Assembly: GCA_964442365.1 (NCBI GenBank)
Contig: CAYTZA010000002.1
Location: 1 to 59,198 of the forward strand
DNA from: an uncultured Candidatus Saccharibacteria bacterium
GTDB lineage: Bacteria > Patescibacteriota > Minisyncoccia > Phycocordibacterales > DAORIS01
DNA: 59,198 bases
Direction of reading: 5' to 3'
Of this stretch, positions 1-59,198 are shown one piece after another. The position numbers and the translations under genes are program-made. Numbering within the stretch: the stretch's first letter is position 1; the number at the start of each line of letters is the position of its first letter. The notes under the pieces were generated by a model, which did not search any database, was not told where the DNA came from, and saw nothing but the letters and a program-made list of their open reading frames with translations.

Positions 1-360
1 GACTTAGTCACAAAATATGATTAGGAACGAGACTGTATAGTAGTCTACGCCAAAGGAGTACAAAAGCAAGAAATATTAAAAAAACAGATCGTGTCCTACT
101 TTACCCCTTTTGCGATTCGAGTAATGTCTACCTTTTAGTATTTTATATTCGTGTGATTCTCCAGTCCCCGCTTTGGAACTTCTTACAGAATGAGATAATT
201 CGGTGGAATCAGATTTCATATGTTTACCGTTTCGCTATTAAAACATCTAAAAATGCGTAGAGCAGACTTATTTTCCAATAGTTTACGACTATGTAAACCT
301 ATACTCTTTCTGCCGCATAGGTAATAGAGCTACTATAATTATTTGAATAAATAATTATGA

Positions 361-408
361 AAATAAAAATCTCTCAACAATAATCTGGTGGATTACTAGT
401 TGAGAGAT
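361..408 (-). terminator. Rho-independent terminator downstream of CDS 418..939
   Basis: 10-bp stem atctctcaac (369-378) / gttgagagat (399-408) with inner taatc/gatta pairing. On the minus strand a T-run follows (plus-strand aaataaaaa 361-369). Confidence 0.7.
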
Positions 409-417
409 TCGGGAGCC

Positions 418-939
418 TTACTGCTTCTTACGGAGCTTTTCGAGGATTCTGGTGGCAATAGCCACGGTCTTGAATTGTTTATTCAGAGGAGAATTGCTAA
501 CCAGTCCAGCGATTCTGTCAGGCAAACCATCAGCAATGATGTGAAGTCTGATATTCTTGTGAGCTCGACCGGAGACTGCTGTTATAGGGCGCTGTAGGAG
601 TTTGCCGCTACCATCCTCCCACCAGTCGTTTTCTGCGCAGCGGTCTTCTGACGGTGCTTGCGAGAGTCGAATAACTTCACCCCTCGAGTAGTTGGTGTTG
701 TTTTCGCCCCTTTCTGACCACGTGTACGTCATCGCTGAAAGAATCACTGTTCCATCCTGCAGCAACTTGTCCAGTGCCTGTGTGAACTCTTTGGCAGAGT
801 AAACAGTCGTTGTGATGTTGAAGATTTTCTTCAGGTTGACGCCCGCAGCTGCACCCCGTTTAACCCCGTGAGTCTTGGGGCGGACTTCTCGAATCGCCGC
901 CACAATGAAATCTGTGCAGGCAGGATTATTGGTTTTCAT
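418..939 (-). CDS. Hypothetical protein (173 aa), compositionally foreign (GC-rich)
   Basis: Uninterrupted ORF with GGAG about 7 nt upstream of ATG 939 and its own terminator. 35/60 G+C counted in 601-660 versus 23/60 in dnaB 8041-8100. No family recognised. Confidence 0.7.
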   Translation of the reverse strand: MKTNNPACTDFIVAAIREVRPKTHGVKRGAAAGVNLKKIFNITTTVYSAKEFTQALDKLLQDGTVILSAMTYTWSERGENNTNYSRGEVIRLSQAPSEDRCAENDWWEDGSGKLLQRPITAVSGRAHKNIRLHIIADGLPDRIAGLVSNSPLNKQFKTVAIATRILEKLRKKQ

Positions 940-1180
940 TTTAGTCTCCGAATGTGTGTCTGTGAATGTACAAAATCAGCACGTTGCTGAAAGATATAAA
1001 ATAACATACTATATTGTTATTGTCTAGTATTTCGTAATCAAAATAAACATAAATATCCTCAAACCTTAATAATTTTTGTAAAGTAAAGGTATGAGTAAGA
1101 TTGAAAAAAGAAGTCTCAACTATTTTGAAGTTACAGAAATGAAGTTACTCTGAATGTGTATGTGGTATAAGAGTCGCCGA

Positions 1181-1205
1181 ATTTGTGTGACCCTACGGGG
1201 AATCG
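1181..1205. repeat. 25-bp direct repeat, distal copy of the tRNA-Glu 3' end (att-like)
   Basis: atttgtgtgaccctacggggaatcg is identical to 1331-1355. It covers the T-loop to 3' end of the tRNA plus 7 nt of flank. Confidence 0.85.
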
Positions 1206-1301
1206 GTCACAGGTCTCGCTTCACTCGCCCGCGACCCCGACTCACTCGCTTTCGCTCGCTCCGTCTTTCGATTCTCTCTCCCAGAGATCACTTGCAAATA
1301 T

Positions 1302-1328
1302 AAAAGCACCGGACAAGCCGGCACTTTT
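1302..1328 (-). terminator. Rho-independent terminator after tRNA-Glu
   Basis: Minus strand reads GTGCCGG-cttgt-CCGGTGC (two G.U pairs) followed by TTTTATATTT. It begins about 10 nt after the tRNA 3' end. Confidence 0.65.
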
Positions 1329-1330
1329 AT

Positions 1331-1355
1331 ATTTGTGTGACCCTACGGGGAATCG
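1331..1355. repeat. 25-bp direct repeat, proximal copy (part of the intact tRNA-Glu)
   Basis: Identical to 1181-1205, 150 bp away. Confidence 0.85.
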
Positions 1356-1409
1356 AACCCCGCTTTGAGCCTTGAGAAGGCTCCGTCCTAGCCGATAGAC
1401 GATAGGGCC
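1338..1409 (-). tRNA. tRNA-Glu (anticodon CUC)
   Basis: Reverse complement is GGCCCTATCGTCTATCGGCTAGGACGGAGCCTTCTCAAGGCTCAAAGCGGGGTTCGATTCCCCGTAGGGTCA. It has a 7-bp acceptor stem, anticodon stem GAGCC/GGCTC with loop TTCTCAA, and T-arm CGGGG-TTCGATT-CCCCG. No CCA is encoded. Confidence 0.9.
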
Positions 1410-1424
1410 ATGTGTATTACTTCA

Positions 1425-1455
1425 TTGATAGATTTATACCTTTTTTTGCTATAAT
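1425..1455 (+). promoter_or_regulatory. Sigma-70-type promoter for the DoxX gene
   Basis: TTGATA (1425-1430), 19-nt spacer, extended -10 TGcTATAAT (1447-1455), about 40 nt upstream of ATG 1494. Confidence 0.5.
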
Positions 1456-1493
1456 TGGGAAGTATAGTACAGATTTAATATTAATATTAATTT

Positions 1494-1925
1494 ATGATAA
1501 ATAATATAATTTGCGGTTGGAAACATAAAGCACTAGGACTATTGCTTGTGCGTTTAGCTTTGGGAGGCGCTTTTCTTTACCATGGCTATGGCAAGCTTAT
1601 GGATATGGAAGGAACTATTAGTTTCTTTTCTAGTCTAGGTTTCAATTCATTTTTGGCTTATGTAGTGGCAATCGTAGAAACTGTTGGTGGTATAGCTATA
1701 ATCTTAGGCGTTGGAACAGGTCTTGCTGGAATCCTACTTGCTATTGTTATGGTTGTAGCAATTTTGAAAGTAAAGTTGCCAAATGGAGGAATAACTAAAG
1801 CTGAAATTGATCTTGTTCTATTAGCATTGTCACTCGGTATTATATTTACTGGCCCAGGCAAGTATTCTTTGCACGATAAATTCTGTAAGAATTGTAATTG
1901 TCTACCAGAAACTCCAAAGGTTTAG
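1494..1925 (+). CDS. DoxX-family membrane protein
   Basis: 143 aa with 4 predicted TM segments. N-terminal LLLVRLALGGAFLYHGYGKL is typical of DoxX. Confidence 0.8.
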   Translation: MINNIICGWKHKALGLLLVRLALGGAFLYHGYGKLMDMEGTISFFSSLGFNSFLAYVVAIVETVGGIAIILGVGTGLAGILLAIVMVVAILKVKLPNGGITKAEIDLVLLALSLGIIFTGPGKYSLHDKFCKNCNCLPETPKV

Positions 1926-1940
1926 TTTTTCTTTAAAAAG

Positions 1941-1975
1941 AAAATAAAAAAAGCGTCTCGCGAGAGGCGCTTTTT
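1941..1975. terminator. Bidirectional Rho-independent terminator
   Basis: gcgtctc-gcga-gaggcgc (1953-1970) flanked by an A-run (1941-1952) and a T-run (1971-1975). It lies between convergent genes. Confidence 0.8.
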
Positions 1976-1995
1976 GCTTGTGAGGGTGTGCTTTT

Positions 1996-2295
1996 TTATC
2001 TGCAAACTCGCATAAACATTTCAGAGAAGAGAAGCCCTTGTACTTCTCTGGGCGTTCCCTGGTGTATTTTCCCTTGGACTTGGTTTCTTTTCTTTACGAT
2101 CCTAGCACGTCTACTGAGCTCTTTTAGTACGAGCCTGTAGATACCATTATCACTGTCGTGGTCTATGGGTATGTTGTGAGCGTTTAGTACTCGCTGTACA
2201 GCTGAACGGGGATCTTTCTCGTGATTGATCCTTCGCGATCGACTCGCTTCATCTGCCAAAATTCGGATCTTGCTGTCGAGATTGTTCGGAAGCAT
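1996..2295 (-). CDS. Hypothetical protein (99 aa), GC-rich, second gene of an overlapping pair
   Basis: ATG 2295 (MLPNNLDSK...) is preceded by AAAGGAG 6 nt upstream. No family recognised. Confidence 0.6.
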   Translation of the reverse strand: MLPNNLDSKIRILADEASRSRRINHEKDPRSAVQRVLNAHNIPIDHDSDNGIYRLVLKELSRRARIVKKRNQVQGKIHQGTPREVQGLLFSEMFMRVCR

Positions 2296-2476
2296 GACCA
2301 CTCCTTTCTGCCATGAGTTTTGTGAGATGTTCGTACTCCGCGTCATTTTCGGGATCGTACGGAGTTTCTTCGTTTGTTCCAGGAACCGTCACTTCGTGCT
2401 CCACAAAAGGGACAAGAATATGGATATCTTGTCCGTCAAACACTCGCCGACGCCTTCTTTTCCCAAATCGTGGCAT
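2249..2476 (-). CDS. Hypothetical protein (75 aa), GC-rich, first gene of an overlapping pair
   Basis: ATG 2476 (MPRFGKRRRRRVF...) has AAAGGA upstream. It has a basic N-terminus and an acidic middle, and overlaps the downstream gene by 47 nt in another frame. Confidence 0.55.
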   Translation of the reverse strand: MPRFGKRRRRRVFDGQDIHILVPFVEHEVTVPGTNEETPYDPENDAEYEHLTKLMAERSGHASEQSRQQDPNFGR

Positions 2477-2599
2477 ACAGAGTCCTTTCCGTAAGGTTAG
2501 ATACAATGATCAAAAGAAAGTAGTACGCCTACCTTCATCTGTATATAATTATACAACCCTAAACAGTAAACGTCAAACAATTTAAAAACAGGCTGTGGA

Positions 2600-3052
2600 T
2601 TACTCAAATAAGCTATCAATCACAGCTTTTACATCCTCACCACGAGCTTTTCCCTTGAGTTCTTTCATGATAGTACCCATAAAAACACCAGCTTTACTTT
2701 TGTCAGTAATACCGAGCTCTTCTTTACGAGTAGATACGATTTTTTGTATATCTTCACGACTCATCATTTCAGGAAGAAAGGTTACAAGTACTGCAAGTTC
2801 TGCTTTTTCACTTTCTGCAAGATCTTCACGATTTCCTTTAGTAAATTGTTCTATAGAATCTTTTCTTTGTTTAACAGCACGTTCGATTACTTTTATACAA
2901 TCTTCATCAGATAGTTCTTCTTGTGGTGGGCGTTTCTGCGCAACTAATTCGTTTGTAAAACCTGCTAAAAGGCCACGTAATACTAAAAGACGCGTAGCTT
3001 CTTTTTTGAGCATAGCGTCTTTGATTTGATTTTTGATGTCTGTTTGGATCAT
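2600..3052 (-). CDS. GatB/YqeY-domain protein
   Basis: MIQTDIKNQIKDAMLKKEATRLLVLRGLL... and C-terminal KAGVFMGTIMKELKGKARGEDVKAVI are typical of YqeY. Confidence 0.85.
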   Translation of the reverse strand: MIQTDIKNQIKDAMLKKEATRLLVLRGLLAGFTNELVAQKRPPQEELSDEDCIKVIERAVKQRKDSIEQFTKGNREDLAESEKAELAVLVTFLPEMMSREDIQKIVSTRKEELGITDKSKAGVFMGTIMKELKGKARGEDVKAVIDSLFE

Positions 3053-3092
3053 AGGTGTATATGATAGCAGAATAGGGGATATTTGTATAAAT

Positions 3093-3120
3093 AAAAAAAC
3101 CACCGAGTGTTAGTCGGTGG
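3093..3120 (-). terminator. Rho-independent terminator for CDS 3148..3804
   Basis: ccaccga (3100-3106) / tcggtgg (3114-3120) stem. The minus strand then reads TTTTTTT (A-run 3093-3099). Confidence 0.8.
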
Positions 3121-3147
3121 GCGGTAGCGGAAGGTGTTTGTGGTGGA

Positions 3148-3804
3148 TCAGAGTTCAACTTCCACTTTATTTTGGGGATTCAGAATTATGTCCCGAATGT
3201 TTTCGTCTAAGCTGTTGTTGCGGTTATGTGTAACGACATACCTGCCTCCTTTGTATTCTAAGACAGAACCAATAGGATATTTCGAAGCATCTCTCTCGAA
3301 CAAAGATATGTTCATGTTTTTAGAGCATTCGTCTGTGATGGCCAAATGTAGTCCAAATTCCAGTACTCCCCCGTTCATAGAATCTCTTTCAATTCTGCTT
3401 ATGACAGAGAGGGGAATTTTTTCTCCAAAAGTAGGACTTGTGGACCAAAAGAGAGGAAATAATCCCTGTAGCCCTATCATGTGTACAAAAGAAAACTCAT
3501 TGCTGGGGTCATTCTCTGTGCTTAACCAGGCGTTTACATTTTTCATCGCCATGCGGTGTTCAGGGTCTGACTTTGGTTGCTGAAGTGCTTTACATATGTT
3601 CAACCAATGCGGAACAAGGAGTTCTTTCCTGTTGTTTCTAACAATCATCTCTGCGATCTGTTGGATAAGTGGGTTGTCAGGATTCGCCAGTTGGCGAACC
3701 ATCTCTTCAGAACCACCTAGTGCCTCCACCCGCCTAACCAGGTTAGTGATGATCGACATAACAAGTCCCAAAATGGACACAATAGAGGACGTAGACTTGG
3801 CCAT
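3148..3804 (-). CDS. Hypothetical protein (218 aa), moderately GC-rich
   Basis: ORF runs to 3837, but ATG 3804 has AGGAG 8 nt upstream while ATG 3837 has no SD. No family recognised. Confidence 0.65.
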   Translation of the reverse strand: MAKSTSSIVSILGLVMSIITNLVRRVEALGGSEEMVRQLANPDNPLIQQIAEMIVRNNRKELLVPHWLNICKALQQPKSDPEHRMAMKNVNAWLSTENDPSNEFSFVHMIGLQGLFPLFWSTSPTFGEKIPLSVISRIERDSMNGGVLEFGLHLAITDECSKNMNISLFERDASKYPIGSVLEYKGGRYVVTHNRNNSLDENIRDIILNPQNKVEVEL

Positions 3805-3978
3805 TGTAAGGTCTCCTGATTTGGGCTCATCTCTCATTTCAGTAACACGCTGAAACCCCAGACGAGCCAGTCAAAGAACTATTTACAGTAGAGCACGTTT
3901 TAATCAAGTAGTCAATTTTGATCTGTGTATATAAAATTTCAATATGAAATTAGGCTCTATATAAGATATACTATATAC

Positions 3979-5031
3979 ATGCAGACGATAATCATAGTTA
4001 TATTGATGGTTTTATGTATTGCTGTCGTGACAGCAGTTTTTGTTATTTACAATATGTCGAGAAAGCTAGCGAAACCAGATAAATCAGATGCTTTTTCTCT
4101 ACTGATGCAACAAATGAACGAACTTAGAAATACTGTAGACGACAAACTAGGTAAAAATTCAGAGATTATAAACACCTCACTTTCAAGACAGTTTGGAGAG
4201 TCACAAAGATTGATTAGAGATATTACAAGAGAGATCACAGAGGTTAAAGAAACAGGTAAACAAGTAGCCGGTGTGGCAGATCAACTCAAGTCCCTTCAAG
4301 ATATTCTTAAAAATCCAAAACAACGTGGAGTACTTGGAGAGTATTATCTCGAAACACTTTTACAGAATACTTTGCCGGGAGGATACGAAATGCAATATAA
4401 GTTTAAAGATGGAGAAATAGTCGATGCTGTAGTTAAGGTTAAAGATAAACTAATCCCTGTAGATTCTAAGTTTTCTCTTGAAAACTACAATCGTTTTATA
4501 GAAGAAAAACATGAAGATACAAAAGAAAAACTATATAAAACGTTTTTGAGTGATCTCAAGATGCGCATACAAGAAACAGCAAAGTATATTAGACCGGCAG
4601 AGGGGACGCTTGATTTTGCTTTTATGTTTGTACCACATGAAGCAATTTATTATGATCTTTTGGTCAATAAGATCGGCACGCTTGATGAAGAAGATCAAAA
4701 TCTCATACAGAGAGCTGCAAGTAAATATCGTGTAATTATCGTATCGCCAACTTCTTTCTTGGCGTATCTGCAGACTGTACTTCAGGGTCTCAAAGCTTTG
4801 CAGATAGAAGAATCAGCAAGACTTATAGCTACAAAAGTAGAAGATTTAGCTAAACATCTTAAAGTTTTTGAAGAGTACCATGGTAAACTTGGAGGATCAC
4901 TTTCTACAGCAATTAATCATTATAATTCATCTACAAAAGAGTTTAAAAAGATAGATAAAGACGTATTGAAGATTACTGGTGATGCTCTTAATATAGAAGT
5001 AGTTACACTTGATAAGCCTGATATAGAATAA
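3979..5031 (+). CDS. rmuC: DNA recombination protein RmuC
   Basis: N-terminal TM segment, a coiled coil, and GVLGEYYLETLL...IPVDSKFSLENY, then a C-terminal nuclease-like region typical of RmuC. ATG 3979 was chosen over the upstream alternative start. Confidence 0.85.
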   Translation: MQTIIIVILMVLCIAVVTAVFVIYNMSRKLAKPDKSDAFSLLMQQMNELRNTVDDKLGKNSEIINTSLSRQFGESQRLIRDITREITEVKETGKQVAGVADQLKSLQDILKNPKQRGVLGEYYLETLLQNTLPGGYEMQYKFKDGEIVDAVVKVKDKLIPVDSKFSLENYNRFIEEKHEDTKEKLYKTFLSDLKMRIQETAKYIRPAEGTLDFAFMFVPHEAIYYDLLVNKIGTLDEEDQNLIQRAASKYRVIIVSPTSFLAYLQTVLQGLKALQIEESARLIATKVEDLAKHLKVFEEYHGKLGGSLSTAINHYNSSTKEFKKIDKDVLKITGDALNIEVVTLDKPDIE

Positions 5032-5033
5032 AT

Positions 5034-6242
5034 ATGAAAAAAAAGATTGTTATTGTTGGAGGAGGTTTTGGTGGGGTATATACAGCTAGATATTTATGGT
5101 CTGCGGTACGTAGGGGAGAAGTAGAGATTACGATTATAAATCGTACTAATTATTTTCTTTTTACACCGCTTCTTCATGAGGTTGCAACTGGTGGTTTATC
5201 GCCACTTAGTGCCTCTGAATCACTTAGAGAAATATTTAGACATGAAGGTGTGAAAGTTGTGGAAGGTATTGTTGAAAAAGTTGATGTTGTTGAACGTGTC
5301 GTATCAACCAGTGTTGGTGATTTTAATTTTGATTATGTTGTTCTTTCTACTGGTGCAGAGACAAATTTTTATAATATTCCAGGAGCAGAAGAAAATAGTT
5401 TAGTATTAAAAAACTTGGCTGATGCGCTTACAATTAGAGATCGTATTATCACTGCTTGTGAAAAGGCTTCTCAAACTACTGACGAAATAGAACGCCAAAA
5501 GCTACTCTCTTTTGTGGTTGTCGGTGGTGGGCCAACTGGTGTGGAGCTTGTTGCAGAGATCGCTGATTTTGTAAAAGGAACATTGTGTCGTTACTATCGA
5601 CAAGTTGATCTTGCTCGTTCAGTACGAATTGTTCTTCTTTCGGCAAATCCTGAACTTTTAACACAAGCAAAGCCAGTTGTTCAGCGTATGGCAAAAAAAG
5701 CACTTGAAAAGGCTGGGGTAGAAGTTAAAACAAGTATGACTGTAACATCAGTGACTCCACAAAAAATAGAAATAGCCGGAGAAAATCCAATAGAAACGTT
5801 TTTTGTTGTTTGGTGTGCTGGTGTAAAAGCTATTACACCTCATGTTAAACATCTTACTCTTAGTCCATCTGGTAGAGTAAAAACAGATCCGTATCTTCGT
5901 GACTCTGGACATCCTCATGTTTTTATTCTTGGCGATATAGCTGATGGTGCTCCTATGCTTGCTCAAGTGGCAGTACAACAAGCGAAGATTGTTGCTCACA
6001 ATATACAGAGAGAATCACGACCTAAAAAGTACAATGTTTCTATACCAGCTACGCTTGTATCACTTGGTCAGTGGAGTGCTGTTGGAACAATATACGGTTT
6101 AAGTTTTGGTGGGCCGGTTATGTGGTTTATATGGCGTACAGTATATTTGTTTAAATTTATTTCTTGGCGTAAACGCTTTGAAATCGCTCTTGAGTGGACA
6201 GTTAACCTTTTTACTCCTCGCGATATCACCAAACCAAGGTAA
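5034..6242 (+). CDS. ndh: Type II NADH dehydrogenase (NDH-2) / FAD-dependent pyridine nucleotide-disulfide oxidoreductase
   Basis: KIVIVGGGFGGV and VVVGGGPTGVE dinucleotide-binding motifs, with a C-terminal membrane-anchoring region. Confidence 0.85.
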   Translation: MKKKIVIVGGGFGGVYTARYLWSAVRRGEVEITIINRTNYFLFTPLLHEVATGGLSPLSASESLREIFRHEGVKVVEGIVEKVDVVERVVSTSVGDFNFDYVVLSTGAETNFYNIPGAEENSLVLKNLADALTIRDRIITACEKASQTTDEIERQKLLSFVVVGGGPTGVELVAEIADFVKGTLCRYYRQVDLARSVRIVLLSANPELLTQAKPVVQRMAKKALEKAGVEVKTSMTVTSVTPQKIEIAGENPIETFFVVWCAGVKAITPHVKHLTLSPSGRVKTDPYLRDSGHPHVFILGDIADGAPMLAQVAVQQAKIVAHNIQRESRPKKYNVSIPATLVSLGQWSAVGTIYGLSFGGPVMWFIWRTVYLFKFISWRKRFEIALEWTVNLFTPRDITKPR

Positions 6243-6300
6243 TCAATAAAGACTTGTATACCCTTGATTTATCTAACGTCTTGAGGTAATATTGGACACT

Positions 6301-6618
6301 ATGAAATTCGCAGTTATAGCCACAGGCGGTAAGCAATACAAGGTCTCTTCAGGAGAGTCTCTTAAGATTGAGAAGATTATTGGTACTTATGAAGTAGGCA
6401 ATACTCTTACTTTTGACAAAGTTCTCTTGGTTGCAGATGGTGAAAAAGTTACTGTTGGAGCTCCTTTTGTAAAGGGTGCCTCTGTTACTGCAACTCTCGA
6501 AGAAATCGGACGTGCACCAAAAGTTACTGTTATACACTTCAAGCAGAAGAGTCGTTACTTCAAGAAAAACGGTCATCGTCAGCCCTTCTTCAAAGTCAAA
6601 ATCGGCGAAATAGCCTAG
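6301..6618 (+). CDS. rplU: 50S ribosomal protein L21
   Basis: MKFAVIATGGKQYKVSSGESLKIEKI... Confidence 0.95.
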   Translation: MKFAVIATGGKQYKVSSGESLKIEKIIGTYEVGNTLTFDKVLLVADGEKVTVGAPFVKGASVTATLEEIGRAPKVTVIHFKQKSRYFKKNGHRQPFFKVKIGEIA

Positions 6619-6684
6619 ATCACTCGATCAAGGCCCGAAGCTCAAAAAGTCTCTTTCAGAAAACCTCTGGAGGAGATTTTTTGT

Positions 6685-6957
6685 TTAGTCTTTGAGAGAA
6701 ATAATTTGTAGACCCTTTGTTTCTATATCTTCTTTGGGCCAGAATTTTGTTAATTCATCGATTTTCCATTTTCCAACATAACCAACAGTTTTCTCAAGTG
6801 TTCTACCCGTGTAGTCTTTTGTTTGAGGGTCCCACTCTTTAAGTAATAGGATATCACCTTCAGAAATATCGAAATCATTGAGTCTTAGTTCAAAGGTTTT
6901 CTTGTCATTGATAATTTGCTGGAAGTATTCCGGCCAGACTTTCTTTTCTATTTTCAT
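6685..6957 (-). CDS. DUF3850 / ASCH-like small protein
   Basis: KKTFELRLNDFDISEGDILLLKEW resembles the DUF3850 (PUA/ASCH-fold) signature. ATG 6957. Confidence 0.65.
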   Translation of the reverse strand: MKIEKKVWPEYFQQIINDKKTFELRLNDFDISEGDILLLKEWDPQTKDYTGRTLEKTVGYVGKWKIDELTKFWPKEDIETKGLQIISLKD

Positions 6958-6982
6958 ATACATGTATTTTATCATGGCAAAT

Positions 6983-7011
6983 AAAAAAGCCACCAGGCGG
7001 GTGTTGGTGGC
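6983..7011 (-). terminator. Rho-independent terminator for CDS 7045..7332
   Basis: gccacc (6989-6994) / ggtggc (7006-7011) stem. The minus strand is followed by TTTTTT. Confidence 0.75.
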
Positions 7012-7044
7012 AATTGAGGCGATGTGAAGTATTTGGGAAGGAGC

Positions 7045-7332
7045 TTATTTTATACGGTATGATTCGTTCCCGCATCGTAAACAGCAGACTCTTGAAAATG
7101 GAGTACCGTTACTGGTAAACACATTCCATTCTGCTACGTAGGTATATTTTCTCTGGCATTGATTACATTTGAATCTTCCACAACCTTGTTTAAACAGATA
7201 AGAGATAAGTGTGATCGGTAGTAGGAAAAGACTCCAAATTGTAAAGTAACAAAGCAGTGATGTAACTATAACCGCAACAATCATCCAAACAGCAAATCCA
7301 AAGAAAAAAATTAGCTTCGCGAACGTTCGCAT
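7045..7332 (-). CDS. Membrane protein with C-terminal Cys4 zinc-ribbon-like motif
   Basis: AAGGAGG SD upstream of ATG 7332. Two TM segments, then CNQC...CLRC. Confidence 0.7.
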   Translation of the reverse strand: MRTFAKLIFFFGFAVWMIVAVIVTSLLCYFTIWSLFLLPITLISYLFKQGCGRFKCNQCQRKYTYVAEWNVFTSNGTPFSRVCCLRCGNESYRIK

Positions 7333-7416
7333 GTGAACCTCCTTGAGGTTGGTGAATGAGTGGAACTGACCAGTTTCAAATACTACTCAGTTTTTATAGA
7401 AAAGCAAGAAAAACTA

Positions 7417-8022
7417 TTAAATACTCTTCCTACCAGAAAAAGCATGTTTGATTGTTTCGCTATCTGCATATTCAAGCTCACTACCTGTAGAAAATCCTCT
7501 ACCAAGAACTGTAATGGTGACGGAGACACCTTCAAGAAGGGGATTGAGGATTTTATGAATGTATTCAGTTGTATGATCTCCTTCGGCTGTAACACTAAGA
7601 GCAATGATTACTTCTTTGAGAGTATTTTTGCGGTCGTTTATAATCTGAGTTAATTCTCGAGTGCGAATATTTGTTTCGTCGTCTGTAAGAGAAAGGAGAC
7701 CCCCAAGAACAAAATAATAGCCAGTATATGTTTTGCTTTTTTCTATAGATTCCAAATCTGTATCGTGAGCGATAATCATGAGTAGTCCAGAATCACGACT
7801 GGTGTCACTACATATTGTACAGAGGGTGGTGTTGCCAGAGAAGAAACGCTGACAAGACGTACACTGACGAACTTCTTTTTTAACTGCTTGTGTGGCAGTG
7901 GCAAGTTCAGTAGTGAGGGAACTTGAACTGCGTACTAAGTGATATGCAAAACGTTTAGCTTGGCGTGGGCCAACCCCAGGGAATGTTCTAAATATTTCTA
8001 CAAGTTTATCAAAAGCAGTCAT
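7417..8022 (-). CDS. recR: Recombination protein RecR
   Basis: FPGVGPRQAKRFAYHL helix-hairpin-helix, a Cys4 zinc finger (CTSC...CTIC), and a Toprim region. Confidence 0.95.
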   Translation of the reverse strand: MTAFDKLVEIFRTFPGVGPRQAKRFAYHLVRSSSSLTTELATATQAVKKEVRQCTSCQRFFSGNTTLCTICSDTSRDSGLLMIIAHDTDLESIEKSKTYTGYYFVLGGLLSLTDDETNIRTRELTQIINDRKNTLKEVIIALSVTAEGDHTTEYIHKILNPLLEGVSVTITVLGRGFSTGSELEYADSETIKHAFSGRKSI

Positions 8023-8025
8023 ATA

Positions 8026-9411
8026 TTAAAAATCAGCTGAACCTCCACCGTTCATGGTGCTATCAAGGTTTTTATCAATAGAAAGGAAAGTAGCCTTTTT
8101 ATCATCAAAATAAAGTTCAGCTTTTCCTGTTGGACCGTTACGGTGTTTTTCTATAAGAATCTCGGCGATGTTTGGTCTGCCAGAGTCTTCTTTTTGTTTA
8201 TCTTCACGATGAATAAACATAACCACATCGGCATCTTGTTCAATAGAACCAGAGTCTCGAAGGTCAGATAGGCGGGGACGTCCACCACGTTGCTCAACAG
8301 CACGAGAAAGCTGAGAGAGAGCTAGAACGGGCACTTCCATTTCTCGGGCAAGTTGTTTGAGAGCACGAGAAATCTCAGTAACTTGCTGAACAACGTTATC
8401 AGAAGATCGAGATTGGGTTGGCATCATGAGTTGAAGATAATCAACAACAATCATACCAAGACCTTTTTCACTTTTTAATCTTCTGGCTGTTGCTCGCATT
8501 TTCAAAATATTTGAACCAGGTTGGTCATCGATATAAATAGGGGCAGTAGAGAGTCTTCCAAGTGAGTCACGAATTTTGTCGAATTCGTCTTCGCTGGTTA
8601 GTTGTCCTGTACGTAGTTTCCATGCGTCAACACGTGCTTCGGCCGCAAGCATACGGTCAACAAGTTGTTGGGAACTCATTTCAAGAGAAAAGATACCTAC
8701 GGGTACGTTGTACTGTATAGCTGCTTGTCTGGCAATATCTAGAGCAAAAGAGGTCTTTCCCATAGAAGGTCTGGCGGCTAGGATGATAAGATCTGATTTT
8801 TGAAATCCTGCAAGTTTATTGTCGATATCTTTAAAACCCGTAGGAACCCCTCGAAGTTCGCCTTTAGTTTTATGGAGTCTATCCATACGATCCCAGGCTT
8901 CTTGAAGAGTATCTTTAAGGTGTACAAATTTATGAGTAGAGCCTTTGTGAGCAATTTCAAATATTCTTTTTTCTGCTTTATCAAGAAGTTCGTCTATATC
9001 ATTTGCTTCTTCATAGCCGAGTGTGTTGATTTGTTCGGCGGCACTGATAAGTTCACGCATGATACTTTTACGTTGAACTAGTTCAGCATAATATCGAACA
9101 TTTGAAGCAGAAGGAACGCTAGCTGCTAATTCAGTTAAATAACTTGAGCCACCAATTTTTTCAAGACTACCAAGTTCTTGTAATCGTGAAGAAAGAGAAA
9201 TAAGATCAACAGGTGAAGATTTGCCTATAAGTTCGAGTATGGCAAGCCATATTACTCTGTGTCTTTCCGAATAAAATGATTCCGGTTTAAGGATATCTAC
9301 CACTTCATGAAAAGCTTCGGGACGAATCATGATTGAACCTAAAAGGGCCATCTCGGCATCGAGGCTGTGTGGGACGGTTCTGAGGTTGTTTGGACGAGTG
9401 ACTTGTTTCAT
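8026..9411 (-). CDS. dnaB: Replicative DNA helicase DnaB
   Basis: PHSLDAEMALLGSIM N-terminal domain, Walker A ARPSMGKTS, and SQLSRAVEQR. No intein. Confidence 0.97.
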   Translation of the reverse strand: MKQVTRPNNLRTVPHSLDAEMALLGSIMIRPEAFHEVVDILKPESFYSERHRVIWLAILELIGKSSPVDLISLSSRLQELGSLEKIGGSSYLTELAASVPSASNVRYYAELVQRKSIMRELISAAEQINTLGYEEANDIDELLDKAEKRIFEIAHKGSTHKFVHLKDTLQEAWDRMDRLHKTKGELRGVPTGFKDIDNKLAGFQKSDLIILAARPSMGKTSFALDIARQAAIQYNVPVGIFSLEMSSQQLVDRMLAAEARVDAWKLRTGQLTSEDEFDKIRDSLGRLSTAPIYIDDQPGSNILKMRATARRLKSEKGLGMIVVDYLQLMMPTQSRSSDNVVQQVTEISRALKQLAREMEVPVLALSQLSRAVEQRGGRPRLSDLRDSGSIEQDADVVMFIHREDKQKEDSGRPNIAEILIEKHRNGPTGKAELYFDDKKATFLSIDKNLDSTMNGGGSADF

Positions 9412-9485
9412 AAAGGAGTATAGATTATTTTAGCATGAGAGCACAATGCGTCTAAAAAAGCGGGGATTCTACGTGTACAAACTGT

Positions 9486-10859
9486 TTATAAGTATTTTGT
9501 GCCATTTTTGCCATCTTCAACGTGTACACCTTTTGTCTCTAAAGTAGTACGAAGAGTGTCGCTAAGCGCCCAGTTTTTTTGAGCGCGGGCTTTTTCACGT
9601 TTTTCAATAAGGTCTTTAATTTCATCAGAAAATACTGAAACGTGTTCATTGAAAATTGCCAATATCTGATTCATGGCATGTGCAGTTGCATGTTTATCAG
9701 CTTCAGGAATTGATTCATCTTTGAGCATATCCCAAAGAATAGCAATACCTTTAGGGGTATCGAGATCGTCTGATAGGGCAGTGATAAATAGACCCCATGT
9801 CTTTTCATGAACAGATCCTCCTTTTGGCGATCCACGATACCAGTGTTCAAGTTTTTCTCTAGCACGTTCGCTATCGGCAAGGGCTTCCCAAGTAAAATTC
9901 ATTTGGCTACTGTATCGTCCACCAAGGAACCAATATCTAAGAGCGAGGGCAGGTATATTTTTTGCTTTTATATCAGACACAGTAATAATATTTCCAAGAG
10001 ATTTTGACATTTTCTGCTCATCTACACGTATAAAAGCATTGTGTAGCCAATATGTCGCATAAGGTTTTCCTGTGGCGCACTCCGATTGAGCAATTTCATT
10101 GTTATGGTGTACAGGAATATGATCAATACCTCCAGTATGAATATCAAAAGTTTCGCCAAGATATTTCATGGACATAGCGGAGCACTCTATATGCCAACCA
10201 GGGAAACCAATACCCCAAGGTGAAGGCCACTCTTGGAGACGTTTTTCATCTGGGTGTGATAATTTCCAGAGAGCAAAATCAGTAATGTTTTTACGTTCTT
10301 TATTTACAGCGATACGAGCACCTTCTTTAAGATGTTCCGTATCAATATTGCCAAGTTTTCCATAATCAGGGTATTTTGACGTATCAAAATATACACCGTC
10401 AGAAGTTTTATACGTATAGCCTTTGGCTTCTAGTTTTTTTATAAGTTCGATTTGTTCTTTGATATGTTCTGATGCATGAGGGAAGTGAGTACCGTGAGTT
10501 CGTATATGAAGATCACGTAAATCTTTTATAAAACTATCAAGATAGTATTCGGTTATCTCCTGCGGAGAAAGTTCTTTTTCTTTTGCTGCTTTTTCTATCT
10601 TATCTTCTCCCGCATCAGCATCTGCAACGATATGTCCAACATCAGTAATGTTTATAACTTGTTTTACTTTGTATCCGTTGCTTTCAAAAGTACGTCTTAA
10701 TATATCTGCAAATACATATGAACGCATATTACCAATATGGGCAAAATCATATACTGTCGGACCACAATGATACATAGAAACTGTATCTGGTACGAGTGGT
10801 ACAAAGGATTCTTTTTCTCCCGATAGGGTATTCTTAAGAAATATTGGATTTCGTGACAT
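9486..10859 (-). CDS. cysS: Cysteinyl-tRNA synthetase
   Basis: HIGN (HIGH motif), KMSKSLGN, GWHIECS. ATG 10859. Confidence 0.95.
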   Translation of the reverse strand: MSRNPIFLKNTLSGEKESFVPLVPDTVSMYHCGPTVYDFAHIGNMRSYVFADILRRTFESNGYKVKQVINITDVGHIVADADAGEDKIEKAAKEKELSPQEITEYYLDSFIKDLRDLHIRTHGTHFPHASEHIKEQIELIKKLEAKGYTYKTSDGVYFDTSKYPDYGKLGNIDTEHLKEGARIAVNKERKNITDFALWKLSHPDEKRLQEWPSPWGIGFPGWHIECSAMSMKYLGETFDIHTGGIDHIPVHHNNEIAQSECATGKPYATYWLHNAFIRVDEQKMSKSLGNIITVSDIKAKNIPALALRYWFLGGRYSSQMNFTWEALADSERAREKLEHWYRGSPKGGSVHEKTWGLFITALSDDLDTPKGIAILWDMLKDESIPEADKHATAHAMNQILAIFNEHVSVFSDEIKDLIEKREKARAQKNWALSDTLRTTLETKGVHVEDGKNGTKYL

Positions 10860-10914
10860 GTTTGTATTATAGCCTGTTTTGACTCTAAGGTTCAATTTTG
10901 AGACAATATATATT

Positions 10915-12144
10915 ATGAAATATCATTTGCCTCGTTATATATCGTATGTCGGTATTATTGTAATCATGGTGCTAGTAGCGTCTGGTGCTAGTTATCATCT
11001 TGGTCGTCTTGAGGCTAAATCACTGCAGGTTCCTATGGGGATAATAAATAGCGATGTGCCAATATCAGCGTCTACGACAGACTTCGCTTTATTTTGGAAA
11101 GTCTGGACTCTTCTAGATGATCGTTTTGCTTCTAGTAAGACAGAGAAAATCACTGATCAAGAAAAACTATATGGTGCGATTAAAGGTCTTGCAGAAGCAT
11201 ATGGAGATCCTTATACAACCTTTTTCCCGCCAGCAGAGACAAAAGAATTTGAAAGCGAAATAGAAGGTAGTTTCCAAGGGGTTGGTATGGAAGTTTCACT
11301 TAAAGATAGTATTTTGACTGTAGTGGCACCACTTAAAAATAGTCCAGCAGAACATGCAGGAATTAAAGCTGGTGACAAGATTCTAAAAATAGACAGTACA
11401 GTAACAACTAATATGACGGTTGATCAGGCTGTTAAATTGATTCGTGGGCCAAAAGGTACATCAGTAACACTTGTTGTACTTCACGCTGATTCTGATGTTC
11501 CTGTTGAGATTAGTATCGTTAGAGATACAATCAATATTCCTACTATAGAGACCAAACAGCTTCAAGGTGGTATCTACATGATTCGTTTATTTAGTTTTTC
11601 TGCTCAATCAGCTGATTTGTTTAAAGATGCAATCAAATCATATGTGCAGTCTGGTAACAAGAAATTAATCATAGATCTACGTGGTAATCCAGGCGGTTAT
11701 CTTGATGCCGCTGTTGATATTGCGAGTTGGTTTCTTCCCGGAGGCAACGTCATCGTAACCGAAGAATTTAAAAGTGGGGCAGAGAACACATATCATAGAA
11801 GCAAAGGATACAATATCGTTCCTTCAGATCATGCGATTGTTGTACTTGTAGATGCTGGCTCTGCTTCTGCTTCTGAGATTGTGGCAGGAGCGCTACAGGA
11901 ATACGGCCGTGCTACTTTAATCGGAACACAAACCTTTGGTAAGGGTTCTGTTCAGGAATATATGAAAGTTTCTACAAATACATCTCTAAAAGTTACTATT
12001 GCACGTTGGCTAACACCAAAAGGTGTGTCTATATCAGAAGGTGGTCTTAAGCCAGATATTGAGGTCAAAGTAACTCCTGCAGATAGGGAAAAGAAAGTAG
12101 ATGCTCAACTTAATAAGGCTATAGAGATCCTTTTGACAAAATAG
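10915..12144 (+). CDS. S41 carboxy-terminal processing protease (CtpA-like) with PDZ domain
   Basis: N-terminal TM segment, PDZ (GIKAGDKILKID), DLRGNPGG, and a GSASASEI catalytic region. Confidence 0.9.
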   Translation: MKYHLPRYISYVGIIVIMVLVASGASYHLGRLEAKSLQVPMGIINSDVPISASTTDFALFWKVWTLLDDRFASSKTEKITDQEKLYGAIKGLAEAYGDPYTTFFPPAETKEFESEIEGSFQGVGMEVSLKDSILTVVAPLKNSPAEHAGIKAGDKILKIDSTVTTNMTVDQAVKLIRGPKGTSVTLVVLHADSDVPVEISIVRDTINIPTIETKQLQGGIYMIRLFSFSAQSADLFKDAIKSYVQSGNKKLIIDLRGNPGGYLDAAVDIASWFLPGGNVIVTEEFKSGAENTYHRSKGYNIVPSDHAIVVLVDAGSASASEIVAGALQEYGRATLIGTQTFGKGSVQEYMKVSTNTSLKVTIARWLTPKGVSISEGGLKPDIEVKVTPADREKKVDAQLNKAIEILLTK

Positions 12145-12169
12145 TTTTTTCAAGTAAGATACACCTACT

Positions 12170-12613
12170 ATGAAAGTAATTTTTTACAAAGATGTACCAG
12201 GGGTAGCTAAGAAGTTTGACGTAAAGAACGTATCAGATGGTTATGCCTTTAACTTTCTTTTACCTCGCAATCTTGCTCTACGCGCAACCGCTGAAGAACT
12301 TGCTCGTCTTGAGGCTAAGAAGAATACAGAAATCAAAGCTAAAAAAGATGCTGAAGCTGTATTGTTAAAGAATCTTAAGAAGATTACTAATCTTACAGTT
12401 ACAATCACAGAAGATGCTAATGAAAAGGGTCATCTTTTCAAGGGTATACACAAGGATCAGCTTGTTGCAGAAATCAAAACTCAAGGTGGTCTTGATATAG
12501 CTGAAGACTTTATCGTTCTAGAAAAGCCTGTTAAAGATGTTGGTGAGCACAAAATTGAAGTTCGTGCCGGTGACAAAAACGCTTTCTTTACTCTCTCAGT
12601 GGTAGCTAAGTAG
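12170..12613 (+). CDS. rplI: 50S ribosomal protein L9
   Basis: MKVIFYKDVPGVAKKFDVKNVSDGYAFNFLLPRNLA. Confidence 0.93.
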   Translation: MKVIFYKDVPGVAKKFDVKNVSDGYAFNFLLPRNLALRATAEELARLEAKKNTEIKAKKDAEAVLLKNLKKITNLTVTITEDANEKGHLFKGIHKDQLVAEIKTQGGLDIAEDFIVLEKPVKDVGEHKIEVRAGDKNAFFTLSVVAK

Positions 12614-12654
12614 TATTTTCTTGTTTTAGATAGAAAAAATCTTTATCTATATAA

Positions 12655-12680
12655 CAAAACACCCCTTTCGGGGTTTTTGT
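12655..12680. terminator. Bidirectional terminator between rplI and rpmA
   Basis: acccc-tttc-ggggt (12661-12674) with a flanking A-run and T-run. Confidence 0.8.
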
Positions 12681-12684
12681 TTGT

Positions 12685-12957
12685 TTATTTGACGCTAACT
12701 TGTTTCTTGACTGACTTTGAACCGTCAAAGTGTGTCTTTCTTTTGTCTTTGAAAGAAACTATACCAACTTTACTTGCGTATATAGTATGATCTTTACCCA
12801 TATCAACGTTCTTTCCAGGAAGAAATTCTGTACCGCGTTGACGTATGATAATAGAACCAACACCGGCTTGTTCGCCATGGTTAAGCTTAACGCCTAGATA
12901 TTTAGGGTTTGAGTCGCGTAGGTTTTTTGCTGTTCCGCCAGCCTTTTTTGTTGCCAT
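12685..12957 (-). CDS. rpmA: 50S ribosomal protein L27
   Basis: [24 protein letters not shown]...IIIRQRGT. Confidence 0.95.
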
Positions 12958-13036
12958 GGTATTTTAATGATATTTTATCGCTCTATTTGTATACTATGCT
13001 TGTAGGTGCGATGTAAAAGCTAGTATAACCTAATAT

Positions 13037-13393
13037 ATGAAAAAAGACAAATATTTATTCATCCATATCATAATATTGATTTTGTGTACTATTTCGGCCT
13101 ATATGGCTGGTATGGTTACCAATATTGAGTCTAAGCGTCCTTCTGTAGAGGTTATCTCTAGAGAACAAAATACAGCGATGGTTAGTGATGCGATTGAAAG
13201 TATAGCCTCAACTTCGCTTGGGAATCCAGTAGATCCTATGGTTGTAGGGTCTAAAACGGGGGATAAGTATCATTTTCCTTGGTGTTCTGGGGCTCTCCGT
13301 ATGAAAGAAACGTCAAAAATCTTCTTTAAAAACAGTGATGAAGCCAGAAAAGCTGGTTATACTCCGGCAGCCAACTGTAAGGGTCTTCAATAG
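13037..13393 (+). CDS. Membrane-anchored protein with C-terminal Ada-like metal-binding motif
   Basis: N-terminal TM segment. C-terminal GDKYHFPWCSG...EARKAGYTPAANC resembles small Ada-Zn-binding-like domains common in CPR exported proteins. Confidence 0.6.
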   Translation: MKKDKYLFIHIIILILCTISAYMAGMVTNIESKRPSVEVISREQNTAMVSDAIESIASTSLGNPVDPMVVGSKTGDKYHFPWCSGALRMKETSKIFFKNSDEARKAGYTPAANCKGLQ

Positions 13394-13458
13394 GTTTTTG
13401 ATGTTTCTATTGTACGGCTCTACATAGCCATATAATCGTGATTATTGATGTATAAGGA

Positions 13459-13488
13459 TTGACAAAATAGGGTAAAGGGTGCTATAAT
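13459..13488 (+). promoter_or_regulatory. Consensus sigma-70 promoter for CDS 13537..13995
   Basis: TTGACA (13459-13464), 18-nt spacer, TGcTATAAT (extended -10, TATAAT 13483-13488). Confidence 0.75.
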
Positions 13489-13536
13489 ATACATGAAATT
13501 CAGTGAACAGCTGGATTTTTTAATTTATAGAAACTT

Positions 13537-13995
13537 ATGCCTTTTGCAACATTCGCCGCAGCTCTTGTTATGTTTACTTCGCCTCTGTTGAATAGTAGCA
13601 ATACTCTTTCAGCAGTGACCACTGTAGCTCATTCATCAACTGCCTCAGAAACGGTACTTCAGGTATCAGTATCTAATTCAGATGAAAAAATCCTTACGGT
13701 AAAAGATACCGTTCATGCGTATTACAAGGAGACTCCTATTCTTGCTAAAATTGCATTCTGTGAATCAAGCTTTCAGCACTACACTAAAGATGGTCAGGTT
13801 ATCCGCGGTAAGGTAGATAGTCGTGACGTTGGTCTTATGCAGATCAATGAAAAGTATCACCTTGAAACATCACTTAAACATGGTTTCGATATCTATACGA
13901 TAGAAGGAAACATGGCATATGCTGAGTGGTTGTACGAACGACAGGGTACCGCACCTTGGAATGCTTCTGCTCCATGTTGGAGTCAATCAGTCTAA
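13537..13995 (+). CDS. Secreted lytic-transglycosylase-like (SLT/lysozyme-like) protein
   Basis: Signal-like N-terminus. FCESSF...DVGLMQINEKYH matches the SLT E-S...GLMQI signature. Confidence 0.7.
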   Translation: MPFATFAAALVMFTSPLLNSSNTLSAVTTVAHSSTASETVLQVSVSNSDEKILTVKDTVHAYYKETPILAKIAFCESSFQHYTKDGQVIRGKVDSRDVGLMQINEKYHLETSLKHGFDIYTIEGNMAYAEWLYERQGTAPWNASAPCWSQSV

Positions 13996-14012
13996 ACTTA
14001 TAATTCTCATAC

Positions 14013-14041
14013 AAAACCCCGAGCGTAGTGCCCGGGGTTTT
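14013..14041 (+). terminator. Rho-independent terminator
   Basis: aaaaccccg / cggggtttt stem followed by a T-run. Confidence 0.8.
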
Positions 14042-14093
14042 GTTATGTTAGATTTGTATGTTTCTTTATCTGTGATTTGTTAGGCTTGATTGG

Positions 14094-14570
14094 ATGATTA
14101 GATTTACTGATCAACAATTTGAAGAAACAAAGAACACTGGTGAGGTTTTCTATAGAAGCATCGGGAAAGTGTATTGCCCATATTTAAAGTGTGATGTTTC
14201 TTTCAACACACAAGGTCTAGAACATTTGAAGTTCAAGAAACGTGAAAAGGCGAGGGCTATCAGTGATCAGTATATGAGATTCAAGTTAATAAATCTTGCC
14301 CCAGAGATTTTAAGATCATCTCATACATTGCAAGGATTTCTAGAAACAAAGGGATTTGAAAAAATACGAATGCAAGGGAGAACGGATATTGTTTTAAAGC
14401 CTGTTAGTTATTATGAGTTTATTGCTGTTATTAAAAGAAATCGTATTCGTGTTGTTATAAAACAGATTGATAATGGTGAAAAGTTTTTTTGGAGCCTCAT
14501 TCCATTCTGGAGGATGAAAGGATCTACGATGACACGTATATTGCATAATGGAGAACCAGAAGAAGACTAG
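14094..14570 (+). CDS. Hypothetical protein (158 aa)
   Basis: Uninterrupted ORF with a weak SD. No family recognised (GLEHLKFKKRE..., ...FFWSLIPFWRM). Confidence 0.55.
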   Translation: MIRFTDQQFEETKNTGEVFYRSIGKVYCPYLKCDVSFNTQGLEHLKFKKREKARAISDQYMRFKLINLAPEILRSSHTLQGFLETKGFEKIRMQGRTDIVLKPVSYYEFIAVIKRNRIRVVIKQIDNGEKFFWSLIPFWRMKGSTMTRILHNGEPEED

Positions 14571-14574
14571 CTAC

Positions 14575-14656
14575 AAAAAAAGCCGCGTGAGCGGTGTTCT
14601 TTGTTGGCGTCTGGCTACAGCTTGGAAGCCGTGAGAGGGCGAACCCTCCAAACGCC
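14575..14656 (-). ncRNA. Candidate about 80-nt structured sRNA (three-way junction), convergent with CDS 14094..14570
   Basis: Minus strand reads GGCGU-UUG-[GAGGG-UUCG-CCCUC]-UCAC-[GGCU-10 nt-AGCC]-AG-ACGCC, then CCGC-UCAC-GCGG and U7. The element is GC-rich in an AT-rich genome, with a promoter at 14663-14690. The terminator stem is only 4 bp, so orientation is not certain. Confidence 0.5.
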
Positions 14657-14662
14657 ACTTAT

Positions 14663-14690
14663 AGAATATCAAATAGAAAAAACTGGTCAA
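14663..14690 (-). promoter_or_regulatory. Candidate promoter of the 14575..14656 sRNA
   Basis: Minus strand has TTGACC (14690-14685), a 16-nt spacer, and TGaTATTCT (extended -10, hexamer 14668-14663). The predicted start is about 14656, at the base of the closing helix. Confidence 0.45.
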
Positions 14691-15046
14691 ATTTATAAAA
14701 GCTTCTCTACCCAGTCTAAAAGAATAGGGGAGAGGCGCCCTATTTAGTTTTTAGAGACCCTTCTCTATGCGTGTATGTATATATAAATATTAAAATTTTA
14801 CACAGAATAAATAAGCAGGAAAATTTTATAGGGAACAGAGAATTAGGTGCTAAAAAGTCAGCTGTGGATAACTTTAAGGGGATGTGGTCTTATAAGATAA
14901 GAGTACGTCGCACAATATATCTTTTGCGACATAGATATAGTTTTTATTACCTTATATATCAAGCTGTTTAGTTTCCGGATTCTTTTGTATGAGCACTTCT
15001 CTATCGGCCACAAACAAAAAATATCTAGCTAGTTTTATGTATGTAA

Positions 15047-15964
15047 TTATTTCTCTACAGTTCCCTCACTACGTATTACTTTAATTACGATAAATAATAA
15101 TCCGATCGCTACTAGTAAAATAATACCCAATTCACCATATGTTTTAATTAGTATATCTTCAGGATTAGATTTTTTGGCTTGTAAAGGTACGTATGTTGGA
15201 TTTTTTTCTTCGATACCAAGAGTAGCCTCCGTATATAAATTTGTATCTATATGAATCAAATCAGATGATTTTATTTTTACTGATAGAGCACTGTTACTAC
15301 CATAAAGTACTTTGTATGACGTTGTAGACGATTCTGGAGCCTCGAAAAATGCATATATTGGCAAAGCTTTAATATGAACAAGTTTATTTGCATACATAGA
15401 TACTATTTCAGAAGGAATAGTAATACGTAAGAAACGATTCTTGGTTGGAGTGTATTCTATAAACGTAGAAGATGTTGAATGGTATTTTTGAATGGTTTGT
15501 GTATTCCAATTATTTTTATCAGTACTTGATTCAATTGTAATTAAAGGTATTGTTTCGGTTTTAACAAAAGATGGTTGAATAGCAAAATGATAAAAAACTG
15601 ACGTACCAATATCGACAGTAAAGGAGGTGCTTGATCCTGTAGAATATGTTGAGTCGGTTGGTGTATAAAAGGTTTCTATTTGTGTAGAAGTTCCTGTGTC
15701 GATAACAAATGGAATTTCTGTTTCTATGTTTTTAATAATACGAAAATCTTGTAAGTTTTTTGTTTGTAAAGCGAGGCTGTATGGTATGCGAATACCAATA
15801 GTCGTGTATTGCGTCGAGCTTGCAAAAATAATCGAACGCATATGTTCAAAACGAAAAGATCTCACAAGGGAAGTCGTCTGCCCTGCTGTATATACAGTTG
15901 CGGGTATGATTAACAAACAGACGATGCTTATTATTTTGTAAAAGTATTTTGGATTGATTTCCAT
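15047..15964 (-). CDS. Exported hypothetical protein with N-terminal signal/anchor and C-terminal TM anchor
   Basis: 305 aa, rich in Ser/Thr. C-terminal LGIILLVAIGLLFIVIKVI. No family recognised. Confidence 0.65.
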   Translation of the reverse strand: MEINPKYFYKIISIVCLLIIPATVYTAGQTTSLVRSFRFEHMRSIIFASSTQYTTIGIRIPYSLALQTKNLQDFRIIKNIETEIPFVIDTGTSTQIETFYTPTDSTYSTGSSTSFTVDIGTSVFYHFAIQPSFVKTETIPLITIESSTDKNNWNTQTIQKYHSTSSTFIEYTPTKNRFLRITIPSEIVSMYANKLVHIKALPIYAFFEAPESSTTSYKVLYGSNSALSVKIKSSDLIHIDTNLYTEATLGIEEKNPTYVPLQAKKSNPEDILIKTYGELGIILLVAIGLLFIVIKVIRSEGTVEK

Positions 15965-16074
15965 GCAGAAGCAACAGAGTCACCTGTTTGAGTTAGTACT
16001 TTATTAACATCTATACCAACAAAATAATGTAAAGCAAATAGAACAATAACTGTTAAAAGTATACCTTTTATCAT
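15931..16074 (-). CDS. Possible 47-aa single-TM mini-protein overlapping the start of CDS 15047..15964
   Basis: Hand-translated as MIKGILLTVIVLFALHYFVGIDVNKVLTQTGDSVASAWKSIQNTFTK. It is below the ORF-track cutoff and overlaps the downstream start by 34 nt. Confidence 0.3.
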   Translation of the reverse strand: MIKGILLTVIVLFALHYFVGIDVNKVLTQTGDSVASAWKSIQNTFTK

Positions 16075-16100
16075 GTTTTTATTATCTCATAGAATATAGA

Positions 16101-16127
16101 TATACACCCGCCGTCGGCGGGTGTATA
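16101..16127 (-). terminator. Hairpin terminator after the M23 peptidase gene
   Basis: Perfect palindrome tatacacccgcc-gtc-ggcgggtgtata. Confidence 0.65.
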
Positions 16128-16182
16128 TCTTGGTATATCAAAATACATGCCCGTCAGAGGTGGGTATGGAGTTTAAAAGTCT

Positions 16183-17457
16183 CTAGAGATACAAAAGTGG
16201 GTTTAGATAGGCTTTAAGGTCTGCAAAAGGCATAGTATAACTTCTACCACAAGCCTTACTTGGTCGTGTAAGAATTTGAACACCCTGTGAAGCGTATACT
16301 GTGAAGTGAAGGTGTGGACCGGTCGTGTATCCTGTATTACCAGAATATGCAATAAGTTCACCACGGGCAACTGTTTGATTGGGTCTTACTTTTATAAGAG
16401 AAAGATGGGCATAAAGTGTACTGAGGCCATTTGGGTGCTGTATGAGTATCCATTGGCCATATGAGGCTCCTGGACAAGCGGTATCAGTATTTCCTGTTCC
16501 AAGTACAACTCCCTGTTCGGATGATTTTATAGGTGTTCCTACAGAGGCTCTGAGGTCTATACCGTTATGCCCTTTTCCGTTGTATGCCCCAGGATTTTTT
16601 CGTGCAAAATCAGTATCACCAAATTGTTGGGTTATACTAACTGAATCAACAGGCCATGCCAATATTCCTTTACGTGATTGAGGAATAAGGGATGGGTCAA
16701 TAGCGATTTTCAAATCAGCTTCAAATTGTTGAAGTTCTTTTTCGAAAGCATTTTTGAGGTCTAGACGCTCTTGAAGTTGTTTGCGAAATTCTGCTTCTGT
16801 ATTTTTTGTTTGTTTAAGAACAGTATTTTGTGTTTTTTGACTTTGTTCTACTAGTTTCTTTTGATCAGCAAGGGTTTCTTTTTGTGTTTCGTATTGTTTT
16901 TTCTGAACTGTGCGAGAAGAGAGATCTTTTTCTAGTTTCTCTTTTTCTTTTATAATTTCATCAAGATTTTGATTGATTGAGTGTTGAAGACGAACTGATT
17001 GATCAAAATATGTCCATGCATCACTTAGTTTTTGATAAGTAAGAAGTTGTTCGATAAGTCCTAGAGATTCTTGCTGGTCACGTTTTTTAATAAGAGTCTT
17101 AAGTGCTTGTAGACGTTTTTCGATTGTGTCTTCCCTATCTCCTATTTCTATATCAAGTTGTTGTATGGTGTATGTTGTTTTTGAGAGACTCGTTTCTGTG
17201 CGTGTGAGTTCGGTAGAAAGTTTTTTGATTGTTTGATTAAGTTCGGCGAGAGTGTTTTGAAGAGTAATTGCTTTGGCACTTGTTTCGCCAATTTGATTTT
17301 GATACTGAGCGATTTCTGCGTCGAGTTGTTTTAGGACTTGATTTTTTTCTTCTATTTTTTGTTTTAATTCGTCAATTGTATTTGCGTGGAGTGTTTGAGC
17401 GGTAAAGAAACTCAAAAAAAGACATACTATGAATATACTAGAGACGAGTCTATTCAT
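16183..17457 (-). CDS. M23-family peptidase with N-terminal coiled coil (EnvC-like)
   Basis: Long coiled coil, then HNGIDL...GPHLHFTVY (LytM/M23 motifs). ATG 17457 overlaps the gltX stop. Confidence 0.9.
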   Translation of the reverse strand: MNRLVSSIFIVCLFLSFFTAQTLHANTIDELKQKIEEKNQVLKQLDAEIAQYQNQIGETSAKAITLQNTLAELNQTIKKLSTELTRTETSLSKTTYTIQQLDIEIGDREDTIEKRLQALKTLIKKRDQQESLGLIEQLLTYQKLSDAWTYFDQSVRLQHSINQNLDEIIKEKEKLEKDLSSRTVQKKQYETQKETLADQKKLVEQSQKTQNTVLKQTKNTEAEFRKQLQERLDLKNAFEKELQQFEADLKIAIDPSLIPQSRKGILAWPVDSVSITQQFGDTDFARKNPGAYNGKGHNGIDLRASVGTPIKSSEQGVVLGTGNTDTACPGASYGQWILIQHPNGLSTLYAHLSLIKVRPNQTVARGELIAYSGNTGYTTGPHLHFTVYASQGVQILTRPSKACGRSYTMPFADLKAYLNPLLYL

Positions 17458-18778
17458 GTGACAGTAATTCAATAGCTTTAGTTATACGACTCAGAGTACG
17501 TTCTTTTCCAAGTGCATGAGCGAGACTGAAAGGGTCAGGAGATTTATCTTTTCCAGAAAGAGATAAACGCAAAGGCCATAATACTTCTCCTTTACCTGTT
17601 TCTTCGACGTATGACCATATACTGTTTTTAACTGTATCGGCAGTCCAAGGTTCAGGGGGGACAGCAGAAAGAACGTCTAGAACTTTTTGGAGGCGTTCTT
17701 TTGTGTCTTTGGCCGAAGCCCCTTTCCATAGAAGTTTTGTTGTCTCATATGAAGGTTCAGTAAAAAAGAAGTCATATTCACCAGACTTTTTAAGAGTATC
17801 TATGTCTCCCCATGTTTCAATACGATCACGTACTAAGCTTATAAGTATTGGATTGTCTGTGCCAAGTTTAGAGCTTATTGTTTCAGTCACGATATTTTCT
17901 GGTAAACGTTTGATCCACTCTTTGTTAAGCCAACGAAGTTTTTCAATATTAAATACCGCTCCAGCTTTTTGTATTTTTTCTATAGAAAACTGTTTCAATA
18001 GCTCTTCCATAGTAAACACTTCTTGATCAGTACCAGGATTCCATCCAAGTAGTGCTACAAAATTGATAAGAGCTTCGGGCAAAAAACCTTGATCTCTATA
18101 GTAAAGTGTGGCTACGGATTCACCATGCTTTCTTTTGGATAGTTTTGATTTATCAGGAGCTAGTATGAGTGGTAAGTGTGCGTATATAGGTCTTTTGGCT
18201 CCTAAAGCTTCTATAAGCAAAATCTGACGCGGGGTATTTGATATATGGTCTTCTCCTCGTATAACATGGGTCACTCCCATATCTATATCGTCTACTACTA
18301 CAGCAAGATGGTATACAGGTTCTGTTAGGCTTTTAGCAATAATAAAATCACCAAGCTCTGTAGTGTCAAAAGAAATAGTACCTCGTACCATATCTTCAAA
18401 AGAAATAGTTGTTTTAGGATTTTTAAATCGTATCACTTCACTTCTCTGCCCTATTTCTGTTGGTGTTTCTTTTGATATATATGCATGACCGCTTTCGATA
18501 AGTTGTTTTAGTTTTTCAACATAAAGACTGCTTCGATCTTGTTGGCGAATAGCTTCTCCATCAAAAGGAATACCAAGCCATTTCATACTTTCGTAGATAT
18601 ATTTTTCGTACTCTGGTTTTGAGCGTTCTTTATCTGTATCTTCAATACGTAAACGCATAGTACCTTCATGCTGTTTGGCAAAAAGGTAGTTAAAAAGAAG
18701 TGTTCGAACAGAACCCACATGAAGAAATCCTGTAGGACTTGGTGGAAAGCGTGTAACGATAGAGGTATTAATCTTCAT
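17450..18778 (-). CDS. gltX: Glutamyl-tRNA synthetase
   Basis: RFPPSPTGFLHVGSVRT (HIGH region) and KLSKRKH. Confidence 0.95.
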   Translation of the reverse strand: MKINTSIVTRFPPSPTGFLHVGSVRTLLFNYLFAKQHEGTMRLRIEDTDKERSKPEYEKYIYESMKWLGIPFDGEAIRQQDRSSLYVEKLKQLIESGHAYISKETPTEIGQRSEVIRFKNPKTTISFEDMVRGTISFDTTELGDFIIAKSLTEPVYHLAVVVDDIDMGVTHVIRGEDHISNTPRQILLIEALGAKRPIYAHLPLILAPDKSKLSKRKHGESVATLYYRDQGFLPEALINFVALLGWNPGTDQEVFTMEELLKQFSIEKIQKAGAVFNIEKLRWLNKEWIKRLPENIVTETISSKLGTDNPILISLVRDRIETWGDIDTLKKSGEYDFFFTEPSYETTKLLWKGASAKDTKERLQKVLDVLSAVPPEPWTADTVKNSIWSYVEETGKGEVLWPLRLSLSGKDKSPDPFSLAHALGKERTLSRITKAIELLSHE

Positions 18779-19898
18779 GACTTAATCCTATAGCTAGTAA
18801 CTCTTCAGCAATTTTTTCTCCGGCACTCACAGTACTAAAAGTAGAAGCAGAAGATGACATTTTATCTCGAACTTGTTGATTAGAAAGAATACGTTCTGTT
18901 TCGCTTAACAGTACGTGTGGTGTTAGATTATTTTCTTCTATAACAGAACAAGCTCCACTACGAGCGTAAGCAAAAGCATTTTTCCTTTGATGATCACCGT
19001 TTGAATCAGTGATGGGGATAATAATACTTGGTACATGCCATGAAGCAATCTCAAATATAGTTGATCCAGCTCTTGATATAACAATATCTGCTGCTCCAGC
19101 TGCCATTTTGAGATTGAGAACATTCAGATGATCAAATGGTTTGTACCTTTCAGTATGAGCGCTTGTTTCCAAAGCTATACGCGCTCGACCCGTTACTTCT
19201 GTAAAGTTTAAATCCCCTGTTTGATGAATTATGTAATATTTTTTAACTAATTCTGGTAGTGCATCGAGTACTGTTTCATTGATTGTTGACGATCCTTGTG
19301 ATCCTCCGAGAATCAATACCACAGGAGTTTGTCCATCCATACTAAAAAATTCTTTTCCGATATCACGCGGAGCGATTTGTATATCTTTTCGTATAGGATT
19401 TCCAGTAATTAAAACTGGTTTTTTACGAGGAAAATGTGTTTGAGCTTCAGCATATGAAAGTGCTATGCGATATGCAAAATGTCCTGACCATGCGCTTACT
19501 CTTCCCGGTACGGTATCAGATTCGTGTATGATGACAGGAATACGTAAAAAACGAGCAGCAAAAAGTGTTGGAAAACTTCCAAAACCACCTTTGCTAAAAA
19601 CTACATCGGGATATAGCATGAGCATTTTCCAGCATGCCATGAGTATACTGAAAGGCATTTTAACAATATCAATAATATTGAGAATAGAAAAATATCGACG
19701 TAATTTCCCTGAAGATATACGGATAAATTTTATTTTCTGATCATAGAGAAGTCCTTCGTCATATGGTTCAGGTGCCATAAAAAAAAGTTCTGGCATAACC
19801 AAATGACGTTCTCTAACTAAACGATGTATTTCTTGGGATACTGCTATGATTGGGTAAAAATGCCCTCCTGTACCCCCTCCTGTAAAGACGATTTTCAT
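18768..19898 (-). CDS. murG: Lipid II synthase MurG (UDP-GlcNAc transferase)
   Basis: MKIVFTGGGTGGHFYPIIAV. Sits next to ftsW and mraY. Confidence 0.93.
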   Translation of the reverse strand: MKIVFTGGGTGGHFYPIIAVSQEIHRLVRERHLVMPELFFMAPEPYDEGLLYDQKIKFIRISSGKLRRYFSILNIIDIVKMPFSILMACWKMLMLYPDVVFSKGGFGSFPTLFAARFLRIPVIIHESDTVPGRVSAWSGHFAYRIALSYAEAQTHFPRKKPVLITGNPIRKDIQIAPRDIGKEFFSMDGQTPVVLILGGSQGSSTINETVLDALPELVKKYYIIHQTGDLNFTEVTGRARIALETSAHTERYKPFDHLNVLNLKMAAGAADIVISRAGSTIFEIASWHVPSIIIPITDSNGDHQRKNAFAYARSGACSVIEENNLTPHVLLSETERILSNQQVRDKMSSSASTFSTVSAGEKIAEELLAIGLSHED

Positions 19899-19921
19899 AT
19901 ATAAAACAGTATAACACGTGG

Positions 19922-21013
19922 TTATTTTCTGTGGCGAGAAATATTGAGGATAATACCTACCTGAGAGAGGCCTATAAGCATGGCAGTACCTCCTTGGCTA
20001 ACAAAAAGAAGAGGAACACCAGTAAGTGGCACGAGGCCAAGCATTGCGCCCATATTCATAAAAGATTGCCCTATAAGCAGAGCTGAGAAACCTATCACTA
20101 TACTAGAACCAAAGTGATCTTTGGTTTCCATGGCAATACGTAAAGAGCGTAGAGCAAATGCTAAAAAAAGCAATATAAGAAAGCTTGCCCCTACAAAACC
20201 AAACTCTTCTCCTGCTACTGCAAAAATAGAATCTCCTACCGGTTCTGGTAAAAAATTAAACTTTTGTATACTTTGTCCAAAACCTTTACCAAGAAAACCA
20301 CCTGTACCGATAGTGATAAGTGCTTGTTGTGTTTGATATCCTGCGCCGAGAGCATTTTCAGATGGATTTACAAAAGTAAGTAATCGATCGAGGACATATG
20401 GCCGTATAGAAATAAGACCTACTAACCCTACAAGTCCAATAAGAAAAACAATACCAATATGAAAAAGTTTTCCACCTGCAGCAAAAAACATAGTGATAAG
20501 AGCGATAATAATAATCGGATCAGTGTCTCTTTGGAGAAGTAGGATACCTTCTATAAGGCCAGATAAAAGAATAAGTGGAAGAAGTCCATATGTATAAGTA
20601 TTGATACGATTTTTAAAACTAGAAAGCCAAGCTGCATAATAAAGAATCCCGGCAAATTTTAGTAGTTCGGATGGTTGAAAAGAAAAAGAACCGAAACCAA
20701 GCCAACGCATAGCTCCGCCGTGTTCTATAGCAAGCCCTGGTACAAAAAGAAGAATGTTTACACCTATTGCACCAAGTAATAAATAGAAGGCTATTTTTTT
20801 CCAGAATCGAAAGTCAATTCTAGCCATAATAAGAAGAGCTATGCCACCACCAACGATCCCTATAAGACCCTGTTTTAAAGCGACTGCTCCGAATCCTCCA
20901 CTGCTACGAGCAAGTAGTCCAAGTGATGCCGAAGAAAATATCAAATAACCAAAACCAACCAGTACAACAGTGATTAAAAAAAGCACTTTATCTATGGGTT
21001 GAAGTTTTGTCAT
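19922..21013 (-). CDS. ftsW: SEDS-family peptidoglycan polymerase FtsW/RodA
   Basis: Polytopic membrane protein with conserved C-terminal PLTGVPLLFVSQGGTAM. ATG 21013 overlaps the mraY stop (ATGA). Confidence 0.9.
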   Translation of the reverse strand: MTKLQPIDKVLFLITVVLVGFGYLIFSSASLGLLARSSGGFGAVALKQGLIGIVGGGIALLIMARIDFRFWKKIAFYLLLGAIGVNILLFVPGLAIEHGGAMRWLGFGSFSFQPSELLKFAGILYYAAWLSSFKNRINTYTYGLLPLILLSGLIEGILLLQRDTDPIIIIALITMFFAAGGKLFHIGIVFLIGLVGLVGLISIRPYVLDRLLTFVNPSENALGAGYQTQQALITIGTGGFLGKGFGQSIQKFNFLPEPVGDSIFAVAGEEFGFVGASFLILLFLAFALRSLRIAMETKDHFGSSIVIGFSALLIGQSFMNMGAMLGLVPLTGVPLLFVSQGGTAMLIGLSQVGIILNISRHRK

Positions 21014-22101
21014 CCAATAAGTGCAAGAGATAAGCCAATAATAGCGACCACTACTCCAATAATCCAATATCGCATAGTTACTTTGTACGAAGGCCAGCCA
21101 ATTGCTTCAAAATGATGATGTACAGGAGCAATTCTAAATACTTTTTTACCACGTACTTTTTTAGATATACTTTGGATAATATCAGAGGCTGTAGTTGCCA
21201 CTAAAGGAAAAGCAATAATCGGTAGTACTAAGAGACCATATCCTCCATGTGGAAGAGCTCCGGACTTTTCAGATAGAGCGTCAGTCATGAAAGCAATTAC
21301 TGCAAGTGTAGTAGTGAGGGCCATACTACCTGTTTCGGTCATATAAAAACGTGCAGGAGGTATATTGAACCAAAGAAAAGCCAGTATACCTCCTGCAATT
21401 GTTGCAGAAAGAGCTGCAAGATTGTATTGGTGTTGTGCAAATGCTATACCAGCATATGCTGTAAAAGCAGCGGTAAATACTCCCCCAGCCAAACCGTCGA
21501 TACCGTCGATAACTCCACCGGAATATAGAGCGAGCATGACTATGGCAAAAAGAGGAATAATAAACCAACCAACATAAAGTGAACCATCAAATGGTAAACC
21601 AAGACTATCTATGCCTAATTTTGCATAAAACCAGTATCCCCAAAGTAATCCCATAGCAGTTACAACAAAAAGGCGTTTACTAAGAGAAAGTCCACCTGCT
21701 CCAGTACCAGGAGCTCCTTTTATTTCTAAAAAATCATCAATAAGTCCAACAAAAGCTCCGAGTATGAGAGTTACCAAAGGAATCCACGTTTGGTCTCGAC
21801 TGATAAAATCAAGCTTCGAAAATACTCCATCGATAGTATGTGAAAGAATCCACATGAGTACTGCCACAATAATAACGCTTGCCCAAATAACAATTCCACC
21901 CATACGAGGTGTGCCAGTTTCTTTTTCTTTATGAAGAGAATTAAATACTTCAGCTTCTGTACCATCACGAAGGACCTTGCCACCTTTTTTCTTCCAGAGT
22001 TTGTATTTGTATAAATAGTGAGTAAGGGCCGGTGTACAGAGCACTCCAACTATAAAGGCCATAGCTGAGGGTAGAAAAACTTTTACAACATCTATAATCA
22101 T
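21010..22101 (-). CDS. mraY: Phospho-N-acetylmuramoyl-pentapeptide transferase MraY
   Basis: GTPRMGG, DDFLEIKG, IDGIDGLAGG, and PVHHHFE motifs. Confidence 0.96.
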   Translation of the reverse strand: MIIDVVKVFLPSAMAFIVGVLCTPALTHYLYKYKLWKKKGGKVLRDGTEAEVFNSLHKEKETGTPRMGGIVIWASVIIVAVLMWILSHTIDGVFSKLDFISRDQTWIPLVTLILGAFVGLIDDFLEIKGAPGTGAGGLSLSKRLFVVTAMGLLWGYWFYAKLGIDSLGLPFDGSLYVGWFIIPLFAIVMLALYSGGVIDGIDGLAGGVFTAAFTAYAGIAFAQHQYNLAALSATIAGGILAFLWFNIPPARFYMTETGSMALTTTLAVIAFMTDALSEKSGALPHGGYGLLVLPIIAFPLVATTASDIIQSISKKVRGKKVFRIAPVHHHFEAIGWPSYKVTMRYWIIGVVVAIIGLSLALIG

Positions 22102-22125
22102 ACTTTTTGATTATACGCTTTATAC

Positions 22126-23052
22126 CTATTTTTCCAAAGCAAGATATTCACGTATCGCATTACTTAAAGTATCTACATCAGTAAGACGATCTGTTGGTGT
22201 TGAACCAAGCACAACGATAACAATAGGATGTTGTATACCCATATCAAGAGCTACAGCCAGATTTCCACCTGCAAGGTCACTAGAGCCTGTTTTTGAGGCA
22301 ATAAGGCTCGGTGTACGTGACGCCTGAGTATTTGTATTGATTGCTGTATGTTCGATAGTGTCACTTGTGACAGATATAGCTGGTTTTGTGGTTTGTTCAA
22401 ATATATCAGGATGATTTTTCAATACATATTCATAGAGTCTGGCAACGTCAGCTGCAGAACCATAACCTCCGGCTTGTACAGGATTTACATCTAACCCTGT
22501 TGGATTATAAAAAGACATGGTTGTGAGTTGTAATTCTTGAGCTCGTGTATTCATTTGATCTACAAAACTACCCTGCTCAGGTTTGAGGGCTTCTATTGCT
22601 GAAGCAATGGCTCTGGCACCATCATTTGAAGACATAACTAGAGTAAAATCTAAGATATCTTTCAGTTTCCACCACTCACCAACGAGAAGTCCACTATCAC
22701 CTTCTTCCTTGAGAGAGTCTTGTTGAAAAGCAAATTCAGTATTTGTCGGTGCTTGTTCGGTAGCAACTAGGGCTGTCATGATCTTGGTAAGTGAAGCAAG
22801 GGGGAGTGTGGTGCTTGCATTGTGTGAAAAGAGTACTTTTTGATTTTTTATATCCCATACATAAGCACTTTTTGCTGTTATCTGTACTTTATCAAAAGGA
22901 TTTTCTTTGACGATTTTAATTGGAACTGCAGAGGTTGTTTTTGTTAAAGTAAAAACAGAACGTACGCTTTGTATTGTAAGTGAAAACAGTGGCACACCAA
23001 GAAGGATGCCTACAAATAGTGCATCGGTAAATGTTTTTGGAATTATTTTCAT
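22126..23052 (-). CDS. D-alanyl-D-alanine carboxypeptidase (S11, DacA-like)
   Basis: SLTKIMTA (SxxK), SSNDG (SxN), and KTGSS (KTG). Confidence 0.88.
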   Translation of the reverse strand: MKIIPKTFTDALFVGILLGVPLFSLTIQSVRSVFTLTKTTSAVPIKIVKENPFDKVQITAKSAYVWDIKNQKVLFSHNASTTLPLASLTKIMTALVATEQAPTNTEFAFQQDSLKEEGDSGLLVGEWWKLKDILDFTLVMSSNDGARAIASAIEALKPEQGSFVDQMNTRAQELQLTTMSFYNPTGLDVNPVQAGGYGSAADVARLYEYVLKNHPDIFEQTTKPAISVTSDTIEHTAINTNTQASRTPSLIASKTGSSDLAGGNLAVALDMGIQHPIVIVVLGSTPTDRLTDVDTLSNAIREYLALEK

Positions 23053-23603
23053 GCCGGATTTTCTTTTTGCTTTTCTTTTTCTAAATTAAATTGACGTATT
23101 TTTTCTTGAAATGAAGCATATTCTGGTAAATCTGTGCGTGACTGTATACCTAAGTGTGCTAGAAGTTCTATAGTTGGATTATATGCAAAACTTCTACTAT
23201 CTTTTCCTTCTACTCTTTCTATGAGACCACGCACTAAAAGATTTCTTACAATAAACTGAGAATTGACCCCACGAATATAGTCAATTTCTCTACGTGTGAT
23301 TGGTCCTTCGTAAAGTACAATAGATAGTGTCTCTAAACCAGCTTTACCTAAGTCTTTATTGAGTTCTTCTTTGGTTATTTTTTCTATAAGCTCGCTTAAT
23401 TCTGGTGCTGAACGTAGCTCTGCAACTTCTTCTGTTCGTATAAGACGGATACCGCGAGTATTTAGTATTTCTTCAAGTGATTTGAGAGCTGAAACAATCT
23501 CTTCTGTAGACACTTGAAATATACTACTCAATTCTTTGATTGAAATAGCTTCTCCTTTCCAAAAAAGGAATCCTTCGAGTTTTGTAGTGAGTGTATTATC
23601 CAT
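23049..23603 (-). CDS. scpB: Segregation and condensation protein B
   Basis: LEGFLFWKGEAISIKEL... and ITRREIDYIRGVNS are typical of ScpB. Follows scpA. Confidence 0.9.
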   Translation of the reverse strand: MDNTLTTKLEGFLFWKGEAISIKELSSIFQVSTEEIVSALKSLEEILNTRGIRLIRTEEVAELRSAPELSELIEKITKEELNKDLGKAGLETLSIVLYEGPITRREIDYIRGVNSQFIVRNLLVRGLIERVEGKDSRSFAYNPTIELLAHLGIQSRTDLPEYASFQEKIRQFNLEKEKQKENPA

Positions 23604-24336
23604 AACTTGGTATGCTGACTGTGTCGTTATTGATTTCGATTTCTCCTCCTTGCGTGTCTTGTTTAGCCATTATAACTCCTCTTTTGACGAGCTCAAGCAT
23701 AGCAAGAAAACTTACAATAACATGAACCTTCTCTTCCCTACCAATTTCAGTCTTACCAATACCGGCAAATTCGCTGAAACGTAGAGACATATTTTTTTGT
23801 ACTCGCGTAAGAAGTGTGGTGATCATATCTTCAAGAGAGATAATTTTCCGTACAGTAGCCTGTGGTATTTTTTCAGTTTCTACAATACGACTGAGTACAT
23901 CTTTCATGGATTGTAAAAGATGTGTAACCGATGTCTGTGTGTCTGGTAAAAACATGGTATCAATTCGTGTTCCTGTACTTTTTGAAAACATCAATGTTTT
24001 ACCAAATGATTCTTTAATATGAACAGTAAGATCTTTGATGAGTTTGTAGTGAGCAAGGCGCGATTCGAGTTCCTCGATACTAGCTGTTTCTTCTTCTGTG
24101 AGTTGAAGATTTGGTAAAAGGGATTTTGATTTTATAAGTAATAGAGCTGAAGCTATAAGAATAAATTCAGAACTTTGATCAATAGGAAAATCAGGATGTG
24201 ACTCTATGTATTTTATAAAATCATCAGTAATTTGTGCTAGAGAAATTTCATTGACGAAAAGTTTGCGTGATTCGATGAGTTCCAAAAGTACTTCAAATGG
24301 ACCTTCATATATAGATGTTTTAACGCTATAGGTCAT
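23596..24336 (-). CDS. scpA: Segregation and condensation protein A
   Basis: YEGPFEVLLELIESRKL...ISLAQITDDF is typical of ScpA. Confidence 0.9.
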   Translation of the reverse strand: MTYSVKTSIYEGPFEVLLELIESRKLFVNEISLAQITDDFIKYIESHPDFPIDQSSEFILIASALLLIKSKSLLPNLQLTEEETASIEELESRLAHYKLIKDLTVHIKESFGKTLMFSKSTGTRIDTMFLPDTQTSVTHLLQSMKDVLSRIVETEKIPQATVRKIISLEDMITTLLTRVQKNMSLRFSEFAGIGKTEIGREEKVHVIVSFLAMLELVKRGVIMAKQDTQGGEIEINNDTVSIPSYG

Positions 24337-25352
24337 GAAAAATAATCGATGCCGAGTGCTGTTCTTACCTCGTTTAAAGTTTTAGTAGCAATTTCTCTAG
24401 CCTTTTCTGTCCCCTCTTCTAATACTCTGATCGCATAATCTTTGTCAGAAGCAAATTTTATACGGCGATTACGTATTGGACCAATAATATCTTTAAGTAC
24501 TCCGGCTAAGCGTTTTTTAAGAACGACATCACCTAAACCACCAGCTTGGTATTGTTTTTTAAGCTCAGCCACCTCGTCTTTGTTTGGATCAAATATGTCT
24601 AGATATGTAAAAACAGTATTACCTTCGATTTTTCCGGGATCACTTGCTTTGACGTGTCCAGGATCTGTGAACATAGAATTTACTTTTTTTTCTATTTCTT
24701 CATCACTATCAGAAAGGTATATAGCGTTATTGAGAGATTTTGACATCTTTGCACTACCATCTAAACCGATAAGTCGACTAACTTCTGGTACTACAGGAGT
24801 GATTTTTTGAAATACTTCTCCATAGAGACTGTTAAATTTGTGTACGATTTCATTGCATTGTTCGATTACGGGTAATTGATCGTCTCCTACAGGCACAAGA
24901 GAGGCTTTGCAGAACAATATATCTGCAGCTTGGCTTATTGGATATGTTAAAAATCCAGCTGGTACGTCTTCTCCATAACCTTTTTGTTGCATTTCTGATT
25001 TAACAGTAGGATTTCTCCGTAAGCGTGCAAGAGTAACAAGGTTTAAAAATAAAAGTGCTAATTCGGCTATTTCTGGGACAGCAGACTGTACAAACATGAC
25101 TGTTTTTTGTGGATCCACACCACAAGCTAGGTTATCAAGTACTATTTCTGTAACATTAGTACTTATTTTTTCTGGATTGTCAGCGTTATCTGTCAGGGCT
25201 TGCATATCAGCAACCATGTAGAAACAGTTCCCCGTATATTCTTCTTGTAATTTTATACGGTTTTGTATTGAGCCAATATAGTGCCCAAGATGCAGTTTGC
25301 CTGTAGGGCGATCTCCAGTGAGTACTGTAATTGCTTGTTTATGGGATATCAT
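24333..25352 (-). CDS. trpS: Tryptophanyl-tRNA synthetase
   Basis: GKLHLGHY, GDDQ, and KMSKS. ATG 25352. Confidence 0.95.
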   Translation of the reverse strand: MISHKQAITVLTGDRPTGKLHLGHYIGSIQNRIKLQEEYTGNCFYMVADMQALTDNADNPEKISTNVTEIVLDNLACGVDPQKTVMFVQSAVPEIAELALLFLNLVTLARLRRNPTVKSEMQQKGYGEDVPAGFLTYPISQAADILFCKASLVPVGDDQLPVIEQCNEIVHKFNSLYGEVFQKITPVVPEVSRLIGLDGSAKMSKSLNNAIYLSDSDEEIEKKVNSMFTDPGHVKASDPGKIEGNTVFTYLDIFDPNKDEVAELKKQYQAGGLGDVVLKKRLAGVLKDIIGPIRNRRIKFASDKDYAIRVLEEGTEKAREIATKTLNEVRTALGIDYFS

Positions 25353-25384
25353 ACAAAAAAGTATAACATATATCACTTAAAATA

Positions 25385-25412
25385 TTGACTTATTTATTGA
25401 AAGTAATATGCT
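25385..25412 (+). promoter_or_regulatory. Possible plus-strand promoter pointing into the 25440..25529 element
   Basis: TTGACT (25385-25390), 16-nt spacer, TATGCT (25407-25412). An AT-rich background makes chance matches likely. Confidence 0.3.
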
Positions 25413-25439
25413 TTAGTCTGGTAGTGTCTTTTTGATTCC

Positions 25440-25529
25440 GATCTTCTCTAAGAGCAGAAATGGCTAGGCTGCCAGCGTCCGCTAGTGCGGATATGCAGAT
25501 GGAGGTTGTGCCGCCCTCCAGAGAAGATC
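25440..25529. ncRNA. 90-nt GC-rich structured element closed by a perfect 10-bp helix (strand unresolved)
   Basis: GATCTTCTCT (25440-25449) pairs with AGAGAAGATC (25520-25529). Inside are hairpins CTGC-CAGCG-TCCGC-TAGT-GCGGA-TAT-GCAG and GGAGG-9 nt-CCTCC. It overlaps the last 16 codons of ORF 25482..25757. Confidence 0.45.
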
Positions 25530-25751
25530 AAAGTTTGAAAGATACCTGTCTGAACAAATATATACGGTGACCACTAAATGTTCCTTGTTTCCTATTTCAA
25601 TAACAATAGCTATAGGTTTTTCTTGAAAATTGGTATTTCCTATAAAAATTAATCTCCGTGTATATTTATTTTTTGCCAAACGAACTTCTCTTGGTTTGTG
25701 AAGTATATTTTTCGTTTTGACGCTCTCACTCACACAGTAAAACAAAACCAT
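25482..25751 (-). CDS. Doubtful small ORF (about 89 aa), possibly a toxin-like beta-rich protein
   Basis: No SD (start is TTG 25757 or ATG 25751). The C-terminal 16 codons read through the structured element. ...KEHLVVTVYI resembles endings of small RelE/DUF4258-like toxins only loosely. Confidence 0.35.
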   Translation of the reverse strand: MVLFYCVSESVKTKNILHKPREVRLAKNKYTRRLIFIGNTNFQEKPIAIVIEIGNKEHLVVTVYICSDRYLSNFDLLWRAAQPPSAYPH

Positions 25752-25790
25752 GTTCAAGGAGTATGTAAAATAGATTAAATAAATCTTAAA

Positions 25791-27188
25791 CTATTTCTTT
25801 GGTTTGAGAGTGATACCAAGTTCGAGAAGTTGCTCGGGTGTAATCTCTGCGGGTGAGTCCATCATAAGATCCTTTCCTTCTCCTGTTTTTGGAAATGCTA
25901 TAACTTCACGAATATTTGGTTCGTTCTCTAAAATCATCATTAGTCTATCAAATCCCCAAGCTATACCGCCGTGTGGAGGAGTTCCTGATCGAAAAGCCTT
26001 CAACATATGTCCGAAGTTCTCCTCGATTCTCTCCGATGCATATCCCATGATTTCAAATACTTTAGTAAGGGCTTCTGGTTGATGATTACGAATACTTCCC
26101 CCACCGATTTCATAGCCATTGAGCGCCACGTCATATTGTGTGGTAAGGATCTCACCAATCTGTTCTTTATTCATAAGCCAAGGAAGATGTTCTGGTTTTG
26201 GAGCTGAAAAAGGATTATGTGTAAATGTCCAGCCACCTGTTTCTGTCTTCTCAAAGAAAGGAAAGTCTATAACCCAACAGAAAGCTAAAAGATTGGGATC
26301 TTCTTTGTTAGTACGTAGATCTGGCTTGTCGTTTCCATATTTTTCCATAGCCTCTTTGTATGAAAGTCGAGGAAATGGAATTTCTTGTATTGTTTTATGT
26401 GGATAGAGAGTTTTTACTATATTGATTAAAAGTTCTTCGTTTAAACGCATAACATCTTCGCGCACAACGAAACTCATCTCAAGATCTAGCTGTGTAAATT
26501 CTGGTTGACGGTCTCCACGAGTATCTTCGTCTCGAAGGCACTTGGCAAATTGATAATATCTTTCAAAACCTGCAGTCATGAGGAGTTGTTTGTATTGTTG
26601 TGGAGATTGTGGAAGAGCATAAAACTTTCCCTTCTCTAATCGTGATGGTACAACGTAGTCTCTTGAACCTTCTGGAGTTGACCGCGTAAGGAGCGGTGTT
26701 TCTATTTCAGTAAATTTCTGTTCAGTGAGTTGATTGCGGATAAGTTGTTGTACTTTGTGACGATTACGAATAGTTTTCTGTAATCGTGTACGACGTAAGT
26801 CTATGTATTTATATCGAAGACGTACTTCTTCATTGACCTCTTTTCCATCGGTTTGTATATCAAAAGGTGGAGTTTCTGTTTCGTTTAGTACCTTTATCGA
26901 CAAAATTTCAAGCTCTATAGATCCGTTTGTTTTATCAGCCTGTACGTTTTTATCAGGTCGTTTGTTGACTTTACCTTGTACTTCTACGATCCATTCTGGA
27001 CGAACTTTAGTACCTACTTCATGAGCTTCTTTTGCTCCAGGTAAGATCACACCCTGTACAGTTCCTGTCATGTCTCTGAAATCAAAAAAGATTAGCTTTC
27101 CTTGATCTCTACGTACGTCCACCCAGCCTTTGATGGTAACTTCTGTACCAATTTTATCTGCAAGCTCCCCTATATATATTCGTTCCAT
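25791..27188 (-). CDS. aspS: Aspartyl-tRNA synthetase, bacterial type but lacking the GAD insertion domain
   Basis: FYALPQSPQQYKQ, QPEFTQLDLEMSF, and GGSIRNH...GFDRL. GNDKPDLR is followed almost directly by WVIDFPFFE. Confidence 0.93.
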   Translation of the reverse strand: MERIYIGELADKIGTEVTIKGWVDVRRDQGKLIFFDFRDMTGTVQGVILPGAKEAHEVGTKVRPEWIVEVQGKVNKRPDKNVQADKTNGSIELEILSIKVLNETETPPFDIQTDGKEVNEEVRLRYKYIDLRRTRLQKTIRNRHKVQQLIRNQLTEQKFTEIETPLLTRSTPEGSRDYVVPSRLEKGKFYALPQSPQQYKQLLMTAGFERYYQFAKCLRDEDTRGDRQPEFTQLDLEMSFVVREDVMRLNEELLINIVKTLYPHKTIQEIPFPRLSYKEAMEKYGNDKPDLRTNKEDPNLLAFCWVIDFPFFEKTETGGWTFTHNPFSAPKPEHLPWLMNKEQIGEILTTQYDVALNGYEIGGGSIRNHQPEALTKVFEIMGYASERIEENFGHMLKAFRSGTPPHGGIAWGFDRLMMILENEPNIREVIAFPKTGEGKDLMMDSPAEITPEQLLELGITLKPKK

Positions 27189-27243
27189 AATTCTTACTAT
27201 ACTAGCAGACAATCTATCGTTTTTCCACATTCAAAATTTTAAT

Positions 27244-27271
27244 TTGACATGATATGTTCCGCGAGTATAAT
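27244..27271 (+). promoter_or_regulatory. Near-consensus sigma-70 promoter of the sRNA next to DUF3800
   Basis: TTGACA (27244-27249), 16-nt spacer, TATAAT (27266-27271). There is no plus-strand ORF downstream. Confidence 0.65.
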
Positions 27272-27275
27272 TTGT

Positions 27276-27342
27276 GGACTGATTGGCAAGTAGGCGCGAG
27301 CCACGACCCAGTCTAGAAAATAACGGGCTCGTCCCGTTTTTT
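27276..27342 (+). ncRNA. Candidate about 65-nt sRNA convergent with, and 9 nt from, the DUF3800 gene
   Basis: Consensus promoter, then helix UGGACUG/CAGUCUA enclosing GGC-GCGA-GCC (GNRA loop), then terminator ACGGG-CUCGU-CCCGU plus U6 (27323-42). Confidence 0.6.
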
Positions 27343-27350
27343 CGTGCTTA

Positions 27351-28088
27351 TTAAGGAAGTTTGTAGAATGTTTTATTTTGATCTACTGTAATAATTTTAT
27401 TTTTTAGTATGTTGCATATTTCGTATTCATAGGAATTAGCTACACTCATCTGGTCGCCCTCTTTTTGTAGGCATTGTTGTGTAGCAGGCCATGCAAAGAT
27501 ATCTGCCAGTTGTGTTTCGATGTCGTGGTTATTTTTACTAACAAAACTAATTGCGGTTAACATTTTTCTTATTTTTTGTGATGTTAAAGTATTGCATCCA
27601 TGCGATAAATAGTAGATATATCTACGATAGAACTCAATATCTTTACCACCGTTTGATTCCATTATAATTTGCCCTTTCTGATTTTTAATTGTTGTAAGAA
27701 ATGACAAAAATGTTTTTATTATTGTATCAAAAGCAGCAGCTTGTATTTTTTCAGTACCCCACCCTGTTTTTATCGCCTTGTTTTTATCAATAGAAATAAT
27801 GATAATTTTGAAGTGTCCTTGTTCAAGAAATGTGAACAAATCTCTATGAAATTCTTTTTCGATGTTTTGACTGTTGAGTATTGTGAAATCACCTTTTCTT
27901 TTACCTATTTCGGCTGAATGAAATACAATATCTGTACGATTCCAGTATTTAAATTTTATCTGATCCGCCTTAATTTTTAATTGATCTGCTTCGTGTGGTT
28001 TTACGATAATCCCACACAGAGTATAGTTTTTACTATGGTGTTTTAAATCCGCAACCCCACTTTCATCGATGTATAGTTTGTAAGTCAC
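27351..28088 (-). CDS. DUF3800-family protein
   Basis: N-terminal YKLYIDESG and C-terminal ETQLADIFAWPA match DUF3800 hallmarks. GTG start without an obvious SD. Confidence 0.75.
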   Translation of the reverse strand: MTYKLYIDESGVADLKHHSKNYTLCGIIVKPHEADQLKIKADQIKFKYWNRTDIVFHSAEIGKRKGDFTILNSQNIEKEFHRDLFTFLEQGHFKIIIISIDKNKAIKTGWGTEKIQAAAFDTIIKTFLSFLTTIKNQKGQIIMESNGGKDIEFYRRYIYYLSHGCNTLTSQKIRKMLTAISFVSKNNHDIETQLADIFAWPATQQCLQKEGDQMSVANSYEYEICNILKNKIITVDQNKTFYKLP

Positions 28089-28155
28089 CAGGAGTAGTAT
28101 GACTCACTGTGGTTAAACTTTTCGATAAGTTGAAATAAAAAAACGTTAAAACTTA

Positions 28156-29700
28156 CTACTCCTTTGGGCTTTCTTGAGAGAAACTTTTTTGTTCGAGATC
28201 TGTTGGTAATTCGATATAGAATTGTGAACCCTTTCCTTTTCCTTCTGACTCTACCCAGACACGTCCATGATGAGCTTCTACCATTTGGCGGACGATATAG
28301 AGACCGAGGCCTGTACCAGTAGCGTTGACTGCATGTGCATCGTCTGCTCGACTGAAACGCTGGAATAGTTTTGCTTTTGTGGCTTCGTCTACTCCAACAC
28401 CAGTATCGACGATTGATATGAGAACCTTATTGTCCGTTTTATGCTCAATACTAACGACTATAGAGCCTTTAGGGGTGTATTTTATAGCATTGTCCACTAG
28501 ATTACCTACCACTTGTTTAATCTTACCAGCGTCAACTGACACAGAGCACAGATCATCTGGATTTTTAGGTGCAAAAGTAAGAGTGAGTTCTTTTCCGATA
28601 AGGTTTGGTTGTAATTCAGCAACAAGTTGTTTGATTGTTGGTGTAAGGTCAATCGGTGCAAAATCGTATTTCATTTTGCCAAGTTCTATACGAGATATAT
28701 CAAGATAATCTCCGACTACGCCTACTAGATTGTGTGCTGATTTGTACATAATCTGTGCAGCCTCTTTTACTTTATCTGGTATTTCTCCGTATTCACCCTC
28801 GAGTATGAGCGAGGCATAACCTTTGATGGCTGTAAGTGGTGCGCGGATTTGATGTGTGGCAAAGGATACGAATTTAGTTTTATCATCGTTTGATTTTTCA
28901 AGAAATTTCGCGTATCTTCTCCATGCATAGATAAGTACAATAGTAAGAATCGATATGATAGATGTCAGGAATACGATAAATATTATAAAGGGTCTTAGGG
29001 TTTGAGTAGTTATTGTAAAAAAATCGTCAGCTTTAATGTCTGTCGCAAGTATTGCAACCACGTTGTCGTTCTCGTCTTTTATTGGGGCATAGCCTGTAAT
29101 AACGGTTCCGTATTCATCTGTATATAGATCTTTACTAGTTAAAGGGCCATTGTAAGCTTCAAAGGCTTCAGGAATATCTACAGCTTCGGGATATGGTTGT
29201 CCAGGCCACTGAAGCTTGTCTGGTCCATCTGGTTCTATCTTCCCATCACGATTCACGTCAACATATCGAGACGGATCTCCACTTGTGTTTGCATTGGGAT
29301 CAATAGAGTCAGCATCTGCAACAAATTCCATTTGAGTTGGGTCATCTTTTGTTTTTCGAAAGATGTACATAAAAACAATGTCGTCATTACTATACTTTGC
29401 CTTATGGAGTCTATTAACAACCATTGCCCATTCTGGTTTTTGCCAGTCTTCTTCGGTTTGAAGTGCAGAAAGGTTTGAAGGACTTATGTTTGCAGCTGCT
29501 GTAATAGAAATAGTTAAAATCCTTTCTCGAAGATTATCTGTAAGAAGATTAACTGTTCTTTGATAAAGTATTTGAGAAGAAAATATGATGATAGTAATTG
29601 AAATAAGTAAAATTACAATACCAATCCAAATAGGACCTTTTATTTTTATAAGTATTTTTTTAATAGGTTTTATCATATAAAGTATTTTTATATTATACAT
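28156..29700 (-). CDS. Sensor histidine kinase (TM - Cache-like extracytoplasmic domain - TM - HisKA - HATPase), no cognate response regulator nearby
   Basis: H-box FATHQIRAPLTAIKGY, N-box DNAIKYTPKG, DTGVGV, GTGLGLYI. ATG 29700 overlaps the upstream stop by 8 nt (alternative ATG 29676). Confidence 0.9.
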   Translation of the reverse strand: MYNIKILYMIKPIKKILIKIKGPIWIGIVILLISITIIIFSSQILYQRTVNLLTDNLRERILTISITAAANISPSNLSALQTEEDWQKPEWAMVVNRLHKAKYSNDDIVFMYIFRKTKDDPTQMEFVADADSIDPNANTSGDPSRYVDVNRDGKIEPDGPDKLQWPGQPYPEAVDIPEAFEAYNGPLTSKDLYTDEYGTVITGYAPIKDENDNVVAILATDIKADDFFTITTQTLRPFIIFIVFLTSIISILTIVLIYAWRRYAKFLEKSNDDKTKFVSFATHQIRAPLTAIKGYASLILEGEYGEIPDKVKEAAQIMYKSAHNLVGVVGDYLDISRIELGKMKYDFAPIDLTPTIKQLVAELQPNLIGKELTLTFAPKNPDDLCSVSVDAGKIKQVVGNLVDNAIKYTPKGSIVVSIEHKTDNKVLISIVDTGVGVDEATKAKLFQRFSRADDAHAVNATGTGLGLYIVRQMVEAHHGRVWVESEGKGKGSQFYIELPTDLEQKSFSQESPKE

Positions 29701-31540
29701 CTAAAAGATTATCTAGAGTACCCTCTGGTATTTCCCAAAGAAACGTTGCAAGTCTTGGTCCTGAGTCTTTTCCAAATAGAAGTTGATAGATTTGTTTAAA
29801 AAAGTGTAGTTGTTTTGTGCTATTTTCTGTTTCTGTTGCCCCAGATATTTTTGGTATGGCGTAGAGTAAAGAAAAAAAGTCGTCAGAAGACATTGTAGAT
29901 TTACGACCCAATAATTCCTTGAGAGAGTGAATAAGTTGTATATCTTTAGTTTTTAGTGTTGTGATAAACTCTGCATTCGGTTCATTCAAAAGATAATACG
30001 TATTACGCTCGTCAACTTTTGCATATCGTAAACCCTCCGTTGTTTTTATTGAACTTAAATCAAAATAAGCTTGAGCATTTGTTTTGGTGAAGGGGTCTTG
30101 TTTGTTGATCTTGGGTGAGCGAAGCCTTAAGAGTTTTTCTACATTTTTATTTTCAATTTCAGTAAAATCTTTAACAGATATTTTTGTATCAGTTTTAGAT
30201 GTTTTTTGTTGAAGTAGTGGTTTTGCAACATGCTCAAAAATATCACGTTGTGGCAAGGTTGGTTTGGCAATAATTTTACCATCTATACTGATACTGGATG
30301 CTCCATGACCGTATCCTCCGTATGGTTGTACACCCCTTTCTATACCTTGGGCGTGTAGATGAGTATTGTGAATAAAAGTATCTGTATGGTGAAGTATTTT
30401 ACCATCAATAGTTTTCCCAATAAGTTTTTTTATGTAAGCACTTTCACCGTAAAGAGTAATATACATAGCATTTTGAGCATATTCTTTATTTTCAAAATAT
30501 AGATTCAAATCGGTATCCTTTTTGTATGATTGAATAAATAAAATAGGAGCAAATGATTCTTCATAGTTTCCTCCTTTATCTAAAGGTTTACATATAACAG
30601 TTGGTTCGACTATGGCTTCGGCCGTACGAACAATACCACCCGTGTTCTTATCAAGCCATTCACGATTATCAACAATAATAGTTTCAATGTATTTTAAATC
30701 GTCAGGATCACTAATGGGTCCTATTTTACAAGAACGATCGCTGTATGGTCCTACTCTAATCTTTGAAAGATTTTCATGAAGAAGTGTCATAAATTGTTCG
30801 TAAATATCACACTGAACAAGAATGGAGTTTGGTGCAGCACAGTCCTGACCTTGATTGTAAAGTGATAATTTAAGAACGGCTTCTACGGCTTTGGATATAT
30901 TGGCTTCTTTGCTTACTACCACAGGATTATGACCAGATCCGTTTGAAATAAATAACGTTCTTTTGTCAAAAACTAGTCTTAATTGATCTGCGTGTACAGA
31001 TGTGCCAGTAAAAATCACCGCCTCTGTTGCGGGCTTACTTTCACCCGTTTTTGGATTTATAAGAAGAGCCGAGCGCTCTCTTAAAAAGTCTATACGTTCT
31101 TTGGTAGAAACAGTAATATTTGGAAATAAGGTAAAAATATTTAAAAGTTTTAGTACCTCAGGAAAAAAAACTCTCATTCCTCGTGGAATACGAAAATGTA
31201 CTTCACTTGCCATAAGTGAAGGTACAATAACGAAACAAGAAAAAGCATATAGTGGTTGATTCCTAGGTAAGAAAGCAGCAACTGCACCTATGCGTAGTTG
31301 AAAATATTCCTCGTTTTCTTTTAAATTTCTCAGTAGATCGAGCGTACGCTCTATTTCATCCGTGGCTACTTCGTAACTTTCATATGATAATAATATATTA
31401 ATCAAATCTTCTTTATTAGATTCAATAGTATCTGCTAATTGTGTGGCTTGTTTATCAATAACATTGAAATCAAGTGACGTATACGGAGCGCAGTTTGTGA
31501 TGGGCTTATGAATTGACTTAAATATGTCTGTAATTTTCAT
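29693..31540 (-). CDS. Aldehyde-dehydrogenase-superfamily enzyme fused to a class I LysRS-like C-terminal domain
   Basis: ALDH motifs: PRNQPLY, IFTGTSVHA, LYNQGQDCAAPN (catalytic Cys), EESFAPIL, QPYGGYGHGASS. The C-terminus LHFFKQIYQLLFGKDSGPRLATFLWEI resembles the class I lysyl-tRNA synthetase C-terminal signature. ATG 31540 (alternative TTG 31558). Confidence 0.7.
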   Translation of the reverse strand: MKITDIFKSIHKPITNCAPYTSLDFNVIDKQATQLADTIESNKEDLINILLSYESYEVATDEIERTLDLLRNLKENEEYFQLRIGAVAAFLPRNQPLYAFSCFVIVPSLMASEVHFRIPRGMRVFFPEVLKLLNIFTLFPNITVSTKERIDFLRERSALLINPKTGESKPATEAVIFTGTSVHADQLRLVFDKRTLFISNGSGHNPVVVSKEANISKAVEAVLKLSLYNQGQDCAAPNSILVQCDIYEQFMTLLHENLSKIRVGPYSDRSCKIGPISDPDDLKYIETIIVDNREWLDKNTGGIVRTAEAIVEPTVICKPLDKGGNYEESFAPILFIQSYKKDTDLNLYFENKEYAQNAMYITLYGESAYIKKLIGKTIDGKILHHTDTFIHNTHLHAQGIERGVQPYGGYGHGASSISIDGKIIAKPTLPQRDIFEHVAKPLLQQKTSKTDTKISVKDFTEIENKNVEKLLRLRSPKINKQDPFTKTNAQAYFDLSSIKTTEGLRYAKVDERNTYYLLNEPNAEFITTLKTKDIQLIHSLKELLGRKSTMSSDDFFSLLYAIPKISGATETENSTKQLHFFKQIYQLLFGKDSGPRLATFLWEIPEGTLDNLLDV

Positions 31541-31560
31541 TGATAGATATTCCCCCAAGC

Positions 31561-31899
31561 TTATTTATGAAAATGCATCAAAACAATTCCTGTAATTGCT
31601 AAAGCCATTCCAGAATACTGATATACAGAGACAGTACTCCATTCACGGAATACAAAAAGCCCTATTAATATTGTGCTTATTGTTAATAATGAGTCAATTG
31701 TTGCTGAACTTCCAGCCAAACCTATTTTTGATGCCACTAAACCAAAAGTAATAAAAACAATTGGAGAAATAATTAATAAAATTAATAACCAGATTGTAAA
31801 CTTGCTTTCTTTACCCGCCCAAATTGCACTAACAGAATTTGCTGCAACAGCAACAGCAACGGAGATAATAATATAAAACCACATATCAAATTTACTCAT
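31561..31899 (-). CDS. Small 4-TM membrane protein (SMR/EamA-half, ArnE/F-like)
   Basis: 112 aa, four hydrophobic segments, ATG 31899. The stop lies immediately upstream of the ALDH-fusion gene. Confidence 0.65.
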   Translation of the reverse strand: MSKFDMWFYIIISVAVAVAANSVSAIWAGKESKFTIWLLILLIISPIVFITFGLVASKIGLAGSSATIDSLLTISTILIGLFVFREWSTVSVYQYSGMALAITGIVLMHFHK

Positions 31900-32032
31900 A
31901 GTAGTATTATTATAAACATAACATGACGTGGTAATACTATCAATGCTACTAATACCCACCTTTATACCAACTTTATTATTTCTTTAATATATCTATTTGT
32001 TATAATTTATTCCTTTCCCTTTTTATAATCAA

Positions 32033-32536
32033 ATGCAAAAAATAGTATATATAATTCCTGGCCTCGGAGAAACATGCCGTTCAAAACGGTATAAAATGCT
32101 TGGACAATCTATCGAAGAAAAAGGATATACAGCGGTGTATTGTAATCCTGATTGGTATCAGACGGTTTCTTCTCAAATATTTAAACCAGAAAAAGATTCT
32201 ATCATTATTGGTTTTTCTTTTGGGGCTGTGATCGCCTACCTCATAGCTCGTAAATTTAAATTCAAAAAAGTTATATTCGCTAGCCTCTCTCCCTTAAAGA
32301 TGATCACGCATAAAGAATTATTAGAAGAATACCGAAAACATATGTCACTCAAGGAAGCAAAAATACTTACAGACGATGTGTTGTCTATAAAAATCAATTT
32401 AAATAAACTAAAAACAAAATACGTAGCCTTAAAAGGAAGTCGCGAGGAAAAAGAAATATTAGCAGATTATATAGTACAAGGTGTCGGACACAGACTTGAT
32501 GCTAATTATATTGAGAGTGTTATCAAATTAATATAG
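32033..32536 (+). CDS. Small alpha/beta-hydrolase-fold serine hydrolase
   Basis: Nucleophile elbow GFSFGA and C-terminal GVGHRL. Confidence 0.65.
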   Translation: MQKIVYIIPGLGETCRSKRYKMLGQSIEEKGYTAVYCNPDWYQTVSSQIFKPEKDSIIIGFSFGAVIAYLIARKFKFKKVIFASLSPLKMITHKELLEEYRKHMSLKEAKILTDDVLSIKINLNKLKTKYVALKGSREEKEILADYIVQGVGHRLDANYIESVIKLI

Positions 32537-32564
32537 AAACAATAACCATTTTACATACTAATTA

Positions 32565-33065
32565 TTATTTTACTTTAGAATAAAATACAACTTTCATCTC
32601 CATAGCTCGTGTCATAATTCTATCCCCTATTTCACCCCAATCAAAATACTTCTTGTATTCTTTTGGATCAATCAATACGATTTCCATGATTTCACCATCA
32701 GGATCTTCAACAAAATCACCATAGGGTTCAACGATACAAAAACTTCGTATCTGTCTAACAGTTCTCTCTGGCTCGTAGGCATCTTGAAAACCAATAAGTT
32801 CTTGGTGCAAGACTTTCATATTTGTTTCTTCTTTTACTTCCCTAACGATAGCTTCTTCATACGTTTCTCCGGCTTCTATACCTCCTCCAGCTGGTATCCA
32901 ACCAGATTTTGGGTGTTTAACTAATACAAGTTTGTCACCATAAAAACAAAAAGCGTGTACACCCTGTAATACTTTATCGTCCATATCTACATGTGGGTCA
33001 CCTTCTGAGTATATAAAATCAATGGTTCGTCCTAATCGATCTGTGTGTTGAGTTTTAAGTTGCAT
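32565..33065 (-). CDS. NUDIX hydrolase
   Basis: Nudix box GGGIEAGETYEEAIVREVKEETN. ATG 33065. Confidence 0.88.
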   Translation of the reverse strand: MQLKTQHTDRLGRTIDFIYSEGDPHVDMDDKVLQGVHAFCFYGDKLVLVKHPKSGWIPAGGGIEAGETYEEAIVREVKEETNMKVLHQELIGFQDAYEPERTVRQIRSFCIVEPYGDFVEDPDGEIMEIVLIDPKEYKKYFDWGEIGDRIMTRAMEMKVVFYSKVK

Positions 33066-33088
33066 ATTTCTTATGGTAATATTATTCT

Positions 33089-33487
33089 GTGGAAAATCAA
33101 TCAAATCAAGATCTTAGCGTAAATACTTTGCTAGAGGGTCAAATAACTCAAGCGACAAACCAAACACCAAAACCAGTTTTGCAAAAATTTAAATTAACAA
33201 TTTTAATTTTTAGTATTTGTAGTTATTTTTTATTACCATACCTGTTTATTTTCTTTTTTTTCATGCTAGCATTTAATGATACTGGACAAAGTATTATTTC
33301 GGTGTTTTTTGTATTTATAAAAATAATTGCAATATATCTTTTCCCGTTTATTTTGATGCTCATTGTACCTGCATTGTTTATTGATCTAAAAATGAGAGAG
33401 TCTGGTCTTATAAAGAAAATAGCTGTATTTATCGCTTTAGGATTTATTACTCTTTATGTTGTTTTTAAAATACTAGGTATTGAGTAA
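33089..33487 (+). CDS. Hypothetical membrane protein (3-4 TM)
   Basis: GTG start with a hydrophobic C-terminal two-thirds. No family recognised. Confidence 0.5.
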   Translation: MENQSNQDLSVNTLLEGQITQATNQTPKPVLQKFKLTILIFSICSYFLLPYLFIFFFFMLAFNDTGQSIISVFFVFIKIIAIYLFPFILMLIVPALFIDLKMRESGLIKKIAVFIALGFITLYVVFKILGIE

Positions 33488-33578
33488 GGATTAATAAAAA
33501 CAGTTCTAATTTGATGTTTGTATATCATACAAACAAAAAAGCCGCTCCATGGTGGAGACAGCTTTGGTTTTGGTGTGT

Positions 33579-33848
33579 TTATGTAGGTACTTTGTAATAT
33601 CCTTGTAACAGTTCGATTTCTTTTTCAGAGAACTCGTATTTGTATCCTACTGTAACAGATGCGAAATAGTTTTCTGAAGTTTCAAGTGTATCAATTACGT
33701 ACATGCCGGTTTTTCCACCATCTCCTACTAATCTTTCTATTGCTTTGGTTTGACGTACTAGATTTTCGAGTTCGGCTCTTTCTTCTTTGTTTAAAGAATA
33801 AAAAACATAGATTCTTCTACGATTTATTTTAACTTCAAAATCACGCAT
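33579..33848 (-). CDS. Hypothetical small protein (89 aa)
   Basis: ATG 33848 with GGTGAT upstream. A terminator hairpin plus T-run lies downstream (33540-33575). Confidence 0.55.
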   Translation of the reverse strand: MRDFEVKINRRRIYVFYSLNKEERAELENLVRQTKAIERLVGDGGKTGMYVIDTLETSENYFASVTVGYKYEFSEKEIELLQGYYKVPT

Positions 33849-34051
33849 AGCATCACCTTTCTTAAAGAACAAAAAACACCTCCACGAGAGATGTCCGATG
33901 TTTGTTGGTTTTTTATTGAGATACTAACAATACAAATAGAAACAATCTTCGTGTTTACTTAGATTGTTGAGTCGCCAGCTATTTTGTTGAACTGACTTGA
34001 TGTTCATAAATTAATTTTAGTATGTTTTTATTGTTTACGCAAATCACAAAA

Positions 34052-35689
34052 CTATTTCTTTCTAAAAAGCTTGTTTATGAATTTTGTGCCGGATGAGAGT
34101 TTTTTACTTTTTTCTGGAGTGGCGACAGGAGTCTTTTTATTGGAAACATCTTCGTTTTTCATAAGTGGAAAGAGTACAACATCACGAAGATTCTTCTGAC
34201 CAGTAAAGAGAGTTACAAGGCGTTCTATACCCATACCAAAGCCCGTAACCGGTGGCATACCGTGTTCCATGGCTGTGAGATACTCTTCATTGACCTCCAT
34301 AGCTTCAACATCACCCTCTTTCTTTGCTTTAGCCTGATCCTCAAAAGCTTTACGTTGTTTGATTGGGTCTACAAGCTCAGAATATCCCTTCACGATTTCC
34401 CAACCAGATACGAGAAGTTGATAGCTCTCAGCAATACGTGGATCTTCGTCTAGAGTGCGAGCAAGTGGTACAAGATCTGCTGGATAGTGTGTGACAAATA
34501 TTGGTTCTACAAGTGTAGGTCGTATAGTCTTTTTATATATCTCGTCTAGAATATTGGCACGACTACGTTTTTCTAGTTCCTCAACTCGGAGGCCAAATTC
34601 TTTCGCTTGCGCGAGCAAAGTCTTCTTATCTGCAAACATATCGACACCTTTAGTTTTTAGAAGTTCAGCAAAGGTAACTCTCTTAAATGGTTTTGATATA
34701 TCAATATCATGGGCTTTGTCTTCTTTGTCATAAACAGTAAATACAGTTTTGCCTGTGGCTTTAGTCAAAACGTCGCGAAGCATTTCCTCTGTCCACTTCA
34801 TACCTGTTTCGAAGTTTTCATAGGCGCAGTACCATTCGAGCATTTGAAATTCTTGAAGATGACTTGGATCAATACCTTCGTTACGAAAGTTGATTGCAAA
34901 TTCAAAGACACGTTCAAAACCTCCGGCTATAGCCATTTTGAGATCAAGTTCTGGAGCAATACGAAGTGTAAAAGAAGTGTCTAAAGCTCGATGGTGAGTC
35001 TTAAATGTTTCTGCCATAGCACCACCAGCTTGGGGTTGGAGTGTACGTGTTTGTATTTCAAGGAAATCTTTTTTTAAAAGATACTCTCTAAGACCTTGAA
35101 CAATCTTTGAGCGAGTCACGAAACGTTCAAATGTTTCTTTATTTGCGACAAGATCAAGATATCTTTGACGGTAGCGAATCTCTACATCTGAAAGACCGTG
35201 AAATTTGTCTGGTAAAGGTCGTAGTGTTTTACTAAGAAAACTAAAATCAGCACAAAGAAGTGCTAACTTGCCCTGTTTGGTTATAAAGGGTTCACCAGAT
35301 ACACCAATAAAGTCTCCGAGATTTACGAGGGTGATAATCTGAGCAAATTTTTCTGTTCCAAGAACATCTTGTTTGAAACAAATTTGTAATTCTCCTGAAG
35401 CATCTTGAATATTGGCAAAAGCAATCTTACCGTGTTCACGAAAAGCCATAATACGTCCGGCTACAGAGATATTTTTAGTGGCTCCGGCAAAAACCTCGTC
35501 AGCAGAGCGTGGAGTATTTTTTTCTACAAAATCTATCACCTCGCGAGTACTCCGATTACGTTCAAAACGTCCAGCATATGGTTTCCAGCCAGCTTTTTGT
35601 ATATCATTAACCATACCAATACGAACTAATCTTTCATGATGGTCACTCTGCACTTCTGCAGGTTTTTGTGTATTTTCTGTCTTTGCCAT
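34052..35689 (-). CDS. lysS: Lysyl-tRNA synthetase, class II, with a basic C-terminal tail
   Basis: OB-fold N-domain plus class II motifs (FRNEGID..., GMGIERL). About 35 extra Lys-rich residues at the C-terminus. Confidence 0.95.
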   Translation of the reverse strand: MAKTENTQKPAEVQSDHHERLVRIGMVNDIQKAGWKPYAGRFERNRSTREVIDFVEKNTPRSADEVFAGATKNISVAGRIMAFREHGKIAFANIQDASGELQICFKQDVLGTEKFAQIITLVNLGDFIGVSGEPFITKQGKLALLCADFSFLSKTLRPLPDKFHGLSDVEIRYRQRYLDLVANKETFERFVTRSKIVQGLREYLLKKDFLEIQTRTLQPQAGGAMAETFKTHHRALDTSFTLRIAPELDLKMAIAGGFERVFEFAINFRNEGIDPSHLQEFQMLEWYCAYENFETGMKWTEEMLRDVLTKATGKTVFTVYDKEDKAHDIDISKPFKRVTFAELLKTKGVDMFADKKTLLAQAKEFGLRVEELEKRSRANILDEIYKKTIRPTLVEPIFVTHYPADLVPLARTLDEDPRIAESYQLLVSGWEIVKGYSELVDPIKQRKAFEDQAKAKKEGDVEAMEVNEEYLTAMEHGMPPVTGFGMGIERLVTLFTGQKNLRDVVLFPLMKNEDVSNKKTPVATPEKSKKLSSGTKFINKLFRKK

Positions 35690-35690
35690 A

Positions 35691-36092
35691 TTAGTATTTT
35701 CGTATTATGAAGAGTACCGCATAATGCACGATAAGTGCAACAGGAATTGCATACCATGCTGTTGCAAATGCTAAGAGGCTATTTGGAAGTGTTACTAGAG
35801 TATTGAGTCCAAGGATTTGTACACCAAAAGCTACAAGAAGTAAAAGAGAACTAAAAGAAACTGCTCCAAAGTGAAGTACTCTAGAAAAGCCCGAATATGA
35901 ATACGGAGCGGTGATATATTTATTGATTACTATATATCCAAGAATTGTAAAAAGTATAAACCAAGCAAAAAGCGAAAGAGCTCGATGCTCAAGTGTATCT
36001 CTCACGATGGGGATTTCTTTTGTAACTGCGGATATATTAAGAACTGCTCCGGCAATAATACCGGCTATACTAGCGCTTATGATGTGTTGCAT
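35691..36092 (-). CDS. Hypothetical 4-TM membrane protein
   Basis: 133 aa, hydrophobic. The stop is 1 nt from the lysS start. Confidence 0.6.
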   Translation of the reverse strand: MQHIISASIAGIIAGAVLNISAVTKEIPIVRDTLEHRALSLFAWFILFTILGYIVINKYITAPYSYSGFSRVLHFGAVSFSSLLLLVAFGVQILGLNTLVTLPNSLLAFATAWYAIPVALIVHYAVLFIIRKY

Positions 36093-36122
36093 ATCGTACA
36101 GTATACAATATGTCGTAATCTT

Positions 36123-37199
36123 TTATATCCCCTCTTTTTTAAGTTCTTCGATTATACGATGTGCTTCTTTGGAAAGCTTTTTTGGCATATCGATAACAAT
36201 CTGAATAAGTAGATCTCCTCTACCACCACGATCATGCGGAACACCTTTGCCTTTGACTCGGAGTGTCTCTCCAAACGCTATGCCTGCTGGAATAGTAACC
36301 GTAAGCTTACCATCTAGTGTTTCAAGTGGTAATTCTGCTCCAAGAAGAGCTGTAGAGAGCTTTATAGGTACTCTTGTAATTAGATTGTAACCTTCTTTAT
36401 GGAAGTGAGGATTGGCTTTGACATGAAGTTTAAGGTATAGATCTCCAGCTTTTCCTCCAGCAAGAGCTTCTCCTTTGCCTGTAACACGAATCATTTCACC
36501 ATCTTCAACACCGGTTGGTATTTGTATAGTGATTTCTTCATGACCACGAGTAGTTCCTGTGCCTTTACATGTTTTACATGTTACTGAAGGAACTTTTCCT
36601 GTACCATCACAAGTCTCACAAGTACGCACTGAAGCAAATTGTCCAAGAAAAGAACGTTTCATCTCTTGAATTTTTCCTTTACCATCACAGGTCGTACATG
36701 TTTTCATGCTACTTCCAGGCTCACCACGACTTCCCTTACAGTGCGAACATAGAGATGTTTTTGTGAGGTTAATCTTTTTCTCTACTCCAAAAATTGATTC
36801 AGAAAAAGATAACTCTGTGTCTATTGATATATCGCGACCCTTTTTTTCTTGTGTGCGTCCTCTACTTCCACCAAAGAAATCAGAGAACATGTCGCCGATA
36901 TCAAATTCTACACCCTGAGTAAATTGACTAAAGTCAAAACCTCCAAAACCTTGAGATGGATCGAAACCACTAGCTCCACCGCCAGATCCATTGAAGTTTT
37001 TACCATAGGTATCATACTGAGAGCGTTTTTTCTCATCAGAAAGGACACTGTAGGCTTCGTTGGCTTCTTTAAACTTTGTAGCATCTCCATCTTTTTTATC
37101 CGGGTGCAGTTTATGAGCAAGCTTTCTGAAAGCCTTTTTTATATCATCTTGTGAAGCATTGCGATCTACTCCTAGTATTTGGTAGTAATCTCTGGCCAT
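36123..37199 (-). CDS. dnaJ: Chaperone DnaJ
   Basis: J-domain DYYQILGV...HPD, G/F region, and four CxxCxGxG repeats. Confidence 0.96.
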
Positions 37200-37202
37200 A
37201 TA

Positions 37203-39071
37203 TTATTTGGCTTCTGCATCACGTACGTTATCACTTCCAGTTTCTTTGTTTCCGTCAGTTGGTGGTGTTTGACTCTGATTCATGTGCTGTCCGATTTTCT
37301 GTATTTCAGTAGAGAGATCTGCTGTTGCTGTTTTGATAGCGTCTAGGTTATTCTCGTCTTTTACTTTTTTAAGATCAGCTATTTTTGTTTCAACGGTAGC
37401 TTTCAAATCTGCTGGTACTTTGTCTCCAGCATCTTTGAGAGATTTTTCAGATGTATAAACAAGTTGTTCTGCAATATTTTTTGCTTCAGCTATATCACGT
37501 TTTGTCTGATCTTCTGCAGCGTGTATTTCTGCGTCTTTTTGCATCTTCTCAATATCTTCTTTTGATAGACCAGAACTTCCCTGAATAGTGATTGATTGTT
37601 CTTTGTTAGTAGCTTTTTCTTTTGCTTTGACGTTTAGAATACCGTTTGCATCGATATCAAAGGTTACTTCTACTTGAGGCAAACCGCGTGGTGAAGGTGG
37701 AATACCGTCTAGAATAAATCTTCCAAGTGATTTATTGTCAGAAGCCATGGCGCGCTCACCTTGTACCACATGAATTTCTACAGACGTTTGATTGTCAGCA
37801 GCTGTTGAGAATATTTGACTTTTCGAAGCTGGAATCGTCATATTCTTTTCGATAAGTTTCGTAGCTACACCTCCCATAGTTTCAATACCAAGAGAAAGAG
37901 GTATAACATCTAGAAGAAGGATGTCTTTTACATCACCCCGTATAATACCTCCTTGGATAGCGGCACCAAGAGCTACCACTTCGTCAGGGTTAACACTCAT
38001 ATTTGGCTCTTTTTTGAAAAAGTCTTTTACAGCTTTTTGAAGTGCTGGCATACGTGTCTGTCCACCGACAAGAATCACTTCATTGATCTGGTCAATCTTA
38101 AATGGTGAAGCATTCATAGCGCGCTTAGTGATTTCCATAGCACGTTCGATAAACTCTGAAGTTAATTCTTCAAGTTTTGTTCGAGAAAGTGTAACCAAAA
38201 GGTGTTTTGGGCCATCAGAACCCGATGTGATAAATGGAATATTGATTTCTGAAGATACAGCAGTTGAAAGTTCAATCTTTGCTTTTTCAGCAGCTTCATC
38301 AAGACGCTGTACAGCTAGAGGATCTTTCATGAGATCTATACCGTTTTCTTTTTTGAAGGTTTCCGCTAACCAGTTAATGATTTTCTGATCGATATCTTTT
38401 CCTCCAAGGTGAGCATCTCCATCGGTAGACTTTACCTCTACGACATCATCACCTACTTCGAGTACTGAAATATCAAACGTACCACCTCCGAAATCGAATA
38501 CTACGATTTTCTCGTCTTTCTTTTTGTTGAAACCATAAGCAAGAGCGGCCGCTGTTGGTTCGTTGATAATACGCTTCACATCGAGTCCTGCGATTTTGCC
38601 AGCGTCTTTTGTTGCTTGACGTTGTGAGTCGTTGAAATATGCAGGTACTGTAATAACTGCTTCAGTAATCTTTTCTCCAAGACGTGCTTCGGCATCAGCT
38701 TTGAGTTTCTGAAGTATCATGGCTGAAATCTCTTCTGGACGTGACCATGTGTCACCCATTTTTACCTCTATACCACCGTTATTTGATTTACGAGTTTCGA
38801 AAGGAACTGAAGTGCGGTCTTTTTGTACAGCTGGTTCATCAAAGTTGTGACCAATAAATCGTTTAATCTGAAAAACTGTATTTTTCGGATTAGTCACAGC
38901 CTGCCGGCGGGCAAGAAGTCCGGCCAAACGTTCCCCTGTTTTTGATTGTGCCACAATAGAAGGTGTTGTACGCGCACCTTCTGCATTTTCTATGATTTTA
39001 GGTTCACCGAGTTCGATAACTGCGACAGCTGAGTTTGTTGTTCCAAGATCTATACCAATAATTTTAGACAT
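37203..39071 (-). CDS. dnaK: Chaperone DnaK (Hsp70)
   Basis: [17 protein letters not shown], and [11 protein letters not shown]. Confidence 0.98.
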
Positions 39072-39121
39072 AAATGTGTGTAAATATAATAGTTAATAAC
39101 AATCTACAAAGTAGAAAGAAA

Positions 39122-39442
39122 CTATTGTACACACGGAGGCCGAGCTCCATACCAATTTAAAATATTTTCTGTTTGTGTTGAAAAAAGAGAAACAAAAGGA
39201 GATAGTATTGCACCTCTTGGATTACTGTTTTTTGCAATAGATCCAGAAAGAGCTAAAGTTCCAACACTACCTGGAAGAGCTTGTGTTTTTTTAGCAATAA
39301 CCTTGATGAGTCGAGGTTCGGAATATGTAGTTTGATTACCGTGCTGTTCTACGAGTACTGCAAAAACAAGCAAAGATGTCTCTGTTTCAACAGTTCGGAA
39401 CTGAATACGACGTTTTGTATATATATTAAGCGTTGTGTTCAT
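39122..39442 (-). CDS. Doubtful ORF (106 aa) filling the grpE-dnaK gap
   Basis: ATG 39442 with AGGAG upstream, overlapping the grpE stop by 17 nt. No family recognised. Confidence 0.35.
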   Translation of the reverse strand: MNTTLNIYTKRRIQFRTVETETSLLVFAVLVEQHGNQTTYSEPRLIKVIAKKTQALPGSVGTLALSGSIAKNSNPRGAILSPFVSLFSTQTENILNWYGARPPCVQ

Positions 39443-40025
39443 ATTCTCCTACGATTACTCGAGCTGGACGTACTACCTTACCCTGTAGTATATATCCTTT
39501 TTGTATAACTTCAAGAACTTTGTGATCATTTTCTTTTTCAGTCGTTTTTCGATTCTCTATAGCCATATGACGAGAAGGATCAAAGACTTCTCCTATAGCA
39601 CCAAATTCTGTAACTCCACGATCTTTAAGGATTCCCATGAACTGATTATAGATATATTCCACACCGGCTCTCCAGTTTTTATCAACTTTCTCCCAAGCCT
39701 CTTTGTTTCCAAAAGCCATACCAAAACTATCAGCCACACCAAGCATATCTGTTACTATATCTTCCGTCGCAAATTTCATGAACTCTTTTTTAGATTCTTC
39801 GTCTCGTTTACGAATATTCACAAACTCTGCTTGAGCTCTTTGCCAACTATCTAAATATTTTTGTTTTTCAGCTTGTGTTTCTTTGAGTTCAGCACGTAGT
39901 TTTTTAACCTTTTCTTGAAGGTTTTCTTCAGCAACTATATCTTCTTCTAGTTCTATATCTGTCGTATCTGCATCAGTTTCTGTGTCCTGAACGACCTCTT
40001 TTTTATCTTCTGTAGGATCTATCAT
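39426..40025 (-). CDS. grpE: Nucleotide exchange factor GrpE
   Basis: Acidic N-terminus, coiled coil, ...RAQAEFVNIRKR..., and C-terminal beta domain VVRPARVIVG. Confidence 0.93.
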   Translation of the reverse strand: MIDPTEDKKEVVQDTETDADTTDIELEEDIVAEENLQEKVKKLRAELKETQAEKQKYLDSWQRAQAEFVNIRKRDEESKKEFMKFATEDIVTDMLGVADSFGMAFGNKEAWEKVDKNWRAGVEYIYNQFMGILKDRGVTEFGAIGEVFDPSRHMAIENRKTTEKENDHKVLEVIQKGYILQGKVVRPARVIVGEYEHNA

Positions 40026-40081
40026 AAGGACTATATTTTAACTCCAAAAATACACTTTTGCAAGAATTAATTCTAACCAAC

Positions 40082-40103
40082 AAAAAACCCGGCGAGGACC
40101 GGG
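40082..40103 (-). terminator. Rho-independent terminator after rpsI
   Basis: cccgg-cgagga-ccggg. The minus strand is followed by TTTTTT. Confidence 0.8.
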
Positions 40104-40125
40104 ATTTTGTGTGTGAACTCTGAGA

Positions 40126-40530
40126 TTAACGTTTTGACCACTGAGGGGCTTTGCGAGCCTTTTTGAGACCGAATTTACGACGCTCTTTAGCACGAGGGTC
40201 ACGTTTTAGAAAACCTTCTTTTTTGAGTGGTTTACGAAGTTCGGCATCGTCTTTTACAAGAGCGCGAGTAATAGCATGACGAATAGCTTCTGCTTGTGAG
40301 TGTATACCGCCACCGTTTACTAGGATAGTAATCTTTGATTTAGTACCCTTTCCAACAAGCACAAGACTCTCAGTGACGATTCGCTGTAATTCGGCTGTAG
40401 GGAAATATTCAGTAAAAGTACGGTCATTGATCACAATAGACTGTTTTGTGCTGTCTGAGAGGCGTACGCGGGCTACAGAGGTCTTACGACGTCCGACTGC
40501 TTGAATGTATGTTGTTGCTGTTTCTGACAT
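40126..40530 (-). CDS. rpsI: 30S ribosomal protein S9
   Basis: ...GGGIHSQAEAIRHAITRAL...KKARKAPQWSKR. Confidence 0.96.
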   Translation of the reverse strand: MSETATTYIQAVGRRKTSVARVRLSDSTKQSIVINDRTFTEYFPTAELQRIVTESLVLVGKGTKSKITILVNGGGIHSQAEAIRHAITRALVKDDAELRKPLKKEGFLKRDPRAKERRKFGLKKARKAPQWSKR

Positions 40531-40542
40531 ATATAAATCGTA

Positions 40543-40887
40543 TTATTCTTTAATCGTAACGTTCTGTATCATTTTACTGCGAAGCTTGTTTTTAGGAAGC
40601 ATACCGTAAATAGCAATACGAAATACTTCTCCAATACCCTTCTTCTCAATCGTACGTGCCATACCCTCTTCACGAAGACCTCCAGCAAAACCAGAGAAGA
40701 ATTTATATGCTTTTGCGGCAACTTTCTTTTCGCTAAGATTTACTTTACTTGCGTTAATTATTTCAACAGTATTTTCTGAGAGAGTATTGCGAGCAAAAGT
40801 AGGCTGATCTTTTCCAAGTAAAATCTTAGCCGCTTCGCTTGCGATTCTTCCAACCTTTTTATCTTGTGCGTCTAGTGTGTATTTCAT
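40543..40887 (-). CDS. rplM: 50S ribosomal protein L13
   Basis: GRIASEAAKILLGK...IYGMLPKN. ATG 40887. Confidence 0.93.
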   Translation of the reverse strand: MKYTLDAQDKKVGRIASEAAKILLGKDQPTFARNTLSENTVEIINASKVNLSEKKVAAKAYKFFSGFAGGLREEGMARTIEKKGIGEVFRIAIYGMLPKNKLRSKMIQNVTIKE

Positions 40888-40888
40888 A

Positions 40889-41239
40889 TTATACAAATTC
40901 AATGATTGCCATAGGACTACCATCAGAAAGTCTTCGTGGAAGTTTCATGATGCGTGTGTATCCTCCCTGTCTCTTTTCATATTTAGTAGCAAGAGTTTCT
41001 ACGATTTTTTTAGCACCAGTTTCTGAACGAATAGCACTAACAATATCGCGACGTGCAGAGAGAGTATTCTTTTTACCTTTTGTAACAAGTTTCTCTACAT
41101 ATGGACGAAGTTCTTTTGCTTTTGCTTCAGTGGTAGTGATTCGTTCGTGTAGCACCAAAGAACGCGCCAAAGACTGCATCAGTGCGACACGCTGATTGAG
41201 TTTAAGGCCAAAACTTCGATTACGTTTATGATGCTTCAT
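40889..41239 (-). CDS. rplQ: 50S ribosomal protein L17
   Basis: MKHHKRNRSFGLKLNQRVALMQSLARSLVLHERITTT. Confidence 0.95.
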   Translation of the reverse strand: MKHHKRNRSFGLKLNQRVALMQSLARSLVLHERITTTEAKAKELRPYVEKLVTKGKKNTLSARRDIVSAIRSETGAKKIVETLATKYEKRQGGYTRIMKLPRRLSDGSPMAIIEFV

Positions 41240-41242
41240 ATA

Positions 41243-42208
41243 TTATTTCAAGAAAATACCAAACTGTTCAAGCGCTTTTCTGATTTCTGCTATACCCTTT
41301 GCTCCAAGACCTTCGATTTCAAGAAGATCTTCTTCTTTCTTTCGAGAAAGTCCACCAACAGTACGAATATTTGCACTTGTAAGAGCGTTAATTGTTCGTC
41401 CTGAAAGATCAAGAGATTCTACGCGAGTTTTCAATGACTCGGGGTCAACTTCTTTTTTGTCTTTTGTCTCATGACCTTCATCCATATCACTTACTCCAGA
41501 TACTTTCTCATCAGTTTCTTTGAAACCAACAATAGCTTTGAGTTGTGAAATCATAGTCTGAATAGATCGTTCTAGAGCGTCTTTTGGTGTAAGAGTTCCG
41601 TCTGTTTCAATAAAAATACGAAGGCGGTTGAAATCAGTACGATCACCAACACGCATGTTTTCTACTTCGTATGAAGCGCGACGAATAGGTGTGAAGATAG
41701 CATCAAGACTACTTGTGCCAATATCGACACGATTTTTCTGGTGTACTTCTTTTGGAACATAGCCAAGCCCTGAATCAACAACAAGTTCTATATCAAGATC
41801 TGATGTTTTATCAGTAGTACGAGCAATATATGCATCTGGAGTAAGTATTTCTACTTGACCAACAACTTCTATATCCTTTGCATATATTTCCTGAGCACCT
41901 TTTATTTTAAGATGCATAGTCTGAGGTTCGTTTGTAAGTAAACGAATACGAACCTTTTTAAGGTTAAGAAGAATGGTTATAACATCTTCTTTAACACCAG
42001 AAATAGTTGAAAATTCATGATCTGCACCCTTAATCTTAACTGATGTTATAGCTGCACCTGGAATAGAAGAAAGAATGATACGGCGGAGTGAATTACCAAG
42101 TGTGTGGCCGTATCCAGGATAAAGACCGTCAATTTCAAATGTACCACTAAACCCCTCTTCTCTTACTATCTTTGGCTTCGAAGGCAAAACAATGTGTGGA
42201 TCAAGCAT
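41243..42208 (-). CDS. rpoA: DNA-directed RNA polymerase subunit alpha
   Basis: GHTLGNSLRRILLSS-type motif (GHTLGNSLRRIILSSIPG) and a C-terminal HhH domain (LDLSGRTINAL). ATG 42208. Confidence 0.95.
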   Translation of the reverse strand: MLDPHIVLPSKPKIVREEGFSGTFEIDGLYPGYGHTLGNSLRRIILSSIPGAAITSVKIKGADHEFSTISGVKEDVITILLNLKKVRIRLLTNEPQTMHLKIKGAQEIYAKDIEVVGQVEILTPDAYIARTTDKTSDLDIELVVDSGLGYVPKEVHQKNRVDIGTSSLDAIFTPIRRASYEVENMRVGDRTDFNRLRIFIETDGTLTPKDALERSIQTMISQLKAIVGFKETDEKVSGVSDMDEGHETKDKKEVDPESLKTRVESLDLSGRTINALTSANIRTVGGLSRKKEEDLLEIEGLGAKGIAEIRKALEQFGIFLK

Positions 42209-42263
42209 ATGAGCAAAAATTAATACGTAACAATATACCTTATTATTTAAAATATCGCAAGTT

Positions 42264-42863
42264 TTAACGACTATAAAACTCGAGAACAAGCGCTAAATCG
42301 AACTGGAGTTCTGTTTGATTGAGTACTGGTTGGCCCTGAACTGTAACAATTTTCTTTTCTGGATCGACCTTTATCCAAGAAGGAGCTTTGTGTTTAGGGA
42401 GTGTTTCATCGAGTGTAGAAAAGAGTTTTGCTTTTTGACTACCAGGTCTAATAGATATTACTTCGCCAACTGAAACTTGGTATGAAGGGATATTAACTTT
42501 TTTACCGTTTATCACAATATGTCCATGAGAAACCATTTGTCGAGAAGCTAAACGTGTAGGAGCAAAACCAGCACGATAAACTACGTTATCTAGACGATTT
42601 TCCAAAAGTCCAAAAAGCACCTCTTGCTGATTTAGAACTTTTTTTGAAAGTACTTTTTTTACATAATTTGCAAACTGTTTAGCAGAAAGAACATAAGTAA
42701 AACGAACTTTTTGTTTTTCTACAAGTTGAATACCATAGTTACTTCTAGCAAAATTACGCTTTTGTCGACGACCTTCGCGCAAAGCAAACTTTGGTGTCTG
42801 TGTCTTCTCAAATACCGGAGTATTGAGACGACGAGCAATTTTGTATTTTGACTTTATGAGCAT
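42264..42863 (-). CDS. rpsD: 30S ribosomal protein S4
   Basis: ...YGIQLVEKQK..., with S4 RNA-binding domain LDNVVYRAGFAPTRLASRQMVSHGHI. Confidence 0.95.
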   Translation of the reverse strand: MLIKSKYKIARRLNTPVFEKTQTPKFALREGRRQKRNFARSNYGIQLVEKQKVRFTYVLSAKQFANYVKKVLSKKVLNQQEVLFGLLENRLDNVVYRAGFAPTRLASRQMVSHGHIVINGKKVNIPSYQVSVGEVISIRPGSQKAKLFSTLDETLPKHKAPSWIKVDPEKKIVTVQGQPVLNQTELQFDLALVLEFYSR

Positions 42864-42878
42864 AATAGTAAATAAGTA

Positions 42879-43325
42879 TTAAACGCGACGAGGCTTCTTT
42901 GGTTTCGGACCATTGTGCGGAACAGGTGTAACATCTTTGATGGTACCAAGAGCAATTGAGCGACTAATAAATCCTCTGATTGATGACTCTCGTCCTGAAC
43001 CAACACCAGAAACAACAACATCGATTTCTTTCATGCCAAGTTCGAGCGCTTTATCACCTAACAACTCGCCAACCTTTGCGGCTGCAAAAGGTGTTCCCTT
43101 CTTTGCCCCTTTAAAACCAAGAGCTCCAGCAGAAGAAGCGGCGAGAGCATTGCCTTTTTTGTCAGCCAAAAGAAGTTTTGTATTGTTGTATGTTGATTGC
43201 ACAAAAAGCATACCTGAAGCAATAACCTTTTTCTTTGATTTTGCTTTTTCTGGTACAGCTTCAGTTTCGACTTTTTTTGTCTTAGTATCAATCTCGCCTT
43301 CTGTTGTAATGCGTTTTTTACCCAT
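42879..43325 (-). CDS. rpsK: 30S ribosomal protein S11 (with N-terminal Lys-rich extension)
   Basis: ...STYNNT...GFKGAKKGTPFAA...TPVPHNG.KPKKPRRV. Confidence 0.95.
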   Translation of the reverse strand: MGKKRITTEGEIDTKTKKVETEAVPEKAKSKKKVIASGMLFVQSTYNNTKLLLADKKGNALAASSAGALGFKGAKKGTPFAAAKVGELLGDKALELGMKEIDVVVSGVGSGRESSIRGFISRSIALGTIKDVTPVPHNGPKPKKPRRV

Positions 43326-43328
43326 ATA

Positions 43329-43706
43329 TTATTTCTTTTCTTCTTTACGACGACCAGAACCCATAGTCTTTTTAACACCCTTCAAAGTACGAGCGTTAGT
43401 CTTTGTTCTTTGTCCACGAGCTGGAAGTCGACGCATATGACGAACTCCTCGATATGCTTTGATATCTTTAAGTCTTTTTATATTACCAGCAACTTCTCGT
43501 TTCAAATCTCCTTCAATTTTTATACTTTCAACTATTTTACGAATAGCATTTTCTTCGTCAGGAGTAAGATCTTTTGCTTTCTTGCCATATTCCACTTTTG
43601 CTTCATCAAGAATAGTATGCGCACGAGGACGTCCTATACCATAGAGCGTAGTAAGCGCAATTTCCATTCTCTTATTATCGGGAAGTGTTATACCTAGTAT
43701 TCTCAT
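43329..43706 (-). CDS. rpsM: 30S ribosomal protein S13
   Basis: MRILGITLPDNKRMEIALTTLYGIG...YRGVRH. Confidence 0.96.
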   Translation of the reverse strand: MRILGITLPDNKRMEIALTTLYGIGRPRAHTILDEAKVEYGKKAKDLTPDEENAIRKIVESIKIEGDLKREVAGNIKRLKDIKAYRGVRHMRRLPARGQRTKTNARTLKGVKKTMGSGRRKEEKK

Positions 43707-43711
43707 ATTTT

Positions 43712-43828
43712 TTAGCCTTGTCTCTGTTTATGACGAGGGTCAGCACTGCATATAACATATACATAGCCCTTTCGACGGACTACTTTGCATTTTGCACATA
43801 TTTTTTTTACAGATGCTTTGACCTTCAT
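43712..43828 (-). CDS. rpmJ: 50S ribosomal protein L36
   Basis: Hand-translated as [38 protein letters not shown] (38 aa). It is below the ORF-track cutoff. Confidence 0.93.
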
Positions 43829-43843
43829 GTAATAATTATAAAA

Positions 43844-44077
43844 TTAAAATCGTCTTGTTATACGAGCTTTTCCCCCATAAGGTTCGAGCTCAAGACTTAC
43901 TTTATCACCAACGAGAACACGTATACGATTAAGGCGCATTTTACCGGCAAGATACGCTAAAACCTGTTTTTTCTCATGAGCATCACTACCAGTAAGTTCT
44001 ACCCGAAACATTGTATTTGGCAAAGCCTCGGTAACAACTCCCTGAACTTCATCTTTTTGTAATGTGTCTGTACTCAC
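43844..44077 (-). CDS. infA: Translation initiation factor IF-1
   Basis: ...[15 protein letters not shown]...[21 protein letters not shown] place the start at GTG 44077. The longer track ORF adds an implausible Cys/Tyr-rich N-terminus. Confidence 0.88.
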
Positions 44078-44126
44078 GCAGTGCGAGATATAGTAGCAGA
44101 TGTATGGGGTTTTCGTCAACTGTGTA

Positions 44127-45404
44127 CTACTCAGAAATACGGATTTTCTGTGCATCGGCAGGAAAAGCTGTCTTCCAAAATGGACTTATGACAAATTCCG
44201 CAGTCTTAATCCCTGAATATTTAAGAAGTACTGACTGGGCCTCTTTTCTTGGTACAGAGACCAAATCTTCAGCTAATTTCTCTTTATTGTAAAACCATTT
44301 AACCGTTACAGTGCCTTTTAGTGTAAGAGAAACGTTATTGTTTTTCCACGGTGATAGAGCAGGCCTTGTTTCTATAATAATCTTAGAAAAATCATCCACA
44401 TAAGCCCCTACTTTTAATTCATTGAAAGATGTTTTATCAATAATAATATCCGAGAGCTGTTTTTTAGGAAATACAAAAGTATGACTATCAACAGCATAGG
44501 TGATAGATACAGCCTGACCAGATGTAGCTGTAGATCTAGAAATTTCTTTCATTTCAAAGAAAATAGCACTTGGTATGGTTACAATATCTTCACCTTTATT
44601 TTCTTCTGCGATTTGTTTTCTGAGTTCCGTTTCCATTGATCTAGTTTTTTCAGCAATATCTTGTTCAGATACCTTTTTTTGAACACCAACAAACCCTCCC
44701 GTCATAGCTGTTTTACTACGAGCATACATAGTTTCAAAACGAGGATCTCCCTTGAAACCTGGGATAGTAAAATCTGTCATACCAATATTATAAGATTCCC
44801 CTGCAACATCGGCATATACTGTTACTTCTAGACTACCAGCTTCAATTACCCCAGCTTTCTTTGTGTAACCAGGGACACTGACTTGATTTGCGATACGATA
44901 TATTTTGCCATCGGGTGTTTGAAAACGTGTATTTTTTATAAGTTGTTGAGGAGTAGTTGATTGTTTATTGTATATAATGATCTGACCACTAGCCTTTTTT
45001 TCTACACGTTCTTCACCAGAAGCTGTCACTTCTATGTTTTGATTGGTTGTTTTTGAAACAATATTGTATCGAAGAGCATTTGCAGATGTTGATGTATTTG
45101 AAACAGCATCAACTGAAAGAGAAATTGTTGCTTCCTGACTACGCGGAGTCACTGTTACTTGTGCCCCGCTCAATTTTATAGAATAAAAACCAAGACCTAT
45201 AGCCACAACGAGAATCGGTATAACAATAGCTGCTGTGTAAAAAAACCAAGAGTGCTTCTTTTCTGCTTGATTAAAAATCTCCTCGTCAAAATTATACTCT
45301 GGTTCAGGGGTGATATGATGTTTTCGCTCTAGCGGTGGAGCAGCTTTATGACGGAGGGGGACGTTGCGAATCGATCTTTTATTTGGTGGAATAATATCGT
45401 GCAT
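44127..45404 (-). CDS. Hypothetical single-pass membrane protein with large extracytoplasmic domain
   Basis: [17 protein letters not shown]... cytoplasmic tail, one TM segment, then about 330 aa that look beta-rich. No family recognised. Confidence 0.7.
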
Positions 45405-45420
45405 AGTACTAAGGTGTATT

Positions 45421-46563
45421 CTACACGACAACACCACTATCTTTCAAGAGGCGGTGTGCAAAAAATCCTTCTGCTCCGAGGAAAATATCTGGGGCATGAA
45501 AAAAATGACTACCTATAAAATCTTTAAGGAGATCTTCATGAAGAAAAACTGGATTAATTCTTTCTCTAAAACCCTTCCCTATATCAAGCTTCACTTCTCC
45601 TAAATGTTTTGCAAAAAGTAATCGTGAATCGATGTCGCTCATAACAAGAACAGTTTTTGGTAGTGGTAGATGAACTGATAACTCAGTAAGAGCCTTAGAA
45701 AGATAGTCACTCCATATACTTCTAGCTGTTTCAATATGTTTAATAACTGAAGATTTCCATTCTGGTGTGTGTTTTTTATTGGCATGCAATCGTATTAAAG
45801 AAAGTGTCACTGCTGGAGAGTGTGTATTGGCAAGTGGTCGGAAGGCAGTATGTTTACCGGCTGGAAAAGTAACTGTATTTGCCAATTCTCCTTGTTTTAC
45901 AACAGAAACCTCAGTAATTTCTTCACCCACAACAATCGATACAAAACTACTATCATGAGGCATAATATCTCGTATAACTGAAGCAATTGCAAGTGGGAGA
46001 ACGTTGTGTCGTATCTCAATAACCCGAATATGTTGGTGTATAACAGATTCAATATCCGCAACAAATTGCTCCGCAATTGCACTCATAAGGAGACTGCAAG
46101 AAAGTTTCTTAACGTTTTTTTGATAAGGATTACTTACTTCGTAACCATTTAGACTAATTTTTGTTATATTACTCCCTATAAGTTTTGCTTTGTTTTGACG
46201 AGAAATAAAAATTTCTTCTTCTTTACGTATAAGTGCTTCTAGAAGTTTTTTAGTAACAGTAAAAGTTGTTTCCCTGTGAAGAGTAGTCGTAACCGGCTTT
46301 GATATATGCCATGGAGCACCATAAAAACAAAATATGGAGTGTAGGGGTTCTTTGGGAAGATGCTTTACCGCTTCTTTCGTAACCTTTTTAAGAGTTCTTA
46401 CGGTATGTATTTGCAAATCACTGATCGTTACATCTTTTGATACAGGAAAAGAAACTCGGGTATTCCACAATACTTTAGGCATTGTGCGTTCGTGAGATAT
46501 AAAAGCTACACCAACAGATCCAGATTGAATATCAAATATAAGAGATATAGGAACAGATGCCAT
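45421..46563 (-). CDS. Actin-fold (ASKHA) FtsA/PilM-like protein with degenerate nucleotide motifs
   Basis: FDIQSGSVGVA (phosphate-1-like) and IVVGEEITEVSVV (degenerate DIGGGTT-like). Confidence 0.55.
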   Translation of the reverse strand: MASVPISLIFDIQSGSVGVAFISHERTMPKVLWNTRVSFPVSKDVTISDLQIHTVRTLKKVTKEAVKHLPKEPLHSIFCFYGAPWHISKPVTTTLHRETTFTVTKKLLEALIRKEEEIFISRQNKAKLIGSNITKISLNGYEVSNPYQKNVKKLSCSLLMSAIAEQFVADIESVIHQHIRVIEIRHNVLPLAIASVIRDIMPHDSSFVSIVVGEEITEVSVVKQGELANTVTFPAGKHTAFRPLANTHSPAVTLSLIRLHANKKHTPEWKSSVIKHIETARSIWSDYLSKALTELSVHLPLPKTVLVMSDIDSRLLFAKHLGEVKLDIGKGFRERINPVFLHEDLLKDFIGSHFFHAPDIFLGAEGFFAHRLLKDSGVVV

Positions 46564-46611
46564 ACGTCAATACAGTATACCCCAATCAGCATCTCTCGCC
46601 TTATACACAGT

Positions 46612-48399
46612 CTATATAACAGCCTTGATACGACGTACGCCAGCAGATACAGCTTCTTCTTTTACGATTTTAAAACTACCAATTTCTGAAGTATTGATCA
46701 CATGTGGACCACCACAAAATTCTCGACTGTATATTCCAGTTTTTTCATCTCCCACCGTATAAACCTTAACAATATCTCCATAAGTATCACCAAAAGCATG
46801 TATGGCTCCAGTTTTTAGAGCTTCTTCTTTTGGCATTTCCTTGAAAGAAACAGGCAAAGCTTCTTGTATTTTTTTATTAACAATAGTTTCTACTTTTTGT
46901 TTTTCTTCATCAGTCATTTTGGTAGGGTGTGAAAAATCAAAACGCATACGTTCTGCGGTGATATTACTTCCCTTTTGCATAACATGATTTCCGAGTACTT
47001 CTCGAAGGGCTGCATTTAGAAGGTGCGTAGCCGTATGATATCTAGTCTCGACAATACCGGTTCCACCAAGACCTCCTTTAAATTTCTTTTCTGATCCAGA
47101 TCGAGAAAGATCCTGATGAGTTTTCATTTTGGTATTGAAATCTTCAAGATCTACAGCAATACCTTTTTCTTTTGCCAATTCGAGAGTAAGGTCAATAGGA
47201 AAACCATATGAAGAAAAGAGTGTAAAAGCATCAGTACCTTTTTCAAATTCTTTAAGACCATCGACAAGTGTTTTTCTAAATTTCTCTTCTTCTGTTTTTA
47301 TTTCTTTAATAATATTATCTGATTCTGTAGCTAGATTTTGATATATTGGTGAATATTTTTGTATAACAGCCTTTACTATATCGGATAAAGAATTTTTTGG
47401 CATGGCTATAACATCAGAGTATCGTATTGCTCGACGCAATAGTCGACGGACAATATATCCACGATCAGTATTACTTGGAATAACTCCATCTGCCAAAAGA
47501 AATGTAGCTGTGCGGATATGGTCCGCAACAATACGTTCAGCTTTTTGATCACGAGAAGATGCGAGACTTTGAATAGTTTGAAGTATTGGTTCAAAACAAT
47601 CAGTATCAAATACCGTGGTCTTGTTGTTTATAACTGCAGTAGTACGTTCAAGACCCATACCAGTATCAACATTCTTTTTATCCAGGGGTTCATAACTACC
47701 AGTATTTGTCTTGTTAAATTCCATGAAAACATTGTTCCAAATCTCAATCAATCTAAAGGAATCTACAAGATCACTAAATTTTCCTTTGAGTTCACCTACT
47801 TGCGGATTAGTGTCATAGAATATTTCAGTATCGCCACCGCAAGGTCCAGTATTTCCTGCTATCCAAAAGTTATCTTTTACTCCAAGCGGAATAATACGAA
47901 TATTAGAATTCATGATTTCATCATCACCAGCCACTTCAGCGTTGATTCCATGTTTTTTATATATCTCTTTCCATATTTCTATAGATTCTTGATCACGAGG
48001 TATACCCTGTTCACCTTTAAATGTTGTCACATAGAGTCTCTGAGGATCAAGACCTAAGCCATGCTCTTTATCTGTTAGAAATTCCATACTCCAACCAATA
48101 GCTTCTTTTTTGAAATAATCTCCTAAAGACCAATTACCAAGCATCTCAAAAAAGGTAAGGTGACGATTATCACCAATATCGTCTATATCACCTGTACGAA
48201 CGCATTTTTGGACGTTAGCAAGGCGTGTACCTTGTGGATGTGTTTGCCCCAAAAGATACGGTACTAGAGGTTGCATGCCGGCAGTGTTAAACAAAACAGA
48301 AGGATCATTTTCTGGTACGAGAGAAGCTGAAGGAATTATTGCATGCCCCTTACTCTTGAAAAACTCAAGGAATTTTGAACGAATATCTTCTGATTTCAT
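46612..48399 (-). CDS. alaS: Alanyl-tRNA synthetase, short form ending after the editing domain (no C-Ala domain)
   Basis: FNTAGMQP...WGPCG-like GNTGPCGGDTEIFYD, editing HTATHLL...CGGPHV. 595 aa. Confidence 0.93.
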   Translation of the reverse strand: MKSEDIRSKFLEFFKSKGHAIIPSASLVPENDPSVLFNTAGMQPLVPYLLGQTHPQGTRLANVQKCVRTGDIDDIGDNRHLTFFEMLGNWSLGDYFKKEAIGWSMEFLTDKEHGLGLDPQRLYVTTFKGEQGIPRDQESIEIWKEIYKKHGINAEVAGDDEIMNSNIRIIPLGVKDNFWIAGNTGPCGGDTEIFYDTNPQVGELKGKFSDLVDSFRLIEIWNNVFMEFNKTNTGSYEPLDKKNVDTGMGLERTTAVINNKTTVFDTDCFEPILQTIQSLASSRDQKAERIVADHIRTATFLLADGVIPSNTDRGYIVRRLLRRAIRYSDVIAMPKNSLSDIVKAVIQKYSPIYQNLATESDNIIKEIKTEEEKFRKTLVDGLKEFEKGTDAFTLFSSYGFPIDLTLELAKEKGIAVDLEDFNTKMKTHQDLSRSGSEKKFKGGLGGTGIVETRYHTATHLLNAALREVLGNHVMQKGSNITAERMRFDFSHPTKMTDEEKQKVETIVNKKIQEALPVSFKEMPKEEALKTGAIHAFGDTYGDIVKVYTVGDEKTGIYSREFCGGPHVINTSEIGSFKIVKEEAVSAGVRRIKAVI

Positions 48400-48417
48400 G
48401 ACCCTGAATATATCATA

Positions 48418-49314
48418 TTAAAAAAGTGTCGGCATCTTATGTCCTGAAGGAGCTTTCTTTGTCTTTCTAAGAGTATGTTTTTTCTTGGAAATCGGTAAAT
48501 TTTCTTCTGTTGTTTCGGATAACATTTCTCGTAGTTTAGGGGATGTTTTTACTCTTTCATTTTCAGCTGTTTTTACAGCCCTTACATAACCACAGTGATC
48601 ACAAAACTCTCCCGCCAATGGTATACGTTCATCAACAAGACATTGTTTAAGTGTTTTTAGAGTTTTAGGAATCCAGTCGGTATTTCCTGTATACGGGATA
48701 AGTTTGACATCAAATTCTAGTTTCCCATCAAACGCTATTCGATCTGTTTTTCCATTAACATAAACAAAATAACCAGTAGAAGAAACTTTAAAACCATTTT
48801 GTCTAAAAAGCCATTGATATATTTCCATTTGGCGTCGATATCCATCTTGCCATTCTGCATCAAGATTAACTTCACCATCTTTACTTGTCGCTTTATAGTC
48901 AACAATAAGTAACTCACCTTCTGGATTAATCCATACATCGTCTATACCTCCACGTAAAACTAAGTTTAATTCTTTATCGTGATATGAGATACCACGAGTT
49001 AAAGCATCTCTCCACTCTTCGAGATCTTTGTGAGCGAACGGAACAGCATCGAGACCATAAGTTTTTAATAAAGGATGCGTACTTTGAGCCGCACGATGTA
49101 TATCAAATTCTTTTTTAAGTAATTTATCGACAGCACTGTTTAGATTAAAAGGAAATGATTTTGGTCTTCCCACCCCAAGACGCTGATCAAGATAAAAACA
49201 CCGTTGACACTCGACAAAAAGATCGATTTTTGAACGACTCAAACGAAAAGGCTCCTTGGCCTTGGGGTCAAAGAGTCCTCTCGATCTGCGTCTATAGCTA
49301 TAGTCGCCTGGCAT
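48418..49314 (-). CDS. PD-(D/E)XK nuclease, Cas4/RecB-like with Cys cluster
   Basis: GGIDDVW...LLIVDYKA (D...D/E-x-K), QMEIY, with N-terminal CQRC and C-terminal CDHC cysteines. Confidence 0.7.
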   Translation of the reverse strand: MPGDYSYRRRSRGLFDPKAKEPFRLSRSKIDLFVECQRCFYLDQRLGVGRPKSFPFNLNSAVDKLLKKEFDIHRAAQSTHPLLKTYGLDAVPFAHKDLEEWRDALTRGISYHDKELNLVLRGGIDDVWINPEGELLIVDYKATSKDGEVNLDAEWQDGYRRQMEIYQWLFRQNGFKVSSTGYFVYVNGKTDRIAFDGKLEFDVKLIPYTGNTDWIPKTLKTLKQCLVDERIPLAGEFCDHCGYVRAVKTAENERVKTSPKLREMLSETTEENLPISKKKHTLRKTKKAPSGHKMPTLF

Positions 49315-49316
49315 TG

Positions 49317-49799
49317 TTAAGATGTGCGAAATACTGATTCTATAGCAATACCTTCTGGACCTTGAAGTGGTGCGTCGACCTGAAAATCAAAACGATTATC
49401 TCCATCGTCACTGTAAATAATAGCGTGATATGTACCCCCAACAACAGTACCTCTCAAAAGATCAACTGTAGTATTTGTTTCGGTCGCTGTAACTTTTTGA
49501 GCACCTAGAATTCTTCCCGGTTTTCCTCCAATATCTTCAGTCACAACAACCCAAGATGGATCCTTAACTGAAACAGAAGAAATTTGAACAGTAAGTCCAG
49601 CTTTTTGATCGATAACACTCACTGATATACTTTTGTCTACAACAGAATTACTAACAATATTTCGAGGAGTTGAAGTAGAAAGAGCTGTTTCTGTATTTAC
49701 AGAATAATCTTTCCACCATATACCCACTATAAATCCAATAACTAAAGCAACAAAGGCAATCATTGTGTACGTCACGTATTCTTGTTTTATACTCATCAT
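49317..49799 (-). CDS. Membrane-anchored hypothetical protein
   Basis: N-terminal TM segment, then about 120 aa that look beta-rich (Ig-like?). The stop is 2 nt from the downstream start. Confidence 0.6.
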   Translation of the reverse strand: MMSIKQEYVTYTMIAFVALVIGFIVGIWWKDYSVNTETALSTSTPRNIVSNSVVDKSISVSVIDQKAGLTVQISSVSVKDPSWVVVTEDIGGKPGRILGAQKVTATETNTTVDLLRGTVVGGTYHAIIYSDDGDNRFDFQVDAPLQGPEGIAIESVFRTS

Positions 49800-49845
49800 A
49801 CGGTATTTAATTATTTGCTAATAGCTATAGTATACAAAATCCTGT

Positions 49846-50673
49846 CTAGTGTGAAAAGAGAATGGTAATTTCATCACGCATGTGTTGTAATTCTTCTGGA
49901 GAGATAATATTTTCTGGTAAAGATATAGATTGATCTTGTAATTGGTGCACAAGAGTAATCCCTTCTGCTATAAGAGCCTGTTTTTGAGTGGTAGAAAGTG
50001 AAGAAAGGCAGGTAATTGGATACAGAGAGTGCTCAACGATGAGATCTTCCAAATTACCTTTTACCGGATAGTTCCATCCAACAAGTTTTAGATTTTCACA
50101 CATAGCATACTCGACAGCGCTTTGAGTAAATTTTGTATTTGTAACAAGCCACCCGTCGGTATATGCACGTTCTTTACCTGCAACCATATGAGTAACCTCT
50201 TTTAAATCATCATGGCGGGCTTTAACATACAAAGCAACTTTTAAATCTGATTTGATACCGACTTCATTGTGAAATTTTACTTCTACAACGATAAGTTCTT
50301 TGTCGTTAAAAGCAACAACATCAACTTCGTGTTGGGTACATGCTCCGTGCATAATCTGATCTGTAAGTACTTGGAAACCTTTAGCTTTAAAAATTTCTGC
50401 AACAAACTTTTCAAAAGGAAATCCTGTTGGACCAAGCTCTGCAATAGCTCTTCGTACTGAATATCTTGTCGCTATACGCCTTTCGGCTGTATGGGCTATA
50501 TCAAGAGCCAAACTATAAATAGCATCTGTCGTGATACCATCATGAATTTTTGACTTAACCTCACGAGCAATTGCTCCAGAAACTTCTTTGTCTGCACCAG
50601 CCATAACAAGTGACGACGCTAATTTTTCTTCACTAAAAAGTTCTTTTTTTCCATTTGCTTTTGTAACGTACAT
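49846..50673 (-). CDS. ATP-cone domain fused to Mrr-like restriction-endonuclease (PD-(D/E)XK) domain
   Basis: MYVTKANGKKELFSEEKL...(ATP-cone), then FEKFVAEIFKAKGF...HEVDVVAF...LIVVEVKF (Mrr_cat-like). Confidence 0.7.
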   Translation of the reverse strand: MYVTKANGKKELFSEEKLASSLVMAGADKEVSGAIAREVKSKIHDGITTDAIYSLALDIAHTAERRIATRYSVRRAIAELGPTGFPFEKFVAEIFKAKGFQVLTDQIMHGACTQHEVDVVAFNDKELIVVEVKFHNEVGIKSDLKVALYVKARHDDLKEVTHMVAGKERAYTDGWLVTNTKFTQSAVEYAMCENLKLVGWNYPVKGNLEDLIVEHSLYPITCLSSLSTTQKQALIAEGITLVHQLQDQSISLPENIISPEELQHMRDEITILFSH

Positions 50674-50694
50674 GTAGACATTATACATAAATAT

Positions 50695-50727
50695 AAAAAA
50701 GACCCCACTATCTTGCGATGTGGGGTC
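50695..50727 (-). terminator. Rho-independent terminator of the GC-rich 93-aa gene
   Basis: gaccccac (50701-08) / gtggggtc (50720-27). The minus strand is followed by TTTTTTATAT. Confidence 0.8.
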
Positions 50728-50745
50728 AATACGTGTGAGCTGTGT

Positions 50746-51027
50746 TTAGGCAGCCTGTTTTTTTCTTTCGTGATGAAGTTTGAGTCCACCGTGGAAGACC
50801 CGATGTGCCGCTTGATCCTGGAAATAACGACACTTGAGAACCGCTTTCCCTCCTTTGTAAGCGATACTCAGAATGATACCTTCGGGCTTGGAGAGTCCAG
50901 CCTCCTCCAAAATAGTCCGAATGACCTCCACCTTTTTCCGTTCGTTTTCAGAGGAAGAGCACTTCTTCCCCAAAAAACTCCTCTGGTTGCTGGACAGAGG
51001 GAACACAACCTCCTGCATCGTTCGCAT
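50746..51027 (-). CDS. Hypothetical protein (93 aa), GC-rich stand-alone gene
   Basis: AAGGAG 7 nt upstream of ATG 51027, with its own terminator. 30/60 G+C counted in 50761-50820. No family recognised (a DciA/DUF721-like resemblance is very weak). Confidence 0.65.
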   Translation of the reverse strand: MRTMQEVVFPLSSNQRSFLGKKCSSSENERKKVEVIRTILEEAGLSKPEGIILSIAYKGGKAVLKCRYFQDQAAHRVFHGGLKLHHERKKQAA

Positions 51028-51124
51028 ACTAGGCTCCTTGCCTTTTGAACCACTGAATCAGCGTAACCCATCGGGCCACGTCCCCTGACTCAGTTCTGGA
51101 TAAAAATGTTACCACTGAATAAAC

Positions 51125-52216
51125 TTAAGTCAATACTACTGTGGATATAATACCCCCACCTAAGCACTTTTGTTTATCATAGAATACAACTGATTGACCA
51201 ACTGATACCCCCTCTTGAGGCTTAGAAAAAATAACCTTCAACATATCACCATCTTTTTCAACCTGACAATCTTGCGGTATTTGTCTATATCGTACTCGAG
51301 CATTTATATTTTTGGGTATATCACCACGCAAAACTACAGAATCAAGTAATACCGACTTAGTAGCATGTTTCAAAATATTTTCAGAATTTTTTTGAGAAAC
51401 TGTAATTGTGTTTTTCTCTACATCTTTTGATACAACATAATAAGGGCTATCATTATTGTTTTTAGCATTGATAGTAAAACCGTGTCTTTCTCCTATAGTA
51501 AAAAACCATGCCCCAGTATGTATACCAATCTGATTTCCCTCTGTATCCAAAACAACACCCTCTTTTTGATCTATATAGTGTTTTAAAAAATCTTTCATGT
51601 CTATATCACCCAGAAAACAAATACCCTGACTGTCTTTTTTTTCTGCAGTCCTCAAACCATAAGATCTGGCTAGTTCTCGCACTTGTGTTTTCTGTAGATG
51701 TCCTACAGGAAAAAGAATATTTTTTAAATCTTTTGACAAAAGAGTCCACAAAAAATAACTCTGATCTTTTTCTGTATCGAGTCCTTCATACAAGTTACCA
51801 TCGATACTACGAGCATAATGTCCTGTAGCAATATAATCAGCACCCAAAGCTTGCGCTTGTCTAAAAAAAGATCCAAATTTTATCTCTCTATTACACATCA
51901 CGTCTGGATTTGGTGTTCGTCCTGCTTTATATTCAGAAATCATATAGTCAGCTACGTATTTTTTGTACTCTTCTACACAATCAATTGTTACAAAAGGTAT
52001 ACCAAGACGAGCGGCAACACGCATAGCGTCTCGTCTTTCTTCTTTCCATGTACACGGTAACCAATCAGGTTGCCATGTCTTTATATAAGCCCCAGTGACC
52101 TCATAACCCTGATCTTTGAGTAAAGCAGCGGATACAGAACTATCTACACCACCAGACAAACCAACAAACACCCGCTTACTGGTTTTATCGGAGATATGTT
52201 TTTTTGTTGTAGACAT
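51125..52216 (-). CDS. mnmA: tRNA 2-thiouridine(34) synthase MnmA
   Basis: RVFVGLSGGVDSSVSA PP-loop, ...GICFLG... Start uncertain (ATG 52216 or 52225). Confidence 0.93.
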   Translation of the reverse strand: MSTTKKHISDKTSKRVFVGLSGGVDSSVSAALLKDQGYEVTGAYIKTWQPDWLPCTWKEERRDAMRVAARLGIPFVTIDCVEEYKKYVADYMISEYKAGRTPNPDVMCNREIKFGSFFRQAQALGADYIATGHYARSIDGNLYEGLDTEKDQSYFLWTLLSKDLKNILFPVGHLQKTQVRELARSYGLRTAEKKDSQGICFLGDIDMKDFLKHYIDQKEGVVLDTEGNQIGIHTGAWFFTIGERHGFTINAKNNNDSPYYVVSKDVEKNTITVSQKNSENILKHATKSVLLDSVVLRGDIPKNINARVRYRQIPQDCQVEKDGDMLKVIFSKPQEGVSVGQSVVFYDKQKCLGGGIISTVVLT

Positions 52217-53183
52217 GTTCGTCATGAGTAGCGGCATAATACATGACACCATCTCGTCCAGTCAAAAAATAGAGGTACTTTGTTTTCGTAGGAGTAATAG
52301 TTGCCTGTATAGCACCAAGCCCAGGACTCGATATTGGCGTAGGAGGTAATCCTTTATGAACATAGGTATTGTATGGTGAAGTGTCAGCCAAATCAGCACT
52401 AGTGAGTGTGTAAGTTGTCTTACCGTTTATATATACAAAAGCTGTATCAACCTGAAGAGGCATATTGATCGATATTCTTTTCCATAATATACCCGCAACT
52501 ATTTTTCTTGTATCAGCCTGTCGAGCTTCACCCTCAACGATTGATGCCATAGTAATAATTTCTTTTTCAGTTTTTCCAAAAGATTCAAATTGAGCTCTTA
52601 AAGGAGCGATTCTTCTTTCATAGTTTGAGGCAAGGGCTTGGATAACAGTATCAACAGAAACATGAGGAAGAAAAACATATGTATCCGGAAAGAGATAACC
52701 CTCTTTTTCTTTGGTCTTCTCGAGAAATTCTTCTTTTGAAAAACCAGGCAATTGCGAAGCTAATATATCCGACATAACATATCGATTTGTTCCTTCGGGA
52801 ATAGTAACCCTAACAGAATCAATACCGTATGTACCGTGCATAATACGGTATGCTATCGAGACTACGTTTTGTGGATGAGTAAAATAATAAAATCCACGCA
52901 TAATACGCAATTCATCTCCAAAAATAAATACCACACTTCTTAATATAAAGGCCGAACGTACAAAATGCCCATCTTCAAGACGTTGTGATATATCAAGTAA
53001 ATTTTCACCCTGTTTAACTTCAAATATATCTCCTGTTGGGAAATGTCGTGGAGGAGCAATAATACTCCAACAAAAAGCCATAACAATAAAGACAATGCCT
53101 AAAATAATAGCCCCTTTAATCACAAGTGGGTCTTTTGAATATCGTGACCAGACTGTCTTTATATAAGATTTCAAATGAGGCAT
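52185..53183 (-). CDS. mltG: Endolytic murein transglycosylase MltG (YceG-like)
   Basis: N-terminal TM segment, ...ASIVEGEA..., and a YNTY...GLPPTPISSPG motif. Confidence 0.9.
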   Translation of the reverse strand: MPHLKSYIKTVWSRYSKDPLVIKGAIILGIVFIVMAFCWSIIAPPRHFPTGDIFEVKQGENLLDISQRLEDGHFVRSAFILRSVVFIFGDELRIMRGFYYFTHPQNVVSIAYRIMHGTYGIDSVRVTIPEGTNRYVMSDILASQLPGFSKEEFLEKTKEKEGYLFPDTYVFLPHVSVDTVIQALASNYERRIAPLRAQFESFGKTEKEIITMASIVEGEARQADTRKIVAGILWKRISINMPLQVDTAFVYINGKTTYTLTSADLADTSPYNTYVHKGLPPTPISSPGLGAIQATITPTKTKYLYFLTGRDGVMYYAATHDEHVYNKKTYLR

Positions 53184-53185
53184 TG

Positions 53186-54397
53186 TTATATAGGAAGATT
53201 TGCTGGCGGTTCTGATTTCTTAGACATAATACGTGAGAATGTTGGTGTTGAAGCCACGCCTCCTGGGAAGTGAAACATTGTGGCTAATTCTTCAGTACTC
53301 ATAACAAAAGCCTTGCGATGCGAAAGATTAAAAAAGGCTCTGCGTTTAAAATATGAAAGCATATGTGCTCTTTTTTTGTTTAGACGTTTTTCACGAAAAT
53401 CTTGCCATGGATAATCAAAGCTGGTTGTATTTTCTGGTTTAAGAGCATTTAGATTATTTGAATTGTACTGACGAATACTTCCCATAGTACCAGCAATCAT
53501 AAGAGGATTATATTTCGCTTTATCAGATTCAAAATATAAAGCCCTTATACCAACATCGAAAGCTAGTTTTGATGTATTGTGTTCAATTGCAGAAATAATC
53601 TGCTCTTCACCTTTGGTAGCACGACGAGAACTACCAGAAGACTTCTCATCTTTTGGTTTTTCTTTTAATTTATCAAGAATTTTATTCTTTTCAATATCAG
53701 CAAAATACTCCCAATCAACTTTCTTATACCTACCTGTTTTTTTATCTAAAATTCGAGTCTCTTTTTTATGAGCACGAATAATCATCTGTATCCACACTTG
53801 CTGACCTTCTTTTATAGCCCCCAAAAATTCGAGTGTGGCAGTAAGAGGATCTATTTTAAATTCTTCATCTGGATTTTGATCAAGACCATAATCAACATAT
53901 GTTTTTATAGGTAAGGTACTATCTTTTGATTTTATAAACTCAGTAGCCCATATTTGATTTTTAGTTGGATCAAAAACAATACCCTTTGTATAGTCTTCTA
54001 CTTCAAAAACTTCTACGTTTGGATATTGAGCATAAATTTGTGCTTCGATAATATTTTTGTAGCCTTCTTCTGTCCATATAAAAAACCGAACCGTGCCACC
54101 AATCGAAACCATCTCAAGAGAAAACTGTGGACGACTTTTACCTTTAAAGTATCTATCAACAAAAGTACTCTCTCTTCCTGTGATATGAAGTGCTGTTAGT
54201 ATCAACTCCATAGCTAAAGGAGATTTATCAATTACCTGAGGAAGTTTAATCTCCAATAAAATACGTTTATTACTTTGACGAAACTTTGTGCGAGTATAAT
54301 CAACCCACATTTCCCAAGCAATAAAAGCCGCTAGAAGAGGAAGCCATATCGGTGTGGTATACCAAACAAATTCAAACGATTTCCACAACAATTCCAT
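53186..54397 (-). CDS. Hypothetical membrane-anchored protein (403 aa)
   Basis: N-terminal TM hairpin, then a soluble domain. No family recognised. Confidence 0.65.
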   Translation of the reverse strand: MELLWKSFEFVWYTTPIWLPLLAAFIAWEMWVDYTRTKFRQSNKRILLEIKLPQVIDKSPLAMELILTALHITGRESTFVDRYFKGKSRPQFSLEMVSIGGTVRFFIWTEEGYKNIIEAQIYAQYPNVEVFEVEDYTKGIVFDPTKNQIWATEFIKSKDSTLPIKTYVDYGLDQNPDEEFKIDPLTATLEFLGAIKEGQQVWIQMIIRAHKKETRILDKKTGRYKKVDWEYFADIEKNKILDKLKEKPKDEKSSGSSRRATKGEEQIISAIEHNTSKLAFDVGIRALYFESDKAKYNPLMIAGTMGSIRQYNSNNLNALKPENTTSFDYPWQDFREKRLNKKRAHMLSYFKRRAFFNLSHRKAFVMSTEELATMFHFPGGVASTPTFSRIMSKKSEPPANLPI

Positions 54398-54415
54398 AGA
54401 AAGAATTGTAACACA

Positions 54416-55453
54416 CTAAGAAACTATAGAGTAGTTGCCTGCTTTATCCTTCTTGAAAAACTTTTGATTCTGAAGATTAACTAGAATAGTATTTTCTTTT
54501 ACATATCTCTCTTTAAGCACCTTTTCAATAATCTTCTCTTTAGTGAGAGGTCCGTGTTCTACAATAATATTTTTAATAACATCTTTTACAACACCTGATA
54601 GATATCCCCACTCTTTTAGAGCATAGAGTCCTCTTCCAACCAAAACAAAACGAGGATCTTTTATGAGTTCATTGTGCGTAGTGGCAATATGTGCCTTTTT
54701 ACCAAATAGAGCAGTGATCTTTTTAGCTACTTCAGTAAAGTGTATCGGTGATCCATGTTTACGTATTACCAAAAAGGCGTAATCACGCATACCTTTAGCG
54801 TTTATATTTTGAGAATGAGACACCCCCCACTCACCAAGAGGATTCTTTCCTATCTTTCTTGAGATACGGAGCCAACGATGCAAAATCTCTTCTTGTTTGT
54901 ATTCAGTTGCAACATCTTTAACGTGCTCTAAAAAACGATTAATTATATCCGGTTCTGATACGAGATCTTCATCAGAAAGACTTTCGTATAGTTTGTGAAG
55001 TGAACGATGTACTTGTTCGGACAAAGAATCATCAACATGCCAACGATGTTTAAAATGATCATCTTCTTTTACACGCTTAAAGGCATGTCCAAGTGTTAAC
55101 AAAAGATTGATATGATTCTGTGTACTTTTGTCTTTACTTATGTGCTGTAGTAAATCTTCTTCAGTAATTACACCACCAAGTTTTTTAATAAGAACTTCGA
55201 GTTCTTTGAAGATAGCACTTGAGGACTCGAATTCTTTTGACTTACGAATATTAGTTATAGCGTAGTTTTCTATTTGTCGAACACGTTCACGAGTAATACC
55301 ATAGCGCTTACCAATAGCATCAAGAGTCATTTTTTCAGTATCAGCACCAAGACCATATCTAGAAACAATTACATCACGAGCGCGCGGAGGAAGCATGCTC
55401 AAAATTTTCTTCGTCACCTGCTTTGGTTTAAATGAAACTGCTGTGGTGCTCAT
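54416..55453 (-). CDS. Sigma-70 region-4-like HTH protein with C-terminal HARE-HTH-like domain
   Basis: RARDVIVSRYGL...TLDAIGKRYGITRERVRQIENYAI (region 4). C-terminal ...IHFTEVAKKI...LVGRGLYALKEWGY (HARE-HTH/RpoE-delta-like). Confidence 0.7.
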   Translation of the reverse strand: MSTTAVSFKPKQVTKKILSMLPPRARDVIVSRYGLGADTEKMTLDAIGKRYGITRERVRQIENYAITNIRKSKEFESSSAIFKELEVLIKKLGGVITEEDLLQHISKDKSTQNHINLLLTLGHAFKRVKEDDHFKHRWHVDDSLSEQVHRSLHKLYESLSDEDLVSEPDIINRFLEHVKDVATEYKQEEILHRWLRISRKIGKNPLGEWGVSHSQNINAKGMRDYAFLVIRKHGSPIHFTEVAKKITALFGKKAHIATTHNELIKDPRFVLVGRGLYALKEWGYLSGVVKDVIKNIIVEHGPLTKEKIIEKVLKERYVKENTILVNLQNQKFFKKDKAGNYSIVS

Positions 55454-55508
55454 AAATATATATTTTTATATACTACTATATTTACTATAACTATGCAAAT
55501 ATGTCAAA

Positions 55509-57803
55509 TCATTCATGGATAACTATATTTACAAGTCTACCTTTTACGTAAATAACCTTAATAATCTTTTTTCCGACAATCCATTTTTGTACGTCTGGTA
55601 AAGATTGTGCTCTATCTTTAATAATTTGTTCATCTTCAGAGATTTGTATATCAAGTTCTGATCGAGTTTTTCCATTGATCTGAATCGCTATAGTAGCCTT
55701 ATTTTCTACTATTTTAGAGGGATTATATATAGGCCACGACTCTTGATGAATAGAAGTTTTTTTCTTTTTCATAGATGACCATATCTCTTCTGTTATATGA
55801 GGAGCAAATGGAGCCAGTAACTGAAGAAGGTGTATGTAATACGACTGCGCAAGTTGCTCTTTTTTATCCATTTCATTGACCATAATCATAAGAGCAGATA
55901 CAGCAGTATTAAATTGCATACGTTCTATATCTTCAGATACTTTTCTCATTGTCTTATGAATCACTGTTTCAAGTGAAGCATCAAAAGGAGCCTTCGGTAC
56001 AAGTTTTTCTTGCAAACGCCACACTTTTTCTATAAAACGTCGAACGCCGATCATGTTTTTTGTACTCCAAGTGATCGATTGATCAAAAGGACCCATAAAA
56101 AGTTCGTACAAACGCAAACTATCAGCACCGTAAAGTTTTATAATCTCGTCTGGATTGATAACATTGCCATATCTTTTACTCATTTTGCGACCATCTTCAG
56201 CCATGATAAGACCGACGTGTTGTAAACGTTTAAAGGGCTCCTTATTTGATACTACTCCAATATCGTATAAGAATTTATGCCAAAATCTTGCGTATATAAG
56301 ATGTCGTGTTGCATGTTCAGCTCCTCCTACATAGAGATCAACTTCATTCCAATATTTTTCTTTCTCTGAATCAACAATAACCTTTTTATTTTTTGGATCC
56401 ATATAGCGCAAGTAATACCACGAAGATCCCGCCCACTGAGGCATGGTATTTGATTCTCTTTTCCAAATTTCTTTCCCTCTTTTTACATTGCTCCAACGAG
56501 TAATTCCAGCAAGTGGTGATTCTCCTGTGCCTGTAGGTTCATAGTATTTGACCTTAGGAAGCTCTACTGGTAGTTCTTTCTCTGATACGGGCATAACGGT
56601 GCCATCTGGAGTGTGGAATACTGGTATAGGCTCTCCCCAGTAGCGCTGTCGTGAAAATACCCAATCTCGAAGTTTGTATTTTACTGTTTTAATACCAAAC
56701 TTTGAAATAACTTCTTCTGATGCCTCTGGAGCTTCTTTTACTGGTAATTTATATTTCTCGGCAAACTGAGCGTCTCTTTCATCGTGAGCCGGTACAGCCA
56801 TAACAGCACCAGTACCGTAATCTGCTAGTACATAATCAGCAACCCAGACAGGTATTTCTTCTCCTGTAGCAGGATTAATTGCTTTTATATCTTTTATTTC
56901 TACACCAGTTTTTTCTTTTGTAGTATCCGTTCTTTCTATCTCGGTTTTCTTTTTTGTTCTTTCTATATATTCAATAACTTTAGTATCTTCAGTAAGTTTT
57001 AAAACAAGAGGATGCTCTGGAGCAAGAACAATATACGTCACACCAAAAAGCGTGTCTGCACGAGTAGTAAAAATTTTAATCTTTTCTGTTCTGTCTTTAA
57101 CTGAAAAATCAATCTCTACCCCTTCACTTCTTCCAATCCAATTACGTTGTGATTCTTTAATTGATTCTGGCCAATCTAAAGTATCAATATCAGATAACAA
57201 TCGATCAGCATAATCAGTAATTTTCAATACCCACTGACGCAAAAGCTTTTTTTCTACAGGAGTACCACAACGTTCACAACAACCATTTTCAATATCCTCT
57301 TTTGCAAGAACTGTTTTGTCTACAGGACACCAATCCACAGGCTCATTTGATTCATACGCAAGTCCTTTCTCAAGAAGTTTAAGAAATATCCATTGAGTCC
57401 ATTTGTAATATTTTGGATCTGTGGTGTTTATTTCACGTGACCAATCATAATCAAAACCAATAATTTGAAGTTGCTCTTTGTATCTAGCAACATTCTTTTT
57501 AACTGCCACCACAGGATTTGTTTTTGTTTTAATCGCATAGTTCTCTGCTGGTAAACCAAAAGCATCAAAACCCATAGGGTGAAGTACATTGAAACCTTGC
57601 ATGCGCTTCATGCGTGATACTACATCGGTCGCTATATATCCTTTTGGATGTCCAACATGCAATCCTTCTCCGGATGGGTAAGGAAACATGTCTAACACAT
57701 AGTATTTCGGTTTATTAAGATCGTCAGAAGTTTTGTATATTTTCTTGCGAGCCCAGACTTTCTGCCACTTTTTCTCAATCTGCGCCGGATTATATTCCTT
57801 CAT
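55509..57803 (-). CDS. leuS: Leucyl-tRNA synthetase (compact, 764 aa)
   Basis: PYPSGEGLHVGH, editing TTRADT...GTGAVMAVPAHDERD, and KMSKRYGN. Confidence 0.96.
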   Translation of the reverse strand: MKEYNPAQIEKKWQKVWARKKIYKTSDDLNKPKYYVLDMFPYPSGEGLHVGHPKGYIATDVVSRMKRMQGFNVLHPMGFDAFGLPAENYAIKTKTNPVVAVKKNVARYKEQLQIIGFDYDWSREINTTDPKYYKWTQWIFLKLLEKGLAYESNEPVDWCPVDKTVLAKEDIENGCCERCGTPVEKKLLRQWVLKITDYADRLLSDIDTLDWPESIKESQRNWIGRSEGVEIDFSVKDRTEKIKIFTTRADTLFGVTYIVLAPEHPLVLKLTEDTKVIEYIERTKKKTEIERTDTTKEKTGVEIKDIKAINPATGEEIPVWVADYVLADYGTGAVMAVPAHDERDAQFAEKYKLPVKEAPEASEEVISKFGIKTVKYKLRDWVFSRQRYWGEPIPVFHTPDGTVMPVSEKELPVELPKVKYYEPTGTGESPLAGITRWSNVKRGKEIWKRESNTMPQWAGSSWYYLRYMDPKNKKVIVDSEKEKYWNEVDLYVGGAEHATRHLIYARFWHKFLYDIGVVSNKEPFKRLQHVGLIMAEDGRKMSKRYGNVINPDEIIKLYGADSLRLYELFMGPFDQSITWSTKNMIGVRRFIEKVWRLQEKLVPKAPFDASLETVIHKTMRKVSEDIERMQFNTAVSALMIMVNEMDKKEQLAQSYYIHLLQLLAPFAPHITEEIWSSMKKKKTSIHQESWPIYNPSKIVENKATIAIQINGKTRSELDIQISEDEQIIKDRAQSLPDVQKWIVGKKIIKVIYVKGRLVNIVIHE

Positions 57804-57817
57804 ATGAATCGAGTATA

Positions 57818-58729
57818 TTAACGAATATTTTTACTAACTGGAGGATATCGTTCTGGATCTATAGTACGAGCAAAACATCGGGTACCGGCATCATGTTGCC
57901 AATTTTCTCCAACAGGTTCAGACATAATTCCACGAGCAGAAAGACTAAAGTTTGCACACAATTCGAAAGAAGTCGGCGAAAGTACTTTGTATGTATAAGA
58001 TTCTTTTGTTTCTGGATCTACAGGAATTACTCCATAATCAGCCAAAGGATCTTTCAAAGCATCGATTGATACTGGTAATACTGATTTTTGTTGCCAAAAA
58101 TTGATTACTCGCCACTGAATTGTTTGCAAATCAGATATTCTCTGATTGTCTAATCTAAGCGATTTTTGAGTAATTGGAGAACCTAGAACATAGAAACCAA
58201 AACCAAGAATAATAAGAACAACGATAACGTCGCTTATCCAAATTGTATTGAATACTGATTTTTTATCTGTAATTCCACGCAAGTTTAAAATATAGTAAGA
58301 AAATACCATACCTGTAATAATCAACACGGCAAGAACTTTCAAAATAAAACCTGTTCCGATCTCACCACCCAAGAAATTGTTAAGTAAAACAACAAGATCA
58401 ATCACCATAACAAGACCTGTAACAAAAAGAGTAAGATATACTGACCAGCGTCTAATCGGTAATTCTTTTTTCTCTGGAGATTTTAAAGTTTCTTTATTGT
58501 TAATCCAACCAAGAATTATATACAAAGGATAAAATACAATAATAGAAGCAATAGCGGTTTTTATTCCTGAAGAATACGGATCAACATAATATGTCGCACG
58601 TATTACATCAGGAAAAAGTGCATCGATTATGCCAAACAAGAGCGTAATCATACTAATCACACTCACATATAGAGCCACCATGATTCCAAGATTTAGAAAA
58701 AAGTCTTTAGGAGTTGTTTTTGTATTCAT
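57818..58729 (-). CDS. DUF5671-like polytopic membrane protein
   Basis: TPKDFFLNLGIMVALYVSV... with six TM segments and a C-terminal soluble Cys-containing domain. This family is common in CPR. Confidence 0.6.
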   Translation of the reverse strand: MNTKTTPKDFFLNLGIMVALYVSVISMITLLFGIIDALFPDVIRATYYVDPYSSGIKTAIASIIVFYPLYIILGWINNKETLKSPEKKELPIRRWSVYLTLFVTGLVMVIDLVVLLNNFLGGEIGTGFILKVLAVLIITGMVFSYYILNLRGITDKKSVFNTIWISDVIVVLIILGFGFYVLGSPITQKSLRLDNQRISDLQTIQWRVINFWQQKSVLPVSIDALKDPLADYGVIPVDPETKESYTYKVLSPTSFELCANFSLSARGIMSEPVGENWQHDAGTRCFARTIDPERYPPVSKNIR

Positions 58730-58893
58730 AGGTTATGTTTAGTTATGTAGTAATAATAGCAAAACTATACCACGTTAAACATGAAATATGAAATCGTCCT
58801 TCAAATAATTTCTCATCTAACATAAAGATTTAACATCATGGTACAATTTACTTAGATTTGCGTAGCAATTTTATTTAACATATCATTTGACTC

Positions 58894-59198
58894 ATGAAAA
58901 ATACATTTAATGTGCCCGAAGGATATCTTACTGGTTCCGAGTTAACTAGAGAGGATATACTTAAAAAAGTAAGAGAAGCAAATAATTTTGATCACTTAAT
59001 AAATATTGTTGATAATTACAATGGTGACTTTAATGAACCTGGGGTAGAACAAACAGTAACACTTCACAGACCGATGACTGGTAAAAGTTTAGCCGAAATT
59101 TTAAGATTAGTTGGTTCTGGTAAGGCTCAACTTAAAGAGTTTAATTTTATCCCTGAAGAAATACGCACAAAAGCTGAGCAATTACTACCCCTTGAAAA
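58894..59198 (+). CDS. Hypothetical protein, 5' partial (runs off the window)
   Basis: Hand-translated from ATG 58894 as MKNTFNVPEGYLTGSELTREDILKKVREANNF... with no stop to the window end. Absent from the ORF track, presumably because it has no stop. Confidence 0.5.
   Translation, partial: MKNTFNVPEGYLTGSELTREDILKKVREANNFDHLINIVDNYNGDFNEPGVEQTVTLHRPMTGKSLAEILRLVGSGKAQLKEFNFIPEEIRTKAEQLLPLE

Follow-up and report, generated by a model that had tools for sequence, protein, structure and literature searches.

The locus considered here lies in a 59,198-nucleotide stretch of DNA from an uncultured Candidatus Saccharibacteria bacterium, which was analysed at its full length and is referred to below as the window. 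Its minus strand carries a gene for a DUF3800 protein, while a short unit on the plus strand, predicted to specify a small RNA (sRNA), runs toward the 3' end of that gene; a histidine kinase gene lies upstream of the pair and aspS downstream. The component features are as follows:

27244 to 27249, plus strand: -35 box TTGACA of the sRNA promoter, an exact sequence match
27266 to 27271, plus strand: -10 box TATAAT of the sRNA promoter, after a 16-nt spacer from the -35 box
27281 to 27313, plus strand: conserved hairpin, located by the match to covariance model R1 and by covariation
27314 to 27321, plus strand: A-rich linker UAGAAAAU joining the conserved hairpin to the terminator, read from the sequence, with a similar ..GAAAAA.. 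linker in type-A relatives
27322 to 27342, plus strand: intrinsic terminator hairpin AACGGG-CUCGU-CCCGUU followed by a U-run, called terminator-like on both strands
27351 to 28088, minus strand: DUF3800 gene of 245 aa, recognised by Pfam PF12686

The promoter at 27244–27271 matches the sigma-70 consensus at 12 of 12 positions and is the sole match of this quality within 24–31 kb of the window; perfect sites of the form TTGACA-N16-18-TATAAT number two in the whole 59 kb, against 0.09 expected from shuffles. The initial annotation had described this promoter as near-perfect and aimed at no ORF, and the window's ORF list bears this out, with no ORF of at least 40 aa starting downstream of it. Judging from the sequence, transcription would start at about 27278, and the plus strand is predicted to encode a non-coding RNA of ~65 nt, defined by the promoter, the hairpin at 27281–27313 and the terminator at 27322–27342. 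A small ORF within the RNA was considered and rejected: the 23-codon TTG frame of the window is unconserved, stops interrupt the frame in other variants, and the substitutions follow a pattern of compensatory pairing. The clean intrinsic terminator noted earlier (ACGGG-CUCGU-CCCGU, to 27342) is indeed present near the end of the DUF3800 gene, 8 nt from its stop codon (27351–27353). Since this element is terminator-like on both strands, it would also end the DUF3800 mRNA; such bidirectional use had been proposed at the outset and is upheld by the calls on both strands and by the variants in relatives, those of type A having terminators equivalent to 27322–27342. Immediately upstream of DUF3800, the window has no good promoter.

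The plus-strand RNA (27272–27345) folds at -25.2 kcal/mol (z=-2.3), and the minus-strand fold of the same stretch does not surpass that of shuffles (z=-0.9). In the outer helix of the conserved hairpin, 27281–86 pair with 27308–13; there follow an internal loop in which CAA (27287–89) faces GAC (27305–07), the inner pairs G27290:C27304 and U27291:A27303, a bulged A27292, and an apex in which GGC (27293–95) pairs with GCC (27300–02) around a GCGA loop (27296–99). This retains the GGC-GCGA-GCC apex of the fold first suggested but not its outer register, UGGACUG/CAGUCUA with an AUU bulge; both registers can form in the window, and the comparative data favour the contiguous GAUUGG/CCAGUC helix. 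The RNA may be described as all hairpin, with a tandem purine-A internal loop, a bulged A and a GNRA-like loop. It is almost entirely base-paired, with a leader of only ~3–12 nt and no single-stranded guide segment; the RNA-guided role once offered as an example is hence unlikely because no unpaired segment is long enough to be a guide. Three known RNA elements were rejected by eye: SRP RNA (the conserved helix-8 bases are absent), the sarcin-ricin loop (the AGUA does not face a GA(A/C) beside the apical stem) and the K-turn (no 3-nt bulge flanks tandem G-A).

Homologous RNAs were gathered by a filtered structural scan, after which the covariance model R1 was built in this analysis. At least 70 further contigs from uncultured CPR/Patescibacteria carry the RNA–DUF3800 pair. 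Of 70 sources, 60 have an R1 match, a single one at each locus and invariably at the 3' end of DUF3800, and the 468 kb searched contain no other; the match in the window (29.4 bits, E=5.5e-5) is the only one there. The DUF3800 homologues beside the RNA are 33–58% identical, and a related hairpin, type E, occupies the same place in six further loci. When metagenomes were searched with the RNA first, DUF3800 adjoined 11 of the 13 matches, convergent and 40–60 nt away. RNA and gene are convergent in 59 of 60 loci, the exception being L014, in which the RNA is co-directional with the gene and has its own promoter. The promoter hexamers are likewise retained in relatives: at a fixed distance from the hairpin, a sigma-70 match of at least 10/12 occurs in 35 of 50 homologous loci, 30 of the 50 have an exact TTGACA at the corresponding position, and the -10 box ends 13–21 nt (mode 18) ahead of the hairpin core, while a U-tail follows the hairpin.

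The core of the RNA in its variants is a single 33–36-nt hairpin that, within the sample taken, is restricted to CPR/Patescibacteria. In variants B–D the hairpin is itself the gene's terminator, with an upstream A-run and a downstream U-run serving both strands and a gap of -1 to 8 nt to the DUF3800 stop codon; variants A and E have a separate terminator besides the conserved hairpin. The variants group by DUF3800 protein clade, with differing genes on either side. This recurrence of the pair across CPR/Patescibacteria contigs points to a real two-part module of the kind initially envisaged, a DUF3800 protein with a dedicated sRNA, for which linkage, covariation, promoter position and co-diversification together provide strong support. 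The RNA is, on this comparative sequence evidence, a conserved, structured gene on the strand opposite to DUF3800, strictly linked to it and diverged with it, and it is almost certainly a real gene dedicated to DUF3800. A search of IMG/VR for phage carriage, with three RNA patterns and the protein profile, gave only chance GC-rich coding matches. The same search also returned one orphan 25-nt RNA core, in L091.

Aligned across homologous DUF3800 3' flanks, the RNA is conserved and covarying: 98% of cells are paired, against 24–41% in slid controls, and double (compensatory) changes occur at 9 of the 11 pairs of the conserved hairpin, these pairing statistics being drawn partly from sequences chosen by a scan that requires pairing and from a model-fitted alignment. 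The pair equivalent to 27291:27303, for example, is U:A, C:G or A:U among homologues, and RNAalifold independently recovers the same hairpin. Among the hairpin pairs G-U/U-G outnumber A-C/C-A by 32 to 4, and the loops match GNRA on the plus (sRNA) strand only. Certain unpaired nucleotides are also conserved, namely the A at alignment column 9, present in 45 of 45 seed sequences, and the bulged A.

We know of no function for DUF3800 proteins or for the RNAs that neighbour them, which has been a puzzle since 2017. The Rfam 15 cmscan suggested at the outset was run on variants A–E, and no family, the DUF3800 families included, matched any of them at the gathering threshold; relaxed scans over 181–401-nt stretches of the variant loci gave no DUF3800-family match at E up to 10. 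The families confirmed by name are RF02969 (DUF3800-I) and RF02968 (DUF3800-IX), and the Rfam DUF3800 models found no motif in distant DUF3800 loci (a Shinella plasmid and three phages) taken as a positive control. The series of DUF3800 motifs named in the initial annotation does exist, though its upper end is not X: Weinberg et al. 2017 describe motifs DUF3800-I to XI (PMC5737381). These motifs are conserved structured RNAs encoded beside DUF3800, often ending in an intrinsic terminator, lying outside the 5' UTR and of unknown function, and they differ in structure among themselves; in DUF3800-I the authors saw traits typical of RNAs whose biochemical function is sophisticated (PMC5737381). 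The RNA of the window shares with this grouping a covarying structure and a consistent association with PF12686, and differs in being a single hairpin, almost always convergent at the gene 3' end, that in most variants doubles as a bidirectional terminator. It is accordingly filed as a putative further structural class of DUF3800-associated RNAs, set apart via the Rfam models only.

The ORF at 27351–28088 (minus strand) matches Pfam PF12686 (DUF3800) with E=1e-10, and its DE...QxxD motifs are intact (D8, E9, E144, D150, Q193 and D196); among homologues, catalytic-type residues including D8, E9, E144, D150 and D196 are invariant. The AlphaFold2 model (pLDDT 95) is of a soluble-looking alpha/beta protein whose best fold matches in the PDB are to RNase HI, albeit weak (TM 0.33/0.49, E ~1e-2), and which has a TM of 0.83 to a phage DUF3800 protein. 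No solved structure of a DUF3800 homologue was found. An RNase H-like assignment of the family has also been reached by published AlphaFold and RaptorX analyses (PMC10910872, PMC7736814), and the window protein is predicted, from its model, to be an RNase H-like nuclease. The PADLOC-DB 2.0 defence-protein models gave no family for it at E up to 1. Three loci have premature stops in DUF3800 and one has an internal deletion, with the RNA retained in each; such a pattern would be expected were the protein the harmful one of the two.

Among the 110 ORFs flanking the module loci are 9 HsdS, 8 HsdM and 5–6 HsdR, in arrangements such as hsdS-[module]-hsdR and hsdM-[module]-hsdS. These settings within restriction-modification operons in tiny genomes point to defence, but they are a minority; most loci, the one in the window among them, lie in housekeeping surroundings, which counts against a defence reading. 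No reverse transcriptase, CRISPR array or cas gene was found beside the module in the window or the sampled loci. DUF3800 has been linked to retron type VII and to accessory roles in CRISPR V-A2/VI-F (PMC7736814, PMC10910872, PMC12669027), and these systems resemble the module in placing the family beside a non-coding nucleic acid while differing from it in the elements just named. On balance, the function of the module is probably defence-related.

The reading that we favour, at a little under an even chance, is that the RNA is a protein-binding partner acting as the antidote of a latent DUF3800 nuclease. We infer that the RNA is transcribed and bound by the protein, that it would inhibit rather than activate it, and that the module would pair a toxic nuclease with its restraint in phage defence. 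The RNA would be made in excess from its consensus promoter, and the protein would recognise its rigid hairpin through the tandem purine-A internal loop, the bulged A and the GNRA-type loop. As antidote, the RNA might keep the nuclease latent, much as in a type III toxin-antitoxin or abortive-infection system; were transcription shut off, for example by a phage, the short RNA would decay and release the nuclease. The pair may be seen as moving as one unit, often inserted into restriction-modification operons, where it would provide a second layer of defence. Among the functional examples given in the initial annotation, an antitoxin-like RNA or an RNA-bound enzyme in abortive infection would fit best.

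Type III toxin-antitoxin systems (ToxIN, CptIN and TenpIN) encode their antitoxins as direct repeats in tandem, which lie upstream of the toxin gene in the same direction, with a terminator in between, and the toxin cuts these repeats into units. The likeness to the present module lies in a nuclease, here predicted, alongside a small, structured RNA produced in excess, and in RNA–protein binding, firing on the stop of transcription and an association with phage defence, all of which are here proposed. In contrast, the module has one hairpin without repeats, convergent downstream of the gene and with its own promoter, and its protein fold is RNase H-like, whereas that of type III toxins is Kid/CcdB/BECR-like. 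A further parallel might be struck with the anticodon nucleases PrrC/RloC, in which a latent nuclease gene lodges between hsd genes as the predicted nuclease does here; however, PrrC is restrained by restriction-modification proteins rather than by RNA, and its family is unrelated to DUF3800.

The same linkage, covariation and co-diversification also support the hairpin being a required cofactor or scaffold, in which case it would form a stable part of a ribonucleoprotein and activate or target the nuclease instead of inhibiting it, and the judgement passed on DUF3800-I by Weinberg et al. 2017, that of sophistication in biochemical function, also speaks for such a role. Nothing truly separates an activator from an inhibitor RNA in this evidence; the near-complete pairing and short leader leave no obvious guide or sensor segment, and the keeping of the RNA beside disabled protein genes fits an antidote somewhat better. 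The cofactor role seems rather unlikely.

About as unlikely is a cis-antisense regulator resembling type I toxin-antitoxins, in which the convergent sRNA would overlap the 3' end of the DUF3800 mRNA and lower its expression, either through an RNA duplex and RNase III-type cleavage or through transcriptional interference from the strong sRNA promoter. The near-universal convergence and the hairpin serving as terminator in variants B–D, with one hairpin serving both strands close to the stop codon, are also what this role, or that of a terminator, predicts, and the consensus promoter of the sRNA contrasts with the lack of a good one immediately ahead of the window's DUF3800 gene. Bacillus-type type I loci (TxpA/RatA, BsrG/SR4) are similarly convergent, with overlapping 3' ends, a shared bidirectional terminator and the strong promoter on the sRNA. 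Their toxins, however, are small membrane peptides and their sRNAs act purely by base-pairing; here a 245-aa, soluble-looking, enzyme-like alpha/beta protein takes the place of the small hydrophobic peptide, and the RNA's own structure is under selection. A 3' overlap could arise via the shared terminator, but in the window the conserved hairpin lies beyond it, so that antisense overlap would cover the terminator only. Complementarity to the DUF3800 5' region shows no excess, duplexes in 16 loci being energetically no more favourable than shuffled ones (z from -1.5 to +2.2), and the co-directional RNA of L014 argues against a purely antisense role. Moreover, base-pairing with the mRNA imposes no constraint on the fold of the RNA, yet its helices show covariation, and particular unpaired bases as well as GNRA loops have been preserved on a single strand. 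An antisense role would be compatible with protein binding by the same RNA.

Very improbable is the view that the element is conserved merely for terminating transcription in both directions or for stabilising the DUF3800 mRNA through its 3' UTR, with the promoter-like hexamers incidental. The hairpin is the terminator in variants B–D and terminator-like calls fall on both strands in the window, but most loci keep the promoter at a constant distance, the strand opposite to DUF3800 is marked as the structured one by the G-U excess and the GNRA loops, variants A and E keep a conserved hairpin apart from their terminator, and the internal-loop sequence persists across 33–58% protein identity, unlike that of ordinary terminators. 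That the element might be a leader of the downstream minus-strand aspS, in whose 160-nt upstream gap it lies, has next to no probability, since among relatives the RNA travels with DUF3800 to unrelated surroundings that lack aspS as a neighbour, while the minus-strand fold is unremarkable and there is no T-box or other Rfam match.

Returning to the antidote reading, it is possible, if somewhat doubtful, that the RNA and DUF3800 constitute a new kind of abortive-infection module, minimal and mobile, in which a 45–65-nt antidote hairpin and a 245-aa RNase H-like enzyme, widespread in CPR/Patescibacteria, have repeatedly been nested in type I restriction-modification operons. One protein family is adjoined by eleven unrelated RNA structures and recurs in retrons and CRISPR loci; to these the window would add a twelfth class, the simplest so far, with a 33-nt hairpin core. 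With its clear candidate recognition elements, clean promoter and terminator and very confident protein model, it offers a convenient minimal system in which binding of the RNA by DUF3800, restraint as against enabling of the nuclease, and protection from phage are open to test. The module also adds a gene family to the sparse CPR catalogue of non-coding RNAs and defence candidates, and the logic of an antidote, if true, would also explain the purpose of the eleven orphan DUF3800 RNA classes from 2017.

At the 3' end of the DUF3800 gene of the window, which codes for a protein of 245 aa, lies a convergent RNA gene; the elements of the pair are as follows:

27244-27249 (+): -35 box TTGACA, from the sequence scan
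27266-27271 (+): -10 box TATAAT, after a 16-nt spacer from the -35 box, a perfect sigma-70 consensus
27281-27313 (+): GC-rich hairpin, matched at 29.4 bits (E=5.5e-5) by R1, the covariance model built here
27322-27342 (called on both strands by the terminator scan): terminator AACGGG-CUCGU-CCCGUU with U-run
27351-28088 (-): DUF3800 ORF (Pfam PF12686, E=1e-10), stop codon 27351-27353

The promoter, hairpin and bidirectional terminator that the initial annotation placed beside DUF3800 are borne out by the sequence, the terminator scan, the Pfam match and the plus-strand fold, which is better than its own shuffles (z=-2.3); the minus-strand fold is not better than its own (z=-0.9). The terminator ends at 27342, 8 nt from the DUF3800 stop codon. 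Between 24 and 31 kb, 27244-27271 is the only sigma-70 site matching at 12/12 positions; the whole 59-kb window has two such sites, versus 0.09 expected by chance. No ORF of at least 40 aa was found downstream of 27244-27271. The other perfect site (TTGACA-N18-TATAAT, 13459-13488, +) is upstream of an ordinary 152-aa ORF (13537-13995). The promoter scan of the window found no good promoter for DUF3800 itself, while that of the sRNA is a consensus one. The minus-strand neighbours of DUF3800, between which this copy of the module sits, are a histidine kinase gene upstream and the aspartyl-tRNA synthetase gene aspS downstream. The gap from the histidine-kinase stop to the DUF3800 GTG start, which has no obvious Shine-Dalgarno before it, is flanked by a 9-bp inverted repeat (GGAGTAGTA / TACTACTCC, at 28091-28099 and 28154-28162). 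The aspS start is probably at 27188 (MERIYIGEL) rather than 27230, in which case the aspS promoter must fall inside the sRNA gene; a weak minus-strand promoter match (TCCACA-18-TATCAT, 27278..27249) stands back-to-back on the sRNA promoter.

The nearest DUF3800 relatives are just 58% identical to the window protein, and the few with a source name come from Minisyncoccia/Paceibacterota metagenome bins, i.e., CPR/Patescibacteria. Three relatives of 51-56% identity, in unrelated gene neighbourhoods, have on the opposite strand directly past the stop a TTGAC box, UGGCAAGUA-AGC-GNRA-GCU-ACGACC and a terminator, with an apical helix of AGC/GCU versus GGC/GCC in the window. A protein-profile scan with one genome per species yielded 66 loci, most with CPR/Patescibacteria lineages in the record title; the non-CPR taxon labels among the rest (Gammaproteobacteria, Bdellovibrionales, Pseudomonadales and Methanosarcinales, beside plain "bacterium") are taken to be mis-binned. 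On reading of the 3' flanks, a convergent promoter, hairpin and U-run were present in nearly all 66. Searched against the window and 69 loci (468 kb, both strands, E up to 1), R1 gave 60 matches, one per locus, each of them at the DUF3800 3' end, with no further match in the 468 kb; conservation beside DUF3800 homologues, by which the initial annotation proposed to judge the RNA, thus holds for these 60.

The hairpins sort into five sequence variants:

Variant A: the window's type, with the terminator separate from the hairpin
Variant B: CUGGUGAGUGAGCGYGAUGCCACGACCCAG-U7
Variant C: CUGGGGAGCGAGCGUGAUGCCGCGAGCCAG-U6
Variant D: ACGAGGGAGAGACCGUAAGGCUCGAGCUCGU-U5
Variant E: RGGA-AM-GAGC..GCUC-AM-UCYC, then ACAAAA and its own terminator

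Common to A-D is an outer helix, a 3x3 internal loop (5'-N-R-A / 5'-R-A-N, in which tandem sheared purine-A pairs are possible), a 3-bp helix (G-N-G / C-N'-C), a bulged A, a 2-3-bp helix and a terminal loop (GNRA or GNGAU). In the A2 alignment of 45 sequences, standard pairs reach 98% versus 78% in shuffles and 24-41% in slid registers, with pairing percentages leaning high because pairing was a requirement of the scan that chose the seed and the A3 alignment was fitted to the model. How the seed was selected has no bearing on the compensatory changes at homologous positions anchored by sequence. Double changes occur at 9 of the 11 pairs—e.g., the equivalent of U27291:A27303 is U:A (n=19), C:G (n=13) or A:U (n=11)—and RNAalifold, to which no structure was supplied, predicted exactly the same one. 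Eight loci missed by the pairing-based pre-scan also retain the pairs.

Judged from these sequences, four features mark the RNA as a small transcription unit of its own, predicted at ~45 nt in B-D and ~65 nt in A, the window included. On the strand opposite DUF3800, G-U/U-G pairs number 32 versus 4 A-C/C-A; the GCGA, GAAA and GUAA loops can be read only on that strand; the promoter keeps its distance, the end of the -10 box lying 13-21 nt (mode 18) from the hairpin core in the 50 loci with enough upstream sequence; and a U-run follows directly past the hairpin (B-D) or past a second terminator hairpin (A, E). The hexamers themselves persist in relatives retaining DUF3800, the best sigma-70 match being at least 10/12 in 35 of these 50 loci and TTGACA exact in 30. 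With an A-run on its 5' side, a U-run on its 3' side and a gap of -1 to 8 nt left to the DUF3800 stop, the hairpin of B-D thus doubles as the DUF3800 terminator.

Linkage was also examined starting from the RNA: 241 million metagenome records contain 13 matches to a degenerate type-A pattern, and 11 of these have a convergent DUF3800 homologue 40-60 nt downstream. Another (contig L087) is a chance match inside coding sequence, and the last (contig L082, 1986 bp, 1491-1523, +) is a full-length type-A-like hairpin of 37.7 bits, ~240 nt past a Fic-domain ORF (HPFIDGNGRTGR) and without DUF3800, the only RNA-like orphan met. The viral contigs of IMG/VR, scanned for three RNA patterns as well as for the protein profile, did not yield the module. 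One phage contig (IMGVR_UViG_3300001580_000121, 6926-6953, +) has a 25-nt exact type-B core, intergenic and past an HTH gene, with no promoter (TTGACA), U-tail or DUF3800; it may be what recombination left behind, or else a decoy carried by the phage.

Rfam 15, which holds DUF3800-I (RF02969) and DUF3800-IX (RF02968), gave no relevant match in the window at gathering thresholds or in 27100-27500 at E up to 10. At gathering thresholds it did not match the RNA in 20 loci either; with the cut-off relaxed to E≤10, there was no match in nine loci that represent all of variants A-E or in stretches of 181 nt containing RNAs of types B and D. The Rfam comparison proposed in the initial annotation, run on the window and on variants A-E, thus assigns the RNA to no family. 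The search works as a tool, since tRNA, tmRNA and LOOT RNA were recovered in the same loci; the Rfam DUF3800 models had no match in four distant DUF3800 loci intended as a positive control. It is unlikely that the RNA is a published DUF3800 motif absent from Rfam. By the Rfam comparison, it makes up a further structural class among the DUF3800-associated RNAs, a group already described but unexplained. In two loci, LOOT RNA (RF03000, ~74 bits) lies 0.6-1 kb from the module (L066 4859-4975, -; L010 4435-4545, -). On a Shinella plasmid (NZ_OZ000540.1), an alphaproteobacterial DUF3800 of 24% identity is followed, on the opposite strand directly past its stop (2217-2325, -), by a TTGACA box, two hairpins and a U-run, with a sub-threshold BjrC68 match at 2219-2288. 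The convergent RNA layout may be general for the DUF3800 family.

Among 35 relatives, the protein residues D8, E9, E144, D150, Q193 and D196 are invariant; the DE and QxxD motifs, which have been described for DUF3800 (PMC7736814), are among them. When 1.84 billion cluster representatives were searched in full with HMMER, 194 matched at E≤1e-30 and 3015 at E≤1e-3; there was no sequence match to solved structures and none to the PADLOC defence models. The AlphaFold2 model of the window protein is very confident (pLDDT 95, pTM 0.91); its PDB structure matches, although weak, are to RNase HI (TM 0.33/0.49). In BFVD, the model comes closest to a DUF3800 protein of phage origin (TM 0.83), with RNase H and RuvC-type folds ranking next. 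By prediction, DUF3800 has been assigned an RNase H-like fold and placed, in a putative role, in retron type VII and as a CRISPR V-A2/VI-F accessory (PMC7736814, PMC10910872, PMC12669027). The codon of the invariant DUF3800 residue Q43 has become a stop independently in two loci (CAA to TAA in L028, CAG to TAG in L044); a third (L038) has a TAG near residue 144, and in a fourth (L072) an internal deletion reduces the ORF to 92 aa. A high-scoring RNA is retained in all four, whose DUF3800 ORFs start at 3001. This is the pattern that would be expected if the protein is the dangerous partner.

In a neighbour-joining protein tree the loci group exactly by RNA variant while their flanking genes differ, and thus the DUF3800-RNA pair diverges and moves as one unit. 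Together with the R1 linkage, the RNA-side search and the covariation, this supports the proposal of a protein and a dedicated small RNA as a two-part module. DUF3800 is downstream of a co-directional gene in most loci, usually with a gap of at most 100 nt. HsdS (9), HsdM (8) and HsdR domains (5-6) are the Pfam families met most often in the 110 ORFs directly next to the module at 57 loci, the remainder being housekeeping genes, e.g., ychF, alaS and recA. Individual arrangements include:

L018: hsdS-[module]-hsdR
L026, L031: HsdM-like methylase-[module]-hsdS
L035: a ResIII/endonuclease (RE_endonuc) protein as neighbour
L051: UvrD as neighbour

The genes prrC and rloC nest inside type I restriction-modification loci, and the module may be likened to them in its nesting among such genes in some loci.

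The DUF3800-RNA module is real, and its function we infer. The favoured reading is that the RNA would be an antidote bound to a latent putative nuclease, because of its recognition-like loops—the conserved tandem purine-A loop, together with the bulged A and the GNRA-type loop, has the look of a candidate protein-recognition surface—its consensus promoter and its retention where DUF3800 is disabled. The antidote logic would be that of type III toxin-antitoxin systems, although the architecture of the module is different. Two alternatives are live, namely that the RNA is a cofactor of the DUF3800 protein and that an antisense effect is added to protein binding. A purely antisense role is weakened by the conserved hairpin of variant A beyond the shared terminator, by selection on the RNA's own fold and unpaired bases and by the single locus (L014, 3771-3870, +) whose sRNA gene runs in the direction of DUF3800 from its own promoter, with a -35 box overlapping the DUF3800 stop codon, then the hairpin (3807-3840) and a terminator; pairing with the DUF3800 translation start is unsupported in 16 loci (z from -1.5 to +2.2). 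A guide role, as in the RNA-guided enzyme offered as an example in the initial annotation, is unlikely because the RNA is almost entirely helical with a leader of only ~3-12 nt. Being simple and, in some loci, set among restriction-modification genes, the module offers experiments a good starting point.

Follow-up and report, generated by a model that had tools for sequence, protein, structure and literature searches.

The 59,198-nucleotide stretch of DNA analyzed here (hereafter, the window) encodes, on its reverse strand, a conserved protein of a candidate-phyla bacterium in which an aldehyde dehydrogenase (ALDH) module precedes the helical domain from the C-terminus of a class I lysyl-tRNA synthetase (LysRS-I). 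Comparison of this protein with its relatives, some of which join the ALDH to complete LysRS of either class, suggests a so far uncharacterised enzyme whose substrate is tRNA charged with lysine, with reduction to an amino-aldehyde as the favored reaction. The protein is best read as the descendant of an ALDH-LysRS-I fusion in which the synthetase was trimmed to its tail. That it represents a trimmed form of ALDH-LysRS fusions is a new finding beyond the earlier reading of this locus. We found no characterised example of the ALDH-LysRS-tail architecture in prior work, and none was known to the author of the preliminary description of this DNA.

The fusion gene occupies an open reading frame at 29693..31558, with the coding sequence at 29693..31540 (615 amino acids from an ATG at 31540); an alternative TTG start at 31558 gives 621 amino acids. 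On the same reverse strand, it is preceded by a gene for a small membrane protein, a putative exporter (31561..31899; 112 amino acids, 4 predicted transmembrane (TM) segments), and followed by a gene for a sensor histidine kinase (28156..29700) with two TM segments, an extracytoplasmic domain of ~190 amino acids, and HisKA and HATPase_c domains (Pfam, 5.6e-13 and 6.4e-29, respectively). The tight coupling of the three genes that had been described is confirmed: 2-20 nt, depending on the start codon, lie between the stop of the 4-TM gene and the fusion start, and the fusion stop codon (29693-29695) is overlapped by the kinase ATG at 29700. More than 120 full-length homologs of the fusion, with 53-67% identity, were identified, all from Patescibacteria/CPR assemblies.

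A non-hydrolytic ALDH module

The catalytic module encompasses residues about 20-440 (30221..31483, reverse strand), as delineated with PF00171 (Aldedh; 1.4e-25, 90 bits, cut-off 23) and Foldseek. A sequence search with the fusion protein retrieved ~237 similar PDB ALDH chains, and its AF2 model (pLDDT 93.5, pTM 0.92) matched ALDHs at E ~1e-20, in accord with the fold proposed in the preliminary description. The ALDH motifs and the catalytic Cys that had been picked out by eye are likewise real, given that FLPRNQPLY, FTGT, YNQGQDC, E328 and YGG are almost invariant among 118 homologs. Cys234 in YNQGQDC (codon 30839..30841, reverse strand; coordinates checked), which aligns with the ALDH catalytic Cys, is present in all 118 homologs and in 124 of the 125 clade members; the oxyanion Asn94 and G179 are each retained in 125/125 and the NAD-ribose Glu328 in 122/125.

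Hydrolytic ALDHs are defined by Cys, Glu and Asn together, and alternative routes of deacylation yield acyl-phosphates or acyl-CoA (PMC13598318). The suspected absence of the hydrolytic general-base Glu was substantiated: the counterpart of the ELGGKSP motif is NGSGHNP (in the context SNGSGHNP), with Asn200 (codon 30941..30943, reverse strand) at the general-base position; 110 of the 125 clade members have Asn here, and none has Asp or Glu. The sequence shows the ALDH part of the fusion to be a non-hydrolytic member of the superfamily. A profile scan of the window protein yielded no significant match to the LuxC and ProA models; several relatives weakly match the LuxC acyl-CoA-reductase Pfam family.

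A retained tail of class I LysRS

The proposed LysRS-I module at the C-terminus withstood profile and structure comparison. Residues 456-615 (29696..30175, reverse strand) were delineated as a remnant of the LysRS-I C-terminal helical domain, of the anticodon-binding type, using hhalign, profile comparison, TIGR00467/NF001968 and Foldseek. The tail as a single sequence has 1irx (class I LysRS) as its top PDB match, but with E=0.026, whereas a profile of 37 family members matches residues 443-517 of the 523 in 1irx at 3.3e-9. TIGR00467 matches 36 of these 37 members and NF001968 all of them; residues 456-615 align with the last 150 residues of CPR LysRS-I at a probability of 99.7% (hhalign, E ~1e-26); and 1irx_A is the sole meaningful Foldseek match of the C-terminal model. 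Together, these comparisons show the C-terminal 160 residues to be the retained helical domain of LysRS-I. Of the two Pfam domains that the preliminary description anticipated, only Aldedh was found, PF01921 giving no match to the window fusion protein in the Pfam scan. This absence is not evidence against homology of the tail because the PF01921 matches in full fusions covered only the catalytic core.

The signature FFKQIYQLLFGKDSGPRLATF (29741..29803, reverse strand; coordinates checked) is common to archaeal, CPR and proteobacterial class I LysRS. The LysRS signature is under selection: this region displays 60% mean pairwise identity within the family, equal to that of the ALDH core. The middle segment, 456-520, is poorly conserved (31% pairwise identity), and the last 95 residues carry a net charge of -2 in the window protein, with a family mean of +3. 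The anticodon-binding subdomains of GluRS are relatives of the class I LysRS helical domains (PMC12088422), and the putative tRNA-contact role of the tail is based on this relationship and on the cited literature. LysK (TIGR00467; 1irx) shares with residues 456-615 the helical domain, including FxxxYxLLxGxxxGPRLxxF, and additionally possesses a catalytic Rossmann core with HIGH and KMSKS motifs and a stem-contact region, all absent from the window protein, which, judging from its domain content, cannot aminoacylate.

Recurrent ALDH-LysRS fusions

Sister CPR lineages encode ALDH(N)-LysRS-I(C) proteins with a complete LysRS (TIGR00467, 387 bits; cut-off 147.55) that retains HIGH-like and KMSKS-like motifs. 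The opposite order, LysRS-I(N)-ALDH(C), either fused or as adjacent genes, is present in Photorhabdus, Xenorhabdus, Pseudomonas, Brenneria, Saccharothrix, Kibdelosporangium and others; these proteins from outside the CPR match PF01921 at 5e-71, and the ALDH halves from Photorhabdus, Pseudomonas and Saccharothrix are 40-42% identical to the window ALDH module. Furthermore, P0192 combines the ALDH with a complete class II LysRS (NF001756, 2.9e-61; PF01336 and PF00152), and P0202 and P0214 retain the class II OB anticodon domain alone. The ALDH-LysRS fusions occur in at least three independent arrangements, namely both orders with LysRS-I and the class II form. The retained class I helical and class II OB domains have unrelated folds, and each is the anticodon-side domain of its own LysRS; LysRS of both classes use U35 and U36 as identity determinants (PMC9976931).

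The earlier statement that the gene is not a decayed lysK has to be revised. The comparative data favor descent from an ALDH-LysRS-I fusion of which the LysRS tail was kept, because full fusions exist in sister CPR lineages along with forms that are intermediate or degenerate, for example L042, in which the KMSKS motif is lost, and P0133, with a longer LysRS remnant.

Many other clade members are stand-alone ALDHs of ~400 amino acids or are fused to non-tRNA enzymes. In the wider clade, the ALDH is also joined to enzymes that activate carboxyl groups or use aldehydes, namely P-loop kinase-like, Pol-beta nucleotidyltransferase, PLP aminotransferase and SDR proteins. A distant member belongs to a Streptomyces biosynthetic cluster, with no aminoacyl-tRNA synthetase within 9 kb on either side.

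Conserved gene neighborhoods

The operon proved to be conserved in related genomes: among 52 CPR loci, 32 have a same-strand 4-TM ortholog immediately upstream and 41 have a kinase ortholog immediately downstream. The 4-TM family shows weak similarity to TMEM234 and EamA of the DMT clan (7/19 members each; best E 2.6e-4 and 2.4e-3, respectively), and the 4-TM protein has no PDB match. In 20 of 29 non-CPR loci, an MFS gene is located directly downstream, so that transporter genes of three families (MFS, or a small DMT-like 4-TM protein) adjoin the ALDH gene. Within the 52 CPR loci, the kinase neighbor accompanies only trimmed or LysRS-less forms and is absent at seven full or split LysRS-I loci (L041-43, L047, L048, L050, L051). 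Some close sister ALDHs without any LysRS-derived domain (P0138) retain the orthologous kinase, 42.6% identical in one case, on their 3' side; the LysRS tail is thus dispensable for the ALDH-kinase link. The proteobacterial and actinomycete relatives have the transporter and no kinase. The kinase was called an orphan, and locally this holds, with no response regulator found in the 59-kb window; single-domain receiver genes adjoin the operon in six relatives.

The LysRS of the organism encoded in the window (34052..35689, reverse strand) is class II, as originally reported (TIGR00499, 475.7 bits; cut-off 427.6), and is likely to be the source of Lys-tRNA(Lys) in trans. No dedicated tRNA gene was found near the fusion operon.

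Predicted function

We propose, as a tentative hypothesis that we favor while rating it somewhat short of probable, that the fusion reduces Lys-tRNA(Lys) with NAD(P)H as the cofactor and that the cell exports the product. The LysRS tail would dock tRNA(Lys), charged by the class II LysRS, via the anticodon arm; Cys234 would attack the aminoacyl ester, yielding a lysyl-thioester enzyme; and reduction of this thioester by NAD(P)H would give lysinal (L-lysine 1-aldehyde), or a derivative formed by cyclisation or dimerisation, in what amounts to the ALDH reaction in reverse, as in ProA, LuxC and CoA-acylating ALDHs. The co-transcribed 4-TM protein would export the cationic product, and the co-transcribed kinase could be functionally tied to the pathway, sensing the product or regulating the process. 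Several observations suggest this reading: the active-site pattern, with Cys, the oxyanion Asn and the ribose Glu kept and no acidic general base, along with the weak LuxC matches of several relatives; the Rosetta-stone fusions with LysRS, the producer of Lys-tRNA; the anticodon-side domains of both LysRS classes kept in trimmed forms; conservation of the tail signature on a par with the ALDH core; adjacent transporter genes in unrelated lineages; the chemistry of the other clade partners; and the precedent of LysRS fused to MprF, a Lys-tRNA consumer. The general idea that a Lys-tRNA ester is reduced or transferred and the product exported, put forward in the preliminary description, becomes considerably more plausible because of the independent fusions with LysRS-I in both orders and with class II LysRS, the trimmed forms and the adjoining transporter genes. 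The P0138-type sisters, the non-basic window tail and the lack of a nearby dedicated tRNA gene count against a Lys-tRNA reductase, and such an enzyme would need an ALDH substrate tunnel that admits the tRNA 3' end, as well as a use for lysinal in a reduced-genome CPR cell.

The same sisters, with their kinase neighbor, together with the stand-alone and otherwise fused members, the Streptomyces cluster, the charge of the tail and its variable middle segment, would fit an ordinary small-molecule ALDH or acyl-reductase acting on a free metabolite (for example, an acyl-CoA, an acyl-phosphate or an aminoaldehyde), the tail serving in folding, oligomerisation or protein docking rather than tRNA binding. 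We consider this unlikely given the recurrence of LysRS-specific fusion in both orders and with both classes, the retention of only anticodon-side domains of two unrelated folds, and a LysRS signature as conserved as the catalytic core.

The tRNA link would be equally compatible with a non-redox aminoacyl transferase or cyclase, in which the Cys234 lysyl-thioester passes to an amine, lipid, sugar or its own epsilon-amine (yielding lysine lactam) without hydride transfer. The missing hydrolytic base favors acyl transfer, amide-forming engineered ALDHs (PHBDD entries) are among the Foldseek neighbors, and the small DMT-like protein might act as a flippase instead of an exporter. However, the near-invariant NAD(P) site (G179, E328, FTG motif) is hard to explain if no nicotinamide cofactor is used, unless it accommodates the acceptor instead, and we regard this option as distinctly improbable. 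Slightly less probable still is a regulatory partner of the kinase that, upon binding tRNA(Lys), lysine or NAD(P)H, signals translational or redox status with little or no turnover: the overlapping codons, the restriction of the kinase to trimmed or LysRS-less forms and the adjoining receiver genes agree with such a role, but the catalytic residues are fully conserved, the large extracytoplasmic sensor domain suggests an external signal, and relatives beyond the CPR keep the transporter without a kinase. Oxidation of lysinal or alpha-aminoadipate semialdehyde, with the acid released or loaded onto tRNA to couple lysine metabolism to charging, is very improbable, even though oxidising ALDHs, among them aminoaldehyde and piperideine-6-carboxylate dehydrogenases, make up the best sequence neighbors and the thioester/aminoacyl-ester chemistry is, by our reasoning, reversible in principle, given that hydrolysis would have to proceed without the general-base Glu, that there would be little reason to fuse a complete ATP-using LysRS to an ALDH that itself made acyl-tRNA, and that we know of no source of lysinal.

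Parallels with known systems

The chemistry proposed for the Lys-tRNA reductase would be analogous to that of glutamyl-tRNA reductase (GluTR, HemA), which forms a Cys thioester from the aminoacyl-tRNA ester and uses NADPH to reduce it to the amino-acid 1-aldehyde, and which works together with its cognate class I synthetase. The GluTR fold is, however, unrelated, the window protein matching only ALDHs, and the substrate would be lysine instead of glutamate, with tRNA recognized via a borrowed synthetase domain. ProA, LuxC and CoA-acylating ALDHs resemble the window protein in the ALDH fold, Cys thioester, missing hydrolytic Glu and activated acyl substrate. Just as ProA is commonly joined to the kinase that activates its substrate (P5CS), the ALDHs of the window clade are joined to LysRS; an aminoacyl-tRNA synthetase as the activating partner has, to our knowledge, no precedent for any ALDH.

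LysRS fused to MprF, which consumes Lys-tRNA(Lys) outside translation (PMC2922099), offers a precedent for joining the synthetase to such a consumer, as in LysX (NF002821). There, a GNAT-fold lipid aminoacyl transferase is combined with class II LysRS, in contrast to the ALDH-fold enzyme of the window, which has kept no part of LysRS other than the anticodon-side domain. Carboxylic-acid and NRPS terminal reductases also parallel the proposal in activating a carboxyl group and then reducing it with NAD(P)H to an amino-aldehyde, often with a dedicated exporter, but employ adenylation and carrier domains and an SDR-type reductase, with neither tRNA nor an ALDH fold. The amino-aldehydes made by these reductases dimerise to pyrazine signals.

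Domain architecture and origin of the C-terminal tail

The gene at 29693..31540 (minus strand) encodes a protein of 615 aa (six residues longer if translation begins at the alternative TTG at 31558), here denoted ALDH-LysC, that combines an aldehyde dehydrogenase (ALDH) fold with a C-terminal remnant of class I lysyl-tRNA synthetase (LysRS). The preliminary description had recognized by eye a class I LysRS-type tRNA-binding module in this tail, and several independent comparisons uphold the relationship. Searched against the PDB as a single sequence, the window protein retrieves the class I LysRS 1irx as its top match at an E-value of only 0.026, and a profile built from 37 family tails matches residues 443-517 of the 523 residues of 1irx at 3.3e-9. 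Profile-profile comparison with the class I LysRS of related candidate-phyla (CPR, Patescibacteria) bacteria yields an hhalign probability of 99.7% (E about 1e-26) and aligns residues 456-615 with the C-terminal 150 residues of the synthetase, and a Foldseek search with a separate model of the tail gives 1irx_A as the sole meaningful structural match. Among the family models, NF001968 matches all 37 family members and TIGR00467 matches 36 of the 37, the latter over just model positions 428-502 of 515 and with a score of 28 bits (cut-off 147.55). The Pfam model that the preliminary description had named for this domain, PF01921, matches neither the whole protein nor the tail alone; this silence is uninformative because in the full fusions PF01921 covered the catalytic core only. 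The catalytic Rossmann domain, with its HIGH and KMSKS motifs, is absent from the window protein and present in full-length relatives.

The signature segment of the tail shows 60% pairwise identity within the family, compared with 63% for the ALDH core and only 31% for the linker-like segment 456-520. Given that the signature segment is as conserved as the ALDH core, the tail is under selection. The anticodon-binding subdomains of bacterial GluRS have relatives in the helical subdomains at the C-terminus of class I LysRS (PMC12088422). From homology, such published statements, and the retention of the OB domain in class II-derived fusions, we infer that the tail binds tRNA(Lys), probably by reading anticodon positions U35 and U36.

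Fusions of the ALDH clade with lysyl-tRNA synthetases

When species-representative genomes were scanned and the hits mapped for domains, members of the ALDH clade of the window protein turned out to be joined to entire lysyl-tRNA synthetases. The class I LysRS stands ahead of the ALDH in Photorhabdus, Xenorhabdus, Pseudomonas (cichorii, farris, tremae, and GM80), Brenneria, Saccharothrix, Kibdelosporangium, Crossiella, and others; in these proteobacteria and actinomycetes the two parts are either fused into a single protein of about 960-990 aa or encoded by adjacent genes (PF01921 at 5e-71). The reverse order, ALDH followed by full class I LysRS, occurs in some CPR genomes in proteins of 980-1120 aa (loci L041, L042, L043, and L050), and at the CPR locus L047 the two parts are split genes. 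The LysRS part of the L041 protein scores 387 bits with TIGR00467, far over the cut-off, with HIGH-like and KMSKS-like motifs preserved. The L042 fusion (1286..4273) has ...ERHAHELL... in its KMSKS region and HFGC as its HIGH-like motif; judging by these motifs, its catalytic core looks to be in the course of decay. Searching 1.8 billion cluster representatives yielded 319 clusters at E<=1e-30 and added intermediate-length remnants (P0133, 694 aa; P0128, 629 aa), a fusion of the ALDH with a complete class II LysRS (P0192; NF001756 at 2.9e-61, with PF01336 and PF00152), and two proteins (P0202 and P0214) in which the ALDH is joined to a class II OB anticodon domain with a degenerate remainder after it.

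Because full, intermediate, and anticodon-domain-only forms are all found, the window protein can be placed at the trimmed end of a fusion series. On the sequence evidence, the synthetase catalytic core has been lost while the anticodon-side domain was kept and the ALDH stayed, and this occurred in parallel in two LysRS folds that are unrelated to each other. This amounts to a natural experiment in domain loss, from full fusion through degenerate core to anticodon domain only, that was run on LysRS of class I as well as of class II. Class I LysRS, like GluRS, requires tRNA for amino acid activation, and the persistence of tRNA-recognition domains in every fusion type fits this need. An alternative is that the protein is a small-molecule ALDH or reductase with a tail that survives as a structural remnant, as could be surmised from the existence of stand-alone and LysC-less relatives and from the non-basic character of the window tail. 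However, the recurrence of specifically LysRS fusions and the conserved signature motif speak against this possibility, and we consider it unlikely.

No LysRS-ALDH fusion was detected in the plasmid collection, which yielded only separate class I LysRS genes and distant members of the ALDH clade. NCBIfam contains no dedicated model for the fusion, members are annotated in databases as 'aldehyde dehydrogenase family protein' in some cases and 'lysyl-tRNA synthetase class I' in others, and full-text literature searches yielded no description of a lysyl- or aminoacyl-tRNA reductase, of the LysRS-ALDH fusion, or of its CPR context.

The wider clade also includes fusions (P0185, P0200, P0206, P0224, P0247, P0189, P0150, P0157, P0148, and P0167) to Pol-beta-type nucleotidyltransferase, PLP aminotransferase, GNAT, P-loop kinase-like (AAA_33), PLD, and SDR/epimerase domains and to ankyrin repeats. 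Many sister ALDHs (at L041, L043, L045, L047, and L048, and in P0129, P0130, P0135, P0138, P0140, and others) have an additional soluble domain of about 90-140 aa at the N-terminus, which the window protein does not have, with a recurring pattern of a hydrophobic strand, a helix, a 'VPR/IPR' strand, and an 'L..L.G' helix. The idea that this extension of approximately 100 aa arose by fusion of the 4-TM protein encoded next to ALDH-LysC was rejected, as the extension is soluble and does not match the 4-TM profile.

The ALDH active site

The assignment of the N-terminal module to the ALDH superfamily, made earlier from motifs alone, is secure: PF00171 matches the window protein at 1.4e-25 (90.3 bits, cut-off 23), about 237 ALDH chains in the PDB match it by sequence, and an AlphaFold2 model built from 118 homologues (pLDDT 93.5, pTM 0.92) retrieves ALDH structures with Foldseek at E about 1e-20 and a TM-score of about 0.65 on the target. 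The structures retrieved with the full model are generic ALDHs only, with no subfamily preferred. The motifs singled out in the preliminary description prove to be nearly invariant among the 118 homologues (FLPRNQPLY, FTGT, YNQGQDC, E328, and YGG), and the catalytic C234, the oxyanion-hole N94, and the NAD(P)-ribose-binding E328 are invariant in this set. Across 125 diverse clade members, Asn94 and Gly179 are present in all, Cys234 in 124, and Glu328 in 122. The general-base Glu, suspected to be missing because NGSGHNP takes the place of ELGGKSP, is indeed lost throughout: position 200 is Asn in 110 of the 125 clade members and Asp or Glu in none.

The Cys, Glu, and Asn residues together define the hydrolytic ALDHs, other deacylation routes leading to acyl-phosphates or acyl-CoA (PMC13598318). 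In light of this definition, the pattern of conserved residues implies an intact nicotinamide site and thioester chemistry with no water-activating base. Thus, the window protein belongs to the same superfamily as the hydrolytic ALDHs but lacks their general-base Glu. It also differs from the known ALDH-type reductases LuxC and ProA: it has no match to LuxC (PF05893) at E<=1 and none to the ProA family model, and several relatives match LuxC weakly (5e-6 to 9e-3), always far below Aldedh. Given that these matches are absent or weak, the reductase-like function is proposed by analogy and not by family membership. With class I LysRS the protein has in common the C-terminal domain with the GPRL signature, but it is not a synthetase. 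We rate it as a putative ALDH-type acyl reductase with a candidate tRNA handle derived from an aminoacyl-tRNA synthetase. A non-redox enzyme that transfers the lysyl group or closes a lactam would be a different solution, yet the cofactor-site residues are invariant, which makes it quite unlikely.

Gene neighborhoods

ALDH-LysC lies head to tail on the minus strand between a gene for a protein of 112 aa predicted to have four TM segments (31561..31899) and one for a 514-aa sensor histidine kinase (28156..29700; HisKA 5.6e-13 and HATPase_c 6.4e-29 in Pfam), the ATG of which overlaps the ALDH-LysC stop codon. A promoter and terminator scan, with promoter-like sites at chance level and terminator-like sites somewhat above it (7 observed, 2.3 expected), placed no terminator-like site between any of the three genes. 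The preliminary description had made conservation of this arrangement a point on which its reading depended, and it is conserved: among 52 CPR loci, the window included, 41 have an orthologous kinase gene directly downstream, and 32 have the 4-TM gene directly upstream. Both neighbors go with the trimmed form and are missing at the full-fusion loci. At L087/L088 (4001..7167), P0138 (554 aa), a clade ALDH without a LysRS domain, is likewise followed by a kinase, 42.6% identical to the window kinase over 460 residues including the sensor domain; hence, the link between ALDH and kinase either predates the LysC tail or is independent of it. That the window protein acts chiefly as a regulatory partner of its neighboring kinase is, in our estimation, very unlikely. 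No receiver domain or receiver-domain gene is found in any frame of the 59-kb window, and in six relatives (L017, L033, L036, L037, L038, and L046) a CheY-like single-domain gene directly adjoins the operon.

Compared with the small SMR/DMT transporters, the 4-TM family shows weak similarity to DMT-clan models: the window protein matches EamA (0.043) and EbrB (0.033); TMEM234 and EamA each match 7 of 19 orthologues, at best at 2.6e-4 and always under the gathering scores, and the family has no match in the PDB. In the 29 non-CPR loci no kinase is present, and an MFS transporter gene follows the fusion gene in 20, amid otherwise unrelated housekeeping genes. The Photorhabdus luminescens group (L065, L068-L070, L073, L074, and L077) has no MFS gene directly after the fusion; a 303-aa protein, identified as RdgC in L074, is encoded by the next gene on the same strand, about 200 nt downstream, and L074 has a 5'-nucleotidase-like gene upstream. 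A distant stand-alone clade ALDH (L085; Streptomyces sp. Mg1 plasmid pSMg1-3, 49389..50657) resides in a biosynthetic cluster together with two ATP-grasp enzymes, a NikS-like protein, an adenylate-forming enzyme, a KS-like protein, a TPP enzyme, and an MFS transporter.

Proposed reaction and its implications

We tentatively favor the view that the window protein is a lysyl-tRNA reductase. Under this proposal, which is drawn from sequence comparison, Lys-tRNA(Lys) would be supplied by the fused synthetase in the full forms and by class II LysRS in the window organism; the tRNA would be held through the LysRS tail, the lysyl group would form a thioester on Cys234, and reduction by NAD(P)H would release lysine 1-aldehyde, which would be exported as such or as a cyclic or dimeric derivative. 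The key step would be the reverse ALDH reaction, as in ProA, LuxC, and the CoA-acylating ALDHs, and a chemical analogue of that of glutamyl-tRNA reductase (GluTR), an enzyme with no sequence or fold relationship to the window protein. Operation in the oxidative direction is barely plausible, with the general base missing and an ATP-using fusion partner. To our knowledge, GluTR is the only known aminoacyl-tRNA reductase. The class II LysRS reported earlier in the window (34052..35689, minus strand) is genuine (475.7 bits with TIGR00499, cut-off 427.6); near the other CPR loci, class II LysRS models give only weak matches, at the positions of AspRS-type genes. The joining of a synthetase to a consumer of Lys-tRNA has a precedent in the fusion of LysRS to MprF (PMC2922099).

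If the proposal is correct, it would constitute a new way out of translation for an amino acid, in which an ALDH-fold reductase locates its aminoacyl-tRNA by means of a synthetase anticodon-binding domain; GluTR would no longer be a one-off, and a tRNA-dependent route to reactive amino-aldehydes would exist. The same reaction would explain the two-gene cassette of LysRS-ALDH and MFS transporter in insect- and plant-associated Proteobacteria and actinomycetes. Conserved Patescibacteria genes of unknown function are a long-standing gap, and the proposal would give a role to a protein that many of these bacteria share at 53-67% identity.

A more speculative extension, to which we attach little probability, casts the three-gene operon as a tRNA-dependent signaling circuit of candidate-phyla bacteria. 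ALDH-LysC would divert Lys-tRNA(Lys) into lysinal, which would cyclize or dimerize, for example, to bis(aminobutyl)pyrazine; the 4-TM protein would export the product and the extracytoplasmic domain of the kinase would sense it, and the LysRS-ALDH and MFS pairs of Photorhabdus, Xenorhabdus, Pseudomonas, and actinomycetes would produce lysine-derived metabolites of this same class. Such a circuit would rest on the first aminoacyl-tRNA reductase with an ALDH fold and the second known after GluTR.

Other genes of the window

Neither the window nor any of 27 related loci has a dedicated tRNA gene next to the ALDH-LysC gene; the sole tRNA gene of the window is tRNA-Glu(CTC) at 1337..1409 (minus strand). 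A 179-aa ORF at 32565..33104 (minus strand) contains a Nudix-box-like string, GGGIEAGETYEEAIVREVKEETN, read by eye. Between the kinase and AspRS genes, on the same strand, is a gene for a DUF3800 protein (27351..28088, minus strand; PF12686 9.6e-11), followed by a hairpin with a T-run at 27322..27338. The AspRS (25791..27230, minus strand) has just 479 aa, the bacterial-type models spanning 590 and 586 positions, and it matches these models in two separate stretches, the best of which ends near model position 295; some internal part of the typical bacterial AspRS may be missing from this enzyme.
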